Part shown: positions 1 through 30,231 of the stretch, one piece after another
How the letters are laid out: the number at the start of each line of letters is the position of its first letter
Numbering within the stretch: the first letter of the stretch is position 1
Virus record (IMG/VR): IMGVR_UViG_2695420421_000005
Origin: a virus
Taxonomy: Duplodnaviria; Heunggongvirae; Uroviricota; Caudoviricetes
Strand: one strand, 5' to 3'
DNA length: 30,231 nucleotides
Position numbers and translations under genes: made by a program
The notes under the pieces: model-generated
Database searches by the model: none
Seen by the model: only the letters and a program-made list of their open reading frames with translations
Told to the model about the DNA's origin: nothing

Positions 1-42
1 ACATAATTCCCCATTATACGCGCGTATAATGGGGAATTATGT
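1..42. repeat. Telomere resolution site-like perfect palindrome (telO/telRL type); window begins inside a probably longer palindrome
   Basis: 42-bp perfect palindrome ACATAATTCCCCATTATACGC|GCGTATAATGGGGAATTATGT centred between 21 and 22, with central CGCGCG flanked by TATAAT arms as in N15-type telomere sites; lies ~170 bp upstream of the protelomerase gene. Confidence 0.85.
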
Positions 43-212
43 GCTGATTTATAGAACAAAGTCAAGGAACAAATTTTAATGTTCTGCTATTGTGTTTTTG
101 TTTATTATCCGTTATTGTGTTCTGTTAGTTTGTGGCTAAGTTAACGCGTTATTAGTTAACTTATTCTCAAATTGTGTTACGATAATCCGAGCGGATAATC
201 AGGAGAGGAAAG
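43..212 (+). promoter_or_regulatory. tos-like regulatory region between telomere site and telN: three TATTGTGTT direct repeats (89-97, 113-121, 170-178), inverted repeat AAGTTAAC-N9-GTTAACTT (138-162), GATAATC direct repeat (181-187, 194-200), RBS AGGAGAGG (201-208)
   Basis: Repeats read directly from sequence; N15 telRL is flanked by additional repeats forming the telomerase occupancy site; assignment of function is inference. Confidence 0.4.
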
Positions 213-2120
213 ATGAGCAAAGTAAAAATCGGTGAATTAATAAACTCACTTGTTAGCGATGTTGAGTCAATAGATAACTCTGACCGTCCTCAAGGGGAAA
301 AAACAAAAAAAATAAAGGCTGTTGCATTAAAATTTAAAAATGCATTATTTAATGACAAGCGAAAGTTTAGGGGGAAAGGATTAGAAAAAAGAATTACAGC
401 CAACACATTCAATGCCTATATGAGCAGGGCCAGAAAACGGTTTGATGATAAACTTCATCATAGCTTTGAAAAAAATATACATCGCCTATCTGAAAAGTAT
501 CCTTTATATAATGAGGAGCTATTGTCATGGCTTTCTCTACCTGCTGCCGATATTCGCCAGAGAATGTCAACTTTACAGGCAAAATTAAAATTAATTCTCC
601 CTTTATCAGAAGATTTATCTAATATCAGAATTGGTGATAACAAAAATCATAATAAGTTATTAAAATTATCAAATAAATATAAAGAGTGGCAATTCGCAAT
701 TTCTGATTTAACTAGCGATAACTGGAAAGATAAGCGCGATTATTTATATAAATTACTACAGCAAGGATCTGCCTTGCTTGAGGAGTTGAATCAGCTAAAA
801 GTTAACCATGAGATTCTCTATCATCTTCAACTAAGCCCTGCCGAACGCGCATCTATCCAGCAACGATGGGCGGACGTTCTGCACAATAAGAAACGTAACG
901 TGGTGGTCATTGATTACCCTAAATATATGCAAGCTATTTACGATATTATAAATAGCCCTGCTACATTAAATAATCTAAACACTCGTTCAGGTATGGCTCC
1001 TTTGGCATTTGCACTTGCTGCATTGTCAGGAAGACGAATGATTGAGATTATGTATCAAGGTACATTTACTGTTTCTGGTAAGTATACCGTTGATTTTTTA
1101 GGCCAAGCTAAAAAAAGAACTTCTGATGATATAACCAGAAAAATATATACATTATGCGAAGCAAAAACATTTGTTTATTTAATAAATGTACTTCGCTCAT
1201 GCCCAGCAGCATCTGATTTTGATGATGTCGTTAAAGGTTATGGAGATAACGACACACGCTCTGAAAACGGACGTATTAATGCCATATTAGCAAAGGCTTT
1301 TAACCCGTGGGTTAAATCATTTTTCAAAGATGACCGCCGTGTTTATAAAGATAGTCGTGCTATTTATGCCCGTATTGCGTATGAAATGTTTTTCCGCGTA
1401 GATCCTCGTTGGAAAAACGTAGATGAGGATGTTTTCTTTATGGAAATTTTAGGCCATGACGATGAAAACACTCAATTACACTATAAGCAATTCAAGCTGG
1501 CCAACTTCTCAAAGACATGGAGGCCAAATACTGGAAACGAAAATACCAGGCTGGAAGCATTGCAGCAGCTTGATGACGAAATGCCTGGATTCGCCAGAGG
1601 AGATGCCGGGGTTCGTCTGCATAACACAGTTAAGCAGCTGGTAGAGCAGGACCCCTCTATAAAAATCACGAACAGCACTCTAAGAGCATTCAAATTTAGC
1701 CCAACAATGATTAGCCGATACCTGGAATTTGCTGCTGATGCTCTGGGGCAATTTGTTGGCGAAAATGGACAATGGCAGCTGAAAATAGATACTCCAGAAA
1801 TCGTTATGCCTGACGAAGAAGAGCTGGAAGCAATACCTGAACAGACGGATGAATTATCAGATGATGACGATCTGGATGACGACGAAATTGAGATAGAGGA
1901 AGAGGAAGAGGAAGAGGAAGAGGAAGAGAGCGTAGAAGAACAGCAACCGCCCGCGCCTTCTTCACCTGTATCTAAGCCGGTATTTAAGCCTGTGAGAAAT
2001 ATTGGTGATGGTTCATACGTTGTTGAGTTTCATTATAATGGCCAGAATTATGCTTGGTCCGGCAGTGCAAACAGCCCTATGTCAGCAATGCAGTTAGCAT
2101 GGCTGACATATTTCGGATAA
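213..2120 (+). CDS. telN: Protelomerase (telomere resolvase) TelN, 635 aa
   Basis: Translation closely resembles my recollection of N15 TelN (N-terminus MSKVKIGELIN..., internal ...NTRSGMAPLAFALAA..SGRRMIEIM... and ...RSENGRINAILAKAFNPWVKSFF... blocks, acidic C-terminal tail); RBS AGGAGAGG 5 nt upstream of ATG; adjacent telomere palindrome. Confidence 0.95.
   Translation: MSKVKIGELINSLVSDVESIDNSDRPQGEKTKKIKAVALKFKNALFNDKRKFRGKGLEKRITANTFNAYMSRARKRFDDKLHHSFEKNIHRLSEKYPLYNEELLSWLSLPAADIRQRMSTLQAKLKLILPLSEDLSNIRIGDNKNHNKLLKLSNKYKEWQFAISDLTSDNWKDKRDYLYKLLQQGSALLEELNQLKVNHEILYHLQLSPAERASIQQRWADVLHNKKRNVVVIDYPKYMQAIYDIINSPATLNNLNTRSGMAPLAFALAALSGRRMIEIMYQGTFTVSGKYTVDFLGQAKKRTSDDITRKIYTLCEAKTFVYLINVLRSCPAASDFDDVVKGYGDNDTRSENGRINAILAKAFNPWVKSFFKDDRRVYKDSRAIYARIAYEMFFRVDPRWKNVDEDVFFMEILGHDDENTQLHYKQFKLANFSKTWRPNTGNENTRLEALQQLDDEMPGFARGDAGVRLHNTVKQLVEQDPSIKITNSTLRAFKFSPTMISRYLEFAADALGQFVGENGQWQLKIDTPEIVMPDEEELEAIPEQTDELSDDDDLDDDEIEIEEEEEEEEEEESVEEQQPPAPSSPVSKPVFKPVRNIGDGSYVVEFHYNGQNYAWSGSANSPMSAMQLAWLTYFG
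1896..1925 (+). repeat. (GAGGAA)5 in-frame hexanucleotide tract encoding a poly-Glu run in the TelN acidic tail
   Basis: Five perfect tandem GAGGAA units read directly. Confidence 0.9.
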
Positions 2121-2132
2121 AGCATACAGTAA

Positions 2133-2164
2133 AGGCACCGAATTATCGGTGCCTTGTTGTGTGG
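2133..2164. terminator. Intrinsic terminator shared by telN (+) and the convergent minus-strand small-ORF operon
   Basis: 9-bp stem AGGCACCGA/TCGGTGCCT with ATTA loop (2133-2154) followed by TGTTGTGTGG; located 13 nt after the telN stop and just after the minus-strand BRO-N fragment stop. Confidence 0.6.
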
Positions 2165-2165
2165 C

Positions 2166-2330
2166 CTACCTCGCCTGCCCCTTTTCGTCCTCATCCAACT
2201 TTCTGATGGCCGTAGAATCAATACCCGCCGCCATACACACATCAGATGCAACAAACCACGGTTCGCCGTTAATCATCACTACACGAACCTGATGCTCTTC
2301 CTGAAAGGAAAAGACTGCTAACGCGCTCAT
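2166..2330 (-). pseudogene. BRO-N domain fragment (truncated antirepressor-like gene), 54 codons
   Basis: Minus-strand translation MSALAVFSFQEEHQVRVVMINGEPWFVASDVCMAAGIDSTAIRKLDEDEKGQAR* matches the conserved start of BRO-N/antirepressor proteins (F.F....VR...INGEPWFVA.DV......D) but stops after ~54 aa; GGAGG 4 nt upstream; ATGA overlap with upstream ORF. Confidence 0.45.
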
Positions 2331-2560
2331 TCAGCCTCCTTATCGTGCAGCAATTGCGACGAGAGCGACGCTGAATACCCCTGTGCTTCGTGTGTTAGCT
2401 CACACGCAATTTGAAGGAGTTTCCCTGCTTCTGAGAGATAAATCGACGCCTCACAACTGGAGATTGTCCGATGGGCTGATGATACGAGCGCATAGACCTG
2501 AGCCAGACGTTCATCCAACGATTCCAGCAGGCCAACAGTGTTCATTTTTACCTGATTCAT
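2327..2560 (-). CDS. Hypothetical small protein (77 aa), middle gene of a translationally coupled minus-strand operon
   Basis: ORF with GAGGTGG RBS 4 nt upstream of ATG; stop overlaps next start (ATGA); no family recognised. Confidence 0.45.
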   Translation of the reverse strand: MNQVKMNTVGLLESLDERLAQVYALVSSAHRTISSCEASIYLSEAGKLLQIACELTHEAQGYSASLSSQLLHDKEAE

Positions 2561-2721
2561 GCAGCCACCTCGCGCACCGGAATACGGGCAGACAATACCA
2601 GGACAAACCGGCTGGCGAACTGGCGACGAGCTTCCCGTTCAGATGACGCGATGGTGGAAAGATGATGGATGTGTGACTTTTTGTCTGTGCGAACGACTGC
2701 CGCAAATTTGAATTTGAACAT
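2557..2721 (-). CDS. Hypothetical small protein (54 aa; MFKFKFAAVVRTDKK...), possible small DNA-binding regulator
   Basis: Minus-strand ORF below the ORF-track size cutoff; GGAG 8 nt upstream of ATG; stop overlaps the start of the 77-aa ORF (ATGA). Confidence 0.35.
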   Translation of the reverse strand: MFKFKFAAVVRTDKKSHIHHLSTIASSEREARRQFASRFVLVLSARIPVREVAA

Positions 2722-2746
2722 GGTATGCACTCCGTTTAATTGGTCG

Positions 2747-3048
2747 TGCTACCACCAGAGTTCCTACGCTCTATATGGCGGTAGCCCAGACGGGGGTAGG
2801 AATACCGGTAAACGAAGAAACCGGCCAGCTAAAAGCTGCCCCATCTGAGCCACCATAAATTTGGTGTACGCAGATTTTACACACAAAAAAACACGCAGGC
2901 GCGTGTTGTGCGCTTCATTTACTCGGGTTCCTACGCCCGGCTACGGGATTTACCGTAGCGGAGTAACTTTACCGTCAAAACGACGCGCACGTCAATAATT
3001 TGCAAAGGCATTTTACCCCGTGACCAGTCACGGGGACAGGTGTTTTTA
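2747..3048 (+). ncRNA. Candidate structured noncoding RNA or regulatory leader (strand and ends uncertain)
   Basis: ~300 bp without a credible ORF; several GC-rich hairpins (ACACGC-AGGC-GCGTGT 2891-2906; 7-bp stem 2940-2946/2953-2959); GTTCCTACGC repeated at 2760-2769 and 2927-2936; possible -35 TTGAAC 2714-2719 and -10 TTTAAT 2735-2740 (15-bp spacer, suboptimal); ends at a hairpin plus T-run. Confidence 0.25.
3016..3048 (+). terminator. Hairpin CCCCGTGA-CCAG-TCACGGGG followed by a T-run; possible terminator or protein-binding palindrome
   Basis: 8-bp GC-rich stem 3016-3023/3028-3035 with TTTTT at 3042-3046; the palindrome core recurs inverted at 13753-13768. Confidence 0.4.
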
Positions 3049-3096
3049 TAGTTTGCTTAAACGAGTGTTCAGAAGTTGATCGTTAATCAAAGGCCA

Positions 3097-3384
3097 TTAC
3101 TGATTAAGAGATTGGAAATACCTAACTAACTTACCGGCATCATCACATTTTTCTTTATCTTCTTCCTTAACATAGCCGCGACAAAAGGCTGAATAAAATT
3201 TTGCATTTTCAGAAGCAAAAGCAGCCGTCGAAAGGAGCAGTTCTTTGCATGATTCTTTTGATGCAGCATCGGGATTATTTTTACATGCAAGCTCTGCTGA
3301 TGAGTCAATAACAGAAATGCTATCTTCCTGGGCATAAACCGCAGCAGAAAAGGCAAAACATAAAACAAAAATAAAACTCTTCAC
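3097..3384 (-). CDS. Small secreted protein (95 aa) with signal peptide and four cysteines
   Basis: N-terminus MKSFIFVLCFAFSAAVYA|QE has a typical signal peptide; AGGAG 5 nt upstream of a GTG start; no family recognised. Confidence 0.6.
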   Translation of the reverse strand: MKSFIFVLCFAFSAAVYAQEDSISVIDSSAELACKNNPDAASKESCKELLLSTAAFASENAKFYSAFCRGYVKEEDKEKCDDAGKLVRYFQSLNQ

Positions 3385-3411
3385 TTTATCTCCTGTAACA
3401 GTTATCGCAAC

Positions 3412-3807
3412 TCAATCAACTTTTTTAGCATCAGCCATACGCTTCAACCAGTAATCAACAATCGGTTGCTCATCCACAGAATGTTTACCAGGTATAACTC
3501 GCCAGCTGTCTGCCGAAAGGCTACCGTATCTATGCGGGAAAAGGCATTTCTTTAGCTCCTGCCATGTGCTAGGAAAACCGTCTGCCAAAGTGCCAATTAA
3601 CAGAAAAGGGACAAAAATCAGGGCTACAAACCATCTGGCAAGAAAGTGCTCAACAATAACCTCTTCACCGTTATAGTAATACGCATACGTATCCCATATA
3701 CGAATTTTCCTTACCCTAAAAATGGCCTTATGCTGAGAACGACTTAGCTTGATGCGAATGTATCCCTTATCCAAGAGGGATTGGTGTTTGTATGATTGAA
3801 CAGCCAT
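3412..3807 (-). CDS. Hypothetical membrane protein (131 aa from the internal ATG)
   Basis: Hydrophobic segment WFVALIFVPFLLIGTL; ATG at 3807 lies 2 nt after the upstream gene stop; the ORF-track start at 3819 is a GTG overlapping the upstream gene. Confidence 0.55.
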   Translation of the reverse strand: MAVQSYKHQSLLDKGYIRIKLSRSQHKAIFRVRKIRIWDTYAYYYNGEEVIVEHFLARWFVALIFVPFLLIGTLADGFPSTWQELKKCLFPHRYGSLSADSWRVIPGKHSVDEQPIVDYWLKRMADAKKVD

Positions 3808-3809
3808 TT

Positions 3810-4136
3810 TTAACCCCACTCACCATCAGCAAACAAAGCGTTATACTCTGACAATGGTAGACGGTTGCCCTCGATGTAGAGATTCAGTTCATACTTCGTC
3901 TCCGGGTTTTCCTTGTCTGCTCGTTCCCAACGCTCAGCAGCCTTACGCGCCAATAATTCCACTGCTTTCAGGTAATCCTCCGTACGGAACCAGCCAAAGA
4001 TAAGGCCACGATCTGTTACAGCCCAGGCGACCTTTTTTTCTTCCTCCTGGATAGCCTTAATGCGTCGATCGCATTCATCCCGGCAGAACTGCAGCTGACG
4101 GTAATCAAGTTTGTCCAAAAATGCAGTAGTAGACAT
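3810..4136 (-). CDS. Hypothetical protein (108 aa)
   Basis: ORF in the same orientation as repA with compact spacing; no family recognised. Confidence 0.6.
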   Translation of the reverse strand: MSTTAFLDKLDYRQLQFCRDECDRRIKAIQEEEKKVAWAVTDRGLIFGWFRTEDYLKAVELLARKAAERWERADKENPETKYELNLYIEGNRLPLSEYNALFADGEWG

Positions 4137-4140
4137 ATTT

Positions 4141-4332
4141 TTACTCCCCGTTCACCGAAAAATCACGATAGAAACGTTTCCACATACGATAAGTCTGCGC
4201 GAGTTGTTCACCACGAAACATCGCCTTCCTGGCCTTCATGTTTTCCTTGTGAGACTTTCGATCTATGAACCAAAACCATTGCTGGAACACACAAAGCAAG
4301 AGACACAAAGATAATATCCACTGATTACCCAT
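4141..4332 (-). CDS. Possible small membrane protein (63 aa) translationally coupled to repA
   Basis: ATG at 4332 overlaps the repA stop; hydrophobic ILSLCLLLCVFQQWFWFI followed by a basic tail; short, so uncertain. Confidence 0.3.
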   Translation of the reverse strand: MGNQWILSLCLLLCVFQQWFWFIDRKSHKENMKARKAMFRGEQLAQTYRMWKRFYRDFSVNGE

Positions 4333-7300
4333 AGAAAGCGCCCTGCTCTTCGTAGCTGCATGAGCTATTCCCGGTAATGTATTCTCGTAACCGCCGCAGT
4401 TCATTGCTGGACAAGTGATCCATGAACTCTGTGAGGTACAGAGATGCAAACGTCATAGCTATGCTGGTTGATGACCATGATGACATAGTGGCCAGCTCCT
4501 CACCGGAAAGCGCACTCATCGCCCAGGACTCAGGAACAGCCACCGGCAATACGGCCAAAGCCTCAGAAATTACTGAATGAGGGGCGTTTTGAACCTGCTC
4601 GTTTGTGGATCGCGTTTTATCATCCATATATATATTGAGATCCAAATCGCGATCCATTTCGATGGCTGTCTTCTCGGCTTTACGCGTTTTTAGGGTTAGG
4701 CCATCTTTCTGACGCTGAACAAGAATATCCAGCATAAATGCCGCTGATTCAGGCTCAACAAAACGCAAGGTTGGACGCTTATCGCCGTCTCTGCCGCGAC
4801 GTTTACCTGTTTTAAGGCCAAGAGAGTCGCAAATGTTTTTAAACAACGCTTCCGGCACTTTAGGCTTCCCTTTTGGCGTCATAAAACCACCAATGTGCAG
4901 AACGTTATTCAACAGGTCACGGCGTTCGGCTGTCATGAGATTATCTCGAGCGAATTTGAGACGCTCCTGAGTCGCCTCGCCGGTCATAGTCTCAGGGTTG
5001 ATACCGCAGTCGATAAAGTACTGCCGGAGAGTTGCTGATTTAAGCGCATAGAAACCGCGCGCCCCGACTTCAACAGTAGGAGTAGCTTTTACCTTGTGAT
5101 CGATTATTCCAGGGAATTTAGTTTTAAAGACATCATCAGCCTGCTCGCGAGTCATCGCGGTCACTACAAAATATTGCCACTGTCCCGCCTGACGGTATGC
5201 GTAGGTAAAATTGATGGCTGCTTCTTCCCGGTCGTAACGACGAGCTGTTACCTCATCTAAAAGCATTGTTTCATAGCGGCGAACTTTGTCTCGAGCACCA
5301 TCGAAATAGAATTTCAGTGTGCCTTCTTCAACCGGTAGTTTCAGTTCGTTTTCAATATCCCAGCGGACAAGTTTTGCCTGTTCTTCAAGCGTCAGCGCGC
5401 GTTTTTTTAGCAGTTCTTCACGCTCTGATTCTTGTGGAGTTTCTGTATTGAGGTGCAGATCCAGTGTCTGTTCCCACACAATATCCCGCGCTTCTTTACG
5501 CAGATCTTTACCGATATCATTCGCAGCATAATCGGTGCCCAGCGGCGATACCTTATAACCGTCGCTGTGCATGATGCAGATCATGTTGCTGGCGTAGTCG
5601 TTACGCGCAGTCGCTTCAATTGCGGCTGCTTTAATTTTCATCCTGGTAAAGTCGGTATTGGCCACCCCCATTGATATACGGTCGCCATCGAAAATGACAT
5701 CCGTCAGTTCACCGTTCATACCTGCGGTAGCAAGCAATGCCTGGGCGAATGCTCGTTCTATTTTTTGCGGGTCAGTTTCACGTTTTGCACGAGCTTTATC
5801 AAAGCCGATAATAAATTCTTTTGCTGTACGGTCGCGGCGTAGCATTTGCACTGCGTCGCTGGGTACAACTTCACCACAGAACATGCCGAAATGACGGTCA
5901 AAATGTTTTTGCTCAATCGACACGCCGGATGAAATAGACGGGCTATAAATCAGGCCGTCGTATTTTTTGACCATCTTTTTCGGTTGATTGGTAAATGCTT
6001 CAACTTCTGGCTCTGGTTTGTTTTTCTGGTTTACACACAGAAATTTCTTACCAGGAAAATGCATTCTCAGGGTGGCTGTCACATCTTCTGCAAAGGTGGA
6101 GCTGTCGGTGGCCAACATGATTTTTTCGCCATCCGATACAGCTTTCACCACCTCGGTCATGATGCGATCTTTTTCTGTATAAAAAACCCGGATTGGCTCA
6201 CCTGTTTCGCGGTTGCGAACATCAACAGGTAATTCAATTACGTGGATCTGCAGCCATGCCGGTAAACCTAGTTCTTCACGGCGTTTCATAGCCAGTTCAG
6301 CCAGGTCAACCAGCAGATCGTTCGCATCAGCATCCACCATGATTGGGTGTTGTTCCGTTCTGGCCAGCGCGTCAATTAGCGTATTGAATACAGCCACCGG
6401 GTTTTCCATAGCCCGACCGGAAAGAACGGCACGTAGCCCTTGTGTGGCCTCGTCAAAGCCAAAATAGTCGTGCTGGCGCATCAACGGTTGCCAGCAGTTT
6501 TTAACAATCGAGTTTATGCAGATGGTCAGTTTACTGGCGTATGGAGCCATTTCCTGATAGCCAGGGTCCTGATAGTGCAGGATATCGGCTTTTACACCTT
6601 TTCCTTCAGTCATCATTTCCCACAGGCCACCAATAAGGGAAACACGGTGAGCTACAGAGATACCGCGTTCTGAGCTATGCATTAACGGTCGTAACAATCC
6701 AGTAGATTTGCCGGAACCCATACCAGCACGAACGATGACGATCCCCTGTAGTGATTGCACGTACTTCAGGACGTCATCGGTCATTACCGAAGTTTCAAAA
6801 CGCTTATAGGTGATATGTTGAGGGCGTTTATTGGGATCAGTTATGCGTTCGCTGAAAGAGCGCGGAGCCTGGGCAATACGGCACTTTTTATTCAGGCGAC
6901 GGGCAATGTGGTCTTTTACCGTAGCGCGATAGATATTTTCCAGCCCCATTTCACGCAGAACGATGCAGAACATGTTAAACAAATCTGACGGACTGTTAGG
7001 AACCGGACAGGTTAGCATGCCAATATCCACCGCTCTCAGCAGCTCTTTGGCAAAAGTACGACGGTTATCCCGCTTAATTGTCTTCAGGCGGTTGAGCGTC
7101 AGAGATAGCAAATCAGTGCCGGTTTTCAGGCGGTTTGCTGTTGCAAATAGTTGACGTGCTGTTTCACGAAGTCCACGTAGTTTGTGCAGGTCGTTGAAGT
7201 CACTGCACTCCATTTGCGGATCGTCTTCAAAAGTTGGATAGACGCAGCGGACATCGTTGAATTTCGATAAGATTTCATAGCCAGTCCGCAGGCCGGTATT

Positions 7301-8320
7301 CCCTTTTCCTTCTGTGGCTGATTTCCGGTCATTATCCAGTGCGCAGGTGATTTTTGCCGCCGGGTACATGTTTACCAGTTGTTCCACAACATGAACCATG
7401 TTGTTAGCGGATACAGCGACAACCACAGCGTCAAAGCGTTTATCTTTTTTCGTGGCAAGCCAGATGGATGCACCAGTAGCAAAACCTTCTGTAACAGCGA
7501 TGTTTTGCGCCCCTTTCAGCTCACCGATAACAAAGCAGGCACCGACGAAATCGCCGCTGGTTACTGCGCTGGTCTGGTATTTCCCACCTTGTTTGTCGAT
7601 TCGCTGCCAACCCACAATACGACCATCGTAACGACCGTCCAGGTGAGCCAGAGGGATAGCCATATATGTGGTTGGCCCCCGGTTCCATTTCGCACTGTCG
7701 TGACTGGTCACGCGACGCACATCACATGAACTAAAAACGTCACGAATACCTTTTTTAATCGCATATGGCCATGAGCCGTCTTCTGCAGGAGCATGTTCCC
7801 ACGCGCTGTGGAATGCCAGCCATCCCAGCAAACGTTCATGGTCCATTTGGTTGTTTTTCAGGTCATTAATTCGTTTTTGTTCTTCACGGCGACGACGTGC
7901 TTCGGCCTGACGTTTTATTCTTGCCCGTTCTTCTTCCGGTTGTGCGACCACGGTCGCATTATTCCGTTGTTGCTCACGGCGATATTCAGAAAACAGGAAG
8001 GAGAAACCGCTCCATGAGCCAGCATCGCTGCCTTTATGGACGAAGTTAATGAACGGGTAATCAATCCCTTTGCTGTGTTCCAGCCGGGAGTAAATTTCTA
8101 CGCGTCCTTTGAGGCTCTTTTCGAGAGCTTCTGGAGATGTTTTATTGTATGAAGAGTAACGCTCAACACCCCCGCGAGGGTTGAGTTGGATGTTGTCGGA
8201 ACAGGCAGACCAGTTGATACCAGCCATCTGTGCCAGCTCGGTTAGTTCATCCCGTGCTGCTTCAATTAGCGAGAACGGATCGCTGCCAAAGCGATCCGCA
8301 TAGAAATCGTTTAATGTCAT
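4325..8320 (-). CDS. repA: Replication protein RepA (primase-helicase), 1331 aa
   Basis: Size and position match N15 RepA (~1320 aa); Walker A motif GMGSGKST in the helicase region; sits between the telN side and the cB immunity region as in N15. Confidence 0.93.
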   Translation of the reverse strand: MTLNDFYADRFGSDPFSLIEAARDELTELAQMAGINWSACSDNIQLNPRGGVERYSSYNKTSPEALEKSLKGRVEIYSRLEHSKGIDYPFINFVHKGSDAGSWSGFSFLFSEYRREQQRNNATVVAQPEEERARIKRQAEARRRREEQKRINDLKNNQMDHERLLGWLAFHSAWEHAPAEDGSWPYAIKKGIRDVFSSCDVRRVTSHDSAKWNRGPTTYMAIPLAHLDGRYDGRIVGWQRIDKQGGKYQTSAVTSGDFVGACFVIGELKGAQNIAVTEGFATGASIWLATKKDKRFDAVVVAVSANNMVHVVEQLVNMYPAAKITCALDNDRKSATEGKGNTGLRTGYEILSKFNDVRCVYPTFEDDPQMECSDFNDLHKLRGLRETARQLFATANRLKTGTDLLSLTLNRLKTIKRDNRRTFAKELLRAVDIGMLTCPVPNSPSDLFNMFCIVLREMGLENIYRATVKDHIARRLNKKCRIAQAPRSFSERITDPNKRPQHITYKRFETSVMTDDVLKYVQSLQGIVIVRAGMGSGKSTGLLRPLMHSSERGISVAHRVSLIGGLWEMMTEGKGVKADILHYQDPGYQEMAPYASKLTICINSIVKNCWQPLMRQHDYFGFDEATQGLRAVLSGRAMENPVAVFNTLIDALARTEQHPIMVDADANDLLVDLAELAMKRREELGLPAWLQIHVIELPVDVRNRETGEPIRVFYTEKDRIMTEVVKAVSDGEKIMLATDSSTFAEDVTATLRMHFPGKKFLCVNQKNKPEPEVEAFTNQPKKMVKKYDGLIYSPSISSGVSIEQKHFDRHFGMFCGEVVPSDAVQMLRRDRTAKEFIIGFDKARAKRETDPQKIERAFAQALLATAGMNGELTDVIFDGDRISMGVANTDFTRMKIKAAAIEATARNDYASNMICIMHSDGYKVSPLGTDYAANDIGKDLRKEARDIVWEQTLDLHLNTETPQESEREELLKKRALTLEEQAKLVRWDIENELKLPVEEGTLKFYFDGARDKVRRYETMLLDEVTARRYDREEAAINFTYAYRQAGQWQYFVVTAMTREQADDVFKTKFPGIIDHKVKATPTVEVGARGFYALKSATLRQYFIDCGINPETMTGEATQERLKFARDNLMTAERRDLLNNVLHIGGFMTPKGKPKVPEALFKNICDSLGLKTGKRRGRDGDKRPTLRFVEPESAAFMLDILVQRQKDGLTLKTRKAEKTAIEMDRDLDLNIYMDDKTRSTNEQVQNAPHSVISEALAVLPVAVPESWAMSALSGEELATMSSWSSTSIAMTFASLYLTEFMDHLSSNELRRLREYITGNSSCSYEEQGAFYG
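7943..7958. repeat. sopC-like centromere-type inverted repeat TGCGACC-AC-GGTCGCA (copy 1, inside repA coding sequence)
   Basis: 7-bp inverted arms with 2-bp spacer, same architecture as the F sopC core TGGGACC-AC-GGTCCCA; five copies in this window. Confidence 0.5.
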
Positions 8321-8356
8321 TTTTTAGCCATTCCATACGAATTATGTTTTTTCGGG

Positions 8357-8385
8357 TTGAAAAAATCCGCAGGAGCAGCCACAAT
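8357..8385 (+). promoter_or_regulatory. Candidate promoter for a short plus-strand transcript antisense to the repA leader
   Basis: -35 TTGAAA (8357-8362), 17-bp spacer, -10 CACAAT (8380-8385); would give an ~80-nt RNA containing hairpin GACGG-AAT-CCGTC (8402-8414) and ending at the 8444-8471 terminator. Confidence 0.3.
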
Positions 8386-8443
8386 AAACGCATCTTGAAT
8401 TGACGGAATCCGTCGCGTTACTGTGGCTGCTTCCTGAAAAGGA

Positions 8444-8471
8444 CCCGAGTTTGCCGACTCGGGTTTTTTTT
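8444..8471. terminator. Intrinsic terminator in the repA upstream/leader region, potentially bidirectional
   Basis: Stem CCCGAGT/ACTCGGG with 6-nt loop followed by T8 on the plus strand; on the minus strand the same hairpin is followed by TCCTTTTC and lies downstream of cB and upstream of repA. Confidence 0.65.
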
Positions 8472-8565
8472 CGTCTTTTTTCTGCTGCTGTAACCTGAGT
8501 CAACCCACAGAACATATGCTCTGCATTAAACCAGATTTACAGCAAACAATAAACCCCGTATTAAG

Positions 8566-9162
8566 TCATCTACCCTCAACCATGAATGATTTGATCGTTC
8601 CGACTATTTGGTGAACAAATTCAAGATCGCTTTTCCTGAAGATGGCGCGTTGTGAATTTGTTCCGTCCAGATAGTAATTTTCATCATCAAAACGGGCCAG
8701 GCGCTGGATGGTGATATTTCCTGCAGTATCACGAACCAGAACATCCTCGCCGGGGACCAGTTCCAGCGCAGAATCGACCAGGAGAAAATCGCCAGGCTGA
8801 TAGTTTCCCTGCGCCAGATTGCTGATAGTTAACGCATAAACAGTATTGCGCTGGCTGATGAATGGCAGGAATCGCTCAGTATTTGGAACCTGTCCTGGCT
8901 TCCACTCTTCATCAGGTCCACTTTCAGTTGTGCCAATAACAGGAATGCGATCAGGGTCATATTCTGTCCCATACAGCACCCAATGCACTGGCTTGCGTAA
9001 GCATTTAGCCAGGGCAATACCTATCTCCAGTGACGGCATTACGTCGCCACGTTCTAAGTTTTGGACGCCTGCAATAGAGATATCGACAGCCTCAGCAACT
9101 TCTCGCAACGTCAGCTTCATCTCTAAACGGCGTGCTTTCAGTCGTTCGCCTCGTGTTTTCAT
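8566..9162 (-). CDS. cB: Prophage repressor CB (CI-like: N-terminal HTH plus C-terminal S24/LexA-like domain), 198 aa
   Basis: N-terminal HTH (LTLREVAEAVDISIAGVQNLERG) and C-terminal peptidase S24-like fold region; divergent from cro across an operator-containing spacer. Confidence 0.9.
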   Translation of the reverse strand: MKTRGERLKARRLEMKLTLREVAEAVDISIAGVQNLERGDVMPSLEIGIALAKCLRKPVHWVLYGTEYDPDRIPVIGTTESGPDEEWKPGQVPNTERFLPFISQRNTVYALTISNLAQGNYQPGDFLLVDSALELVPGEDVLVRDTAGNITIQRLARFDDENYYLDGTNSQRAIFRKSDLEFVHQIVGTIKSFMVEGR

Positions 9163-9184
9163 AGCTTAATCATAAATGATCTTC

Positions 9185-9226
9185 TTATAGCTGGCTATAA
9201 AATTTATTTATTATAGCTGGCTTTAA
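9185..9226. promoter_or_regulatory. Operator region between cB and cro: two 16-bp palindromic sites TTATAGCTGGCTATAA (9185-9200) and TTATAGCTGGCTTTAA (9211-9226)
   Basis: Two near-identical inverted-repeat sites 26 bp apart in the divergent intergenic region; TATAAT at 9242-9247 just upstream of the cro ATG. Confidence 0.6.
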
Positions 9227-9253
9227 TTGTTGTTTATTGTTTATAATAACAAC

Positions 9254-9475
9254 ATGAAACCAGAAGAACTTATTCGCCACTTTGGCAGTGTAGAAAAAGC
9301 AGCGGCAGGGGTAGGTGTAACACCCGGAGCTGTTTACCAATGGTTAACCGCTGGAGAGATTCCTTCATTGCGGCAAAGCGATATTGAAGTTCGTACTGCT
9401 TATAAGCTGAAGAGTGACTTTACAACTCGGCGGGTAAAGCAGTCGATTAAGGAGAGTCGTAAGCGTGGAGCTTGA
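9254..9475 (+). CDS. cro: Cro-like HTH regulator (73 aa from the ATG at 9254)
   Basis: Small basic HTH protein (HFGSVEKAAAGVGVTPGAVYQWL) divergent from the repressor gene; the ORF-track start at 9227 is TTG, the internal ATG is more plausible. Confidence 0.8.
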   Translation: MKPEELIRHFGSVEKAAAGVGVTPGAVYQWLTAGEIPSLRQSDIEVRTAYKLKSDFTTRRVKQSIKESRKRGA

Positions 9476-10175
9476 GTATATACGCAGCTGCGTCTCTACG
9501 GCATTGGCTGATGTTCATTATCGCCAGCGTGGCATTCTGGAGGTCCAGCTTGAGCAGATGCGTCTCGGTAGATCAGGACGGTTTAACAATAAACCAGTCC
9601 GGTCAATCAGTGTGGGGGATGATAACTCATACGAAGTGTCCGTTCCTGCTGAGCCGGTTAGATTCCACCAGGGGAAAACATTTAAACAATCATCAATGTT
9701 GCTCACTGATATTGATTTTCAGAGCGCCAGCTGGCGCAGGGCTATTGGTCAGTTGAATAACGAGGAATCAGCCTGGCTTTATTATTGCTACGGATGCAAG
9801 CCTGATTACAACAATGATGTGATTGTTTGTCAGTGGTTATGGCTTGATTTTCTGGTTGCTCATTCGGGGGGCGGCTTTAAAAAAATGAAGGCCTCCACGA
9901 AAAAAGCCATGCGGAAATTGATTTATTACGCGGCACAGCAGGTTAAATCAGAACTTACGTGTGCTGAGGCAGTTGATGAGAGAGAACAGGACAGGCATCT
10001 GAGTCTTCTACTGAATATATCTATTGATAGCTGGAGACAAGATTATAAAGAACGCTGGCTTTTAATTAAGTCGCGATGTCTGAGCTTAAATCGAACTGCA
10101 TTATTAAATGCGGCGGAGAAGCGCAGTGAAATCATCAAACGCCATCGGGCAGGAAGTGCCATTCTGCCTTTGTAA
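9465..10175 (+). CDS. Hypothetical protein (236 aa), positional analogue of the Q antiterminator in a cB-cro-Q arrangement
   Basis: GTG start overlapping the cro end with AAGGAGAG upstream; product assignment is by position only, no motif confirmed. Confidence 0.65.
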   Translation: MELEYIRSCVSTALADVHYRQRGILEVQLEQMRLGRSGRFNNKPVRSISVGDDNSYEVSVPAEPVRFHQGKTFKQSSMLLTDIDFQSASWRRAIGQLNNEESAWLYYCYGCKPDYNNDVIVCQWLWLDFLVAHSGGGFKKMKASTKKAMRKLIYYAAQQVKSELTCAEAVDEREQDRHLSLLLNISIDSWRQDYKERWLLIKSRCLSLNRTALLNAAEKRSEIIKRHRAGSAILPL

Positions 10176-10182
10176 ACAAGTT

Positions 10183-10428
10183 ATGTTCAGGAAACCGTCG
10201 AAGCCAGAATTAAGGTATTCGGGGGTAAGAAATGAATATGTTATCTGGTGTCCAACTTGTGGTTACAGGACACGACCAGATAGTAATAAGCAGTCTGTAA
10301 TTGCCGATTGGTATTTATCAAATCAGCCAGGTAATAAGCATATAGAAAATCTTTGGATTAAGCGTTACTTGGAAATCAGAGAGGGTGCGACCGTGGTCGC
10401 ACAAGAAAATGAAAATAACGCCATTTAA
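10183..10428 (+). CDS. Small zinc-ribbon-like protein, possibly Lar-family restriction alleviation protein (81 aa)
   Basis: CPTCG plus VIADWYLS resembles the Lar-family CPFCG...AI.AWN pattern, but only one CxxC is present; start at the internal ATG after the upstream stop. Confidence 0.4.
   Translation: MFRKPSKPELRYSGVRNEYVIWCPTCGYRTRPDSNKQSVIADWYLSNQPGNKHIENLWIKRYLEIREGATVVAQENENNAI
10386..10401. repeat. sopC-like inverted repeat TGCGACC-GT-GGTCGCA (copy 2, within the 3' end of the Lar-like ORF)
   Basis: Same 7-2-7 inverted repeat as the other copies. Confidence 0.5.
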
Positions 10429-10612
10429 GCAGGGGCCGATGACGCATGATGAAGCAGAGCGTCTTTCAGATAATTATCGGCGGCGTGGTAAGAAAGTTCT
10501 GGTTGTTCGTTCTGATTTTTTAGGTGATGGATATTGCGTTTATGTTCATTTACCTGAATCAGAAAGAACGCCAAAACCATCCAGAACATATCAACAGAAA
10601 ATTTGGGTATAG
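10409..10612 (+). CDS. Hypothetical protein (67 aa)
   Basis: ORF with internal ATG; no clear RBS; no family recognised. Confidence 0.4.
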   Translation: MKITPFKQGPMTHDEAERLSDNYRRRGKKVLVVRSDFLGDGYCVYVHLPESERTPKPSRTYQQKIWV

Positions 10613-10635
10613 ATAAACGTTGAGGAGAATTATTC

Positions 10636-11235
10636 GTGACTAATCAGATTATTTACGACAGGAAACGGTCTGATGTAATGATTGACCTTGAAACAATGGG
10701 TACTAACACATGTGCTCCAATTGTTTCTATCGGGGCAGTGTTTTTTTCTCCAGAAAATGAGGAATTAGGTCCTACTTTTTATGTGCCAGTGAATCTCAGA
10801 AGCTCGATGTTGAATGGTGGTGTCGCCGATGGTGATACCATTTTATGGTGGTTGAAACAGAGCAAGGAAGCCAGAGCCGCAATTTGTACTAATGATGCCC
10901 TTGATATTAAGGATGCACTTTTTGAATTATCACACTTTATTACTTGCCATGCATGTAATTTAAAAAAATTGAAAGTATGGGGAAATGGAGCAACGTTCGA
11001 TAATGTAATTTTACGCGGTGCTTATGAGCGCGTTGGCTTAGCCTGTCCGTGGGAATATTTTAATGATCAGGATGTTCGAACAATCGTTAATCTTGGTCAG
11101 TTTATTGGTTTTAATCCTAAAAAAGATATGCCATTTGATGGCGAACGACACAATGCCCTAGCTGATGCTATTCATCAGGCTAAATATGTATCCGCAATTT
11201 TCTCCCGTCTTGTAAAAGGTCAAGGAGAATCGTAA
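10636..11235 (+). CDS. DnaQ-like 3'-5' exonuclease (DEDDh family), 199 aa
   Basis: Exo I MIDLETMG, Exo II WGNGATFDNVIL, Exo III HNALADA motifs; GAGGAG 8 nt upstream of the GTG start. Confidence 0.8.
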   Translation: MTNQIIYDRKRSDVMIDLETMGTNTCAPIVSIGAVFFSPENEELGPTFYVPVNLRSSMLNGGVADGDTILWWLKQSKEARAAICTNDALDIKDALFELSHFITCHACNLKKLKVWGNGATFDNVILRGAYERVGLACPWEYFNDQDVRTIVNLGQFIGFNPKKDMPFDGERHNALADAIHQAKYVSAIFSRLVKGQGES

Positions 11236-11654
11236 TGGCAAAGGCTTTTACACCAGAACAGAGGGAAGAACTGAATAAACAAATTGTGGAACTCGTGCGC
11301 CTGAATGGACGAGGAACGGTTAGGCAACTTGCGGATGAAACTGGTATTAGCCGATGTGCTGTTAGTCGTTTATCAAGAGAGCTTGCTGCCAGTGGTGATT
11401 TGTATATCTCTGGCTCCGGGATATTTCTGTCTGCACAAGCACGCAAGGACTGGCAAAACGCCCGTAAAAAACTATCAAGAGTAAAGCCGAAGACATCGGT
11501 AGTGGTTGATCCAGACCTTATCTGGTCATTACCTGACGGAGAAATACGTCGTTACGACAGGCGCTTGAACATGATTTGTCACGATTGCCGGAAAAGTGAA
11601 GTTATGCAGCGTGTGCTGGCTTTTTATCAGGGAAATTTTCAGGAGGTGGCGTAG
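11235..11654 (+). CDS. Putative HTH DNA-binding protein (139 aa)
   Basis: Probable winged-helix segment VRQLADETGISRCAVSRLSRELAASGDL; start overlaps the upstream stop. Confidence 0.7.
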   Translation: MAKAFTPEQREELNKQIVELVRLNGRGTVRQLADETGISRCAVSRLSRELAASGDLYISGSGIFLSAQARKDWQNARKKLSRVKPKTSVVVDPDLIWSLPDGEIRRYDRRLNMICHDCRKSEVMQRVLAFYQGNFQEVA

Positions 11655-11944
11655 TGAATATCGACACCACGATAACGATCGATACGGCCCTAAATACCGG
11701 TCTGGCACTTCTCGGTTGGCTTTACATCATGTCCCGTGCATGGCGATGGCTTGGTTCCATTTTTCTAAAACAGTGGAAAAAACGGCGCAAACAGGAGAGA
11801 CGCCAGAAAGCGTTAGAGGCGTTCTATGACGCATTTGAACTTAGCCGCATTGAGCCTGGAACAACAGCCAGGATAGCGACAAAAGGTGACCTGATGATAG
11901 TGATGTTCCGACAGGAGAGAGCAGAGAAAGGAGAATCAGCATGA
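11654..11944 (+). CDS. Small membrane protein (96 aa)
   Basis: Hydrophobic helix ALNTGLALLGWLYIM followed by a basic KKRRKQERRQK stretch; GTG start overlapping the upstream stop. Confidence 0.55.
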   Translation: MNIDTTITIDTALNTGLALLGWLYIMSRAWRWLGSIFLKQWKKRRKQERRQKALEAFYDAFELSRIEPGTTARIATKGDLMIVMFRQERAEKGESA

Positions 11945-12675
11945 AATTTTCCAAATTTTCTGAGTTGGTGAATCGCATTTTGTCCAACAACCATAGCCAT
12001 CATCGCGATATGGATGTAACGATCGTTGTTCATTCGCCTGGTCGCATCGGTTCAACACCATCAGTTGAGGTTCAGTCAATTCAGGCGGGTTTTGATTGGG
12101 ATTCCGGGAAAGTGCTTATTTTCCCAGCACAGCCACTGACCACGCTAACACCAGAACAGATTACTGATATTACTGATAGTGTGCGCAAAGGTCAGTCTTG
12201 GCACGCATATCAGGAATATAAAAAGCATAAAGAGCAGTTGGAAAAATTGTCGATTGAACTGGATGCTGCAAAACAGCGCGTAGCAGAACTGGAAGCCAAA
12301 CCTGTAAGCCAAACTTACAAGTTAACTTTTGAGCAATGGCTGGAACAGCAGCATGACAAAATTGATGTTGATTGTGGATGTGTAAGTACTGAAATGTTTA
12401 TGCACTGGATAAGGGTCGCGTATGAGGCTGGCAACTATCCGGTAACTCCGGATGGTTGGATAAGCTGTAGTGAGCGAATGCCTGAAAAGGGCCAGAACGT
12501 GCTTATTTCGGTGAATTTCGATAGCTCTCTGGTTGAACCGCTAATATGCTCCGCACGCTATACCGGAAGCACCTTTCGGCGCGGAGATGCAACGATTAAG
12601 CCGGGTAATGCTATTGAGCAAGCAACTCACTGGATGCCGCTACCAGAACCTCCGCAGGAGTCGAAGAGTGAATAA
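11941..12675 (+). CDS. DUF551-like phage protein (244 aa)
   Basis: C-terminal region (PDGWISCSERMPEKGQNVLI...WMPLPEPP) resembles DUF551; ATGA overlap with the upstream gene. Confidence 0.75.
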   Translation: MKFSKFSELVNRILSNNHSHHRDMDVTIVVHSPGRIGSTPSVEVQSIQAGFDWDSGKVLIFPAQPLTTLTPEQITDITDSVRKGQSWHAYQEYKKHKEQLEKLSIELDAAKQRVAELEAKPVSQTYKLTFEQWLEQQHDKIDVDCGCVSTEMFMHWIRVAYEAGNYPVTPDGWISCSERMPEKGQNVLISVNFDSSLVEPLICSARYTGSTFRRGDATIKPGNAIEQATHWMPLPEPPQESKSE

Positions 12676-12889
12676 AGCAGAGTTATTTCAGAAAATATCG
12701 GCTCTCGCGACTGAATGCCACGCTATAGCATCTGAGCTTGATGTTGGCGATGAACGAACCGAGATGTTCGAAATATACAGTGTGCTGCGCAATCTCTGTC
12801 GGCGTGGCTACGCCACTCAAGTAGGGCGAATGACTAACCCACTACTCTCATCCTGTGATGAGGATGACTCGGATGAGGATGACGAATGA
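12668..12889 (+). CDS. Hypothetical acidic-tailed protein (73 aa from GTG)
   Basis: GTG start with GGAG ~9 nt upstream; C-terminus DEDDSDEDDE; overlaps flanking genes in operon-like fashion. Confidence 0.45.
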   Translation: MNKAELFQKISALATECHAIASELDVGDERTEMFEIYSVLRNLCRRGYATQVGRMTNPLLSSCDEDDSDEDDE

Positions 12890-13416
12890 TGCATAAAGCA
12901 GTAGCCGGTGAGTTTCAGAAGGAAGTCGATAATACTACCGTTCTATTGGACGATATTTTAAGCATTCTCGCGCTGCTTGAGGCTGGCGATTGGTCAGAAC
13001 ATTGCACTAAAACAGAGCTAGGCGGTCGGCTTGAAAGAGAGATTACACGACTTATTGGTGATGCGCAGGAAGCCACTGTCACTGGCTATGAGTTAATCGC
13101 TGAAGCCTGGCGTTTGATGGATGGACAAGACCCTAAAACCAGCGATTGGCATAGCAAGGCGTCGAAGTATTTAAATTCCAATATTGTAGAAAAAGTTGAT
13201 GATGACCGTATTGAGGCCGTTAAGGCTGTGTTGCGTAGGTTGGCTGGCAACTCTCCGGTAACTCCGGATGGTCATGTTCAGTTTTCTGTTTCACTTCCTG
13301 CAGCGTTTGGTGGAGATAAATATTTTATTGATGGTGTATTTCAACCTTTGAGATATGAGCGTGACTGTGAAAAAGCGGTTGTGGCCGCTGGCGGTGTAGT
13401 TAATTGGGTTAAGTAA
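12886..13416 (+). CDS. Hypothetical protein (176 aa) sharing the AGN(Y/S)PVTPDG segment with the upstream DUF551 gene
   Basis: ATGA-coupled ORF; ~32-nt near-identical segment at 13245-13276 versus 12428-12459. Confidence 0.7.
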   Translation: MMHKAVAGEFQKEVDNTTVLLDDILSILALLEAGDWSEHCTKTELGGRLEREITRLIGDAQEATVTGYELIAEAWRLMDGQDPKTSDWHSKASKYLNSNIVEKVDDDRIEAVKAVLRRLAGNSPVTPDGHVQFSVSLPAAFGGDKYFIDGVFQPLRYERDCEKAVVAAGGVVNWVK

Positions 13417-13431
13417 TTTTCAGGAGGATTT

Positions 13432-13758
13432 ATGGCGCTGACACCGGCAGAACGGCAAAGGAGACGCAGGGAACGGTTGAAGAAGGAAGGCACATCAAGA
13501 CGGGACTGGATTTTGGAGCCTGACGAGTTACGTATGTTGGGGGAAATTTGTGTATTGCGTAGACCAGGGCGAGTTCCATATTCGGAGAACGAAGTCATTG
13601 GTTTGCTGATCAGGAAAAACTATAAGGAGCTGCAGAAGCAGCTATCTACTACTTGCCCGCGATGTGGTCAAAAAATGCCTGTTTCAGAATGCATTTTTGA
13701 TGGCGAAGGGTCATGCCACCTTACAACCACGAGGCTGAAACTTGCGCTCAAAGCGTGA
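13432..13758 (+). CDS. Hypothetical protein (108 aa), arginine-rich N-terminus and Cys-containing C-terminus
   Basis: CAGGAGG RBS 6 nt upstream of ATG; MALTPAERQRRRRERLKKEG basic region. Confidence 0.7.
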   Translation: MALTPAERQRRRRERLKKEGTSRRDWILEPDELRMLGEICVLRRPGRVPYSENEVIGLLIRKNYKELQKQLSTTCPRCGQKMPVSECIFDGEGSCHLTTTRLKLALKA

Positions 13759-13768
13759 CTGGTCACGG
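13753..13768. repeat. Palindrome GCGTGACTGGTCACGG, inverted copy of the 3018-3033 palindrome
   Basis: 15 of 16 positions are the reverse complement of the site at 3018-3033; overlaps the stop codon of the upstream gene and precedes the RBS of the next. Confidence 0.5.
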
Positions 13769-13776
13769 AGGGATAA

Positions 13777-14019
13777 ATGGATAAAAAGGCATTGCTTTTT
13801 GAAATGATACGAAAACGGAGCGAAAAGAGCTTTTCTGATGGTGGTGATGGGTTTGTTTTCGCTTCTATGCTTGCTTTTGATGTTGGGTTAAATAGCAGAA
13901 TTGTTAAAAGGATGCTTGATTCTGCTGTCCGTGATGGGCTTTTGGAAGTGGTTGGGCGAGGAGTAGGAAGGGAACATAAGTATCGGACTACAAAGATATT
14001 TAACCAGTTAATCTATTGA
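13777..14019 (+). CDS. Hypothetical protein (80 aa)
   Basis: GGAGGG RBS upstream of ATG; no family recognised. Confidence 0.65.
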   Translation: MDKKALLFEMIRKRSEKSFSDGGDGFVFASMLAFDVGLNSRIVKRMLDSAVRDGLLEVVGRGVGREHKYRTTKIFNQLIY

Positions 14020-14045
14020 AAGTTGGCTATAAAATTTGAGTTTTA

Positions 14046-14065
14046 CCCTGTAATTTTATACAGTA
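14046..14065. promoter_or_regulatory. LexA (SOS) box CCCTGTAATTTTATACAGTA
   Basis: CTGT-N8-ACAG with an AT-rich spacer and ACAGTA end, matching the E. coli LexA consensus; overlaps a possible -10 (TACAGT) 17 bp after TTGAGT; preceded by GGCTATAAAATTT also found at the cB/cro operator. Confidence 0.6.
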
Positions 14066-14087
14066 TCAAATAACCTTTTTTAATTAA

Positions 14088-14306
14088 ATGGTATTAGATT
14101 CAATGACTGAAGCACCTGTATCAACTCTTGAAGAACTCGGATCAAACCTAAAAGACATCGACGCCGTTTTGGATCTGGTTAGCGTTGCTCTGGCTTCTCC
14201 AGAAGCCAGCTTGCATCTTGGCGAGATTTCACGACTTGTTAGTATGTCGCGGGAGATTGCTCAGAATTGCCAACAAGTTATTGCTGTTGAGTGTTTACAT
14301 CATTGA
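14088..14306 (+). CDS. Small acidic protein (72 aa; alternative start at 14103), candidate SOS-regulated antirepressor
   Basis: First ORF downstream of the LexA box; product assignment is inference by analogy with the N15 LexA-controlled antirepressor. Confidence 0.5.
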   Translation: MVLDSMTEAPVSTLEELGSNLKDIDAVLDLVSVALASPEASLHLGEISRLVSMSREIAQNCQQVIAVECLHH

Positions 14307-14349
14307 TATACACCCCGCCCTTCTGGACGGGGTAGCGAAAAGGGTCTAA

Positions 14350-14637
14350 TCAATAGACGGCATTAATATTAATCGTTGCACCGCATGCTTGGGCATATTT
14401 TGATAAAGTTTTCATGCTTGCCCCTAAAGGATTGCTTTCCAGGCGGCTGATAGCTGACGGGCGCAATCCCATTCGTTCAGCCAGAGCTGACTTCGTTAAA
14501 CCTGCTCTTTCCCTCATTTCGTATAACATTTCGACCATCTCCAGCTCTTTATCGGCCTCTTCATATCCTTTGATGGCTTCTGGAGTGTTGAGAAGTTTTT
14601 CTTTTACTTCGTTAAACGGGATGCCTTTCGCTTTCAT
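14350..14637 (-). CDS. HTH XRE-family antitoxin (HigA-like), 95 aa
   Basis: HTH segment LTKSALAERMGLRPSAISRLE; start overlaps the toxin stop by 1 nt; toxin-first gene order typical of higBA. Confidence 0.85.
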   Translation of the reverse strand: MKAKGIPFNEVKEKLLNTPEAIKGYEEADKELEMVEMLYEMRERAGLTKSALAERMGLRPSAISRLESNPLGASMKTLSKYAQACGATININAVY

Positions 14638-14948
14638 CAGTTCATCTCCTTCAGGCGAGTTCTGGCGATTTCGATAGCCTTCACCGGTGTTTTCTGTGTC
14701 TTTTTTACAAATGCATGCAATAGATAAATTTCGTTACCAGTCGCGTAGGCGTACAGCGTTCTTGCGATGTTTTTATCCCCTACTCGTAGTTCAAAAAGCC
14801 CTCCACCTATTACACGGCTATGGGGCATCTTCAGTTTGTTGCCTTCTTTCTCCAGTCGCTCAATTAATCTGGTCATGCGACCTCGCAAATCATCTGGTAG
14901 TTCAAGCAGTTCATCCAGTGCTGCAGGGTGGGTTATCACGTTAAACAT
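14637..14948 (-). CDS. RelE/ParE-superfamily toxin (HigB/Gp49-like), 103 aa
   Basis: Conserved IGGGLFELRVGDKNIARTLYAY core typical of HigB/Gp49-like toxins; GGAGG 9 nt upstream of ATG. Confidence 0.85.
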   Translation of the reverse strand: MFNVITHPAALDELLELPDDLRGRMTRLIERLEKEGNKLKMPHSRVIGGGLFELRVGDKNIARTLYAYATGNEIYLLHAFVKKTQKTPVKAIEIARTRLKEMN

Positions 14949-15006
14949 ATTATAGCCTCCATATCCATAAAATACACCAAAACAAGAAAACAGCGCAAAT
15001 TAAAAA

Positions 15007-15024
15007 TTTCACTAAAAAGTGAAA
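15007..15024. promoter_or_regulatory. Palindrome TTTCACT-AAAA-AGTGAAA upstream of the toxin-antitoxin operon (candidate autoregulatory operator)
   Basis: Perfect 7-bp inverted arms ~60 bp upstream of the toxin start on the transcribed side. Confidence 0.45.
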
Positions 15025-15113
15025 AATAACACTGGATGTGTTCGTTTGGCAGAGTTACAGTTCGTGTCATTGAGGGGCAATAACCAACTAACTATATGAA
15101 TTTGGAGGATATT

Positions 15114-15335
15114 ATGAATTATCAAGGTAACGAAAAAATGCGCGACGACGTTGCGGAGATAGCTAACGAACTGTATGAGTTGTGGCAGAAGGTTGAACGT
15201 TTCGAAAAGGAATATGGTTTCAACAGTACCAACCTAGCAGACCGACTGGCTGGTCGCTTAGTTGGGACTATGGGGCCAAAACTGGCTGAGTTGAACCGCT
15301 TTATGGCTGATGTTGATTTCCAGTTTCAAGATTGA
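15114..15335 (+). CDS. Hypothetical protein (73 aa from ATG 15114)
   Basis: GGAGG 6 nt upstream of the internal ATG; no family recognised. Confidence 0.6.
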   Translation: MNYQGNEKMRDDVAEIANELYELWQKVERFEKEYGFNSTNLADRLAGRLVGTMGPKLAELNRFMADVDFQFQD

Positions 15336-15348
15336 TTAGAGAGGCGTT

Positions 15349-15576
15349 ATGAATATTAATGAAATTCGTGGAAATATGACTGAAGCGGCCCTGAGTGTGG
15401 AATGTGTTATGCGTGGATACCCACGCATTTCCCTGAAAGAGTTAAGCGAAGCCTGTTTTTTGAGTCAAGCTGCCGTTGAATTTATCATCGAACAGATGAT
15501 CTGTTTTGGGGTTGCAAAGCGTAGCGGGTCTGGTCGATATTCTTTGACCGATGAATATAAGCAGGCAACTTTCTAA
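15349..15576 (+). CDS. Hypothetical protein (75 aa), possible winged-helix
   Basis: GAGAGG RBS upstream; no family confirmed. Confidence 0.65.
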   Translation: MNINEIRGNMTEAALSVECVMRGYPRISLKELSEACFLSQAAVEFIIEQMICFGVAKRSGSGRYSLTDEYKQATF

Positions 15577-15582
15577 AAACTG

Positions 15583-15598
15583 TGCGACCACGGTCGCA
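15583..15598. repeat. sopC-like inverted repeat TGCGACC-AC-GGTCGCA (copy 3, intergenic)
   Basis: Same motif, 7 nt after the stop of the upstream gene. Confidence 0.5.
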
Positions 15599-15685
15599 CA
15601 GCACAAAAACGAAAAAGCTTGGCAAAATGACGGTTTTTAGTTATTGTTTTGTTAAGTTGGGTTTTTTGTACCCAACAGCCAACAA

Positions 15686-15709
15686 GCCGCCTTTATGGCG
15701 GTTTTTTTG
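15686..15709 (+). terminator. Intrinsic terminator (short GC stem plus T7)
   Basis: GCCGCC-TTTAT-GGCGG followed by TTTTTTT. Confidence 0.5.
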
Positions 15710-15724
15710 TGCCTGAAAAGTGGG

Positions 15725-15752
15725 CGCAGGACAAGTTGCAGCTTGTCCTGCG
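15725..15752. repeat. Strong 11-bp stem hairpin CGCAGGACAAG-TTGCAG-CTTGTCCTGCG
   Basis: Perfect inverted repeat without a following T-run, upstream of the methyltransferase gene. Confidence 0.5.
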
Positions 15753-15795
15753 GTCAACCCATGCCAGAGCTATAGGCTGAACCTAAAGCCCACCC

Positions 15796-15809
15796 GCGAT
15801 GCGCATCGC
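15796..15809. promoter_or_regulatory. Perfect 14-bp palindrome GCGATGCGCATCGC ~35 bp upstream of the methyltransferase start
   Basis: Self-complementary sequence read directly; function unknown. Confidence 0.4.
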
Positions 15810-15843
15810 CGGGTTAGCTTACCCAGGCAAAAAAATAATAGCT

Positions 15844-16920
15844 ATGTTCAAAACCACTAATATTCATGGCGCACAACTCGTTTGCGCAGATTCTCTGCAA
15901 TTTATCAAAACCATCCCTGATAACTCGGTCAATTTGATTGCAACAGACCCACCATACTTCGGCGTAAAGGCTAACGCATGGGATAACCAGTGGGATAGCG
16001 ATGCTGACTTTTTGGGGTGGATTGACGAATTTTTGGCAGAATTTTGGCGGATATTGGCCCCTAATGGCAGCCTGTATATGTTTACCGGCTCTCGCCTTGC
16101 GTCAAAAATTGAATTATTAACTCGCGACCGTTTCAATGTTCTGAACCATATTATTTGGGCTAAACCCAGTGGTATGTGGCGCGGTTGTCATAAAGAAAGT
16201 TTAAGGGCTTATTTTCCTGCTACTGAAAGAATATTATTTGCAGAGCATTACGGCGCGTCAGGTTATGCTAAAGGTCAGTCAGGTTATGCTTCAAAATGTG
16301 CAGATTTAAGAAAAAATATTTTTTCTCCACTAATTGATGCTTTTTCGCTGGCTCGCCGTCAGTTAGATATATCAGCCGCAGACATTAATTCAGCGACAGG
16401 AAAGCAGATGTGTTCACACTGGTTTTCTTATTCGCAGTGGCGGCTTCCATCATTAATTGATTTTAATAAACTATGCGAATTATTTCGCAGGAAGGCAGAT
16501 TCACTCGGTGTCCCGTGTCCATATCCTTTTAATGTTGATTATTCAGAACATGAAAAGCGTTATAGCGATCTGAAATTGCATTATGAGGAAGTAAAGAAGC
16601 AGTATGATGATTTGAAGGCTCAGTATGAAAATTTACGCCGTCCATTTCATGTTACTGCTGATGTACCTTATACCGATGTATGGGAGTTTCCTCCTGTGCA
16701 ATATTATCCTGGCAAGCACCCATGTGAAAAACCTGCAGCGATGATGGAACATATTATAAAGAGTAGTTCACGCCCCGGAGATATCGTTGCCGATTTCTTT
16801 ATGGGATCAGGCTCAACTATTAAAGCTGCGCTGAAGTTAGGACGTCAGGCAATAGGTATTGAGATTGAGGGCGAACGTTATCTTCAGACAGTTGATGAAG
16901 TGAAAAAGTTATTTGAGTAA
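15844..16920 (+). CDS. DNA methyltransferase, beta-class N6-adenine/N4-cytosine type (358 aa)
   Basis: N-terminal DPPY motif (LIATDPPYFGV) and C-terminal AdoMet-binding FFMGSGST in beta-class order; the ORF-track start at 15799 runs through the palindrome, the ATG at 15844 is more likely. Confidence 0.85.
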   Translation: MFKTTNIHGAQLVCADSLQFIKTIPDNSVNLIATDPPYFGVKANAWDNQWDSDADFLGWIDEFLAEFWRILAPNGSLYMFTGSRLASKIELLTRDRFNVLNHIIWAKPSGMWRGCHKESLRAYFPATERILFAEHYGASGYAKGQSGYASKCADLRKNIFSPLIDAFSLARRQLDISAADINSATGKQMCSHWFSYSQWRLPSLIDFNKLCELFRRKADSLGVPCPYPFNVDYSEHEKRYSDLKLHYEEVKKQYDDLKAQYENLRRPFHVTADVPYTDVWEFPPVQYYPGKHPCEKPAAMMEHIIKSSSRPGDIVADFFMGSGSTIKAALKLGRQAIGIEIEGERYLQTVDEVKKLFE

Positions 16921-16934
16921 CTGGAGAATATATT

Positions 16935-16963
16935 CCCCTGCCGTTTTTGGTAGGGGTTATTTT
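16935..16963 (+). terminator. Intrinsic terminator after the methyltransferase gene
   Basis: Stem CCCCTGCC/GGTAGGGG with loop GTTTTT followed by TTATTTT. Confidence 0.6.
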
Positions 16964-17015
16964 CGCCATATAGTTTCCAAGCCGAAACCTCAGCAACTAT
17001 TGCGAGGTAAGAGAT

Positions 17016-17288
17016 ATGAAGATGGATGAACGATACAGCAGTGCATCTTATGGTAGCGCTGGTCTTGCTGCGTTCTTTGCCAGCCTGTCATTGCAGGATT
17101 GGGGCTTCATTATCGGTGTCGCGTTCAGCATTATCCTCGGTGTGCTTACATACCGGCTCAATAAACGCGAGCAGATGAAGCGCACGAAGATATTGCAGGA
17201 CATATTGGATAAAACTAATACCAATAATCTTTCTGCTACAGCGATGGTTATTGGAGAGCTGGGGAAGAGAGCACCGAAGGAAATATGA
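17016..17288 (+). CDS. Holin with dual-start motif (MKM...), 90 aa
   Basis: Starts ATG-AAG-ATG as in lambda S; two hydrophobic segments; immediately upstream of and overlapping the endolysin gene. Confidence 0.7.
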
Positions 17289-17785
17289 TGCAGTCATCAT
17301 TACGCAAAGCTGTCACAGCTGCTATTGGTGGCGGGGCTATTGCCATAGCGTCTATGCTCATCACTGGCCCAAGTGGTAACGATGGTCTGGAAGGTGTCAG
17401 TTACATACCATACAAAGATATTGTTGGCGTATGGACTGTATGTTACGGACACACTGGAAAAGACATCATGCTAGGTAAAACGTATACCGAAGCAGAATGC
17501 AAAGCTCTCCTGAATAAAGACCTTGCCACTGTCGCCAGACAAATTAACCCGTACATCAAAGTCGATATACCGGAAACAACGCGCGGCGCTCTTTACTCGT
17601 TCGTTTACAACGTGGGCGCTGGTAATTTCAGAACATCGACGCTTCTTCGCAAAATAAACCAGGGCGATATCAAAGGCGCATGTGATCAGCTACGTCGCTG
17701 GATATCTGCTGGCGGTAAGCAATGGAAAGGCCTGATGACTCGTCGTGAGATTGAGCGTGAAGTCTGTTTGTGGGGTCAACAATGA
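17285..17785 (+). CDS. R: SAR endolysin (phage 21 R21-like lysozyme with N-terminal signal-arrest-release domain), 166 aa
   Basis: N-terminal weakly hydrophobic Gly/Ala-rich SAR segment [18 protein letters not shown] and close resemblance to phage 21 R as I recall it. Confidence 0.9.
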
Positions 17786-18219
17786 GCAGGGTAACCGCGA
17801 TTATCTCCGCTCTGGTTATTTGCATCATCGTCTGCCTGTCGTGGGCTGTTAATCATTACCGTGATAACGCCATCGCCTACAAAGAGCAGCGCGATAAAGC
17901 CACATCCACAATCGCTGATATGCAGAAGCGTCAACGTGACGTAGCAGAACTCGATGCCAGATATACAAAGGAGCTTGCTGATGCTAACGCGACTATCGAA
18001 AGCCTCCGTGCTGATGTTTCTGCTGGGCGTAAGCGCCTGCAAGTCGCCGCCACCTGTGCAAAGTCAACGACCGGAGCCAGCGGCATGGGCAATGGAGAAA
18101 GCCCAAGACTTACAGCAGATGCTGAACTCAATTATTACCGTCTCCGAAGTGGGATCGACAGGATAACTGCGCAGGTTAACTACTTGCAGGAATACATCAA
18201 GACGCAATGCCTGAATTAA
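17782..18219 (+). CDS. Rz: i-spanin Rz (145 aa)
   Basis: N-terminus [31 protein letters not shown] as in lambda Rz; ATGA overlap with the endolysin gene. Confidence 0.9.
17981..18166 (+). CDS. Rz1: o-spanin Rz1 lipoprotein embedded in Rz (+1 frame), ~61 aa
   Basis: Signal peptide with lipobox-like ...LLGVSAC, proline-rich mature region; AAGGAG 7 nt upstream of ATG 17981 (the ORF track also allows 17954). Confidence 0.75.
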
Positions 18220-18260
18220 TCCCTCTGTATCAAAAACGAGCTCAATTTGTTGGATAGTGA

Positions 18261-18572
18261 ATGAAAATTTATATTGCCGGGCCAATGACGGGATATGAGA
18301 ACTTTAATCGTGACGCCTTTAATAAAGAGGCAGATCGTTTGTCACGACATGGTCACTCTGTCTTGAATCCAGCCACTTTGCCTAATGGTCTGACACAACG
18401 TGAATACATGGATATTTGCTTTGCAATGCTTCGTTGTGCTGATGCTATTTTGATGCTTCCTGGCTGGAAAGCGTCTGCTGGAGCAACTGCTGAGTATCAT
18501 TACGCATACAAGATGGAGATGCCGGTATTCACTACGCTGAATTACCCGCCAGCTTGTTCCTCTGTAGCATAA
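18261..18572 (+). CDS. DUF4406-like protein (nucleoside 2-deoxyribosyltransferase-like fold), 103 aa
   Basis: N-terminus MKIYIAGPMTGYENFNRDAF typical of DUF4406 proteins found near phage lysis genes. Confidence 0.65.
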   Translation: MKIYIAGPMTGYENFNRDAFNKEADRLSRHGHSVLNPATLPNGLTQREYMDICFAMLRCADAILMLPGWKASAGATAEYHYAYKMEMPVFTTLNYPPACSSVA

Positions 18573-18592
18573 AAATCTCTTTGTTTCTCGTT

Positions 18593-18608
18593 TGCGACCG
18601 TGGTCGCA
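18593..18608. repeat. sopC-like inverted repeat TGCGACC-GT-GGTCGCA (copy 4)
   Basis: Same motif, immediately left of direct repeat A. Confidence 0.5.
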
Positions 18609-18619
18609 CATTAAATACC

Positions 18620-18795
18620 GCGCTGCATCGTCGCCGTATTTCCGCATTAACCATGACCGTAGCCCGACGGGGAACTCCTCTGCGCGAGTGTGCGGAAATA
18701 ATCAAAAACGATGCACACCGGGTTTTTACCGCGCTAATGATTCGCGGGTTTGTCCCTCATGCTCGCCAGTCCTGTGCGAGGGTGGAAGAAACAGG
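18620..18795 (+). repeat. Direct repeat A (~176 bp), ~90% identical to repeat B at 20405-20581
   Basis: Aligned by eye: long identical blocks (GAGTGTGCGG.AATAATCAAAAACGATGCACACCGGGTTTTTACCGCG; CCCTCATGCTCGCCAGTCCTGTGCGAGGGTGGAAGAAAC) with a short variable segment near the 5' end. Confidence 0.75.
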
Positions 18796-18812
18796 GCATG
18801 TATTCAGGAGCG

Positions 18813-18828
18813 TGCGACCGTGGTCGCA
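18813..18828. repeat. sopC-like inverted repeat TGCGACC-GT-GGTCGCA (copy 5)
   Basis: Same motif, immediately right of direct repeat A and 25 bp upstream of the gene X start. Confidence 0.5.
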
Positions 18829-18852
18829 CGGTATCTTTGTCAGGAGGTTTTG

Positions 18853-19713
18853 ATGAAAGAGTTGCAAAAAATTAATTCAATAATGGAAAGGTTAAGTGCT
18901 CTTGAGCGTAAGCTGGACGATTGTGGAAAGCTGTGTGTTGAAAAGCAAAATGAGCTTTACCGGGAATTTTTTACAATCGTAAGTGAGCTGATGCCAATTG
19001 TTAATAACTGCCTGATGACATCCAGATTTTTTAATGTCGATGCTACTACATCCAGAAAATTTTCTGTGAAAATTCAAGAAAGAGTTTCTGGTAGTGTGAC
19101 AAGAGAGATGGCTGAACAGTTGGTGGCAATGAGCAATAAAACAAAAAGAAAAAAGGCATTGCTTGTAACAGCAAATCAGCTTTCAGGGCGCGTTGACTTT
19201 CAGGTCAGACAGGGTGGGCGTGTACTGGTAAATGATGCGTTCGTTGGACGTAGCTTTAGTCCTTACTCGATGAAATATGATGTTGATGCAGATGATCAGG
19301 ATATCAGCATTTCCTGGAAATCTGAGACAGCAGGGATTGTATTAACAGCAGAGTTGTTGAATGATGATAAAAATGATGTCCAGCATCATTTGGACGAAAA
19401 GAATCATATTTCTGAAATTTGTATGAAGCCACGCAGCGGAATGACTTTATTGTCACGCACTCTTGCTGCTGGCTTTTCTGCACCGGAAAAACGTGTGCTT
19501 CTGGTAGTGCCTGAAGATGCAGATATTCGACCACTGAATGGCTGTGATGTTATTAGTGCAAAAACATTGCATACCCGCGTCATTCCTGTACCGGATGTGG
19601 TCATTATTGATGATGTTGAGAAATGCAAGTCTGTTTCCTCAACTGCCACAATCAAGCGAATTTTACGTTGTAGCACGTCGGCTGTTGTATTCCGGAAGCA
19701 GTTACATAACTAA
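18853..19713 (+). CDS. Hypothetical protein X (286 aa), AT-rich gene of unknown function
   Basis: AGGAGG 6 nt upstream of ATG 18853; the ORF-track N-terminal extension from 18592 runs through the repeat and palindromes and is rejected; no motif recognised. Confidence 0.75.
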   Translation: MKELQKINSIMERLSALERKLDDCGKLCVEKQNELYREFFTIVSELMPIVNNCLMTSRFFNVDATTSRKFSVKIQERVSGSVTREMAEQLVAMSNKTKRKKALLVTANQLSGRVDFQVRQGGRVLVNDAFVGRSFSPYSMKYDVDADDQDISISWKSETAGIVLTAELLNDDKNDVQHHLDEKNHISEICMKPRSGMTLLSRTLAAGFSAPEKRVLLVVPEDADIRPLNGCDVISAKTLHTRVIPVPDVVIIDDVEKCKSVSSTATIKRILRCSTSAVVFRKQLHN

Positions 19714-19838
19714 CCAGTTTTGTTTTGCAGAACATCCTCAACTAAAAGCTTATAGAAAGAGAGCCTGAGATATTTTTTCTGTCTCTCGTAGTTGTTTGTT
19801 TTTTTTTCGAACAGACTTACAACTTACAGGATATAAAC

Positions 19839-20288
19839 ATGCAAGAAGAAGCAAATAAAATTCTTGTTGATTTATTGAAGAAGGCCAGCGATGGAATTGA
19901 TTCCGCCATTGTATTCAGTCAGGCTCAAATTCCGGATGTTGTTCATCAGTTGCTGGTATGGAATATGGTTGATAGCCTGATTAAAACATTAATAGCCATT
20001 TCAACAATTCCGCTGGTTATTTGGTTTATGAAGAAACAGTGCAAAAAAGTTGAAATTGGTAAGTTCGATAATGAAGGACGCTCATGCGATAATGGACAGC
20101 CTAAATACAAACCAACTATGCTTTGGGAAAGTGACGGTAGGTTAAGTGGTTTTGTCTTACCATTAGTAGCAGTTTTTATTCTATGGTTCAGTTTTATTAT
20201 TTCTGTAGTAGCCAATATGACATGGTTAAAAATTTGGCTGGCACCTAAGTTATATCTAATCGAATACGCAGCATCACTAATTAAATAG
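19839..20288 (+). CDS. Hypothetical two-TM membrane protein Y (149 aa)
   Basis: Two hydrophobic helices (LIKTLIAISTIPLVIWFM; GFVLPLVAVFILWFSFIISVV); AT-rich; preceded by a hairpin plus T9 run after gene X. Confidence 0.7.
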   Translation: MQEEANKILVDLLKKASDGIDSAIVFSQAQIPDVVHQLLVWNMVDSLIKTLIAISTIPLVIWFMKKQCKKVEIGKFDNEGRSCDNGQPKYKPTMLWESDGRLSGFVLPLVAVFILWFSFIISVVANMTWLKIWLAPKLYLIEYAASLIK

Positions 20289-20345
20289 TCCATTACAAAA
20301 GCCATTCGCTACTGAGTGGCTTTGATAATGGCTTATACCCTACAC

Positions 20346-20372
20346 GGGATAACTTAACTGATATCCCTTTTA
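20346..20372 (+). terminator. Possible terminator after gene Y
   Basis: GGGATA-N10-TATCCC hairpin followed by TTTT. Confidence 0.4.
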
Positions 20373-20404
20373 ACGGATAAAGGTATTCAAGCCTGACACA
20401 TCAT

Positions 20405-20581
20405 GCGCTGTATCGTCGCCGTATTCCCGTCTTAACAGAGACCGTAGCCCGACGGGGAACTCTTTCTGCGCGAGTGTGCGGGAATAATCAAAAACGATGC
20501 ACACCGGGTTTTTACCGCGTTTATGGTTCGCGGGTTTGCCCCTCATGCTCGCCAGTCCTGTGCGAGGGTGGAAGAAACCGG
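20405..20581 (+). repeat. Direct repeat B (~177 bp), partner of repeat A
   Basis: See repeat A; lies between gene Y and the cos site. Confidence 0.75.
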
Positions 20582-20639
20582 ATATTAATGCAAGTGATAA
20601 ACATTCTCATTTTCTCGGGTCCTTTCCGGCGATCTGACA

Positions 20640-20835
20640 GGCTACGGGGCGGAAGGCGCGCGGGTTTTCGCTATTTATGAAAATTTTCCGGTTTAAGGCG
20701 TTTCCGTTCTTCTTCTCCGTAACTTCATGTTTTTATTTAAAACACCCACTGAAAAGAAAGGAAACGACAGATGCTGAAAACGGGCTTTTTGGCCTTTGTC
20801 GTTTCCTTTCTCTGTTTTTGTCCGTGGAATGAACA
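20640..20835. other. Lambda-type cos site (cosN with flanking cosQ/cosB-like sequence) upstream of Nu1
   Basis: ...CTACG|GGGCGGAAGGCG|CGCGGGTTTTCGCTATTTATGAAAATTTTCCGGTTTAAGGCGTTTCCGTTCTTCTTC... matches my recollection of the lambda genome ends except 6 nt inside the 12-nt cohesive-end position (20647-20658). Confidence 0.8.
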
Positions 20836-21355
20836 ATGGAAGTCAACAAAAAGCAGCTGGCTGATATTTTCGGTGCGAGTATCCGTACCATTCAGAACTG
20901 GCAGGAGCAGGGAATGCCCGTTTTGCGAGGCGGTGGCAAGGGTAATGAGGTGCTTTATGATTCTGCCGCCGTCATAAAATGGTATGCCGAAAGGGATGCT
21001 GAAATTGAGAACGAAAAGCTGCGCCGGGAGGTTGAAGAACTGCGGCTGGCCAGCGAGGCAGATCTTCACCCCGGAACACTTGAATTTGAGCGCCATCGCC
21101 TGACTCGTGCTCAGGCGACGGCGCAGGAACTGAAAAATGCCAAAGAATCGGCTGAAGTGGTGGAAACCGCATTCTGTACTTTCGTGCTGTCGCGTATAGC
21201 AAGGGAAATATCCAGTATTCTCGACGGTATTCCTCTGTCGGTGCAGCGACGTTTTCCTGAGCTGGATAACCGGCATATTGATTTCCTGAAACGGGATATC
21301 ATCAAAGCCATGAACAAAGCAGCCGCGCTGGATGAACTGATACCGGGGTTGCTGA

Positions 21356-21381
<26 letters not shown>
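20836..21381 (+). CDS. nu1: Terminase small subunit Nu1 (lambda-like), 181 aa
   Basis: Near-identical to lambda Nu1 (MEVNKKQLADIFGASIRTIQNWQEQGMPVLRGGGKGNEVLYDSAAVIKWYAERDAEIENEKLRREVEELR...). Confidence 0.95.
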
Positions 21382-25062
<3,681 letters not shown>

Positions 25063-25082
<20 letters not shown>

Positions 25083-25584
25083 TCTCCCGCATATTGCCAG
25101 CATGGCTTTTAATGAGCCGCTGATGCTTGAACCCGCCTATGCGCGGGTTTTCTTTTGTGCGCTTGCAGGCCAGCTTGGGATCAGCCGCCTGACGGATGCA
25201 GTATCCGGCGACAGCCTGACTGCCGGAGAGGCACCCGCGGCGCTGGCGTTATCCGGTGATGATGACGGACCACGACAGGCCCGCAGTTATCAGGTCATGA
25301 ACGGCATCGCCGTGCTGCCGGTGTCCGGTACGCTGGTCAGTCGGACGCGGGCGCTGCAGCCGTATTCGGGAATGACTGGTTACAACGGCATTATCGCCCG
25401 TCTGCAACAGGCTGCCAGTGACCCGATGGTGGACGGCATTCTGCTCGATATGGATACGCCAGGCGGAATGGTGGCGGGGGCATTTGACTGCGCTGACATC
25501 ATCGCCCGTGTGCGTGACATAAAGCCGGTATGGGCGCTGGCAGTCGCTGGACATATGCTGGCGGTAAGCAATGGAAAGGGCTGA
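25063..25584 (+). pseudogene. C: Truncated head protease/scaffold gene C (lambda-like): first ~160 codons then an unrelated 13-codon tail and stop
   Basis: GTG start and MTAELRNLPHIASMAFNEPLMLEPAYARVFFCALAGQLGIS... match lambda gpC up to ...[11 protein letters not shown]; sequence then switches to the 3' end of an endolysin gene. Confidence 0.85.
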
Positions 25585-25634
25585 TGACCCGTCGTGAGAT
25601 TGAGCGTGAAGTCTGTTTGTGGGGGCAGCAATGA
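25543..25634 (+). pseudogene. 3' remnant of a SAR-endolysin gene (last ~29 codons: ...[29 protein letters not shown])
   Basis: ~93% identical at DNA level to the 3' end of the intact endolysin gene at 17696-17785; no upstream part of the gene present. Confidence 0.8.
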
Positions 25635-26095
25635 GCAGAGTCACCGCGATTATCTCCGCTCTGGTTATCTGCATCATCGTCTGCCTGTCATGGGCTGTTA
25701 ATCATTACCGTGATAACGCCATTACCTACAAAGAGCAGCGCGACAAAAACGCAAGAGAACTGAAGCTGGCGAACGCAACCATTACTGACATGCAGCAGAG
25801 ACAGCGTGATGTTAATGCACTCGATGCTAAATACACGAAGGAGTTAGCTGATGCGAAAGCTGAAAATGAAACTCTGCGCGCTGATGTTGCCGCTGGTCGT
25901 CGTCGGTTGCACATCAAAGCAGTCTGTCAGTCAGTGCGTGAAGCCACCACCGCCTCCGGCGTGGATAATGCAACCAGCCCCCGACTGGCAGACACCGCTG
26001 AACGGGATTATTTCACCCTCAGAGAGCGGCTGATGACGATGCAGATGCAACTGGAAGGGGCACAGGAGTATATCCGCACTCAGTGCATTAAGTAG
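25631..26095 (+). CDS. Rz: i-spanin Rz (second copy, closer to lambda Rz), 154 aa
   Basis: [49 protein letters not shown]... resembles lambda Rz. Confidence 0.9.
25851..26033 (+). CDS. Rz1: o-spanin Rz1 (second copy), 60 aa
   Basis: [20 protein letters not shown] lipoprotein signal and PPPPP region as in lambda Rz1; embedded in Rz in the +1 frame. Confidence 0.85.
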
Positions 26096-26137
26096 CCTTT
26101 TTATCGTGGTAAACATTTCGCAGGGTATGAGGTATTT

Positions 26138-26488
26138 ATGCCATCACTAATCCCACGTGCCTGCCGTAAGCGTGGATGTGCAGGTACAACCACAGACAGT
26201 TCGGGTTACTGCGATAAACATCGCGGTGAAGGCTGGGTGCAGCACCAGCGCGGACTGAGCCGCCACCAGCGTGGCTATGGCTCAAAATGGACGGTGATTC
26301 GTGCCCGTATTCTGAAGCGCGATAAAGGTCTGTGTCAGTTGTGTCTGCGTGTCGGTGTGGTGAGCGAGGCGAAAACCGTCGACCACATCATCCCGAAAGC
26401 GCATGGCGGAACAGACGCAGACAGCAACCTGCAGAGTCTGTGCTGGCCCTGCCATAAAGCGAAAACAGCGCGCGAACGAATCCGGTGA
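26138..26488 (+). CDS. HNH endonuclease (phage packaging-associated), 116 aa
   Basis: HNH motif DHIIPKAHGGTDADSNLQSLCWPCHKAKT; located immediately upstream of terS. Confidence 0.85.
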   Translation: MPSLIPRACRKRGCAGTTTDSSGYCDKHRGEGWVQHQRGLSRHQRGYGSKWTVIRARILKRDKGLCQLCLRVGVVSEAKTVDHIIPKAHGGTDADSNLQSLCWPCHKAKTARERIR

Positions 26489-26506
26489 TAATTATTCTCA
26501 CTTGTA

Positions 26507-26570
26507 GGGAGGGGCGGGGCAAATCCCTGTGACCTGACGTCTTCCGGACTGCCCGCCCCATCGTTTTTTT
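26507..26570 (+). terminator. GC-rich imperfect hairpin plus T7 between the HNH and terS genes (terminator and/or part of the cos region of the HK97-like module)
   Basis: GGGGCGGGGC (26511-26520) pairs with GCCCGCCCC (26551-26559), followed by TTTTTTT at 26564-26570. Confidence 0.4.
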
Positions 26571-26609
26571 ATACCCGCGAAAAATGAAATTTAACCAGGA
26601 GTGCCGCAT

Positions 26610-27104
26610 ATGGCTGGAACGGCGGGGCGTTCCGGGCGTCGCCCCAAGCCAACGGCGCGCAAGGCGCTGGCCGGAAACCCCGGCAAGCGAGCCCTGAACA
26701 AAGATGAACCTGTTTTTACGCCCATCAAAGGTGTTGAGCCACCAGAGTGGTTCGCTGAAGAAGATCTCCCTCTCGCCACGATCATGTGGCAACTGACAAC
26801 CAAAGAACTCTGCGGTCAGGGCCTGCTGTGCGTGACTGACCTGGCGGTACTTGAGCGGTGGTGCGTGGCCTATGAGTTCTGGCGACGTGCCGTGAAAAAT
26901 ATTGCCATACAGGGCAACACCATCACCGGTGCAATGGGCGGCAGGGTCAAAAATCCGGAGCTGACCGCCAAAAAAGAACAGGAGTCCGAGATGAGCAGCA
27001 CGGGGGCAATGCTCGGACTCGACCCCAGCAGCCGCCAGCGTCTGATTGGCCTGGCGGGGCAGAAGAAAGCCACTAACCCGTTTCTGAAAATTATCGAATC
27101 ATGA
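26610..27104 (+). CDS. Terminase small subunit (P27/HK97 family), 164 aa from ATG 26610
   Basis: N-terminus [30 protein letters not shown] typical of P27-family small terminases; AGGAG 8 nt upstream. Confidence 0.85.
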
Positions 27105-28834
27105 GCCGGAAATCTTACCCCAACGTAAATGCTGCAAATCAGTATGCCCGGGATGTCGTGCGCGGAAAGATTGTTGCCTGCCAGTTTGTGATTCAGGCCT
27201 GCCAGCGCCATCTTGATGACCTGATGGCGGAAAAAAGTAAGTCGTTTCGTTACCGCTTCGACAAGGACCTGGCTGAACGGGCCGCGAAATTTATTCAGCT
27301 GTTGCCGCACACCAAGGGGGAGTGGGCATTCAAACGGATGCCCATCACGCTGGAGCCGTGGCAGCTATTTGTGATCTGCTGTGCGTTTGGCTGGGTCAAT
27401 AAAGGCACCCGGTTGCGCCGCTTCCGGGAGGTGTACACCGAAATCCCCCGTAAGAACGGCAAATCAGCAATCTCTGCCGGTGTTGCCCTGTATTGTTTTG
27501 CCTGTGATAACGAGTTTGGCGCGGAAGTGTATTCCGGTGCCACGACAGAGAAACAGGCGTGGGAAGTCTTTCGCCCGGCGCGACTGATGTGTAAACGCAC
27601 ACCCATGCTGACGGAAGCGTTCGGGATTGAGGTTAACGCCTCAAACATGAACCGTCCGGAGGATGGCGCGCGGTTTGAACCGCTGATCGGCAACCCAGGT
27701 GATGGTTCATCACCCCACTGTGCCGTGGTTGATGAATATCACGAGCATGCCACCGATGCGCTTTATACCACAATGCTTACCGGGATGGGGGCGCGACGTC
27801 AGCCACTGATGTGGGCCATCACCACCGCCGGGTACAACATTGAGGGGCCGTGCTACGACAAGCGGCGGGAAGTCATCGAGATGCTCAACGGCTCGGTGCC
27901 TAACGATGAACTGTTCGGGATCATCTATACCGTTGATGAAGGTGACGACTGGACCGGCCCGCAGGTGCTGGAAAAAGCCAATCCAAATATTGGCGTGTCG
28001 GTTTATCGCGAATTTTTGTTAAGTCAGCAGCAGCGTGCGAAAAATAACGCCCGTCTGGCAAACGTCTTTAAAACAAAACACCTCAATATCTGGGTGTCGG
28101 CGCGTTCGGCGTATTTCAACTTGGTGAGCTGGCAGAGCTGCGAGGATAAATCACTGACCCTTGAGCAGTTCGAGGGGCAGCCGTGCATTCTGGCCTTTGA
28201 CCTGGCGCGTAAGCTGGATATGAACAGCATGGCGCGACTTTATACCCGCGAGATTGACGGTAAAACGCATTACTACAGTGTGGCCCCGCGTTTCTGGGTA
28301 CCGTATGACACGGTGTACAGCGTCGAGAAAAATGAAGATCGACGGACAGCCGAACGCTTTCAGAAATGGGTGGAAATGGGCGTTCTGACCGTTACCGATG
28401 GTGCGGAGGTGGATTATCGCTACATCCTCGAGGAGGCCAAAGCGGCGAACAAAATCAGCCCGGTCAGTGAGTCACCCATCGACCCCTTCGGGGCGACCGG
28501 GTTGTCACATGACCTTGCTGATGAAGACCTGAATCCCGTCACTATCGTCCAGAACTTCACCAATATGTCCGATCCGATGAAAGAGCTGGAAGCAGCGATT
28601 GAATCGGGACGTTTTCATCATGACGGCAATCCCATCATGACCTGGTGTATCGGCAACGTGGTCGGCAAAAACATGCCGGGTAACGATGATGTGGTGAAAC
28701 CCGTCAAAGAGCAGGCGGAAAACAAAATCGATGGTGCAGTTGCGCTGATTATGGCGGTTGGCAGAGCCATGCTGTACGAGAAAGAAGACACGCTGTCTGA
28801 CCACATTGAGTCCTACGGGATCCGCTCGCTTTAA
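27101..28834 (+). CDS. Terminase large subunit (HK97-like), 577 aa
   Basis: Size, position and ATGA coupling to terS; followed by a portal gene. Confidence 0.85.
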
Positions 28835-28845
28835 CTGAGGTAATT

Positions 28846-29028
28846 ATGATCATGCTGATTCTCGCGCCTCTGGTGGGCGTGCTGGGTGCGCTTTTGCTGG
28901 CGTATGGTGCCTGGCTGATTTATCCCCCGGCGGGTTTTGTTGTTGCCGGGGCGCTGTGCCTGTTCTGGTCGTGGCTGGTGGCGCGATATCTCGACCGTAC
29001 ACGGCAGTCTGTCGGCGGAGGTAAATAG
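28846..29028 (+). CDS. Small hydrophobic protein (60 aa) between terL and portal
   Basis: Two hydrophobic segments; TGAGG upstream of ATG. Confidence 0.55.
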
Positions 29029-30184
29029 TGTTCTTTTCGGGATTATTTCAACGAAAAAGCGATGTGCCGGTGACCACGCCAGCAGAACTGCTGATGCTAT
29101 CGGGCTGTCATACGACACCTATACCGGAAAGCGGATCAGTAGCCAGCGGGCCATGCGCCTGACGGCGGTCTATTCTTGCGTCAGGGTGCTGGCAGAGTCT
29201 GTTGGTATGCTGCCCTGCAGTCTCTACAAAATCAGCGGTACCCTGAAAACACGGGCGGTGGATGAACGACTGCATAAGTTGGTTTCGGCAAAACCTAATG
29301 GCTACATGACACCGCAGGAATTCTGGGAGCTGGTTATTGTCTGCCTGTGTCTACGGGGGAATTTTTACGCCTACAAGGTAAAGGCACTGGGAGAAGTGGT
29401 GGAGCTTCTTCCGATAGATCCGGGCTGTGTGGAACCGAAGCTGAACAGCCAGTGGCAGCCGGTTTATCAGGTGACGTTTCCGGATGGTTCCGTGGATGTG
29501 TTGACCCAGAATGAAATCTGGCATGTGCGCACCCTGACGCTGGATGGACTTGTCGGGCTGAATCCCATTGCGTATGCGCGTGAGGCCATTTCACTGGCAG
29601 CGGCAACCGAGGAGCACGGTGCCAGGTTGTTTAGTAATGGTGCGGTGACATCCGGTGTGTTGCGTACGGAACAAAAGCTCACGCCGGATGCTTACGAGCG
29701 TCTGAAGAAAGATTTTGAGGAGTGTCACACGGGGCTTGGCAATGCTCACCGCCCGATGATTCTGGAAATGGGGCTGGACTGGAAGTCGATGGCGCTGAAC
29801 GCCGAGGACAGTCAGTTCCTGGAAACCCGCAAGTTTCAGCTGGAAGAAATCTGTCGTCTGTTCCGGGTGCCGTTGCACATGGTGCAGAACACCGATCGCG
29901 CCACCTTCAACAATATCGAAGAGCTGGGGCTGGGATTTATCAACTATTCACTGGTGCCGTATCTGACCCGCATCGAACAGCGGATCAACACCGGACTGGT
30001 ACGAAAAAGTAAGCAGGGCGTTTATTACGCCAAATTTAACGCCGGGGCGTTACTGCGCGGGGATATGAAGTCCCGTTTTGAAGCCTACGCCACCGGGATC
30101 AACTGGGGAATTTACTCTTCCAATGACTGCCGCGACCTGGAAGATATGAATCCGCGTCCCGGTGGTGTAATGCCGATCAGTTAA
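29028..30184 (+). CDS. Portal protein (HK97 family) with apparent +1/-1 frame change near 29090 (possible pseudogene or sequencing error)
   Basis: GGAGG 6 nt upstream of GTG 29028 opens a frame reading [22 protein letters not shown] that stops at 29160; the long portal-like ORF (ADAIGLSYDTYTGKRISSQRAMRLTAVYSCVRV...) is in another frame with no in-frame start until the Met in AMRL. Confidence 0.7.
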
Positions 30185-30231
30185 GGATCAGTTGACCGAT
30201 CCAGTGGCTGTGTAAGAATCCGGAAACGCTC

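Follow-up and report, generated by a model that had tools for sequence, protein, structure and literature searches.

The window, by which we mean the whole 30,231-nt stretch of DNA analysed here (IMG/VR record IMGVR_UViG_2695420421_000005), is an N15-like linear phage-plasmid of E. coli, and it carries on its minus strand a gene pair that is almost certainly a type II toxin-antitoxin module, the orthologue of gp49 ("Tad") and gp48 ("Ata") of phage N15. Taken as a whole, the pair is very likely an addiction cassette of the N15 type, probably autoregulated, that stabilises the linear plasmid-prophage. The module is real but ordinary: its type has already been described in the literature, and this exact pair is already annotated by PGAP, which labels it in E. 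coli genomes as a type II toxin-antitoxin toxin and a helix-turn-helix protein. It marks the replicon as a carrier of an N15-type addiction module, with little import beyond correct annotation, and would help to explain the stable inheritance of linear plasmid-prophages of about 46 kb in E. coli. A modestly new element is that a sequence entered as a terminator in the N15 record evolves like a dyad operator, travelling and co-varying with the antitoxin.

The toxin gene (103 aa, ATG start) lies at 14637..14948 and the antitoxin gene (95 aa, XRE-type helix-turn-helix) at 14350..14637, both on the minus strand, as read from the ORF list and the sequence. In the motif TGATG at 14635-14639 the TGA of the toxin and the ATG of the antitoxin have one base in common, so that the 1-nt overlap and the toxin-first order proposed in the initial annotation are correct. 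A Shine-Dalgarno sequence GGAGG precedes the toxin (14956..14960, minus strand) and does not vary when the locus is aligned with N15, phiKO2 and YDC107_1. Both ORFs are full length, and their lengths equal those of the N15 pair (103 and 95 aa). The arrangement of a toxin gene followed on the same strand by a gene for an XRE helix-turn-helix partner is present in nearly all the relatives examined, the exceptions being one distant locus (L105) without an antitoxin ORF and two Legionella loci in which the overlap is replaced by a 1-nt gap.

The toxin matches the Pfam family Gp49 (PF05973), which takes its name from phage N15 gp49, over profile positions 1-90 of 90 (E 2.5e-29, 101.6 bits for a cut-off of 23.9), and matches PHROG 2523 with E 2.6e-43. 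It is 92% identical to N15 gp49 over its full length, with 8 substitutions. Gp49 is the sole Pfam family found at E <= 0.01; the families of the Rts1 and E. coli K-12 HigB toxins (PF05015, PF09907) gave no match, nor did any NCBIfam model. The description of the pair as higBA-like thus holds in the loose sense in which the name is used for the HigB proteins of Mycobacterium tuberculosis and Streptococcus pneumoniae, but the precise family is Gp49/Tad-Ata and not that of Rts1 or K-12 HigB. Among proteins of known structure, the toxin matches by sequence S. pneumoniae HigB (6AF3, E 5.5e-5) and M. tuberculosis HigB1 (7NBU/7AWK, E 0.035). Its residues E53, R55, N60, F80, K82, Q85 and K86 align to E66, R68, N73, F93, K95, Q98 and K99 of HigB-TAC, the mechanism and catalytic-pocket residues of which have been described (PMC9098466). 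In an 11-sequence alignment of the family, E53, R55, F80 and K82 are invariant and N60, Q85 and K86 nearly so (at least 90%); the equivalent of HigB-TAC R77 is offset by one column (invariant R63), and that of R61 is a glycine. An AlphaFold2 single-sequence model of the toxin was too poor to use (mean pLDDT 45); at this low confidence it has the same order of elements as HigB-TAC, namely helix, helix, four strands and a long C-terminal helix. Toxins with the PF_gp49 domain are ribosome-dependent mRNases (PMC11980606).

The antitoxin belongs to the XRE type, as the initial annotation had it, with a match to HTH_3/XRE over residues 38-88 (E 1.6e-12) and to PHROG 1373, "transcriptional regulator" (E 3.4e-36). 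It is 86% identical to N15 gp48 over its full length (13 substitutions). Its matches in the PDB include S. pneumoniae HigA (6AF3_B, residues 9-90) and M. tuberculosis HigA2, and a search of NCBIfam returned only helix-turn-helix models below threshold.

The replicon that carries the pair had been taken for a linear plasmid-prophage, and we found the corresponding signs in the window: a telomere palindrome at 10-33, dispersed centromere-like palindromes, a protelomerase-sized ORF of 635 aa at 213-2120, a RepA-sized ORF of 1331 aa, and a nucleotide identity of 96-98% to Ravinvirus phages. The closest E. coli plasmid encodes a protelomerase, CyRepA1, Cro/CI and Q. The neighbours of the pair (gp47, gp50, gp51 and a methyltransferase) are as in N15, phiKO2 and YDC107_1. 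The pair was found in 16 of 5426 complete E. coli genomes and was plasmid-borne every time; the nucleotide identity of the locus is 97-99.9% in the E. coli plasmids listed and at least 90% in all 16. At the protein level 18 IMG/VR loci (L004-L020, L055) and phages PhiR46_1 and YDC107_1 have a toxin 100% identical to that of the window; these two phages are 94% identical in nucleotides to the window across the toxin-antitoxin locus.

Upstream of the pair, at 15007..15024, stands the palindrome TTTCACT-AAAA-AGTGAAA announced by the initial annotation (hereafter O1), whose two arms of 7 nt match perfectly and are separated by 4 nt. Its distance to the toxin start codon, which lies downstream, is 59-76 nt, and it is placed inside an AT-rich intergenic region of 165 nt. 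Judged on this single sequence, it is not beyond chance: when the 165-nt region was simulated with a first-order Markov model, 14% of the trials contained an inverted repeat whose 7-nt arms matched perfectly, and a search of the whole window with up to 3 mismatches found 1 site against 1.73 expected. Its reality rests on comparative evidence rather than on the window. The palindrome is conserved in N15, phiKO2 and YDC107_1, and across the relatives it starts 70-78 nt upstream of the toxin ATG, mostly at -76 to -78; in a small number of diverged loci the value is -70 to -75. Symmetric changes affect both arms among relatives (CAC/GTG, CTC/GAG, CTA/TAG, ATC/GAT). In 22 distinct dyad variants 91.6% of cells are paired, and both arms change at 3 of the 7 positions; the covariation score is 0.153 against 0.061 +/- 0.023 in shuffles, a value reached by none of 500, and it exceeds the slide controls as well.

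Two further comparisons tie the palindrome to the cassette. Four loci (L048, L074, L077, L079) have no gp50 or gp51 homologue, yet a palindrome of the same architecture stands upstream of their toxin ATG (its position, determined for three of them, is -70 to -78); the dyad is thus maintained with the cassette. The type of dyad also tracks the recognition helix of the antitoxin, the helices SAISRLE, SAITRLE, SGINSLM and SALNRLE each coming with a dyad type of their own, a correlation that is no independent test because both follow phylogeny. In more distant relatives the -10 is overlapped by one to three copies of a palindrome of their own, whose spacers range from 0 to 6 nt. In roughly one in three of the distinct variants seen in nature, a single arm carries a mismatch while the antitoxin is unchanged (for example L005, L006, L011, L023, L033-35 and L072). 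The fixed distance, the symmetric changes of the arms, the tracking of the recognition helix and the retention without the neighbouring genes lead us to consider that the palindrome is, on balance, probably the operator of the antitoxin. A candidate second operator, O2 (14970-14990, 16 of 22 matches to O1), was rejected: lineage-matched permutations across 12 diverse loci gave no significant result, the observed resemblance being reached in a fraction of 0.16 of them when the 7-nt arm was scored and of 0.09 when arm and spacer were scored together, so that it mostly reflects a common T-rich composition. Locus L048 carries at the O2 position, between the -35 and the -10, an exact duplication of 11 nt.

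The alignment of relatives suggests a proximal promoter on the minus strand, with a putative -35 TTTGCG at 14994..14999 and a putative -10 TGTATT at 14971..14976. The hexamers at the same place are TTGTGT and TATATT in N15, TTGACA-17-TATATT in L048, TTGACG-17-TATATT in L053 and TTTACA-18-TATAAT in L049. In the clade of the window a G occupies position 2 of the -10 hexamer, where N15 has the conserved A, and expression may therefore be low; a consensus promoter scan did not call the proximal -35/-10 in the window. Most toxin-antitoxin operators sit over the -35 or the -10; the dyad here would lie 7 nt upstream of the -35, roughly between -43 and -60 if counted from the predicted transcription start. 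A relaxed scan of the minus strand from 14600 to 15113 gave a single match, a distal promoter-like site at 15023..15052, with a -35 CTGCCA at 15047-15052, an 18-nt spacer and a TG-extended -10 TATTTT at 15023-15028. Were it used, transcription might begin within the palindrome, and the dyad would cover +1. The only match of the consensus scan (TTCATA-16-TATAGT, 15118-15091, minus strand) was discarded, being not conserved in N15 or phiKO2, with two such matches expected by chance. Dziewit et al. (2007) reportedly placed another promoter ahead of the antitoxin gene; in the window the relaxed scan gave no promoter within the toxin gene.

Alternatively, the palindrome may fold into a hairpin, in RNA or in DNA, that works on the toxin strand as a weak intrinsic terminator or as an insulator, rather than serving as an operator for a protein. 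This we consider rather unlikely. It has in its favour that the N15 record labels the same sequence (40551-40571) "stem_loop, putative rho-indep. transcription terminator", that a T run, TTTTTAATTT, comes after the hairpin on the minus strand, and that a 61-nt region around it folds at -11.5 kcal/mol (z = -2.9 versus shuffles). Covariation of both arms suits a hairpin as well as a dyad, and the variants TTTCGCT (L006/L014/L029) and GGTGAAA (L012) would still be able to form G-U pairs. However, the stem comprises 7 pairs with 2 G-C, and a terminator scan of 14200-15200 finds none. Genes 50, 51 and 52 all run the other way, and on the toxin strand no gene is read towards the hairpin, which leaves it without an evident transcript to end; should the proximal promoter be the real one, the toxin-antitoxin transcript would not include the hairpin either. 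The multiple copies over the -10 in distant relatives, with their variable spacers, are operator-like, and the tracking of the recognition helix by the dyad argues in the same direction.

With the palindrome read as an operator, the following scheme can be proposed. The pair would be co-transcribed leftward, toxin first, probably with translational coupling through TGATG. Given its homology to the HigB proteins of S. pneumoniae and M. tuberculosis (HigB-TAC), the toxin would most likely enter the ribosomal A site, cleave mRNA and stop translation, and the antitoxin would bind and neutralise it. A dimer of the XRE antitoxin would most likely bind TTTCACT-N4-AGTGAAA upstream of the promoter, leading to autoregulation of the operon. 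In a daughter cell that has lost the plasmid-prophage, the antitoxin, presumably labile, would decay and the toxin would arrest or kill the cell. Such killing of plasmid-free cells would stabilise the low-copy linear plasmid, alongside the partition system.

The post-segregational killing put forward in the initial annotation agrees with what is reported for the N15 orthologues, 92% and 86% identical to our toxin and antitoxin: the accounts given in PMC2701414, PMC5906591 and PMC3581621 of the work of Dziewit et al. (2007, J Bacteriol 189:1983) present gp49-gp48 as the plasmid-stabilising "tad-ata" system, whose toxin is reported to be toxic by itself and to be neutralised by its antitoxin. 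The N15 pair has been assigned to the Tad-Ata type (COG4679/DUF891), related to RelE (PMC2701414), the Gp49-domain toxins are placed in toxin-first modules (PMC5906591), and the mycobacterial higBA is said to resemble "the gp49-gp48 locus of N15" (PMC3581621). Deletion of the homologous pair of the SXT element left that element stable (PMC2654960), so that stabilisation of a test plasmid is no proof of a role in the native replicon.

The same initial annotation mentioned a possible action in phage defence, and the main benefit of the pair could be abortive infection or competition with related phage-plasmids, post-segregational killing being secondary. A HigB of the Gp49 family acts in abortive infection within an E. 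coli toxin-antitoxin-chaperone module (PMC11980606), and the diversity of dyads and helices among co-circulating N15-like elements could reflect insulation between competitors. PADLOC matched the toxin to NsnC (E 2.6e-7) and the antitoxin at the level of the helix-turn-helix. Yet the NsnC match is partial, spanning 54 residues (profile positions 229-282 of 293), and that of the antitoxin is to a generic helix-turn-helix, so no defence system is recognised; a chaperone gene or other sensor is absent beside the pair, and the sole published function of the N15 orthologue is replicon stabilisation. We thus regard defence as the main benefit as improbable, and any part played by the pair in phage defence as conjectural. 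One might further speculate, with little confidence, that the cassettes are insulated "immunity types", in which the dyad and the recognition helix would have co-diversified to the point that elements sharing a cell or competing with each other could neither cross-regulate nor cross-neutralise. Among the N15-like phage-plasmids and chromosomal relatives the types are CAC/SAISRLE, CTC/SAITRLE, CTA/SGINSLM and ATC/SALNRLE. If this were true, the module would be a tool of competition between phage-plasmids, beyond its stabilising role. Apparent intermediates or chimeric arms occur in L011 and L059/L072.

It is unlikely that the palindrome is unrelated to the pair, whether as a control site of gp50-gp51, as the site of another phage regulator or as a chance repeat. 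The 165-nt intergenic region is divergent and common to the pair and gene 50, the conserved block runs on towards gene 50, the gp51 of phiKO2 is annotated as a winged helix-turn-helix protein, and the frequency of such a repeat in the Markov simulation leaves some room for chance. Against this, the four loci without gp50 and gp51 homologues keep the palindrome, and the covariation exceeds both the shuffle and the slide controls. Moreover, no second copy is present in the 30-kb window, so that a global phage repressor does not have its operator here. That the module is decaying or silent in the lineage of the window is highly improbable: the departures of its -35 and -10 from those of N15 and of the distant relatives and the silence of the consensus scan at the proximal site speak for it, but the ORFs are full length, the catalytic-pocket residues are intact, and the identity of the toxin across loci and phages and of the locus across plasmids indicates purifying selection.

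We finally compared the addiction cassette with known systems. The phd-doc system of P1 stabilises a low-copy plasmid-prophage by post-segregational killing (PMC11652158), a role that the pair of the window would have in common with it; its proteins are unrelated, its antitoxin comes first and its toxin has a different mechanism. The HigBA systems of Rts1 and E. coli K-12 (PF05015/PF09907) have in common with the pair the reverse gene order, a toxin of the RelE superfamily and a helix-turn-helix antitoxin, and they are autoregulated through promoter palindromes (PMC11980606). They differ from it by the Pfam family of the toxin and by operators that lie over the -35/-10, whereas the dyad of the window is upstream of the predicted -35. 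M. tuberculosis HigB-TAC/HigA (Rv1955-Rv1956) and S. pneumoniae HigBA are alike in having a Gp49 toxin, a toxin-first order, an XRE helix-turn-helix antitoxin and catalytic-pocket residues that align, and a ribosome-dependent cleavage at A-site codons is the mechanism to be expected; their similarity to the pair is distant (E 5.5e-5 and 0.035), and the window is without a SecB-like chaperone gene. The nearest counterpart is gp49-gp48 of N15. The element of the window belongs to a different Ravinvirus lineage, near YDC107_1 and PhiR46_1, and its putative -35/-10 appear weaker than those of N15 (TTTGCG/TGTATT versus TTGTGT/TATATT), but the two cassettes are alike in the lengths of their genes, in the 1-nt overlap, in the neighbouring genes, in the palindrome and its distance, and in the kind of replicon that carries them.

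The gene pair in the window is closely orthologous to a system that has been named and published and is annotated as a matter of routine; as such it is already known. On the minus strand, a toxin ORF of 103 aa (14948 to 14637, ATG start), preceded by GGAGG in the Shine-Dalgarno position (14956-14960), is followed by an antitoxin ORF of 95 aa (14637 to 14350), with one base common to the toxin TGA and the antitoxin ATG. The toxin matches the whole Gp49 profile of Pfam (PF05973; E 2.5e-29, 101.6 bits against a cut-off of 23.9) and no other Pfam family at E <= 0.01, and the antitoxin is an XRE-type helix-turn-helix protein (HTH_3, E 1.6e-12). They fall in phrog_2523 and phrog_1373 ('transcriptional regulator'), respectively; a search of NCBIfam found no model matching the toxin. 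Among solved structures, the best sequence match of the toxin is S. pneumoniae HigB (6AF3, E 5.5e-5), followed by M. tuberculosis HigB1 (7NBU, 7AWK); for the antitoxin, matches are HipB, HigA2 of M. tuberculosis and HigA of S. pneumoniae.

Gap-free and at equal length, the toxin is 92% identical to gp49 of phage N15 and the antitoxin 86% identical to N15 gp48, and the neighbours are also those of N15 (gp47, gp50, gp51 and a methyltransferase). It is from N15 gp49 that the Pfam family takes its name. The N15 pair was treated by Dziewit et al. in 2007 (J Bacteriol 189:1983); going by the title of that article, N15 reportedly encodes a stabilising system of toxin and antitoxin with homology to tad-ata of pAMI2. 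RefSeq names exactly these two proteins as a 'type II toxin-antitoxin system RelE/ParE family toxin' and an HTH protein. The Tad toxins (COG4679/DUF891, 'e.g. gp49 of N15') are RelE relatives with Xre-HTH antitoxin partners (PMC2701414), all studied Gp49 modules have the toxin-first order (PMC5906591), and N15 gp49-gp48 has been called a 'chaperone-less' relative of the mycobacterial higBA pair (PMC3581621). The module is present in 16 of 5426 complete E. coli genomes, and is plasmid-borne in every case. The initial annotation of a toxin-first pair with a 1-nt overlap, an XRE antitoxin and an upstream palindrome holds in its coordinates, and its toxin-antitoxin interpretation was essentially right.

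PF_gp49 toxins are classed among the ribosome-dependent mRNases (PMC11980606). In M. tuberculosis HigB-TAC, which cuts A-site codons between the second and third bases, cryo-EM and mutants define a pocket of K58, E66, R68, N73, R77, F93, K95, Q98 and K99 (PMC9098466). In a HMMER alignment these residues correspond to R45, E53, R55, N60, T64 (with R63 adjacent), F80, K82, Q85 and K86 of the window toxin; among 11 aligned relatives E53, R55, R63, F80 and K82 are invariant, and N60, Q85 and K86 nearly so (90% or more). Ribosome-dependent mRNA cleavage can be inferred for the window toxin by homology. A single-sequence structure model was too poor (pLDDT 45) for the fold to be read.

The window is an N15-like linear plasmid-prophage, as had been proposed, and several lines of evidence lead to this conclusion. 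DNA identity at the locus is 94% with YDC107_1 (genus Ravinvirus) and PhiR46_1, both Escherichia phages, and 77% with phiKO2 of Klebsiella; over the first 12 kb of the window, identity with the two Escherichia phages is 96-98%. The window opens with a perfect 24-bp palindrome, CCCATTATACGCGCGTATAATGGG (10-33), followed by a 635-aa ORF (213-2120), in the region where protelomerase is annotated in YDC107_1 and NZ_LR883007.1, and a 1331-aa ORF follows on the opposite strand. CCCATTATACGCGCGTATAATGGG looks like a telomere-resolution site, and hence the window start like the hairpin end of a linear plasmid; the 21 bases ahead of the dyad centre suggest read-through of the hairpin during assembly. 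The E. coli plasmid record nearest to the window carries annotations for protelomerase, the replication protein CyRepA1, Cro/CI and Q, as well as for lysis genes and head and tail genes of lambda-like type. The 16-bp palindrome TGCGACC(AC/GT)GGTCGCA occurs in five dispersed copies (7943-7958, 10385-10402, 15580-15601, 18593-18608 and 18811-18830), which are probably the scattered centromere sites of a partition system, the equivalent site after gp51 being a 'putative plasmid partitioning site' in the phiKO2 record.

The closest E. coli record (L143; NZ_LR883007.1, 40047-46241) was deposited as a circular 46-kb plasmid, in which the protelomerase-proximal genes are present twice, in inverted orientation, and several genes are frameshifted; this arrangement most likely arose in assembly, by read-through at the hairpin telomere of a replicon that is linear. 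The stretch from gp51 to the methyltransferase gene (15799-16920) has two strong hairpins, GTTGGGTTTTTTGTACCCAAC (15656-15676) and CAGGACAAGTTGCAGCTTGTCCTG (15727-15750), where the N15 and phiKO2 records place a late promoter and a terminator, as would fit Q-type antitermination control. A 72-aa ORF (14088-14306), convergent with the antitoxin gene, matches phrog_6301 (unknown function) and, weakly, phrog_10889 ('anti-repressor', E 1.4e-6), and between the two genes lies an imperfect G+C-rich hairpin, CCCCG...CGGGG (14313-14332), with a T run on neither strand.

Post-segregational killing, which would back up partition of the low-copy linear plasmid, is the best-supported reading of what the pair does: it is the function published for the N15 orthologue and the one that such modules generally serve in phage-plasmids (PMC11652158). 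As a caution, the homologous pair of SXT conferred stability on a test plasmid, but SXT itself was not made less stable by loss of the pair (PMC2654960). A role in defence is possible in principle, as a Gp49-family HigB mediates abortive infection within a three-gene chaperone module (PMC11980606), but a chaperone gene is absent here and PADLOC returned partial domain matches only.

The 165-nt intergenic region, bounded by a divergent gene (15114-15335), contains the perfect palindrome TTTCACT-AAAA-AGTGAAA at 15007-15024, 59-76 nt upstream of the toxin ATG. As a single-sequence feature it is unremarkable: 14% of simulated intergenic regions have an inverted repeat with 7-nt arms, and a dyad search allowing up to 3 mismatches gave 1 match in the window against 1.73 expected. 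The pair is most likely transcribed from TTTGCG-17-TGTATT (14999-14971, minus strand), where N15 has TTGTGT-17-TATATT and relatives TTGACA-17-TATATT, TTGACG-17-TATATT or TTTACA-18-TATAAT. An A at the second position of the -10 hexamer is usually essential; the window clade has G there (14971-14976; TGTATT against TATATT in N15 and most relatives), in all 17 IMG/VR loci that encode an identical toxin and extend far enough upstream (L004-L020; an 18th, L055, does not), and expression of the pair may be lower than in N15. The promoter being downstream of the dyad, the latter lies at roughly -43 to -60, which is unusual for a repressor. Were a distal, weaker site used instead (CTGCCA-18-TATTTT, with a TG upstream), transcription would start within the dyad. 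A candidate for a second operator, degenerate and located over the -10, failed a permutation test.

Comparison of 68 IMG/VR and 70 genome loci encoding toxin relatives was more informative. Wherever toxin identity is at least ~62%, the start of the element precedes the toxin ATG by 70-78 nt (mostly -76 to -78, but -70 to -75 in a few diverged loci). Its core changes jointly on both arms, from TTTCACT/AGTGAAA (N15, the window, Klebsiella phages) to TTTCTCT/AGAGAAA (L074 from Xenorhabdus, L079 from Erwinia), TTTCTAT/ATAGAAA (L052/L075) and TTTATCT/AGATAAA (L056), and the antitoxin recognition helix differs per core type (SAISRLE, SAITRLE, SGINSLM, SALNRLE). Among 22 distinct 22-mers, 91.6% of cells are paired, 3 of 7 positions have changed on both sides, and the covariation score (0.153 versus 0.061 +/- 0.023 in shuffles) was reached by 0 of 500 shuffles and collapses once the partner is shifted by 1-3 columns. 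The element is kept in L048, L074, L077 and L079, all lacking a gp50 or gp51 homologue, and is therefore part of the cassette, not of the divergent operon.

This pattern looks like that of a dimeric HTH operator, and we lean towards the dyad being a putative operator of the antitoxin. The constraint is not strict, since about a third of the distinct natural variants have a one-arm mismatch with an unchanged antitoxin, and operator type and recognition helix alike follow phylogeny. Such mismatches, at about -76, occur in L005, L006, L011, L014, L023, L029, L033-L035, L044, L059, L072 and L073; L059 and L072 join an ATC-type left arm to a CAC-type right arm. Mismatched and mixed-arm variants look like intermediates or recombinants between operator types. 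In the N15 record, exactly the dyad sequence is marked, on the gene-49 strand, as a putative rho-independent terminator; a T run follows the stem and the predicted folding of the region is stronger than that of shuffles (z = -2.9), but the stem has two G-C pairs only, a terminator scan rejected it and no transcription on the toxin strand is directed at it; a hairpin or terminator is unlikely. Any further explanation of the dyad appears slightly less probable still. What is new, if small, is the comparative evidence that the N15 'terminator' evolves as a cassette-linked dyad co-varying with the antitoxin.

More distant relatives have palindromes of their own, of which one to three copies lie directly over the -10. 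Those of Gilliamella have TTATC/GATAA sites, TATCAAATTTGATA among them, and those of Xenorhabdus (L087, L088, L094) and Salinivibrio (L090, L092, L093) have TATCATATATGATA or near variants of it, present one to three times; the recognition helix is a different one in each of these groups. In the latter six cassettes (~42% toxin identity) the promoter-proximal TATCATATATGATA-type copy overlaps the -10, which is the textbook operator layout, whereas the N15 type has a single upstream dyad.

Follow-up and report, generated by a model that had tools for sequence, protein, structure and literature searches.

The window, by which we mean the whole 30,231-nucleotide stretch of DNA that was analysed, is an N15-like telomere phage-plasmid, that is, a linear plasmid-prophage. 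It is 98.8% identical to phages YDC107_1 and PhiR46_1 and 76.5% identical to N15 in nucleotide sequence overall, and its gene order is N15-like (tel sites, repA, cB/cro/Q, methylase, lysis genes, terminase, heads, tails, ParAB). The features of importance here, with their coordinates and strands, are the following.

7942 to 7959, no strand: sister centromere repeat with one mismatch, inside the replication gene (repA); family match.
9465 to 10175, plus strand: Q-type late antiterminator gene (PF06323, Phage_antiter_Q, E=4.3e-84; phrog_304).
10385 to 10402, no strand: sister centromere repeat just downstream of Q, at the N15 IR2 position; family match.
15349 to 15576, plus strand: gp51-like small winged-helix ORF (phrog_331, E=3e-32).
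15580 to 15601, no strand: SopB-type centromere inverted repeat, equivalent of N15 IR3 (N15 IR3 match, phiKO2 annotation).
15619 to 15647, plus strand: predicted late promoter, with -35 TTGGCA at 15619-15624, a 17-nt spacer and -10 TATTGT at 15642-15647 (consensus match, alignment).
15653 to 15661, plus strand: -10-like TAAGTT followed by GGG, at about +1 to +8; TA(A/T)GTTGG in 7/7 relatives (alignment A1).
15656 to 15676, plus strand: 7-bp hairpin GTTGGGT/ACCCAAC in the short promoter-proximal transcript, from the sequence.
15684 to 15711, plus strand: predicted intrinsic terminator of tR'-like type, some 57 nt downstream of the expected start of transcription; GGCGGTTTTTTT invariant in relatives.
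15716 to 15843, plus strand: predicted structured leader RNA, helices P1 to P5, from the terminator to the methylase start (model R1, fold).
15721 to 15792, plus strand: P1, UGGGC 15721-15725 with GCCCA 15788-15792, closing a three-way junction (pairing).
15726 to 15751, plus strand: P2, 10 bp, 15726-15735 with 15742-15751, loop UUGCAG (covariation).
15754 to 15780, plus strand: P3, irregular helix UCAACCCAUG / UAUAGGCUGA with A.C and C.A mismatches (model alignment).
15793 to 15812, plus strand: P4, stem and GCGC loop containing the palindrome 15796-15809 (model alignment).
15814 to 15838, plus strand: P5 region, poorly defined here; the model pairs 15814-15819 with 15833-15838, 4/6 pairs forming.
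15844 to 16920, plus strand: orphan N6-adenine DNA methyltransferase of the beta class, opening the late operon (PF01555, N6_N4_Mtase, E=1.1e-46).
16935 to 16956, plus strand: terminator-like hairpin after the methylase and before the holin gene; an N15 terminator is annotated at the same place.
18592 to 18609, no strand: sister centromere repeat with one mismatch; family match.
18812 to 18829, no strand: sister centromere repeat; family match.

The original prediction described the 260 bp upstream of the methylase as a dense cluster of four cis-elements, namely a sopC-like site, a terminator, an 11-bp-stem hairpin without a T-run and a perfect 14-bp palindrome about 35 bp before the start codon, and all four are present. 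The sopC-like site is the inverted repeat at 15580-15601 that matches N15 IR3; the terminator has an intrinsic-terminator-like hairpin at 15684-15704 and a T-run to 15711; the hairpin, CGCAGGACAAG/CTTGTCCTGCG at 15725-15752, is followed by GTCAACCC instead of a T-run; and the palindrome, GCGATGCGCATCGC at 15796-15809, ends 34 nt before the ATG. The methylase is likewise an orphan with no adjacent restriction gene: upstream of it is the winged-helix ORF, and downstream come genes for holin, lysozyme and Rz. Overlooked were a sigma-70-like promoter between repeat and terminator and the 7-bp hairpin at 15656-15676. By chance, a hairpin with an 11-bp perfect stem is expected 0.06 times per 30 kb, 14-bp perfect palindromes about 2.1 times per 30 kb (five occur in the window) and terminator-like sites 1.2 times per 1.2 kb in shuffled sequence (one was found). 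Because chance suffices for the palindrome and the terminator, both are significant only through their conservation. The prediction would have lost its ground had the elements been unconserved in relatives; they are conserved, and so this ground for setting it aside falls away.

The repeat at 15580-15601 (CTGTGCGACC-AC-GGTCGCACAG, with 10-nt arms that are 100% complementary) is, as judged from its sequence, one of five dispersed SopB (ParB-type) centromere sites and is the counterpart of N15 IR3. The family GTGCGACC-NN-GGTCGCAC has five matches in the window against 0.00 expected, including an exact match at 15582-15599, and the repeats in repA, after Q and before the late promoter occupy N15-equivalent places. 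The N15 repeat at the homologous position is the IR3 oligonucleotide in Table 4 of PMC7205306, and the IR oligonucleotides of that table agree with the N15 sites and with the window family. The phiKO2 record has a 'putative plasmid partitioning site' at the same place, and P840 and L096 have retained a site next to the late promoter, though with an F-type sequence (TGGGACC...). The sopA and sopB genes lie outside the 30-kb window; PhiR46_1 carries ParA and ParB on the other arm. The repeat sits about 20 bp upstream of the putative late promoter, and in N15 the Sop system reportedly has an effect on late gene expression.

The putative late promoter aligns with the annotated -35 and -10 elements of N15 and with the 'putative late promoter' of phiKO2, although as a consensus match it scores only 9/12, and three such matches were found against 1.7 expected by chance. 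The -35 hexamer is TTGGCA in six of seven relatives, while the promoter of P840 is diverged and shorter (alignment A1); the flanking A-run, the TT of the -35 element, TA.GTTGG and GGCGGTTTTTTT are invariant in all seven. The region reads TTGGCA-17-TATTGT and TAAGTTGGG, the latter holding a -10-like element in the initially transcribed region. A sigma-70 promoter at 15619-15647 would start transcription near 15654. By analogy with lambda PR', a constitutive promoter, TAAGTT-GGG may be a sigma-dependent pause and Q-loading element, at which RNA polymerase probably pauses and the phage Q protein (9465-10175) loads. Without Q, transcription would stop at the terminator, yielding an RNA of about 57 nt; with Q, polymerase would read through into the methylase, lysis, head and tail genes. 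The Q gene, the likely trans-acting partner of promoter and terminator, is the counterpart of N15 gp40, the 'late transcription activator'; no solved Q structure matches the window Q in sequence. Because the late promoter comes after the sop-type site and ahead of the terminator, which is annotated in the N15 and phiKO2 records too, the terminator is best read as a tR'-type stop that Q would override, and the same strand downstream carries the methylase, holin, lysozyme, Rz, terminase, head and tail genes.

Repeat, promoter and terminator would therefore make up a Q-dependent late-operon switch, which is already annotated in N15 and phiKO2 and is the ordinary part of this region; promoter, pause and Q action are proposed from sequence and from the precedents of N15 and lambda. 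Since this switch would serve the late operon, the main control should act on the operon as a whole and not on the methylase alone, so that the 'specific control' of the methylase in the original prediction holds only in part: control particular to this gene would fall to the leader described below, where it is plausible. The 7-bp hairpin of the promoter-proximal transcript is present in the phiKO2, Kpn74 and P840 groups and missing in N15 and MStein. When the short promoter-to-terminator RNA was compared with Rfam, sub-threshold similarity to AgrB (27 bits, cut-off 40) and isrK (14 bits, cut-off 50) was seen, reflecting a shared hairpin-plus-terminator shape.

The methylase has M.RsrI and CcrM as its nearest solved relatives, and the same orphan arrangement is found in N15, phiKO2, P27, mEp460 and Valp1. 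Its true start is the ATG at 15844, where all relatives align and where PGAP places the start in Enterobacter plasmids; a start at 15799, inside the palindrome, as given in the ORF list and in the PhiR46_1 record, is ruled out by the alignment and the PGAP starts. In the window the ATG at 15844 has no Shine-Dalgarno sequence.

A transcript that reads through the terminator would open with a leader of about 130 nt, in which P1, P2 and P3 form a three-way junction and the hairpins P4 and P5 follow. The leader has a minimum free energy of -54 kcal/mol (z=-3.8), and 33 of the 40 model pairs form in the window copy. The 11-bp hairpin and the palindrome correspond in the model to P2 and P4, two helices in the same conserved, folded leader; while the elements of the predicted cluster exist, these two would be parts of a single RNA and not independent DNA sites. 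P5 is weak in the window copy, where by eye it pairs GCUU 15817-15820 with AGGC 15825-15828, and covaries well in other classes; it ends 2-15 nt before the AUG. P1 has a rival partner that is also compatible, ACCCAU at 15757-15762.

The fold was recovered by a covariance model (R1) built only from 24 lambdoid copies. R1 matches the window over its full length at 15716-15849 (38.2 bits, E=1.6e-8), and it finds the copies of N15, phiKO2 and PY54, like that of the window, over their full length, with E=1e-8 to 1e-18. Both partners have changed in 26/40 pairs in set A5 (84 distinct sequences), 21/40 in set A8 (22 species genomes) and 35/40 in set A9 (40 distinct sequences, Vibrio-type included), with covariation scores of 0.302, 0.225 and 0.417 against 0.122, 0.093 and 0.145 for shuffled alignments and 0.05-0.09 for A5 with the partner slid, although these scores are inflated to an undefined extent, as the sequences share ancestry and their alignments had been fitted to the structure of the model. 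The observed score was reached by none of 500 shuffles in each of the three sets. By helix, both sides change in 10-12 of 12 pairs of P2 across the three sets; 5-9 of 10 pairs of P3 covary, its C.A/A.C positions being conserved across classes; and 3-7 of 7 pairs of the P4 stem covary. P1 is invariant in A5 and A8, whereas in A9 it varies between U-A and U.G and in one case swaps C-G for G-C; an apparent P1 covariation in the first seven sequences (G-C vs A-U at a flanking position) disappeared once more sequences were included, A.C being the combination there in many lambdoid copies. That hairpin and palindrome are back-up terminators or functionless chance inverted repeats is hardly credible: late operons often have several terminators and a palindrome of this length is no rarity at this scale, but neither element has a U-run, and compensatory changes keep both across phages whose methylases are only 50-60% identical. 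The covariation already contradicts this explanation.

A coding function of the region was also considered. The 53-aa ORF that PhiR46_1 has over promoter, terminator and hairpin and ORF61 of P840 were rejected on account of 1-nt indels and compensatory stem changes that distinguish relatives. A pseudoknot between the P3 loop (GGUCA / GGAUCA) and UGAUC before the AUG was dropped because neither side varies among lambdoid copies and the Hafnia and N15 classes lack the match. The P3 loop also resembles the 3' end of 16S rRNA. A boxA-like reading of GCUCAUG was discarded, as the motif has no conservation in the N15 class.

In N15-like, lambdoid (Stx phages included) and Vibrio phages, the leader is found immediately 5' of the orthologous orphan methylase, as an ancient companion of this gene. 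The methylase follows directly after 183 of 185 pattern instances, and of 80 loci that encode a methylase related to that of Valp1, 51 have the leader. It is present in 2690 of 5426 complete E. coli genomes, with up to eight copies per genome; in lambdoid prophages it precedes the first late gene, and in Shiga-toxin phages its place is between Q and stx. What comes right after it in Valp1-type phages is a small Com-like ORF and not the methylase. Searches of Rfam 15 at gathering and permissive thresholds with window positions 15712-15850 or the P27 copy gave no match at E up to 10; ARAGORN found no tRNA or tmRNA over the leader; in the E. coli records among the matches listed, no ncRNA has been annotated there by PGAP; and no paper containing the leader motif sequences was found among paper texts. 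The EHEC anti-sRNAs AgvB and AsxR map elsewhere. The leader, uncatalogued by Rfam 15, is thus the new part of this region. We put at about 0.7 the probability that this interval is where an N15-like linear plasmid-prophage controls its late genes and that a folded mRNA leader comes after it.

Translational control is our best guess for the role of the leader: it most likely acts on the methylase post-transcriptionally, and probably when translation is initiated. We propose this because the start codon behind the leader lacks a Shine-Dalgarno sequence, which likewise makes gene-specific control of the methylase plausible. GGAG, GAGG and AGGA are absent from positions -16 to -4 of the next ATG in 119 of 123 distinct copies; Vibrio homologues without the leader motif have GGAG. 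Simple occlusion of the start codon is not evident in the window copy because its AUG lies outside the predicted helices. A more specific form of this idea, which we hold tentatively and regard as possible without being probable, is that the leader belongs to an uncatalogued and very widespread kind of cis-regulatory RNA and works as a switch that responds to a protein or ligand and allows the methylase to be translated independently of a Shine-Dalgarno sequence; the P4 loop would then serve RNA-RNA dimerisation or bind a symmetric partner.

The P4 apex is the feature that a plain RNA hairpin gives no explanation for. Its center is self-complementary in every class (GCGC, TGCA, TCGA, GGCC, CGCG) despite the change in sequence, a property no RNA loop needs, and it is what would be expected if hairpin and palindrome were DNA operators at which a dimeric protein, e.g. 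the gp51 winged helix or the methylase itself, bound P4 and perhaps P2 and controlled transcription into the methylase, much in the sense of the 'specific control' of the original prediction. A candidate regulator is at hand in the gp51-like phrog_331 ORF, a conserved upstream neighbor of leader and methylase (the lambdoid L23-like ORFs are phrog_331 too), whose AF2 model (pLDDT 88.6) has a MarR/IclR-like winged-helix fold and in a fold search returned generic MarR/IclR winged helices and nothing else. G.U and A.C counts, 160 vs 144, are also without strand bias and leave undecided which strand folds. We nevertheless consider operators unlikely. The loops of P2, P3 and P5 are non-palindromic; bulges, swaps between G.U and Watson-Crick pairs and the long-range P1 are at odds with operators, as are the outer P4 pairs, which are U.G in 19 sequences. 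The conserved helix CQLILTQLVMAGL of the winged-helix protein is unchanged across P4 apex types, with no co-variation found, and the spacing of the shared TG...CA dinucleotides varies (0, 2 or 4 nt), a poor fit to one operator geometry.

Translational control must also be weighed against a general role in the late transcript, either as a stabilising 5' structure after RNase processing or as a put-like anti-termination or anti-Rho cis RNA. Where the late genes begin, the leader is always preceded by a terminator-like hairpin, the next ORF in Valp1 is not the methylase, and a transposon insertion in the P840 methylase leaves lysis and lysogeny unblocked, all of which would suit such a role. In lambdoid phages, however, the leader lies about 350 nt or more downstream of PR'/tR', past another ORF, yet always directly at the methylase; Q phages need no RNA antiterminator; the leader has no likeness to put or to any Rfam family; and the lack of a Shine-Dalgarno sequence directs attention to the start codon next to it. 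We therefore regard a general element as quite unlikely. Even less can be said for a separate small RNA, whether processed from the late transcript and acting in trans, or transcribed from the minus strand as an antisense that shuts off leaky expression of late genes in lysogens. Small RNAs are abundant in the late regions of prophages (PMC4104026), and the conserved tandem C.A/A.C of P3 and many other C.A mismatches would be G.U pairs on the minus strand, but the conserved G.U of P5 (59/84 sequences) would there be a mismatch, no convincing conserved minus-strand promoter was seen by eye downstream of the leader, no terminator follows P5, and the start of the methylase coding region differs between classes, which together make this very improbable.

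If the leader does control the translation of an orphan methylase that lacks a ribosome binding site, it would join Mu com-mom as a new case in which phages time DNA modification after transcription, and would be an easy target for E. coli genetics. For annotation, these results give reason to drop spurious ORFs and wrong methylase starts across the region, the late-switch part correcting how the terminator is interpreted and which codon is taken as the methylase start.

Compared with known systems, the region is closest in plan to the late control region of N15, which has the same order of gp51, inverted repeat, -35/-10, terminator, about 130 nt, methylase and holin, a repeat core identical but for two central bases, and Q, lysis and head genes in the same places. 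Unlike N15, the window phage, which is closest to PhiR46_1 and YDC107_1, has five repeats in place of four; the N15 record places the start of gene 52 too far downstream and annotates nothing between terminator and gene. With sopC of the F plasmid (ParB-parS) the repeat shares a short inverted repeat of the ...GACCNNGGTC... type, which SopB binds there, and PY54-like relatives have the F-type TGGGACC version; whereas F has a tandem array, the window has single dispersed copies with N15-specific arms (GTGCGACC), here beside a promoter. The lambda PR'/qut/tR' system of Q antitermination and 6S RNA is alike in its -10-like element in the first transcribed bases, then GGG, in its nearby intrinsic terminator, and in its Q gene and downstream late lysis and morphogenesis genes; it differs in that the window Q is of the PF06323 type, the terminated RNA would be only about 57 nt and a ParB-type site lies directly upstream of the window promoter. 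The likeness to com-mom of Mu is one of analogy only: in both, a small regulatory-protein gene and a structured RNA precede a DNA-modification gene with an unusual start in a late operon, and in Vibrio phage Valp1 a Com-like zinc-ribbon ORF stands between leader and methylase. Such an ORF is confined to Valp1-type relatives; the window ORF is a winged helix (phrog_331) with no zinc ribbon and is separated from the leader by the putative promoter, there is no similarity to com-mom in sequence or structure, and the start codon is not visibly sequestered in the window.

All four elements that the original prediction had clustered upstream of the methylase gene are present, together with a promoter-like site that it had missed, between the repeat and the terminator. 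These and other features of the window are as follows.

Features of the window (positions in nt)
1-42, perfect 42-bp palindrome, ACATAATTCCCCATTATACGC/GCGTATAATGGGGAATTATGT, telomere resolution (telRL) site
2774-2860, minus strand, match to C4 antisense RNA, Rfam gathering level, 73.6 bits
2886-2959, minus strand, match to isrK beside the C4 match, Rfam gathering level, 62.8 bits
9465-10175, Q protein (late antiterminator), PF06323, E=4e-84
15580-15601, inverted repeat with arms of 10+10 nt, CTGTGCGACC-AC-GGTCGCACAG
15619-15647, promoter-like site, TTGGCA, 17-nt spacer, TATTGT
15684-15704, stem of terminator-like hairpin, with T-run to 15711
15725-15752, hairpin with 11-bp stem and no T-run
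15796-15809, perfect palindrome GCGATGCGCATCGC, ending 34 nt before the methylase ATG

The centromere-type repeat family has five matches in the window against 0.00 expected, and the expectation for an 11-bp perfect hairpin is 0.06 per window. Because 14-bp palindromes (5 in the window, about 2.1 expected per 30 kb) and terminator-like sites (one found, the level given by shuffles of the 1.2-kb stretch) also arise by chance, the palindrome and the terminator gain significance through conservation only.

By its gene order and the telomere palindrome at its start, the window belongs to an N15-like linear plasmid-prophage, of which it covers the right arm and the beginning of the left arm. The region shares 98.8% identity with Escherichia phages YDC107_1 and PhiR46_1 and 76.5% with N15, with further matches to the phiKO2, PY54 and P840 groups. 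In PhiR46_1 and N15 the order runs from the telomere site through protelomerase, the replication gene, cB, cro, Q, small ORFs, methylase, holin, lysozyme and Rz to the terminase, head and tail genes, ParB and ParA. The position of the telRL palindrome implies that the window begins 21 nt past the hairpin turn, either because the site was uncut or because the assembly read through the telomere. Relative to PhiR46_1, the coordinate offset rises from 11 at the repeat at 10385 to 829 at that at 15582, which indicates about 818 bp extra in the early-right region (~10400-15580). The C4 and isrK matches adjoin small minus-strand ORFs, one of them a putative antirepressor in the PhiR46_1 annotation; this is probably an RNA-controlled anti-immunity locus of the kind known from N15 and P1.

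Sites of the form GTGCGACC-NN-GGTCGCAC lie at 7942, 10385, 15582, 18592 and 18812, and N15 carries four of them, at 33479, 35930, 41124 and 45561. The one at 41124 in N15, which lies between gene 51 and the late promoter, has the sequence of the "IR3" oligonucleotide, used in building an N15 centromere (PMC7205306). In the phiKO2 record the copy is called a "putative plasmid partitioning site". At the same place beside the late promoter, the phage relative P840 and a further relative (L096) carry F-type sequences, TGGGACCACGGTCCCA and TGGGACCGTGGTCCCA respectively, and this retention of a site even where its sequence is F-type argues for a functional link between repeat and promoter. The N15 Sop system reportedly facilitates late gene expression (Ravin, Rech and Lane, in 2008). 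Klebsiella phage 48ST307 (L006) has two centromere repeats in tandem upstream of its late promoter (1706-1775), and in many Klebsiella plasmids the repeat-promoter-terminator segment is matched at 2-3 places per record.

In alignment, the promoter hexamers fall on the annotated -35 and -10 of N15 and on what phiKO2 calls its "putative late promoter". Seven aligned relatives keep four stretches invariant: the A-run before the -35, the TT within that hexamer, TA(A/T)GTTGG just after the -10, and the terminator sequence GGCGGTTTTTTT. The -35 is TTGGCA in six, the P840 promoter being diverged and shorter. The TAAGTT-GGG found at about +1 to +8 is similar to the -10-like pause signal of the lambda late promoter PR'. 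Given the upstream promoter and the encoded Q, which is the counterpart of the N15 "late transcription activator" gp40, the terminator is best read as a stop of the tR' type within the late transcription unit, and by sequence and precedent the methylase would be the first late gene, expressed only upon Q read-through. The predicted terminated RNA (about 15654-15711, ~57 nt) is predicted to form two hairpins (-25.6 kcal/mol, z=-4.5), scored below threshold against its only Rfam matches, AgrB and isrK, and would be made without Q, as lambda 6S RNA is. We consider this late switch very likely. In the mechanism that we propose, a SopB site lies beside the late promoter, transcripts would stop after about 57 nt unless Q modifies the polymerase, and a folded leader would head the read-through RNA and control expression of the methylase that follows, most likely when translation is initiated.

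The leader (15716-15843) comprises helices P1-P5, among which P2 is the 11-bp hairpin and P4 contains the palindrome. The stretch from terminator to ATG is conserved among aligned relatives, and the positions of hairpin and palindrome stay paired while their sequence varies; diverged copies lie directly upstream of a homologous methylase in phiP27, mEp460, Hafnia yong2 and an Stx2a phage. A covariance model built from 24 lambdoid copies only (139 positions, 40 pairs, P1-P5) matched the window copy over its full length (15716-15849, 38.2 bits, E=1.6e-8, 33 of the 40 pairs formed), as well as N15 (E=1e-8), the phiKO2 and Kpn74 group (55-61 bits), and PY54 and P840 (63-70 bits). Covariation was scored in three sets of leaders, whose sequences are related and whose alignments were fitted to the model.

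Covariation in three sets of leader sequences
A5, IMG/VR and reference phages, 84 distinct: both-side changes at 26/40 pairs, score 0.302, shuffled mean 0.122
A8, one genome per species over all Enterobacterales, 22 distinct: 21/40 pairs, 0.225, shuffled 0.093
A9, loci reached via the methylase of Vibrio phage Valp1, 40 distinct: 35/40 pairs, 0.417, shuffled 0.145

None of 500 shuffles reached the observed score in any set, and sliding the 3′ partner by 1-3 columns gave 0.03-0.09. We give a probability of about 0.8 to the leader being a genuine structured RNA. That its hairpins are back-up terminators or chance features, as the frequency of such palindromes might suggest, is scarcely credible beside this pairing and a P2 without a T-run. 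Neither the window copy nor the phiP27 copy matched Rfam 15, and ARAGORN found nothing in the window. P1 (UGGGC/GCCCA) is nearly invariant, and its 5′ strand has a second compatible partner just 3′ of P2, mutually exclusive with P3, making a conformational switch possible. The conserved C.A/A.C mismatches of P3 (window 15757/15777 and 15760/15774; A5 columns 53-70 in 73 of 84 and 54-69 in 61 of 84) are Watson-Crick pairs in Hafnia-type copies; protonated wobble pairing, or an internal loop that binds protein, could account for them.

The apical loop of P4 (15793-15812) is self-complementary in every class while varying in sequence (GCGC, UGCA, UCGA, GGCC, CGCG), and as DNA gives palindromes of 4-16 bp; P2 loops, like other leader loops, are not palindromic. 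This symmetry could reflect a DNA site of dyad symmetry to which a protein binds, RNA pairing between loops, or mutational bias. One or more DNA operators for a dimeric protein would suit the first of these, but the conserved helix of the neighbouring winged-helix protein does not change with the apex type and the shared TG...CA varies in spacing, which weakens a simple operator model and leaves it unlikely.

A methylase 50-100% identical to that of the window directly follows 183 of 185 instances of the leader pattern. That the fold belongs to a trans-acting or antisense small RNA seems very improbable. Upstream of the leader lies a small winged-helix ORF (phrog_331, predicted MarR/IclR-like fold) in both N15-like (gp51, 15349-15576) and lambdoid phages. 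The lambdoid order is Q, PR'/tR', winged-helix ORF, leader, methylase, then lysis genes or tRNAs and stx, with a terminator-like hairpin between ORF and leader in phiP27 and Stx phages; N15-like phages have the centromere site, late promoter and terminator there. A leader placed in late mRNA might also be a general stabiliser or anti-termination RNA, which we regard as improbable. The lambdoid form occurs at 3973 places in 2690 of 5426 complete E. coli genomes (up to 8 per genome), and the N15-type region of the window in 16 of the 5426, always on plasmids, and in 210 records of a plasmid collection, mostly Klebsiella. No ncRNA feature covers the leader in the annotation of the E. coli records listed.

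ATG 15844, the common alignment point of all relatives and the PGAP start in Enterobacter plasmids, is the true methylase start; a mechanical ORF list and the PhiR46_1 record chose the in-frame ATG 15799, within the palindrome. Public methylase starts are thus too early in PhiR46_1 (14970, window 15799) and also too late in N15 gene 52, and a hypothetical ORF is drawn over promoter, terminator and hairpin in PhiR46_1 (14790-14951, window 15619-15780) and P840 (ORF61). GGAG, GAGG and AGGA are absent at -16 to -4 of the next ATG in 119 of 123 distinct leader copies. At loci encoding relatives of the Valp1 methylase, the leader is present in 51 of 80; most of the others fall in one Vibrio group, which has LexA-box promoters, a conserved leader of another kind and, ahead of the ATG, a canonical GGAG. 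The methylase start without a ribosome-binding sequence, the presence of one in homologues lacking the motif, and a P5 that ends 2-15 nt before the AUG lead us to suggest, tentatively, that the leader acts in translation of the methylase. In Valp1 (L328) a 41-aa zinc-ribbon ORF (1619-1744) stands between the leader (47.6 bits) and the methylase; this ORF weakly matches Mu Com (PF10122, below cut-off) and phrog_6417 'translational regulator'. Eight leader-less Vibrio-type loci in IMG/VR (L341, L343, L345, L346, L349, L353, L361, L367) have a LexA-box-like CTGT-N8-ACAG in the promoter region about 200 nt upstream of the methylase, and their leader, GCCTTGAGTACCTGAGACC...GGAGAGGAAGC, is partly shared by Valp1. 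In one copy (L110, IMG/VR 2671180727_000005, about 2145-2320), the leader is joined after AGCCTATC to an internal methylase segment, as if P5 and, with it, the gene's 5′ part had been deleted. A transposon insertion in the P840 methylase left lysis and lysogeny intact, showing that the enzyme is dispensable in the laboratory (PMC10612081).

No description of the leader or of a relative was found in the literature searched, where subscription-journal papers are largely absent, so that an earlier description is possible. Its closest functional analogue is Mu com-mom, although the defining features of that system are not evident in the window. Repeat, promoter and terminator together form the late region already familiar from N15 and phiKO2, which by analogy would operate as lambda PR'/tR' does, with a ParB site in addition; overall, this is a control region of known kind, to which the leader adds a new and widespread RNA component.

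Follow-up and report, generated by a model that had tools for sequence, protein, structure and literature searches.

A probable mosaic accessory insertion between two copies of a conserved structured RNA element in an N15-like linear plasmid-prophage

The window analyzed here, a stretch of viral DNA 30,231 nucleotides in length, is an N15-like linear plasmid-prophage. It encodes a TelK-type protelomerase, Q and a Toprim/origin-binding replication protein, and C4 and isrK RNAs were also detected within it. The sop genes are located outside the window; phage PhiR46_1, which is 96.8% identical, is linear and carries telL/telR together with ParA/ParB. A preliminary description had placed a two-gene cassette, flanked by direct repeats, between the lysis gene Rz and cos. 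This location was confirmed, with Rz at 17770–18219, a cosN-like sequence at 20647–20658, and ORFs called for Nu1 (start at 20836) and A. We take the cosN-like sequence to be cosN by comparison with the lambda cos sequence GGGCGGCGACCT. The two cassette genes, X and Y, are intact ORFs of the lengths first reported. The features of the interval are as follows:

18261–18572, plus strand: DUF4406 (nucleoside 2-deoxyribosyltransferase-like) gene (Pfam PF14359, E=3.7e-34)
18593–18608, no strand assigned: predicted N15-type SopB centromere site (IR palindrome) TGCGACCGTGGTCGCA, left of repeat A, by identity to N15 IR1/IR4
18620–18797, plus strand: copy A of a conserved ~180-nt structured RNA element (covariance model R1, 221 bits over 18615–18811)
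18813–18828, no strand assigned: second predicted N15-type SopB site TGCGACCGTGGTCGCA, an exact copy, ending 24 nt before the X start codon
18853–19713, plus strand: gene X, 286 aa, soluble orphan protein (ATG at 18853 inside the listed ORF 18592–19713)
19839–20288, plus strand: gene Y, 149 aa, membrane protein of a widespread phage family (phrog_3054; hydropathy)
20290–20404, plus strand: canonical lambdoid block that trails the lysis genes in other phages (by homology), directly after the Y stop codon
20405–20583, plus strand: copy B of the structured RNA element (covariance model R1, 218 bits over 20400–20597; BLAST and alignment)
20647–20658, no strand assigned: cosN-like cohesive-end sequence GGGCGGAAGGCG, read from the sequence, with Nu1 downstream at 20836

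The cassette had been judged AT-rich, and the computed GC content of 38.5% bore this out against 48–54% around it (window, 48.0%; lysis genes, 48.8%; Nu1–A, 53.6%). Base composition thus deviates from that of the neighboring phage genes, as in a moron. Presence and absence at one site between close relatives, a second moron characteristic, was also observed. The sibling L029 lacks the cassette at exactly the same site, retaining DUF4406, an IR site, one RNA element and cos, which substantiates the suggested accessory insertion at the Rz–cos hotspot. Region 17782–18795, including copy A, is 98.4% identical to L029, and the DUF4406 gene, the left neighbor of the site, is contiguous with repeat A there as well. 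A segment of ~1.8 kb (about 18796–20582) is present in the window and missing from this single-repeat sibling. It carries X and Y along with a SopB centromere site, the canonical terminator-like block and a single copy of the RNA element. Copy A is the resident copy of the N15-like lineage and copy B belongs to the common lambdoid lineage. X and Y are genuine accessory genes, carried as cargo by an N15-like linear phage-plasmid.

X and Y were found together in eight full loci and in many 46–47-kb E. coli and Shigella sonnei replicons. Loci L082 and L120 are deletion derivatives of the cassette locus. X is precisely deleted in L022 and kept as a remnant in L026; overall it is lost or shortened in several relatives in which Y or the flanks remain. 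Among the loci sampled, intact X was always accompanied by Y, and two full-length RNA element copies occurred only with X–Y or its derivatives.

The X start codon is preceded by AGGAGG at 18842–18847, and hydropathy analysis identified no hydrophobic membrane segments in the protein. The AlphaFold2 model (pLDDT 53) predicts a coiled-coil hairpin at the N terminus, then a beta-rich domain, and a small alpha/beta domain at the C terminus. X belongs to phrog_2571, a PHROGs family of unknown function. Full-length relatives are restricted to Escherichia/Shigella at an identity of at least 80%, with dN/dS values of 0.25–0.29 indicating purifying selection. A whole-library HMMER search with X returned fragments, two weak homologs of the beta-domain and nothing else. 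Homologs of this domain are P0143, P0144 and an L022 ORF, and it recurs in small proteins encoded at further late-operon cargo sites. X is an Escherichia/Shigella orphan built round the beta-domain. In a PDB profile search the sole hits aligned X residues 187–249 with the cystovirus P4 packaging NTPase (E~0.3). Together with a 'PRSGMT ... VVIIDDVE' pattern in X, this gives a weak lead that the region may be a degenerate P-loop fragment. Neither X nor Y matched Pfam, NCBIfam, PADLOC or a solved structure, and X, Y and the DUF4406 protein gave 0 families at E≤1 against PADLOC-DB v2.0. In Pfam, PHROGs, PADLOC and NCBIfam scans, the two proteins fell into no families other than phrog_2571 and phrog_3054.

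Two transmembrane helices had been assigned to Y, consistent with the hydrophobic segments found at residues 46–64 and 106–124. Its AlphaFold2 model has a pLDDT of 68, and its PHROGs family, phrog_3054, is likewise of unknown function. Homologs number 490, with 178 phage records that include virulent phages, and dN/dS values of 0.19–0.51 again indicate purifying selection. Y without X was found in P22-like prophages, beside N/sieB in the early pL operon; in a Klebsiella prophage, where terminase follows it and the lysis genes precede it; and in virulent phages (N4-like, Justusliebigvirus and Vibrio), adjoining an RNA polymerase subunit gene in the N4-like phage. Y is an independently distributed single gene, and X and Y are separate evolutionary units.

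These contexts bear on whether Y is a lysis accessory (a holin, antiholin or lysis-timing regulator), with X–Y extending the lysis cassette. Such a role would suit a small protein with two transmembrane segments encoded directly downstream of holin, endolysin and Rz, and would fit the position of Y in the Klebsiella prophage. It is nevertheless very unlikely given the early-operon location in P22-like and N4-like phages and the RNA polymerase neighbor in the N4-like phage. Y also matched no holin family in Pfam or PHROGs, although the window's own holin itself matches weakly.

X and Y showed neither homology to lysis or structural proteins nor conserved-core status, which leaves room for a role in defense or exclusion. 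The preliminary description had likened the pair to systems of this kind. In the fullest form of this reading, X and Y would be a dedicated, RexAB-like two-component abortive-infection/superinfection-exclusion system, a soluble sensor and a membrane effector expressed from the prophage to protect the lysogen. Purifying selection on both genes, their AT-richness at the Rz–cos cargo hotspot and their repeated co-occurrence would accord with this. The L022 locus adds a homolog of the X beta-domain, again upstream of Y, and together with the absence of intact X without Y in the sampled loci this keeps a functional X–Y link conceivable. The dedicated pair was not supported, however, by the independent distribution of Y, often X-less among its homologs and found alone in P22-like and Klebsiella prophages and virulent phages. 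Nor is it favored by the deletion or truncation of X in relatives where Y or the flanks persist, by the lack of any PADLOC, Pfam or NCBIfam match (RexA/RexB/SieB models included), or by the expression signals described below. We regard a lysogen-protecting pair as unlikely. Since Y is widely shared among temperate and virulent phages and X is an orphan, a two-gene defense system should not be assumed.

Independent expression of X and Y was also considered. Promoter-like sites in the interval numbered 5 versus 5.4 expected, none of them well placed, in a crude consensus scan that could miss a lysogenic promoter in AT-rich DNA. Both genes are in late-operon orientation, and separate expression was accordingly not supported. 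Of the terminator-like structures reported, the hairpins after Y are present (20298–20323 and 20346–20367, the latter followed by TTTT), and the homologous stretch of phage Ayreon is annotated 'terminator'; the consensus scan, on the other hand, did not flag them. Homology to other lambdoid phages starts at 20283–20290, at the Y stop codon, and the left flank of the RNA element is kept in most of 67 copies.

The flanking direct repeats, described as ~90% identical, were recovered at ~178 nt and 91% identity. Copies A and B align as 128 nt at 91% and 58 nt at 88% with a 1-nt indel between (BLAST, 91.5%), a length and identity that rule out a chance origin. On the late-transcript strand, the predicted fold of the repeated element has eight helices, among them an H-type pseudoknot at the 3′ side. 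In the MAFFT alignment (A5), 95.5% of cells were paired, compared with 31–59% in slid controls, and compensatory changes on both sides were present in 17 of 45 pairs. A model-fitted alignment (A6) that includes lambda, DLP12, Salmonella and Intestinirhabdus copies raised this to 22 of 45. None of 500 shuffles reached the observed values for either alignment, although the copies come from related phages and shuffle statistics overstate independence. G-U cells outnumbered A-C cells by 255 to 17, so that pairing is 95.5% on the plus strand and 82.5% on the minus strand. The element thus has the two general marks of a structured RNA, covariation above controls and G-U strand asymmetry. At the level of sequence comparison, the compensatory changes and the asymmetry indicate selection on RNA structure. 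Neither copy matched Rfam 15 at gathering thresholds or at E≤10, and literature searches by sequence string or keyword found no published description of the element.

The RNA element was detected in 4634 of 5426 complete E. coli genomes (about 85%) and in 433 phage records, with Stx phages, lambda and K-12 DLP12 among the carriers. Lambdoid phages otherwise carry it as a single copy, at the point where the lysis module gives way to the packaging module or to cos; in lambda it occupies about 45688–45871 of OM418626.1. In DLP12, the covariance model locates the genuine copy in the borD–ybcV interval and not at ylcI. No constant gene was found downstream of the element as a regulatory target; the context is a small terminase gene at 84–111 nt, cos, or other DNA. 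Known prophage sRNAs (AgvB, AsxR, Esr41, STnc100 and Pas) were considered and rejected as identities for the repeat. Their genes sit upstream of the lysis genes, and AgvB, AsxR, Esr41 and STnc100, which have Rfam families, gave no hit on either copy.

The preliminary description took the repeats to bracket the cassette as its boundaries, and cargo flanked by direct repeats could indeed reflect the ends of a mobile cassette, whether as a duplicated target or attachment site or as a miniature transposable element. This did not hold up: the repeats are copies of a widespread, normally single-copy structured RNA element, present once and with unrelated flanks in almost all other phages, and no integrase or transposase is present. 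The repeat might alternatively be a small-protein gene, as PhiR46_1 annotates a 58-aa minus-strand ORF over copy B and a similar region of K-12 prophages holds the YlcI/YnfO genes. The minus-strand ORFs of both copies returned 0 families, where the control proteins K-12 YlcI and YnfO matched PF13132 (DUF3950) at about 1e-20, and BLASTP gave no alignment. The 1-nt indel between A and B also breaks the reading frame, and Stx2-type copies carry a 10-nt deletion. With compensatory changes and G-U asymmetry pointing to RNA structure, both the cassette-end and the small-protein explanations are extremely improbable.

Repeat A had been reported to lie between sopC-like palindromes, and these proved identical to N15 IR1/IR4 sites. 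Read on the opposite strand, TGCGACCGTGGTCGCA gives the N15 IR1/IR4 core, GTGCGACCACGGTCGCAC (PMC7205306 Table 4). Five copies of the palindrome are dispersed in the window versus 0.22 expected, as would befit a SopA/SopB replicon, and the near-identical PhiR46_1 has annotated ParA/ParB. Judged on sequence identity, they are SopB centromere sites of the N15 IR type. The site at 18813 belongs to the inserted segment and is missing from the L029 empty site; this type of site accompanies the X remnant in L026 and is degenerate upstream of Y in L022. The position of a centromere site immediately before X hints that plasmid partition proteins are connected with the control of cargo genes in phage-plasmids.

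Taken together, the interval is probably an accessory insertion of mosaic character within the late operon of this N15-like linear plasmid-prophage, in which the repeats are structured RNA copies and X and Y are separate units. The duplication may go back to a recombination of lambdoid genomes at the conserved RNA element or close to it, such that the incoming cargo carried its own copy. X and Y would be made from the Q-dependent late transcript and not in the quiescent prophage, and their expression may be lowered further by SopB that spreads from the neighboring sites. By its context, Y may work at the inner membrane during lytic growth, most likely in superinfection exclusion or in envelope or lysis modulation. 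Also from its context, the RNA could be a cis-acting element of the late polycistronic mRNA at the lysis–packaging junction, affecting its processing, stability or translation; the chief alternative is a processed RNA that acts in trans. More tentatively, and with somewhat less than even confidence, we propose that the ~180-nt pseudoknotted element is an undescribed functional class of lambdoid RNA that controls late expression at the lysis–packaging junction or is processed to act in trans and, through its conserved sequence, serves as a preferred crossover point for taking up cargo such as X–Y, and that X–Y could be a late-expressed, SopB-silenced envelope exclusion module.

If the RNA is functional, the best-studied phage family holds an overlooked large structured RNA at its lysis/packaging boundary, one shared by the majority of E. 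coli genomes and by Shiga-toxin phages. It would further raise a testable question concerning the organization of the late polycistronic transcript and the reason why this junction is a cargo hotspot.

Several known systems offer comparisons. Lambdoid morons are extra late-operon genes, for example lambda bor and lom, or stx downstream of pR′ (Juhala et al. 2000, cited in PMC4104026). Like these, X–Y is AT-rich, occupies a permissive late-operon site, varies in presence between close relatives and has a hairpin after the cargo. Unlike morons, X–Y has no promoter of its own detected above chance, is bracketed by a duplicated structured RNA element and carries a plasmid centromere site. With lambda RexA/RexB and similar abortive-infection pairs, the cassette shares its arrangement in a temperate phage, with the soluble protein first and the small inner-membrane protein second. 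It differs in lacking sequence or profile similarity, with no Pfam family at E≤1 for X or Y when RexA (PF15969) and RexB (PF15968) were considered. Co-occurrence is also one-sided and not obligate as in the RexAB type: Y occurs without X, and is solitary in most contexts, whereas intact X was seen only with Y. Gene orientation and the failure to detect a promoter further suggest late lytic rather than lysogenic expression.

Y resembles P22 SieA/SieB and T4 Imm/Sp in being a small, predicted inner-membrane protein of temperate and virulent phages, and adjoins sieB itself in P22-like prophages; among the models searched, it differs in matching neither the SieB Pfam model nor any PADLOC model. 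The RNA element, like the HK022 put antiterminator RNAs and the lambda sib RNase III retroregulator, is a structured RNA inside a long phage transcript, conserved by covariation and placed at a module boundary. It is much larger than these (~180 nt, eight helices and one pseudoknot), differs in sequence, sits after the lysis genes and is without an Rfam 15 match. N15 IR1–IR4 are SopB-binding palindromes dispersed over a linear plasmid prophage. The palindromes described here have the same core sequence as IR1/IR4 and are similarly dispersed (five in 30 kb), and PhiR46_1 likewise encodes ParA and ParB. In contrast to the N15 sites, two of those found here bracket an RNA element copy, and one moves with the X–Y cargo, including into other phage backgrounds (L026 and, in degenerate form, L022).

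The features listed in the preliminary description of the interval between Rz and cos are present in the window, the terminator-like structures with partial confirmation. X and Y are open reading frames of the lengths proposed there, and two hydrophobic segments were confirmed in Y; none was found in X.

18261-18572, DUF4406 (nucleoside 2-deoxyribosyltransferase-like) gene, directly 3' of Rz
18620-18797, repeat A
18853-19713, X, 286 aa, with AGGAGG five bases 5' of the ATG
19839-20288, Y, 149 aa, hydrophobic segments 46-64 and 106-124
20405-20583, repeat B

The AT-richness of the cassette, previously judged by eye, held on computation: the cassette has 38.5% GC, whereas the whole window has 48.0%, the lysis genes 48.8% and Nu1-A 53.6%. 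Repeats A and B share about 91% identity with one 1-nt indel, and the palindrome TGCGACCGTGGTCGCA flanks repeat A at 18593 and 18813. Purifying selection acts on both X (dN/dS 0.25-0.29) and Y (0.19-0.51). Promoter-like sites in the interval were no commoner than chance. The DUF4406 gene is a further small late-operon accessory gene, common to the window and a cassette-free sibling phage.

Of everything in the interval, the two repeats are the most interesting: both are copies of an RNA element that is widespread, covaries strongly and has no match in Rfam 15. Eight helices are supported by A5, a MAFFT alignment of 42 non-redundant copies, and they include a 3'-terminal H-type pseudoknot. Standard pairs fill 95.5% of the cells of A5; sliding the partners by 1-3 columns leaves 31-59%. 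Both sides are changed in 17 pairs. The observed values were reached by none of 500 column shuffles; the aligned sequences come from related phages, so the shuffle statistics overstate independence, a problem that affects neither the sliding controls nor the asymmetry between strands. A second alignment fitted to the covariance model (A6) added lambda, DLP12, Salmonella and Intestinirhabdus copies and showed compensatory change in 22 of 45 pairs, although this alignment, unlike A5, is biased towards the model used for fitting. The first pseudoknot stem varies from CUCGC/GCGAG to GCCAG/CUGGC and GCCGC/GCGGU. G-U cells far outnumber A-C cells (255 versus 17), and the strand that folds is therefore the plus strand, which has the late-transcript sense. 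Indels that break the frame, together with a lack of similarity to DUF3950, rule out a conserved open reading frame within the repeats. Helix P5 of copy B (20563-20567 with 20582-20587) has a U-C mismatch, UCCUGU versus ACCGGA, as in the L029/L039 lineage, whereas P5 is matched in other lineages (UCCUGU/ACAGGA or UCCGGU/ACCGGA); the mismatch may have been left by recombination within the element.

Copy B (188 nt) as query matched 433 phage records, Stx1 and Stx2 phages among them. It also matched 4634 of the 5426 complete E. coli genomes, with a median of 2 and a maximum of 11 places per genome, most of them unannotated. Lambda was matched by the 5' half of copy B in this sequence search. A covariance model built from A5 recovered diverged full-length copies in lambda (111 bits), between bor and a ybcV-like gene, and in K-12 DLP12.

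L135 1997-2180 (lambda imm434 OM418626.1 45688-45871), lambda copy, unannotated
L011 5006-5190 (NC_000913.3 579005-579189), K-12 DLP12 copy, borD-ybcV intergenic, 117 bits, unannotated

Among species-representative genomes, one conserved 24-nt pattern occurred in Escherichia species and Intestinirhabdus, and also in a small number of short contigs from metagenome bins whose assigned taxa are unrelated. Neither window copy matched any Rfam 15 family even at E<=10, and keyword and sequence-string searches found no description of the element in the literature. Its place is always 3' of the lysis module, following Rz or next to bor, and 5' of the packaging module. The downstream neighbour varies. 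Stx2-type and Salmonella phages have a small terminase gene at 84-111 nt, lambda-like and N15-like phages have cos, and elsewhere there are other genes. We favour a role in cis in the late polycistronic mRNA; the main alternative is that the element would be processed into a trans-acting RNA.

Comparison of the Rz-to-cos interval across relatives showed the cassette to be absent from the same site in viral contig L029. This contig aligns continuously to window 17782-18795 (98.4%) and then to 20405-21500 (94.5%); it contains DUF4406, the first IR site, one repeat and cos, lacks X-Y, and is the empty site. Homology to the post-lysis block of other lambdoid phages, annotated as a terminator in phage Ayreon, starts at 20283-20290, at the Y stop codon. 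Across ~260 sampled loci, two full-length repeat copies occurred only with X-Y or in the deletion derivatives L082 and L120; L240 has one full and one partial copy. X is cleanly deleted from L022, where a degenerate IR site remains 5' of Y, and in L026 only 36 codons from the N-terminus of X are left, along with the element and a perfect IR site. From the empty site, the homology start and these derivatives, the inserted segment is therefore about 18796-20582, which brought its own repeat copy along. The locus has truly gained cargo by insertion. Locus L086 has ~0.9 kb of extra DNA (4614-5530) between the Y end and the terminator-like block, and the interval contains an IS5-like element in some E. 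coli genomes.

The two genes differ in distribution. Full-length X relatives (>=80% identity) were found only in Escherichia and Shigella, and exhaustive HMMER searches added only two weak homologs, both of residues 101-209. One of these, P0143 (L270 5826-6371), lies between Q and holin in another prophage; C-terminal to its beta-domain it has a stretch similar to the N-terminal coiled coil of X, an arrangement that suggests domain shuffling or permutation. Y has 490 homologs across Enterobacteriaceae. At 69-72% identity it occurs in the pL operon of P22-like prophages, directly 3' of N and, in Salmonella, adjoining sieB; in a Klebsiella prophage it follows a KilA-N gene in the stretch that separates lysis from terminase. 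These P22-like and Klebsiella sites all lack X. By tblastn, full-length Y relatives (26-47% identity) occur in 178 phage records, among them an N4-like Ithacavirus (near an RNA polymerase subunit gene), Justusliebigvirus, many Vibrio phages and a Ralstonia jumbo phage. X and Y are thus not an obligate pair. A third X beta-domain homolog (46% identity; L022 1338-1607) follows Rz upstream of Y, so a functional link between the two is possible. Like P0143, it is a small beta-domain protein at another late-operon cargo site. Neither X nor Y matched Pfam, NCBIfam, PADLOC or solved structures, and structure models were uninformative. The suggested two-gene defence system found no support here and is an unlikely though possible reading. 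Expression of X-Y and all protein functions are what we infer.

The palindrome occurs at 7943, 10386, 15583, 18593 and 18813, five copies versus 0.22 expected. N15 centromere oligonucleotides IR1 and IR4 are given as GTGCGACCACGGTCGCAC (PMC7205306). Because the window palindrome is the complement of GTGCGACCACGGTCGCAC, its copies are predicted to be N15-type SopB-binding centromere sites, which bears out the label 'sopC-like' and makes it more precise. The copy at 18813 lies 24 nt 5' of the X start codon, and SopB silencing is conceivable. Three exact copies lie beyond those flanking repeat A, and the five in 30 kb compare with four IR sites (IR1-IR4) described for N15.

The window covers the left-hand portion of a linear plasmid-prophage that is N15-like. 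Besides a protelomerase it encodes a 1331-aa Toprim/origin-binding replication protein, a CI-like repressor and Q.

213-2120, TelK-type protelomerase
2774-2860, minus strand, C4 antisense RNA (Rfam match, 73.6 bits)
2886-2959, minus strand, isrK (Rfam match, 62.8 bits), adjoining C4
14350-14948, minus strand, adjacent Gp49/DUF891 (HigB-like) and HTH_3 genes, upstream of the late region

The late region runs methylase, holin, endolysin, Rz, DUF4406 gene, X, Y, cos, lambda-like Nu1/A and head genes. The Gp49/DUF891 and HTH_3 genes look like a toxin-antitoxin pair. An open reading frame at 3097-3384 (minus strand) has a homolog in PhiR46_1 that bears the record annotation 'Spackle exclusion protein'. 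PhiR46_1, a 46.3-kb linear genome with telL/telR and ParA/ParB annotations, is 96.8% identical to the window over 18200-20900, and ~25 E. coli replicons, many of 46-47 kb, match this interval at 97-99.7% identity. The C4 and isrK pair next to the protelomerase gene fits an RNA-controlled anti-immunity region of the N15/P1 type.

Follow-up and report, generated by a model that had tools for sequence, protein, structure and literature searches.

Introduction

Phage messenger RNAs carry RNase III signals and 3' stabilising structures between their genes, as in the T7 R1.1-type sites and the sib retroregulator of lambda. A second kind of boundary sequence, the linker, was reportedly proposed by Susskind and Botstein and by Clark et al. 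to mediate modular exchange among lambdoid phages. Another group of dispersed non-coding sites is found in phage N15, in which the inverted repeats IR1-IR4 share the core GTGCGACCnnGGTCGCAC (PMC7205306, Table 4).

Here, a non-coding element of about 180 nt is described that occurs twice in a 30,231-nt stretch of viral DNA (the window; IMG/VR record IMGVR_UViG_2695420421_000005, Caudoviricetes). The window is an N15-like linear phage-plasmid, similar to an N15-like plasmid-prophage with a protelomerase and RepA, and the element lies in its late operon, after the lysis genes and ahead of the packaging genes. With somewhat better than even confidence, we consider it a structured RNA module of the late transcript, present in two copies through modular recombination.

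Distribution, Position and Edges of the Element

The original prediction of two conserved direct copies was borne out. A repeat search of the window paired 18620-18677 with 20405-20462 at 88% and 18679-18806 with 20465-20592 at 91%, the two aligned blocks being parted by a 1-nt indel. In a global alignment, copies A and B are identical at 168 of 188 positions, and a covariance model recognised exactly two copies in the window, the next-best match scoring 15 bits. The copies had been thought to differ in one short segment only; in fact, about 20 positions differ. Coordinates are collected in Table 1.

Table 1. The two element copies, their predicted helices and the neighbouring features of the window.
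Feature	Position	Strand	Remarks
SopB centromere site, N15-type, 18-bp palindrome TTGCGACCGTGGTCGCAC	18592..18609	.	left of copy A, outside the element
Copy A, conserved non-coding module	18620..18799	+	124.3 bits; similarity to copy B reaches 18806
Copy A, predicted 5' domain (P1, P2, P3)	18625..18714	+	consensus fold, pair counts
Predicted P1, copy A	18625-18631 with 18708-18714	+	encloses P3
Predicted P2, copy A	18637-18647 with 18690-18700	+	encloses P3
Predicted P3, copy A	18662-18666 / 18685-18689	+	consensus fold
Predicted variable hairpin P4, copy A, CCGCG / CGCGG	18729..18747	+	hairpin kept in other lineages
P4 flanks, copy A	GGG 18720-18722, CCC 18754-18756	+	
Predicted 3' H-type pseudoknot, copy A	18762..18797	+	pair changes on both sides
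Predicted S1, copy A	18762-18766 with 18776-18780	+	
Predicted S2, copy A	18769-18775 with 18791-18797	+	
Invariant GGAAGAA loop, copy A	18784-18790	+	
Second SopB centromere site, N15-type, GTGCGACCGTGGTCGCAC	18812..18829	.	right of copy A
Two-gene cassette between the copies	18853..20288	+	ORFs
Cassette, 286-aa protein	18853-19713	+	PHROG match
Cassette, 149-aa membrane protein	19839-20288	+	PHROG match
Separate conserved 'leader' module, hairpin AAAGCCA...TGGCTTT	20290..20381	+	5' of copy B
Copy B, conserved non-coding module	20405..20585	+	123.1 bits; similarity to copy A reaches 20592
cosQ/cosN	about 20595-20650		after copy B
C4 antisense RNA gene (Rfam RF01695)	2774-2860		73.6 bits
isrK	2886-2959		passes the Rfam gathering score

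The module was found in 424 phage records, comprising Escherichia, Stx-converting, Shigella and lambda phages. A search of other prophages, as proposed along with the original prediction, gave matches in 4592 of 5426 complete E. coli genomes, a single genome having as many as 11. In all, roughly 11,770 copies were counted in E. coli and 426 in phages. Lambda carries it at 46869-47035, and K-12 in the borD-ybcV spacer of DLP12. An exact-pattern scan of one genome per species returned Escherichia only, besides contamination with lambda spike-in. Salmonella phages have the neighbouring lysis genes and are absent among the element-bearing groups listed, which cover all but four minor groups.

The element consistently lies downstream of the lysis genes in late-gene orientation. 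At Rz-anchored loci, 13 of 13 covariance-model matches are on the Rz strand, and in the simplest arrangement the element starts 14 nt past the Rz stop codon. Its edges are sharp: on the left, one and the same base borders 8 or more unrelated flanks; on the right, the element stops where helix S2 ends; and the module edges coincide with the ends of the conserved fold described below. Among Escherichia phages of the lambdoid and N15-like kinds, the element forms a discrete non-coding module.

A remnant of a protein gene, or a small-protein gene, could be suspected in this position, as some records annotate short hypothetical ORFs across the element and ylcI ends at its right edge in DLP12-type prophages. 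However, a 1-nt indel puts the ORFs of copies A and B in different frames and on different strands, no start codon is conserved, lambda-type copies contain further +1/-1 indels, and most genome annotations leave the element blank. Because the frames are inconsistent and 1-nt indels occur between close relatives, the protein-coding reading was rejected and is scarcely credible. A fragment of ylcI (YlcI/YnfO family) was likewise discarded, since the overlap is 7 nt only and on the opposite strand. The possibility, raised with the original prediction, of a duplicated gene fragment with a full-length parent fell away, as neither a parent gene nor a conserved frame was found.

Conserved spacer DNA without a function of its own deserves more weight, although we hold it to be unlikely. 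Such DNA would persist through recent ancestry and module exchange and serve as a homology linker, where homologous recombination swaps the lysis and packaging modules and adjacent morons. This reading agrees with the many different flanks that join the element's edges and with the identity among element copies (80-100%), the flanking R/Rz genes being conserved to a similar degree. It also agrees with the optional character of the element, which is present in just 12 of 80 phages with near-identical Rz and missing from N15, and is therefore dispensable for lysis and packaging. Furthermore, the neighbouring leader module behaves alike; it occurs without the element in about 55 of 80 phages with related Rz, in which it is followed directly by the first packaging gene's ribosome-binding site and ATG. 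The pairing evidence, which bears on the same question, is considered in the following section.

Predicted Fold and Compensatory Changes

The most likely fold, as modelled, consists of a small hairpin enclosed by the long-range helices P1 and P2, the variable hairpin P4, and a 3' H-type pseudoknot with a GGAAGAA loop. In a structure-blind MAFFT alignment of 89 distinct sequences, the full fold had 98.0% of cells paired, compared with 95.3 +/- 0.2 in shuffles (0/500). Seven pairs were changed on both sides against 4.3 in shuffles (4/500), and the covariation score was 0.160 against 0.111 (0/500), while slid controls reached at most 62% pairing. Pairing is strand-specific, with 98.0% of cells paired on the plus strand and 82.7% on the minus strand, and the G-U pairs are valid on the late-gene strand only.

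For the 3' pseudoknot alone, 94.8% of cells were paired (84.4% in shuffles) and the covariation score was 0.317 (0.153 in shuffles). Three of the five S1 pairs and three of the seven S2 pairs are changed on both sides. The predicted S1 and S2 cross, with 92.0% and 96.7% pairing, respectively, which computationally qualifies the domain as an H-type pseudoknot; its pair-count measure, which is more robust, was not significant (100/500). In an unbiased sample of the 5' domain, made up of 36 distinct sequences retrieved through the 3' motif, P1-P3 hardly exceeded the shuffles (39/500, 43/500 and 10/500). Support for the fold is strong at the 3' pseudoknot and, in the unbiased sample, weak at the 5' helices. 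Single-sequence folding energies gave z-scores between -0.6 and -1.5 in the window copies and between -1.0 and -2.2 in lambda, with -0.6 in Sp10, none of them significant against shuffles. The weak z-scores and the weak 5' covariation in the unbiased sample count in favour of functionless spacer DNA. In addition, close relationship (mean column identity 92%) and recombination among the sequences mean that linked haplotypes can mimic covariation, and several single substitutions disrupt pairs.

On the other hand, neutral DNA is not expected to keep its helices through changes on both sides, and such compensatory changes support the proposed fold. S1 occurs as CUCGC/GCGAG, GUCGC/GCGAU, GCCGC/GCGGU and GCCAG/CUGGC with pairing kept, and P4 as CCGCG/CGCGG, CUGUG/CGCAG and UCUCAU/AUGGGA with the hairpin kept. 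In other words, both helices have been replaced by different yet complementary sequences, which is difficult to explain by spacer DNA. Within P2, lambda shows G-C in place of the C-G of others, and copy A shows U-A; in further variants, a G-C of P1 becomes A-U and a U-A of P2 becomes C-G. GGAAGAA and AUAAUCAAAAAC are invariant amid varying neighbouring bases. This invariance, the 15-point excess of pairing on one strand and the coincidence of the element's edges with helix ends are equally unexpected of a mere spacer.

The original prediction of a structured RNA is supported, though not proven, by the sharp edges, the fold and the compensation; it is less well served by the weak z-scores and by two of its three named hairpins, which lack support. 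The CTCGC...GCGAG hairpin corresponds to S1, with its pairs changed on both sides. By contrast, the bases of the GTGTGC...GCACAC local hairpin belong to P1 and P2, and this hairpin lacks covariation and is broken by substitutions for which P1 and P2 compensate. The variable segment, CATTAACCATG in copy A and TCTTAACAGAG in copy B, is real, and its versions are widespread alternative alleles. The second version usually reads TATTAACAGAG, and in that form the proposed 3-bp hairpin is unpaired.

As a separate observation, the pseudoknot loop contains a Chi-like GATGGTGG, which matches Chi at 7 of 8 bases in certain alleles; in copy A, 6 of 8 agree.

Origin of the Two Copies

PhiR46_1 and plasmid p13TMH22-2 carry copy A at 100% identity, and copy B has 97.2% identity to the elements of single-copy Stx-type phages and 89-91% to copy A. 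Since copy B is closer to the Stx-phage elements, the copies are different alleles, joined by modular recombination and not by local duplication. Contributions of two phages to this region thus appear, from the sequence comparison, to explain why the element occurs twice. The Rz-cos interval of this N15-like phage-plasmid would have been built by modular recombination. Copy A is the allele that adjoins a SopB centromere site and cos in single-copy relatives, where an A-type element is followed by an IR and then by cos. Copy B would derive from a lambda/Stx-type donor, in a block made of the leader, the element and cos-proximal sequence. From copy B to copy A, a compensated U-A replaces C-G in P2 and C-G replaces U-G in P1. 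Copy B has a U-C mismatch at a covarying S2 pair (20559/20579) and C-U at the P2 end, and these mismatches fit a recombinant, slightly degraded copy.

The proteins of the two-gene cassette match PHROG families of unknown function (phrog_2571 and phrog_3054); no Pfam match, no PADLOC match and no similarity to N15 gp59 was found for them. Cassette homology was found in relatives of this phage only, not in donor-type phages. The roughly 180 bp of 89% homology between the copies could allow the cassette to be looped out. The relatives L011 and p13TMH22-2 have an internal deletion of the cassette.

Two direct copies around a two-gene cassette, a sharp left edge and internal inverted repeats might suggest a site-specific recombination site or a MITE/attC-type mobile element that captures and exchanges cassettes. 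We consider this very improbable. The element has a fixed position and orientation relative to the late operon, its inverted repeats are internal rather than terminal, no target-site duplication was observed, and no recombinase gene is nearby. Moreover, the copies are different alleles. A transposon, MITE or insertion sequence was rejected on the grounds of the internal repeats, the lack of duplication and the fixed position. Cassette exchange between repeats, which had been proposed for related genomes, was not found there; the one variant found was an internal deletion. The recombination site of the original prediction therefore survives in a passive form only: the edges are recurrent mosaic joints, and about 180 bp of homology is available, without a recombinase, target duplication or swapping.

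The palindromes beside copy A also lend no support to mobility, because they are SopB sites. Five such palindromes occur in the window, where 0 are expected by chance, and the two bracketing copy A can be identified from their sequence as N15-type SopB centromere sites, not parts of the element; the sopAB genes lie outside the window. For the same reason, we rejected the idea that these palindromes belong to the element or signal recombination. In relatives, different downstream blocks join at the right edge of the 18812..18829 site.

A third copy of the element at 2782-2797 was also rejected. The 14-of-16 match described earlier exists, at about 2781-2795, but it lies inside the C4 gene, is missed by the covariance model and is no better than chance: each shuffled window contains 0-3 such 15-mers when one edit at most is allowed.

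Possible Role in the Late Transcript

The element most likely acts as an RNA inside the Q-dependent late transcript. As a cis-acting processing or stability element, it would mark the end of the lysis-gene message, possibly by serving as an RNase III/E site or by stopping 3' exonucleases; alternatively, it would yield a stable processed RNA. The geometry of P1 plus P2 is compatible with an RNase III site, in which cleavage falls within an interrupted helix of roughly 20 bp. The processing or stability role is our best guess and purely inferential.

It is possible, though we put it forward tentatively and as less than an even chance, that the element represents a previously undescribed phage structured RNA family of about 180 nt with a specific late-transcript role, present in lambda, DLP12 and most Stx/lambdoid prophages. 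Such a family would separate or stabilise the lysis and packaging messages, or give a processed RNA acting on host or competitor functions. The Rfam search suggested with the original prediction identified no family for the element. At the gathering score, Rfam 15 recognised only C4 and isrK in the whole window, and at E<=10 no match overlapped either copy. A full-text paper search for stretches of the element (as DNA and RNA letters, partly as reverse complement) and for the palindrome gave no match, nor did a search of the Tree et al. supplements for the element sequence; the literature on borD/ybcV and the PhiR phage held nothing relevant.

An independently transcribed, trans-acting sRNA, possibly Hfq-dependent and comparable to AgvB, AsxR, the Pas RNAs or IsrK, is an improbable alternative. 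Many sRNA genes lie in the late regions of prophages (PMC4104026; bioRxiv 10.64898/2026.05.13.724894), and the element contains A-R-N-like single-stranded runs (AAUAAUCAAAAAC and GGAAGAAAC) as well as a U run after P1. Nevertheless, a scan found no promoter within or upstream of the element, and the upstream sequence, without a promoter-like site, varies between phages. A canonical terminator is likewise lacking. The terminator scan gave no terminator-like site inside either copy: CACCGGG intervenes between TTTTT at 18723-18727 and the closest end of a helix, and the local GTGTGC/GCACAC stem has a loop of 19 nt. Besides matching no Rfam sRNA family, the element does not appear among the top Hfq-bound orphan peaks listed for O157 Sakai.

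Several described RNAs and signals were considered and dismissed. The EcOnc10/11/12 Hfq peaks (Tree et al. 2014) are on the opposite strand, beyond the 3' end of the element and over a terminator-like hairpin; for example, EcOnc11 (L400 6457-6514, minus strand) lies 19-76 nt beyond the element (6258-6438, plus strand), as positioned with a genome-version offset of +137 to +146 anchored on AgvB. AgvB, AsxR, Pas and STnc100 are sited at pR' upstream of the lysis genes. GGGUUUG, 9 nt 5' of the pseudoknot, was examined as a -1 frameshift signal and dropped for want of flanking ORFs.

If the fold is functional, the lambda late operon gains a cis-acting RNA element, and with it a handle on the balancing of lysis and morphogenesis messages. 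If it is not, the element is an ordinary case of mosaic phage architecture. Lambda and the Stx phages are heavily studied, yet the module has no Rfam family; as the region is dispensable in lambda, the element is easy to test. In either case, it is a reliable landmark of the moron hotspot that separates lysis from packaging genes. Insertions at this hotspot include bor/iss, ylcI/ynfO and the two-gene cassette of the present window.

Comparison with Known Systems

Like the T7 R1.1-type sites and lambda sib, the element lies between gene blocks of a phage transcript in sense orientation. The predicted two coaxial helices with an internal loop (P1 of 7-8 bp and P2 of 10-11 bp) also resemble those systems. 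In contrast to R1.1 and sib, with which it shares no sequence similarity, the element has an additional 3' pseudoknot and is optional among close relatives.

With the linkers of lambdoid phages, the element shares the character of a short conserved non-coding boundary stretch that has many neighbours, and it was duplicated here by exchange of that kind. Linkers are defined by homology alone, whereas the element also shows strand-specific, compensated pairing.

AgvB/AsxR, STnc100/Pas, IsrK and C4 are, like the element, non-coding, specific to Escherichia prophages, multicopy and conserved in their late-region position. They differ from it in their location, either at the moron site of pR' or within the immunity region, in having their own promoters and terminators and in being represented in Rfam.

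Finally, the palindromes of the window have the same core as the N15 SopB sites and are similarly dispersed in an N15-like genome, two of them sharing the IR1/IR2 flanks. Unlike IR1-IR4 of N15, there are five here, and the two that bracket copy A stand outside the repeated element.

The element and its boundaries

The element is a genuine, sharply bounded and widespread non-coding module, of which no description was found in Rfam or in the searched literature. Its presence in two copies, as originally predicted, is borne out by a repeat search of the window, which returned a 58 nt block at 88% and a 128 nt block at 91%, mutually offset by one base. Global alignment of copies A and B gave 168 identical positions out of 188, and a scan with a covariance model made from the 5' two-thirds of the element found exactly two copies in the window (124 and 123 bits; next score, 15 bits). 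The short divergent segment described earlier does exist, but it is not the sole difference between the copies, which differ at about 20 positions in all. The 14/16 match to part of the element noted elsewhere in the window sits within a gene for C4 antisense RNA; it is not picked up by the element model, and shuffled windows yield matches of such quality by chance. Together with the neighbouring IsrK-like RNA, C4 adjoins an icd-like gene, and this stretch is an antirepressor immunity region of the P1/N15 type.

The left edge of the element is marked by an identical base beside at least 8 unrelated left flanks, including the Rz stop, bor, the lambda type, DUF4406 plus the palindrome (IR), and a common leader. 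Several right end points suggested by BLAST were rejected on direct inspection. Because every form runs on, diverged, to a conserved GGAAGAAAC-NGG motif, the unit measures about 165-185 nt in every lineage. The leader preceding copy B is a separate module with a hairpin, AAAGCCATTCGCTACTGAGTGGCTTT; about 55 of the 80 Rz-anchored loci have it but lack the element, and there the first packaging gene's ribosome-binding site and ATG follow it directly. Two viral contigs (L434 and L447) carry only the 3' domain of the element, either from the variable hairpin P4 on or just the pseudoknot, fused to unrelated sequence on the upstream side; this domain can therefore occur without the 5' domain.

Other readings of the module were discarded. 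In a protein-coding reading, the open frames over copies A and B differ in frame and strand, 1-nt indels separate close relatives, and start codons are not conserved. Nor is it a fragment of ylcI, which lies on the other strand and reaches only 7 nt into the element. A mobile element is contradicted by the absence of target duplication and by an always syntenic position.

Coordinates of the features in the window, and of the helices and crosslinking sites where indicated
Feature	Position	Strand	Remark
C4 antisense RNA	2774-2860	-	RF01695, 73.6 bits; contains the 14/16 match
IsrK-like RNA	2886-2959	-	62.8 bits; neighbours C4
Palindromes away from copy A	7942-7959, 10385-10402, 15582-15599		
Holin	17016-17288		
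R	17285-17785		
Rz	17770-18219		
DUF4406 protein	18261-18572		
Palindrome left of copy A	18592-18609		
Copy A	18620-18799	+	
Palindrome right of copy A	18812-18829		
286-aa ORF	18853-19713		cassette
149-aa membrane ORF	19839-20288		cassette
Conserved leader	20290-20381		
Copy B	20405-20585	+	
cos	about 20595-20650		
Nu1	from 20836		
P1	columns 6-12 with 91-97		RNAalifold
P2	columns 18-28 with 73-83		RNAalifold
Small inner hairpin			RNAalifold
3' hairpin	columns 157-163 with 181-187		RNAalifold
CTCGC/GCGAG stem (S1)	columns 150-154 with 164-168		added by hand
P4, variable hairpin			added by hand
EcOnc10/11/12 region	about 6447-6514 of L400 (O157 Sakai Sp10 locus)	-	after coordinate offset

Distribution

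The element was found in 424 phage records, comprising Escherichia, Stx-converting, Shigella and lambda phages; Salmonella phages have the lysis genes in common with these, yet are missing from the element-bearing groups among the matches listed. It is present in 4592 of 5426 complete E. coli genomes (median 2 copies, maximum 11), mostly unannotated. When one genome per species was scanned for an exact 20-mer, only Escherichia was hit, apart from lambda spike-in contigs. Matches in Pseudomonas, Bacillus, Cohnella, Flavobacterium and other assemblies (L126-L164) are contigs of 48.4 kb or 3.5 kb with the lambda allele, and most likely represent leftover lambda control DNA.

In lambda the element lies at 46869-47035, flanked by bor and lambdap78, in K-12 DLP12 it takes up the borD-ybcV spacer, and in O157 Sakai Sp10 it begins 11 nt past the annotated Rz stop. 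It is optional but fixed in position and orientation, since only 12 of 80 viral loci with near-identical Rz carry it, N15 itself lacks it, and it lies on the Rz strand in all 12.

A proposed RNA fold

For the fold, 89 distinct sequences were aligned with MAFFT without structural information and passed to RNAalifold; helices are numbered by alignment column. As the CTCGC/GCGAG stem noted in the original prediction crosses the 3' hairpin, the two are modelled as an H-type pseudoknot. This stem was kept as S1, whose versions (CUCGC/GCGAG, GCCGC/GCGGU and GCCAG/CUGGC) stay complementary. Another stem-loop of that prediction, GTGTGC/GCACAC, competes with the long-range helices P1 and P2, shows no covariation, and is disrupted by substitutions for which P1 and P2 compensate.

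The 32-pair nested fold is 98.0% paired versus 95.3% in shuffles (0/500), with 7 pairs changed on both sides versus 4.3 (4/500) and a covariation score of 0.160 versus 0.111 (0/500). With the pseudoknot included, 45 pairs are 96.4% paired versus 92.8%, and 11 are changed on both sides versus 7.5 (9/500). For the 3' pseudoknot alone, pairing is 94.8% versus 84.4% and the covariation score 0.317 versus 0.153, with 6 pairs changed on both sides versus 4.8 (100/500). Slid controls reached at most 62% pairing for the 32-pair fold and a covariation score of at most 0.094 for the pseudoknot. Pairing is also strand-specific (98.0% on the plus versus 82.7% on the minus strand). Compensation is seen in several helices: a C-G pair of P2 becomes U-A in copy A and G-C in lambda, one P1 pair is found as U-G, U-A or C-G, 40 sequences have U-A and 36 have G-C at one pair of S2, the other pseudoknot helix, and P4 substitutes CUGUG/CGCAG or UCUCAU/AUGGGA.

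The evidence for a conserved RNA fold is moderate. Its MFE z-scores are unremarkable, the aligned sequences are close kin that recombine, and the first two retrieval patterns each held one arm of P1 or of P2 fixed; in a sample retrieved via a 3' motif, which is unbiased for the 5' domain, P1-P3 scored barely above shuffles. The fold is, fairly probably, an RNA structure maintained by selection.

Genomic context and origin of the two copies

By sequence, the window matches a linear phage-plasmid of the N15 type. Around copy A it shows 100% identity to p13TMH22-2, an E. coli plasmid which carries genes for protelomerase, RepA (1331 aa), cB/cro/Q, lysis, lambda-like Nu1/A, head and tail; phage PhiR46_1 is 96% identical to window 17000-21500. 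A 205-nt direct repeat (25543-25747 versus 17694-17898, 192/205 identical) marks a breakpoint, where a lambda-type C (S49 peptidase) gene, truncated at about 25540, is fused to the 3' end of another R gene. Behind this come a second Rz (25619-26095), an HNH endonuclease gene, and genes for TerS, TerL and portal of the P27/HK97 type. The window thus either combines two phages or is a chimeric assembly. At this second lysis-packaging junction the element is absent.

The identity of copy B to the single-copy elements found in Stx-type phages is 97.2%, as against 89-91% to copy A. The latter matches its counterparts in N15-like relatives at 98-100%. Some relatives have an A-type element, the IR, about 60 nt and cos, with the cassette absent. 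At the covarying S2 pair, copy B shows a U-C mismatch, its 5' arm being of one allele type and its 3' arm of another, which indicates a crossover within this copy. Judging by these identities, the cassette-free relatives and the mixed arms, the two-copy arrangement reflects modular recombination (phage mosaicism), not local duplication.

The cassette (18853-20288) sits in a moron hotspot between lysis genes and cos, and is rare in relatives. Its proteins fall into phrog_2571 and phrog_3054, both function-unknown PHROG families, Pfam and PADLOC searches gave no match, and the sole variant found, in L011 and p13TMH22-2, has lost an internal part.

Possible function

The sense orientation and the place directly after the lysis genes, together with an interrupted double helix followed by a pseudoknot, the lack of any promoter or terminator found for the element, and its dispensability, point to a predicted cis-embedded RNA element of the late transcript. 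As a best guess, it may act as a processing or stability signal there. The alternative is a stable processed RNA. Hfq crosslinking sites EcOnc10-12 had seemed to lie within the element; once a genome-version offset was corrected, they fell just outside, on the opposite strand. EcOnc11 then falls on a terminator-like hairpin, CUGCUGUGACUCCAACACGGCAG followed by U7, downstream of ECs_1967 (presumably ynfO-like, by its appearance), convergent with the element's 3' end and directly abutting it. All three are strong Hfq crosslinking sites, with no Northern result in the paper's table (Tree et al. 2014).

Partition sites beside copy A

The 18-bp palindrome GTGCGACC(GT/AC)GGTCGCAC occurs 5 times in the window, with 0 expected by chance. 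It is depleted in long open frames and unchanged over many viral contigs whose flanks have otherwise diverged. In relatives, the right edge of the element-side IR is a recurrent junction, to the cassette or to cos-proximal sequence. Because the palindromes are identical to the cores published for SopB centromere sites IR1-IR4 of N15 (PMC7205306 Table 4), they are partition sites, separate from the repeat; at 7942 and 10385 the flanks, too, are shared with IR1 and IR2 in the same table. While N15 has four SopB sites, the phage in the window has five, two of which bracket copy A.

Follow-up and report, generated by a model that had tools for sequence, protein, structure and literature searches.

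The cos site at positions 20617-20811 of the window, by which we mean the whole 30,231-nucleotide stretch of viral DNA analyzed here (IMG/VR record IMGVR_UViG_2695420421_000005), is very probably the functional, lambda-specificity cos of an N15-like linear phage-plasmid whose head and packaging module is of lambda type, cut in the ordinary manner and carrying a polymorphic allele of the cohesive-end core. The site is real but ordinary: it is a widespread natural variant in the change-tolerant half of the cut site. Variation of this kind is already known, and the same sequence is present in named phage records and in hundreds of genomes.

A lambda-type cos with a substituted cohesive-end core

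Alignments to DE3/lambda and to NC_001416 bp 1-190 place the core GGGCGGAAGGCG in exact register with the lambda cohesive end GGGCGGCGACCT, with which the phi80 and lambda records both begin. The first-pass annotation had reported a lambda-type cos (cosQ-cosN-cosB followed by Nu1 and A) with a non-lambda core, which the alignment bears out, and had counted six differing core bases, of which only five are real (window/lambda, numbered from the cohesive end: bp 7, A/C; bp 8, A/G; bp 9, G/A; bp 10, G/C; bp 12, G/T); the C at bp 11 is conserved. When the window is compared with lambda bp 1-190, 175 of 189 positions match, and five of the 14 mismatches fall inside the 6-bp block at bp 7-12, with the remaining nine mismatches and a 1-nt deletion spread over ~177 bp (~5%). 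At a background divergence of 5%, at least five changes in six positions are expected with a probability of ~2e-6, and the clustering of the core changes is thus not due to chance. The overhang has a G+C content of 10/12, as in lambda, and the predicted energy of the overhang homoduplex is -18.6 kcal/mol, versus -19.0 kcal/mol for lambda.

The surroundings of the core are those of lambda (NC_001416 bp 48473-48502 and 1-190), with cosQ, cosN and a three-R cosB at lambda spacing, and with adjacent Nu1 and A genes reading away from the site (Table 1). The near-identity to lambda of the flanking cosQ and cosB sequences, claimed previously, holds: cosQ, R3 and R2 are exact, and R1 matches at 15/16 positions. 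The cosQ heptamer GGGTCCT is invariant in an alignment with lambda/DE3, an Stx1a phage, PhiR46_1 and YDC107_1. The position of cosQ in lambda follows the supplement of Fillol-Salom (2018; see also Wieczorek and Feiss 2001), from which the 16-mer definitions of the R sites are also taken. The cosN (in context, GGGTCCTTTCCGGCGATCTGACAGGCTACG-GGGCGGAAGGCG-CGCGGGTTTTCGCTATTTATG) retains GGGCGG as its left half and a CG pair beside each of the two nick positions, which are 12 bp apart. Ten of the 22 cosN bp show rotational symmetry; the count is the same in lambda, although the set is partly different, and it does not discriminate between explanations. Lambda differs in the overhang, five of whose 12 positions depart from the canonical lambda/21/phi80 sequence, and in six substitutions in the R3-R2 interval, which is of the same length as in lambda. 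The sole indel over bp 1-190 is the 1-nt deletion, which lies between R2 and R1, and Nu1 starts at bp 190 in the window versus bp 191 in lambda.

Other cos types fit less well. N15 has a simple cosB with one R site (a single R3, without I1, R2 and R1) and a gene 1 start at bp 89; the window, despite its N15-like replicon, has the three R sites of lambda. The AAGGCG core, together with the cosN-proximal flank, also occurs with the cosB and TerS of phage 21 type, but because the window has lambda-type R sites and the lambda Nu1 DNA-binding domain, it is not of 21 specificity.

Table 1. Features of the cos region, of the genes around it and of the second packaging module (window coordinates; bp numbers are relative to the cohesive end)
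Feature	Position	Strand	Remarks
Protelomerase ORF	213-2120		Aligns with the annotated protelomerase of NZ_LR883007.1
Replication ORF	4325-8320	minus	Aligns with the CyRepA1-family replication protein of NZ_LR883007.1; N15-type RepA (about 1,330 aa)
cosQ heptamer GGGTCCT	20617..20623	+	Packaging termination element; bp -29..-23
cosN, CTACG-GGGCGGAAGGCG-CGCGG	20642..20663	+	22-bp nicking site; bp -5..17
Predicted top-strand nick	20646/20647		By analogy with lambda (PMC9026076)
Predicted 12-nt 5' cohesive end GGGCGGAAGGCG	20647..20658	+	Single occurrence in the window
Predicted bottom-strand nick	20658/20659		By analogy with lambda (PMC9026076)
cosB R3 AAGGCGTTTCCGTTCT	20695..20710	+	TerS anchoring site; 16/16 versus lambda; lambda spacing from cosN
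R3-R2 interval	20711..20754	+	Counterpart of lambda IHF site I1; six substitutions (bp 70, 71, 73, 80, 97, 102)
cosB R2 AGAAAGGAAACGACAG	20755..20770	+	Inverted orientation; 16/16 versus lambda
cosB R1 TTGTCGTTTCCTTTCT	20796..20811	+	15/16 versus lambda
Nu1 (TerS), 181 aa	20836..21381	+	Start at bp 190; phrog_57, terminase small subunit
A (TerL), 641 aa	21356..23281	+	635/641 (99%) identical to lambda gpA
Rz	25619-26095		
HNH endonuclease	26138-26488		
TerS of second packaging module	26601-27104		
TerL of second packaging module	27101-28834		
Portal	28937-30184		

The element that carries the site

Positions 1-25541 of the window are 97-98% identical to the enterotoxigenic Escherichia coli (ETEC) plasmid NZ_LR883007.1, which encodes a protelomerase, a CyRepA1-family replication protein, Q, lysis genes, and lambda-type terminase, head and tail genes. 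The window is also collinear with PhiR46_1, the shared order being telL, protelomerase, RepA, the lysis genes, cos, Nu1, A, W and B. The PhiR46_1 record, a complete linear phage-plasmid of 46.3 kb deposited in the prophage (telL-telR) orientation, has telL and telR annotations at its two ends and keeps its head/tail module intact. The record lists a host, which is the sole indication that the phage is viable, and our literature search found no paper describing the PhiR phages. Window positions 1-42 form a perfect palindrome, ACATAATTCCCCATTATACGCG-CGCGTATAATGGGGAATTATGT, matching telL as annotated in PhiR46_1; the window begins at the hairpin telomere of a linear phage-plasmid, with its first ~21 nt resembling fold-back read-through. 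With a protelomerase beside a telomere palindrome, an N15-type RepA and a cos internal to the prophage map, and given these relatives, we assign the site to an N15-like linear phage-plasmid whose morphogenesis module is of lambda type, an element unlike lambda, which integrates.

PhiR46_1 and NZ_LR883007.1 continue with an intact lambda head/tail module, whereas in the window similarity to the phage-plasmid ends at 25541, inside the head protease/scaffold gene C. From 25543 there follow the 3' end of a lysozyme gene and then a different packaging module up to 30231 (Table 1), which we take to resemble the HNH-plus-terminase arrangement of HK97. The 25541/25543 junction is present in none of 5,426 complete E. 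coli genomes (0/5,426), so that it is either an assembly chimera or a rearrangement unique to the window, and, with the head module broken in gene C, this particular copy of cos may sit in a defective or misassembled element.

Two structural details of these elements were noted. Just upstream of cosQ there is a 177-bp direct repeat (18620-18795 and 20405-20581), the copies of which each align to the same segments of NZ_LR883007.1, at 91.5% and 94.9% identity; it brackets a 1.6-kb insert with two genes (18853-19713, phrog_2571; 19839-20288, phrog_3054), and this looks like a moron insertion with a duplicated pre-cosQ segment. NZ_LR883007.1 (L127), the closest relative, is deposited as a circular plasmid and has an inverted duplication at 38583-45720, centered near 42152, with two copies of the protelomerase gene, as typically results when long reads are assembled across a hairpin telomere. 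An ISKpn26 (IS5-family) insertion in this plasmid is absent from the window.

Distribution of the AAGGCG allele

We searched phage records, E. coli genomes and PLSDB with a 43-nt query, seeding only across the variant core. Among phage records there were two matches, PhiR46_1 (PV340565) and YDC107_1 (CP025712; classed in Ravinvirus), with an identical 12-nt core and a cos region about 95% identical to that of the window; the site is thus essentially the standard cos of known lambdoid phages with the same terminase, the finding that the first-pass annotation had named as refuting its proposal. Of the 5,426 complete E. coli genomes, 156 carry the allele, at 167 places (151 on chromosomes, 16 on plasmids), and it is also present in 24 PLSDB plasmids of E. 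coli, E. fergusonii, E. albertii and S. sonnei. With a comparison query of 121 nt from the cos region, 4,338 genomes yield a total of 8,044 lambda-type places, of which 35 are plasmid-borne, such that the allele accounts for ~2% of lambda-type cos places in complete E. coli genomes. It is strongly enriched on plasmid records (16/35 plasmid-borne places, versus 151/8,009 chromosomal ones), and lambda-headed N15-like phage-plasmids seem to carry mostly the AAGGCG overhang. In species-representative genomes the cores are CGACCT (15), CGTCCG (5), CAGCGT (1) and AAGGCG (1, in Escherichia sp. E1V33).

An enumeration in IMG/VR of every noncanonical bp 7-12 allele with a lambda-, phi80- or N15-type flank shows AAGGCG to be the commonest non-lambda allele, at 82 loci, followed by CGTCCG (the N15/phiD326 type; 63 loci), CAGCGG (22), CGTCCT (14), CGACCG (10), AGACCT (7), CAGGCG (4), GAGCGT and CAGACG (3 each), TGACCT (2), and AGACCG, AAGCGT, AAGGCT, CAACCT and CTGACG (1 each). 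Within this enumeration CGA at bp 7-9 is never combined with a change at bp 10, nor CGAC at bp 7-10 with one at bp 11. One-step neighbors of AAGGCG do exist (CAGGCG and AAGGCT). Introgression from a recognizable donor lineage was considered and set aside: IMG/VR holds a graded family of alleles (CAGGCG, CAGACG, CAGCGG, AAGCGT and others) with no donor identified. Neither the fetched IMG/VR loci nor the phage records include a contig or record that starts or ends at the variant core.

The natural variants described for other phages follow the same pattern. The cosN of N15 and phiD326 (GGGCGGCGTCCG), that of mEp213/LLS (GGGCGGCGCGCT) and that of Gifsy-1 also vary only at bp 7-12, with bp 1-6 and the CG pairs kept, but they have two or three differences from lambda, versus five in the window allele. 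Such variation has been recorded for phiD326, N15 and Gifsy-1 (PMC4669245) and for mEp213/LLS (PMC12315714), and, in PMC4669245 and PMC9303873 (citing Vahanian 2017), the left half and the nick-flanking CG pairs are reported to be conserved in lambda-like phages. The much larger natural sample described here confirms what has been published, namely that cosN is free to vary in its cosB-proximal half but not at bp 1-6 or in the nick-flanking CG.

AAGGCG is not restricted to sites of lambda specificity. It is found with a 21-type cosB and a gp1-like TerS at 18 IMG/VR loci (for example, L139) and in the ETEC H10407 prophage (L375; NC_017633.1 1307976-1308010); at L375 and at loci such as L139 the gp1-like TerS is joined to a lambda-like TerL. 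The allele thus crosses packaging-specificity classes. It is also present in four satellite-like loci (L135, position 4115, IMG/VR UViG_2645728091_000007; L143; L194; and L204), which have capsid-like and AlpA-like genes, cos and then a 183-aa TerS/Rpp-like gene, with no TerL gene; cos regions related to these are present in 364/5,426 E. coli genomes. The AAGGCG allele is an established natural polymorphism, moving among phages of lambda and 21 specificity, phage-plasmids and satellite-like elements.

Terminases are shared between the two alleles

The previously noted near-identity of Nu1 and A to their lambda counterparts holds at 93% and 99%, respectively. Nu1 is identical to lambda Nu1 at 169/181 residues, and residues 1-70, including the winged-helix DNA-binding domain, are identical throughout; gpA departs from lambda gpA by N9D, R16C, S21A, T151S, I459V and T466I. 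To compare the alleles, TerS and TerL were extracted from 105 loci. Five distinct 641-aa TerL proteins, each 100% identical, are found beside both AAGGCG and CGACCT cores, as are several Nu1 proteins that are 100% identical, among them most of the common ones. The 82 gpA sequences with over 97% identity to lambda gpA have no column in which the alleles are fixed for different residues, and the only allele-associated columns are residues 9 and 21, in the portion of the gene nearest cos, so that the association fits linkage, not function. The nuclease-region substitutions I459V and T466I are seen with both cores, and none of the six gpA substitutions separates the alleles. AAGGCG also adjoins TerL proteins that are only ~64% identical to the gpA of the window.

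L209 (AAGGCG) and L008 (CGACCT) differ over -150..+733 (880 bp) only at bp 7, 8, 9, 10 and 12, with nine further differing positions up to +2650. Together with the shared terminases and the other packaging contexts, such near-identical backgrounds show that the block segregates independently of the enzyme.

Predicted cutting of the variant site

The genetics of lambda cosN provide a basis for predicting how the variant is cut. In lambda, a second TerL nicks the top strand (PMC9026076; PMC4669245). Mutations at bp 7-12 have a minimal phenotype, whereas the symmetric left-half changes are severe (Feiss et al. 2015, PMC4669245): G2C has a ten-fold cost and C11G has none, and TerL-lambda gives equal yields with cosN-lambda and cosN-N15 (PMC4669245). 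These tests of right-half tolerance covered one or two changes, not five together (PMC4669245). We found no published experiment on the AAGGCG allele, and the string GGGCGGAAGGCG was not found in phage papers in a literature search outside the survey of natural cosN sites by Vahanian et al. (2017; Virology 509:140). Phage-inducible chromosomal islands (PICIs) were considered as a route to experimental proof, but cos1 and cos2 of EcCICFT073 and the cos of CFT073 phage 4 are all the canonical GGGCGGCGACCT (Fillol-Salom 2018 supplement), and their packaging by lambda and phi80 is therefore uninformative on AAGGCG.

By homology, Nu1, with its lambda-identical DNA-binding domain, would bind R3, R2 and R1 and anchor gpA as in lambda, and gpA would then nick 12 bp apart at the conserved CG-flanked positions. 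The left end is predicted to have the 5' overhang GGGCGGAAGGCG, and the right end its complement. The five changes all lie in the cosB-proximal half (bp 7-12), where TerS anchoring would make nicking insensitive to sequence, and the published genetics and the shared proteins suggest that an unmodified lambda-type terminase should cut AAGGCG like the canonical core. Because the changes are confined to the tolerant half, and G2, C11 and both CG pairs are kept, we infer that cutting is ordinary; and because both chromosome ends derive from the same cos allele, the element's own ends should stay complementary.

Alternative explanations and hybrid compatibility

The first-pass annotation had suggested that the variant core could alter the nicking specificity of terminase. 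A co-evolved specificity, in which the core needs or selects a terminase with altered nicking and lambda terminase would cut it poorly, could account for the simultaneous change of five of the six right-half bases and for the two nuclease-region substitutions, I459V and T466I, in the gpA of the window. We consider it highly improbable, as these substitutions accompany both cores, the associated residues 9 and 21 fit linkage, identical TerL and Nu1 proteins serve both alleles, the allele also adjoins the divergent TerL proteins, and TerL-lambda is indifferent to right-half changes (PMC4669245). The shared terminases, the L209/L008 pair and the tolerance of bp 7-12 (PMC4669245), with no fixed gpA column, leave the suggestion unsupported. 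No more credible is a decayed cos, with the core mutated in a cryptic element and out of use: the truncation of the head module at 25541, the run into an unrelated packaging module, and a junction found in no complete E. coli genome would be expected of such an element, but hundreds of independent loci share the identical five changes, and some of these loci are complete phage-plasmids whose morphogenesis genes are intact. Mutations would also be spread through a decaying site, yet cosQ, R3, R2, the left half of cosN and the nick-flanking CG show none, and the overhang keeps the G+C content and the predicted stability of that of lambda.

Packaging compatibility of hybrids, also raised earlier, is a different matter. 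In the predicted duplex of window and lambda overhangs, pairing is only at bp 1-6, with an energy of -9.5 kcal/mol, compared with predicted values of about -19 kcal/mol for matched ends and about -15 kcal/mol for the lambda x N15 mismatch; the latter, of two bases, already results in a four-fold loss of viable yield (PMC4669245). Judging from the overhangs, chromosomes cut from heteroallelic concatemers would probably circularize poorly, and reduced compatibility of ends in heteroallelic hybrids is plausible. A stronger version, which we think unlikely, is that AAGGCG constitutes a second cohesive-end compatibility group served by the same terminases, in which 6/12 pairing and mostly failed circularization create a partial reproductive barrier. 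If true, this barrier could explain the dominance of AAGGCG in lambda-headed phage-plasmids that share cells with canonical chromosomal prophages, and would add a small mechanism of genetic isolation among lambdoid phages. It is more doubtful still, and in our estimation very unlikely, that the allele is kept by selection because its ends cannot anneal with canonical ones, with heteroallelic chromosomes penalized and the element partially isolated from co-resident prophages. The poor predicted pairing, the cost of the smaller N15 mismatch and the enrichment on plasmid records are all consistent with such selection. However, the enrichment could be due to shared ancestry within a single phage-plasmid lineage, the many IMG/VR alleles, including the one-step neighbors, have the look of weak constraint rather than of two selected types, and backgrounds otherwise identical to canonical ones imply frequent recombination around the allele. 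The broad allele spectrum and the near-identical backgrounds thus favor weak constraint over a maintained barrier, and we prefer the reading of an ordinarily cut, polymorphic lambda-type site.

Implications for annotation

The allele has little importance beyond annotation. Prediction of genome ends and re-orientation of lambda-like phages and phage-plasmids should accept GGGCGGAAGGCG as a cohesive end, and anyone using such elements for cosmids or packaging should be prepared for ends that do not anneal to those of lambda.

We note that exact copies of the lambda cos are present in genome contigs of Raphidiopsis brookii D9, Aeromicrobium sp. PE09-221, Archangium violaceum and Alicyclobacillus fastidiosus (L229, L231, L232 and L235), and that the Alicyclobacillus fastidiosus copy is on a 39.8-kb 'plasmid'. 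The lambda cos in these assemblies is most likely contamination with lambda or cosmid DNA. In the Archangium copy, a phi80-like cosQ side is joined to a lambda cosB side.

Follow-up and report, generated by a model that had tools for sequence, protein, structure and literature searches.

A probable SfV/SfI/phiP27-type cos site between the HNH endonuclease and small terminase genes of a mosaic phage contig

We analysed a 30,231-nt stretch of tailed-phage DNA (Caudoviricetes; IMG/VR record IMGVR_UViG_2695420421_000005), here called the window, which is the complete contig CXFA01000066.1 of the draft assembly GCA_001257695.1. ORF and Pfam analysis placed the interval 26489-26609 between an HNH endonuclease gene and terS. 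The HNH gene (26138-26488, + strand; Pfam HNH, E=1.6e-16) encodes a gp74-like packaging accessory nuclease with 34% identity to HK97 gp74 (E=2e-10). The terS gene, encoding the small terminase of the P27 family (26610-27104, + strand; Pfam Terminase_4, E=3.7e-20), starts with the ATG at 26610 behind a Shine-Dalgarno sequence AGGAG at 26597-26601, and its product is 98-99% identical to the SfII and SfIV TerS proteins. The adjacent terL gene (27101-28834, + strand) encodes the large terminase (ATPase and nuclease), with both Pfam families of HK97 gp2, TerL_ATPase and TerL_nuclease. The HNH, terS and terL genes are all full length in the window, which ends at 30231 within the portal gene (Pfam Phage_portal) located 3' of terL. 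With a cos in the interval, the resulting gene order HNH-cos-terS-terL-portal is the HK97 order. A 60-codon ORF for a very hydrophobic predicted peptide lies between terL and the portal gene (28846-29028); the source assembly calls it as a gene, and no Pfam hit is recorded for it.

A sequence-only reading of the window had noticed a GC-rich inverted repeat followed by a T-run between the HNH gene and terS, and these are present. We detected a perfect 8-bp inverted repeat, GGGGCGGG at 26511-26518 and CCCGCCCC at 26552-26559, with 33 nt between the arms, which in folding lengthens to 9 pairs with one bulged G. The T7 run at 26564-26570 is separated from the right arm by 4 nt (ATCG). The pattern GGGGCGGG-N28-38-CCCGCCCC has a single occurrence in the window and was found in none of 100 dinucleotide-preserving shuffles, and so it is not due to chance.

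The identity of the interval was established by comparison with relatives whose DNA ends have been mapped. Both termini of the SfI virion DNA have been sequenced and compared with the prophage, leaving a 10-nt gap, 5'-TGCCCGCCCC-3' (PMC3636060). Positions 26550-26559 of the window, TGCCCGCCCC, are exactly this 10-nt gap and contain the right arm of the repeat. The SfI record terminates with ...GGACTGCCCGCCCC, and SfI base 1 aligns to window position 26560. SfI, SfII, SfIV and SfV have identical cos (PMC3851460), and according to megablast against phage records the cos-terS stretch of the window is 97.5-98.5% identical to these four phages. The HNH side of the module has 93.7% DNA identity to the Stx2e phage phiP27, in whose record (NC_003356, misc_feature 21806-21815) the sequence CGCCCGCCCC, homologous to window 26550-26559 and with one mismatch to TGCCCGCCCC, is annotated as 'cos-site'. 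Taken with the HNH/P27-family terS/terL/portal context and the flanking boxes at conserved spacing (described below), the mapped decamer places the site in the SfV/SfI/phiP27 group of cos sites by all the features that could be tested. We conclude that the interval is very probably the cos of an SfV/SfI/phiP27-type (HK97-like, HNH-assisted) packaging module, meaning that packaging by the second module of the window is of the cos type, not headful. The site is an ordinary cos, of a known and very common kind.

The cohesive-end sequence at 26550-26559 (+ strand) is the cosN equivalent. The nicks would fall between 26559 and 26560 on the top strand and opposite 26549 and 26550 on the bottom strand, producing a 10-nt 3' overhang, so that the expected virion ends are fixed between 26559 and 26560. 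We infer the 3' polarity from the SfI data, since the decamer is absent from both run-off reads (a gap, not an overlap), and from the column-for-column alignment with the HK97 end; the SfI paper gives the 10-nt length without stating the overhang polarity (PMC3636060). The starts of database records were also considered as evidence for end positions and were rejected, with the SfV, SfIV, ST64B and Burkholderia vB_E438 records starting at differing places. The SfV, SfIV and vB_E438 records begin within the spacer, at 7-15 nt before the cohesive end, and the ST64B record begins just before terS; record starts in the SfV-type group are conventions, not mapped ends.

The site was compared with those of the Shigella phages and phiP27. 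SfI, SfII, SfIV and SfV share with the window the decamer TGCCCGCCCC, the downstream T7 and ACCCGCGAAAAATGAAA, and the HNH-cos-terS-terL order, but differ by two base changes in the region of the G-box (GGGGC vs GGGTC; TCCCTG vs TCTCTG) and in the upstream context, the module of the window being joined to an N15-like element. In phiP27 the cos has the homologous position and architecture, with the G-box and the ACCCGCGAAA box conserved, whereas its TerS is only 48% identical, its T-run is cut to T5, and AAA stands before the T5.

The whole cos unit is about 84 bp long (26506-26589, + strand), as delimited by the extent carried by phage satellites. Its upstream element is the G-box GGGAGGGGCGGGGCAAATC (26507-26525, + strand), which contains the left arm of the repeat and is conserved in 48 distinct relatives. 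The G-box was also detected in Klebsiella, Pseudomonas, Burkholderia, Moraxella and Psychrobacter phages and in HK97, at a near-constant distance to the cut; in the window it spans -53 to -35, about four helical turns upstream. By analogy of position, we propose the G-box as a cosQ-like recognition element that may act in termination or second-strand nicking. The G-box is followed by a variable spacer (26526-26549, + strand), whose sequence is free to vary among the relatives, whose length is nearly constant, and which ends in an invariant AC (26548-26549) immediately 5' of the cohesive end; A51 and C52 of the 48-sequence alignment are invariant.

Downstream of the cohesive end, the T7 run (26564-26570, + strand) occupies +5 to +11 from the top-strand nick. 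A run of T5-T7 is present here in phiP27 and in the Klebsiella, Pseudomonas, Moraxella and Psychrobacter phages, and the Burkholderia phage has T4 only; these distant relatives were found via TerS protein similarity. Rather than the tail of a terminator, the T7 appears to be a conserved element of cos. It is followed by the ATACCCGCGAAAAATGAAA box (26571-26589, + strand), with ACCCGCG at +14 to +20 and A5 at +21 to +25, a proposed TerS site (cosB equivalent). This box is kept by the satellites, and its position matches the HK97 TerS-binding site at +15 to +29. Of the 22 bases 3' of the cohesive end, ATCGTTTTTTTA[T/C]ACCCGCGAAA, all but one are shared by the window and a Pseudomonas phage with a TerS about 50% identical to that of the window. 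Position, composition and conservation make the ACCCGCGAAA box a candidate site of TerS binding.

The conserved order is the G-box GGGAGGGGCGGG(T)CAAA, about 30 variable bases, GAC(Y)GCC..., the T-run and A(Y)ACCCGCGAAA, followed in the relatives by A/T-rich DNA, a Shine-Dalgarno sequence and terS. The same box order with nearly the same spacing recurs in Klebsiella, Pseudomonas, Burkholderia and Moraxella phages with TerS proteins 41-50% identical to that of the window. The Psychrobacter phage, whose TerS is in this identity range too, fits loosely, with the G-box and the GACCGCC end present and a degenerate downstream box. In the Vibrio phage H2 PGK-2017 (TerS 49% identical), the HNH gene and terS are 6 nt apart (535-901), so its cos or pac is elsewhere, and the HNH-cos-terS order is not universal in the family. 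The motif G-box, about 30 nt, GACYGCC..., T-run and ACCCGCGAAA could be used for annotation of the genome ends of many temperate phages.

The sequence-only reading had proposed a comparison with known HK97-family cos sequences, and this comparison supported the cos assignment: the decamer of the window occupies the same alignment columns as the 10-nt end of HK97. The HK97 layout is GGGGGGGGGATCAAATC, 27 nt, then GACCGCCGCCAAA on one side of the cut and GTTTGAATTTAACGCTAACCCGATTTTTTTAG on the other. Its terminal 10 nt, CGCCGCCAAA, are columns 54-63, the same as the SfI decamer, and the alignment is gap-free across the stretch. The HK97 cos has 10-nt 3' overhangs (PMC9410871, PMC11331095) and a TerS site at +15 to +29, CTAACCCGATTTTTT, consisting of a GC core plus an A-tract (PMC11331095). 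The numbering of the 2024 HK97 structural paper equals that of the GenBank record (T16, C:G at 21, A:T at 24-29). Both sites have a G-run and then CAAATC at equal distance upstream, the C-rich decamer, and a GC core that starts about 14-18 bp downstream of the cut and is followed by an A/T tract: in the window, ACCCGCG at +14 to +20 precedes A5, and in HK97, ACCCG at +18 to +22 precedes ATTTTTTTA at +23 to +31. The HK97 cos also lies between the HNH gene and terS, but there the HNH gene stops some 320 bp short of the cut, the decamer is different (CGCCGCCAAA), the distance from the cut to the ACCCG core is greater by 4 bp, and the HK97 TerS has no detectable sequence relationship to the window TerS. 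Judged from these likenesses, the site would work like the HK97 cos; it is not an HK97 cos sensu stricto, because no homology between the two TerS proteins was detected.

The TerS comparison was performed at several levels. The window TerS against HK97 gp1 gave a BLASTP E-value of 6.9 and an hhalign probability of 0.2%, phmmer detected no PDB sequence hit, and gp1 is not in Pfam Terminase_4. The AlphaFold2 model of the window TerS has a mean pLDDT of 76, with the core above 89, and in the Foldseek search of this model against PDB the best TM-score belonged to the HK97 TerS (8pop_A; TM 0.56, E=1.5, not significant). In HK97, the TerS bound at 15-29 bp downstream stalls the motor and sets where the cut is made, and it reads a C:G pair beside the A-tract via an arginine clamp, Arg7 and Arg128 (PMC9410871, PMC11331095). 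A suggestive parallel to R7-S8 and S127-R128 of the HK97 'arginine clamp' is seen in the window TerS, without detectable homology: R7-S8 fall within its basic N-terminal arm, and S141-R142 open its predicted C-terminal helix. S8 and R142 do not vary among 29 members of the family. The agreement in position with the TerS site of HK97 offers a testable way to carry the HK97 model of recognition over to the P27 TerS family, which is much larger.

In HK97, TerL cuts with the help of the HNH protein gp74, which stimulates cos cleavage (PMC9410871). A similar mechanism is proposed for the window module. The small terminase would mark the cos on concatemeric phage DNA, and the large terminase together with the HNH protein would nick the two strands at staggered positions flanking TGCCCGCCCC (26550-26559), which would give cohesive ends with 10-nt 3' overhangs. 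Packaging would run rightward from the new left end, A26560, through terS, terL and the sequence after them. The unit would be tripartite, with the upstream G-box, the cut sequence, and the downstream T-run plus ACCCGCGAAAAA (26564-26584), and this last part is a candidate small-terminase binding and bending site, analogous to +15 to +29 of HK97.

The cos unit was also detected in satellite-like elements. NZ_CP148328.1, a 10,790-bp circular E. coli 'plasmid' of satellite-like character, matches the window only at 26506-26589 (96.4% identity). It encodes an integrase, an Icd-like protein, a primase, a prohead protease/capsid fusion and a DUF1441 protein, and neither an HNH gene upstream nor terS downstream of its cos unit (10493-10576); its decamer is TGCCAGCCCC. 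Similar satellite-like elements in IMG/VR include several variants, one of them with a divergent cos (GACCTCCCGCCTC). The satellites carry just 26506-26589, suggesting that these 84 bp are the functional unit, the G-box included. Carrying the cos of the helper is an established packaging strategy of cos-type PICIs and SaPIs (PMC6739421), and, in parallel to SaPIbov5-type and E. coli PICIs, the elements detected here combine an integrase, a primase and a few capsid-related genes with only a helper-type cos. Phages with this type of cos are the presumed helpers of the satellite-like elements, and the same motif could be used to flag satellites hijacking these cos sites.

Among 5,426 complete E. 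coli genomes, 1,098 contain the cos unit at an identity of at least 94%, in 1,214 places, with up to 4 per genome and 13 on plasmids. Among the matches listed, 25 E. coli records were checked, and none of them has an annotated feature under the cos-unit match.

A broader hypothesis is that the 84-bp unit represents a deep cos architecture of P27-TerS phages in at least six genera, shared in outline with HK97, in which ACCCGCG plus the A/T tract is bound by the arginine clamp, the G-box is cosQ-like, and a satellite family parasitises exactly this unit. We put this forward tentatively, as a possible reading that is rather less than probable. No description of a cos architecture shared by P27-TerS phages and HK97 was found in the part of the literature accessible to us, where the motif sequences gave unrelated hits only.

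Whether the site is active in this strain is a separate question from its identity. The window is a mosaic: positions 1-25541 are an N15-like linear phage-plasmid, with genes for protelomerase (213-2120), RepA (4325-8320), lambda-type terminase (20836-23281) and portal (23481-25082). This part carries the lambda-type Nu1/A/W/portal genes, and its S49 protease gene is truncated. The left window end adjoins the protelomerase gene, as expected if the contig begins at a linear-plasmid telomere. From 25543, the SfV-like module starts inside the 3' end of the lysozyme gene, followed by Rz, HNH, cos and terS; at this left junction the module lacks its holin gene and the greater part of the lysozyme gene. 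The junction at 25541-25543 is abrupt and without microhomology, and searches of phage, plasmid and E. coli collections gave no record spanning it. Either it reflects a genuine illegitimate recombination that put two packaging modules in tandem, or it is an assembly artefact.

The cos could accordingly be an intact but inert relic in a broken mosaic prophage or phage-plasmid unable to make virions, and given the mosaic contig and the loss of holin and lysozyme sequence, cleavage of the site may not occur at all in this strain. The relic hypothesis is in line with the fusion of the N15-like part to the SfV-like module inside the lysozyme gene and with four IMG/VR contigs that are identical to the window right of 25543 and have an intact, normal lysozyme gene. 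Against it, the HNH, terS and terL genes are full length, the contig ends inside the portal gene with the rest of the module beyond view, and an intact cos is also usable in trans by a co-resident SfV-type phage. We regard the relic as a serious possibility, somewhat short of an even chance, which concerns the activity in situ and leaves the cos identity as it is. For this window itself, the cos identification matters little.

The sequence-only reading had offered cos or terminator as the function of the repeat, with the hairpin as the structural basis. A Rho-independent terminator of the lysis/HNH transcript would form the GC stem in RNA and release the polymerase at the T7, and the GC-rich 8-9-bp inverted repeat followed by T7 on the coding strand has this appearance; the stem is also included in the minimum-free-energy fold. 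The fold of the interval is unremarkable, however, with z-scores that are not significant (z = -1.21 for 121 nt, 24 of 200 shuffles folding at least as well; z = -1.37 for 76 nt, 14 of 200). The terminator scan of the interval, with loops of 3-8 nt allowed, made no call, the loop is 33 nt long, and the T-run begins 4 nt past the stem.

Conservation of the stem was analysed in relatives gathered from viral contigs with the downstream box TTTTTAYACCCGCGAAA as the probe, which left both arms unconstrained; 48 distinct aligned relatives, the nine proposed pairs and 500 column shuffles were used. The pairs are formed in 75.1% of cells vs 76.7% in the column shuffles, with 485 of the 500 shuffles reaching or exceeding the observed value. 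No covariation of the stem was detected across the 48 relatives: the score falls short of the mean of the shuffles, and these have compensatory changes at least as often. In 33 of the 48, the central C-G pair is disrupted. Relatives with GGGGGAGG or GGGGGGGA as the left arm still have CCCGCCCC as the right arm, and one satellite has CCAGCCCC opposite a left arm that is unchanged. The hairpin is not a selected structure, and the complementarity of the arms is a by-product of a G-rich box located upstream of a C-rich cohesive end, so the structural part of the earlier proposal is abandoned.

In addition, the satellites retain the element without an upstream gene needing termination, and the right arm falls inside the cohesive end in the mapped relatives. 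We reject the intrinsic terminator, with its 33-nt loop, the ATCG before T7, the unconserved stem and the negative scan, as very improbable. Of the two functions proposed earlier, cos is the one upheld, by the identity to the SfI decamer, the homology to phiP27 and the HK97 alignment columns.

An RNA leader or regulatory structure governing terS translation, which the location directly 5' of terS and its Shine-Dalgarno sequence might bring to mind, has an even smaller, nearly negligible probability: the Rfam search of the interval matched no family even at E<=1, covariation is lacking, the conserved part stops at 26589, upstream of the Shine-Dalgarno sequence, the satellites have the element with unrelated downstream sequence and without terS, and phiP27 retains it though its terS DNA has diverged beyond megablast detection.

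The SfV/SfI/phiP27-type cos was also compared with lambda cos (cosQ-cosN-cosB). The common features are an upstream element, a nicking site, a downstream small-terminase site by terS, and packaging toward terS. Lambda cos has 12-nt 5' overhangs, a Nu1-type TerS and IHF sites, and functions with no HNH protein. The window has instead a 10-nt end, probably 3', a P27-family TerS (Terminase_4) and an adjacent HNH gene, and a lambda-type cos was rejected on these three features. The lambda cosN pattern was sought in the N15-like part of the window, with only a chance-level hit at 18041. In the satellite-like NZ_CP148328.1, where the chance expectation for such matches is 0.69 (up to 2 mismatches) and the indication correspondingly weak, the sequence GGGCGGCGAGCT at 8469-8480, with one mismatch to the lambda cosN overhang and located just 3' of the capsid gene, is possibly a second, lambda-type cos.

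Follow-up and report, generated by a model that had tools for sequence, protein, structure and literature searches.

A frameshifted and IS4-truncated portal gene in a prophage remnant of Shigella sonnei

Genes and lesions at the portal locus

The window, by which we mean the whole stretch of 30,231 nucleotides that was analysed (IMG/VR record IMGVR_UViG_2695420421_000005), carries a series of phage genes on the plus strand near its right-hand end. From left to right these are an Rz spanin gene at 25619..26095 with an embedded Rz1 ORF at 25851-26033 (PF03245 Phage_lysis is found at the same place in S. sonnei chromosomes), an intact gene for an HNH endonuclease of 116 aa at 26138..26488 (PF01844, E=1.6e-16) in the position of the phiP27 L34 HNH gene, an intact gene for a terminase small subunit (TerS) of the P27 family at 26601..27104 (164-167 aa; PF05119, E=3.9e-20; homologues are annotated likewise), an intact gene for a terminase large subunit (TerL) of 577 aa at 27101..28834 (PF03354 and PF20441; recorded in Shigella sonnei under the name terminase large subunit) and a gene for a ymfR-like small membrane protein of 60 aa at 28846..29028, whose homologues are annotated as ymfR or membrane protein. 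The portal gene follows directly, and it is interrupted at two places.

At the 5' end a Shine-Dalgarno motif GGAGGT can be read at 29017..29022 on the plus strand, 5 nt upstream of a GTG at 29028 that shares one base with the TAG (29026-29028) of the ymfR-like gene. The ORF listing of the window gives a 44-aa ORF from this GTG (29028..29162), which begins MFFSGLFQRKSDVPVTTPAELLMLSG, translates in full as MFFSGLFQRKSDVPVTTPAELLMLSGCHTTPIPESGSVASGPCA and closes at the TGA at 29160-29162. The portal body is found in another frame, -1 relative to that of the GTG, within an ORF at 28937..30184 that carries ...ADAIGLSYDTYTGKRISSQRAMRLTAVYSCVRV... The original prediction had described both features, a plausible portal N-terminus opened by a strong ribosome binding site and ending at 29160 and a body read in a different frame, and we found both as described. 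In the DNA alignments the short ORF on the plus strand consists of 21 native codons (MFFSGLFQRKSDVPVTTPAEL), 23 out-of-frame codons and the TGA. Over the first 21 codons 20 of 21 residues match the N-terminus of the phiP27 portal, and the portals annotated in phiP27 (NP_543090.1, 413 aa) and in E. coli A36 (WP_240745495.1) likewise begin at this GTG over the ymfR stop. The resemblance is thus not due to chance.

The DNA alignments and a repair test place a 1-bp deletion at 29090..29091 (plus strand), where a G was lost from CTG-GCN at codon 21/22. The homologues read CTGGCG or CTGGCT at this point and the window reads CTGC; in the wider context the homologous sequence is GA(G)CTGGC(G/A)GA and that of the window is GAACTGCTGA, with a single gap in both DNA alignments. 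Reinserting one G at 29090/29091 restored ...PAELADAIGL... and a frame of 380 codons with 0 stops and 0 gaps, as had been proposed for a one-base insertion near 29090. From residue 1 onwards the repaired portal is 97.4% identical to phiP27, 97.6% to A36 and 91.3% to ST64B.

The portal body, which is read in the -1 frame and comprises codons 22-380 of about 413, occupies 29091..30167 on the plus strand and contains the whole Phage_portal domain without any further stop or indel. Within it lies the 343-aa ORF that gene callers report at this place in S. sonnei genomes. It runs on the plus strand from an internal ATG at 29153 to 30184, where it ends ...PRPGGVMPIS at a TAA 17 nt inside IS4. Against PF04860 Phage_portal the stretch 29153-30184 scored 359.8 bits (E=1.7e-107; match cut-off 39.1 bits) across profile positions 2-321 of 321. 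According to Pfam the domain corresponds to residues 47-373 of the intact protein, so that both lesions fall just outside it, and a domain-complete protein of 343 aa could in principle arise from the ATG at 29153, as far as can be judged from the sequence. The closest solved structure is that of the HK97 portal (8CEZ/8FQL), to which residues 17-387 of the phiP27 orthologue were matched with HMMER at E=1.5e-53.

The second lesion lies at the 3' end. The match to every intact portal ends at 30167, and the sequence from 30168 (TAATGCCGATCAGTTAAGGATCAG...) matches the stretch directly upstream of an annotated IS4 transposase gene. It is the left end of IS4 (TAATGCCGATCAGTTAAG...), and the window contains the first 64 bp of the element only (30168..30231, plus strand) before the contig ends. 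In two S. sonnei genomes (loci L008 and L009) the complete element, which extends from TAATGCCGATCAGTTAAG to CTTAACTGACTGGCATTA, is exactly 1426 bp long. Its ends form an imperfect inverted repeat, and it encodes a transposase of 442 aa with the domains Nterm_IS4 (PF13006) and DDE_Tnp_1 (PF01609). In its length of 1426 bp, its terminal inverted repeats and its IS4-type DDE transposase it agrees with IS4. The element removes the last 33 portal codons: the intact protein goes on ...PRPGGDVYLTPMNMTT... for 33 residues, in place of which we observed 5 IS4-encoded residues followed by the stop inside IS4.

A simple insertion of IS4 would be flanked by a target duplication, which measures 11-13 bp for this element, and by the rest of the target gene. 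The right flanks read GCTCATTGAGC... or CAGCCCTTGAGC... and are neither portal sequence nor a repeat of the left flank CGCGTCCCGGTGGTG, and thus IS4 marks the end point of a deletion or rearrangement. For most S. sonnei chromosomes we found the IS4 interrupted by an insertion of 1336 bp that encodes IS3-family transposase proteins of 121 aa and 301 aa (interrupted region at 9068-11829 in L011 and L006), followed by bamE and recN. In the two genomes with the uninterrupted element (9068-10493 in L008 and L009) raiA-pheL-pheA follow instead. Judged by the sizes, the 1336-bp insertion could well be IS2 together with a duplication of 5 bp. The arrangement indicates a nested IS insertion and an IS-mediated rearrangement between S. 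sonnei lineages. We also noticed that two unrelated IS4 copies have left flanks which resemble each other. At 30153-30167 of the window CGTCCCGGTGGTG is followed by TAATGCC, and at 2500-2513 of locus L004, where the copy sits on an S. dysenteriae plasmid, CGTCCCCGGCGGCG is followed by TAATGCC. This is consistent with a target-site preference of IS4.

As a whole the chromosomal stretch represents the right-hand stump left by a phiP27/SfV/SfIV/ST64B-like prophage. Between 26.3 and 30.2 kb the window shows 83-95% DNA identity to phiP27, SfV, SfIV and ST64B, and the remnant consists of the 3' end of an endolysin gene, Rz/Rz1, the HNH endonuclease, TerS, TerL, ymfR and the disrupted portal gene. 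Further upstream in the S. sonnei chromosome there are DnaB-like, RusA, Q, holin and lysozyme genes. As the window itself stops 64 nt into IS4, we judged the loss of genes downstream from the S. sonnei chromosomes. A tblastn search of the seven loci L005-L011 with the C-terminus of the phiP27 portal, the prohead protease and the capsid protein returned no match. The usual upstream neighbours of such a portal gene (HNH, TerS, TerL) are present and the prohead protease and major capsid genes expected downstream are absent, and this loss of particle-forming genes, the mark of a cryptic prophage, was found on chromosomal loci 100% identical to the window.

Intact homologues and occurrence in Shigella sonnei

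To see how the gene looks when undamaged we compared the locus with intact relatives. With 28840-29400 as the query, megablast detected homologous ymfR-portal junctions in 20 records of phages and 1394 of E. coli, and in all but one of the full-length matches listed the subject span was one base longer than the query span. Complete genomes of E. coli matched the 5' region of the portal gene with 95.6% identity at best, and hence the frameshift allele is absent from that collection. We then searched the repaired portal protein against a collection of 5.8 billion proteins. This yielded hundreds of intact homologues of 403-416 aa, each covering 100% of the repaired query, from E. coli, Plesiomonas, Leminorella, Pectobacterium, Yersinia, Edwardsiella, Morganella and Serratia. 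All intact homologues that we inspected start MFFxGxF, at a GTG or ATG. The internal Met is thus not the natural start of the portal, a possibility that the original prediction had allowed for, and the N-terminus belongs to the conserved portion of the protein. Since it has been kept from E. coli to Serratia, Morganella and Edwardsiella, its loss is a real defect. The intact homologues are encoded by one uninterrupted frame of about 403-416 aa that begins at MFF... and runs through to the C-terminus, and the window lacks such a frame. With a 1-bp deletion at codon 22 and IS4 after codon 380, the gene is therefore a pseudogene of the PF04860 family and not a functional member of it.

Four known systems are instructive here. 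phiP27 (portal NP_543090.1, L38) and A36, whose portals are near-identical to each other, share with the window the gene order HNH, cos, TerS, TerL, ymfR-like gene and portal. However, their portal is intact at 413 aa and genes for prohead protease and major capsid protein come after it, whereas that of the window is one G short at codon 22, runs into IS4 after codon 380 and has no morphogenesis genes downstream. The HK97 portal gp3 (8CEZ, 8FQL) is a distant homologue, linked through the phiP27 orthologue, and the window copy is by contrast a pseudogene. The closest analogue in kind is the cryptic prophage e14 of E. coli K-12, which has a homologous ymfR-portal junction (86% DNA identity) and is likewise a decayed prophage with a shortened portal and deleted head genes. 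Its portal remnant, which we take to be beeE in K-12 nomenclature, is named 'phage portal protein, incomplete' by PGAP. The e14 gene differs in that its 5' portal frame is correct and ends after about 136 codons at a deletion abutting a baseplate J pseudogene. In E. coli 23CRST031 the homologous portal AC6I2E_RS19555 bears the independent PGAP annotation 'frameshifted', but CTGGCA is intact at the site of the window's deletion. The frameshift of that gene hence lies elsewhere, and a prohead protease gene still follows it. The comparison with HK97-family portals from E. coli prophages that had been suggested as a check reveals the missing G against phiP27, A36, ST64B and e14 alike, four genes that are intact or decayed independently and have their start at the same GTG.

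We then studied how often the damaged allele occurs. By BLAST the part of the window from 25543 to 30231 is 100% identical to four complete chromosomes (L005, L006, L007 and L011), including CP000038.1, which we take to be the chromosome of S. sonnei Ss046, and 99.98% identical to three further loci, over the full length or as far as the contig end. The 40-nt frameshift allele was observed in 20 of 20 independent loci with this prophage (L005-L014 and L016-L025), complete chromosomes among them, and the portal/IS4 junction in all 17 independent loci that reach that point. An exact-protein look-up placed the 343-aa ORF in 1695 blocks of an assembly collection and the TerL protein (27101-28834) in 4305 blocks, many complete chromosomes among the latter. 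The product of the 343-aa ORF is found on at least 1000 contigs named Shigella sonnei, and all named members of its cluster are Shigella sonnei. Relative to the intact orthologues the lesion is therefore a real disruption of the frame: the missing base is a fixed feature of the S. sonnei lineage and not an assembly artefact or a homopolymer error. As S. sonnei is clonal, these genomes represent many independent sequencing experiments but only one mutational event, and so their number proves that the base is missing and tells nothing about selection. Exact-pattern scans gave zero hits for the frameshift allele and zero for the intact allele in species-representative contigs, and zero for either allele in metagenome contigs; both sets are without this S. 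sonnei sequence, and these zeros do not constitute negative evidence.

In CP000038.1 the place is annotated with a 'portal' ORF of 414 aa (L011 7840-9084) that begins at a TTG inside ymfR. Its first ~51 residues come from the 3' end of ymfR and the 5' end of the portal gene, both translated out of frame, and they are without homologues. This N-terminus is an annotation artefact due to the frameshift.

The two parts of the contig

The window agrees with contig CXFA01000066.1 (assembly GCA_001257695.1, 30231 nt) at all positions except 25542, where the window has an A and the contig an N. This single-N scaffold gap separates two parts of different origin, a phage-plasmid at 1-25541 and the S. 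sonnei remnant at 25543-30231. CXFA01000117.1, a second contig from this assembly, shows no difference up to 25541 and goes on from there with a complete gpC, D, E, FI, FII, Z, U and V. We found no microhomology at the join that would be a sign of illegitimate recombination, and the fused C' ORF that results from it was found in no other assembly. Together with the continuation in CXFA01000117.1 this shows that scaffolding has brought the two terminase/portal sets together artificially. The portal pseudogene is chromosomal and not part of the plasmid. We had also considered a real hybrid phage-plasmid with two packaging modules (a lambda-like Nu1/A/W/B and a P27-like HNH/TerS/TerL/portal module), and rejected it because the join is a single N and CXFA01000117.1 runs normally into gpC-D-E. 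The fused ORF itself is a fake ORF of 173 aa at 25063-25584, in which a lambda-type gpC fragment is joined to the 3' end of the endolysin gene of the chromosomal prophage.

An N15-like linear phage-plasmid of a Shigella sonnei isolate makes up the left-hand part (1-25541). With E. coli plasmids of ~46 kb in which a 'CyRepA1 family' replication protein is annotated it shares 97-98% identity. On the minus strand it encodes a RepA-like replication protein of 1331 aa (4325-8320) and a CI-like HTH/S24 repressor (8566-9162). It further carries genes for a protelomerase of the TelK/TelN type (213-2120) and an N6/N4 DNA methyltransferase (15799-16920), a cassette of holin, lysozyme and Rz (17016-18219) and the lambda-type genes Nu1/A/W/B (20836-25082). 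A perfect palindrome of 42 bp at 1-42 (ACATAATTCCCCATTATACGC followed by GCGTATAATGGGGAATTATGT, with the core ...CCATTATACGCGCGTATAATGG...) lies 170 nt upstream of the protelomerase gene. It looks as if the contig had been read around telL, the hairpin telomere of the linear plasmid. Its core resembles the telO site of N15/KO2, and telomeres of this type are a feature of N15. Between the lysis cassette and cos/Nu1 there is an ORF of 373 aa with a TTG start and no Pfam match (18592-19713), for which gene callers give 286 aa (L015 1791-2651). It is equal in length to the methyltransferase ORF and by Pfam unrelated to it.

The original prediction was correct about the deletion. It had overlooked the IS4 at 30168, the absence of head and tail genes and the scaffolding to an unrelated left-hand part of 25.5 kb.

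Interpretation of the disrupted portal gene

By far the most probable explanation is that we are dealing with an HK97-family portal pseudogene that carries two independent inactivating lesions and belongs to a decayed phiP27/SfV/ST64B-like prophage of the S. sonnei chromosome. Both lesions can be read directly in the window. After the loss of one G at 29090/29091 (codon 22), ribosomes starting at the native GTG at 29028 would make a peptide of 44 residues and halt at the TGA at 29160. The insertion of IS4 at 30168 takes away the last 33 codons and goes along with the loss of everything downstream, that is the prohead protease, capsid, connector and tail genes. Genes for morphogenesis downstream of the portal were seen in none of the loci examined. 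A remnant with intact Rz/Rz1, HNH, TerS, TerL and ymfR would be unable to build a particle. From the sequence we infer that no functional portal is made and that the element is probably inert for particle production. What speaks against a pseudogene is the position of both lesions outside the Phage_portal domain and a body that has acquired no other stop or indel. The suggestion of an inactivating mutation in a defective prophage is nevertheless right, as the same deletion is present in every one of the independent loci, and the presence of the lesions in many genomes is a direct observation.

There are several other possible reasons why two frames might be seen here. The G could be present in the cell and have been lost only in this short-read assembly through a sequencing, homopolymer or assembly error. 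The window is after all a draft scaffold with a demonstrable artefact, the single-N mis-join at 25542, and the deleted base is part of a GG dinucleotide. However, two consecutive G do not make a long homopolymer, the scaffold gap is 3.5 kb away from the lesion, and the identical allele recurs in all 20 independent loci, with the ORF created by the deletion on 1000 contigs or more. We give this explanation practically no credence, and the homopolymer or assembly error that the original prediction had kept as an alternative can be discarded. A programmed -1 ribosomal frameshift or other recoding that joins both frames into a full-length portal is vanishingly improbable as well. The -1 frame is open over the whole overlap from 28937 and a slip by -1 anywhere from 29028 to 29160 would join the two frames, but the zero frame of 29028-29162 holds no slippery heptamer of the type X XXY YYZ. 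Moreover, intact homologues are encoded in a single frame at this place, so that the two-frame layout is not conserved, and the gene is in addition truncated by IS4 and without capsid genes as partners.

It is also very unlikely that the 343-aa ORF, starting at the ATG at 29153, is itself the functional gene, with the 44-aa ORF as a leader and, for example, termination-reinitiation at the overlapping ATGCGCCTGA. In its favour are the complete PF04860 domain, an ATG that precedes the stop codon TGA of the leader ORF by 7 nt and the intact HNH, TerS and TerL genes next to it. These have to be weighed against a start that lies about 42 residues upstream (MFF...) in intact homologues and is conserved across Enterobacterales, the lack of a good Shine-Dalgarno sequence before 29153 and the exchange of the C-terminal 33 residues for 5 encoded by IS4. 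No protease, capsid or tail genes are left in the loci examined, and the clonal youth of S. sonnei would explain the intact neighbours. A variant of this idea, to which we assign an extremely low probability, is that the 343-aa fragment is still translated by reinitiation at the ATG at 29153 and has been retained together with HNH-TerS-TerL for some function. In that case it might for instance poison the portal-ring assembly of superinfecting HK97/P27-like phages or support packaging by a helper phage.

We thus return to the pseudogene as the reading that we prefer. The S. sonnei clone is young, and we infer that the intact genes next to the portal (HNH, TerS and TerL) reflect this youth and not selection. 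The locus is an ordinary pseudogene, neither a sequencing error nor a new mechanism. Its sequence has been public since the Ss046 genome, in which it is annotated as the 414-aa ORF with the spurious N-terminus. Our search of the literature on S. sonnei, prophage, pseudogene and IS4 returned general papers, none of which describes this locus.

For annotation this means that the 343-aa 'portal protein' entries are pseudogene fragments and that the N-terminus of the 414-aa ORF in CP000038.1, which crosses ymfR in the wrong frame, is spurious. For quality control it means that the contig of the window is mis-scaffolded and does not represent a phage-plasmid with two packaging modules. Pseudogenisation driven by IS elements is well documented in Shigella (for example PMC8072062). 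In biological terms the finding is minor and adds one more case of IS- and indel-driven gene decay in Shigella.
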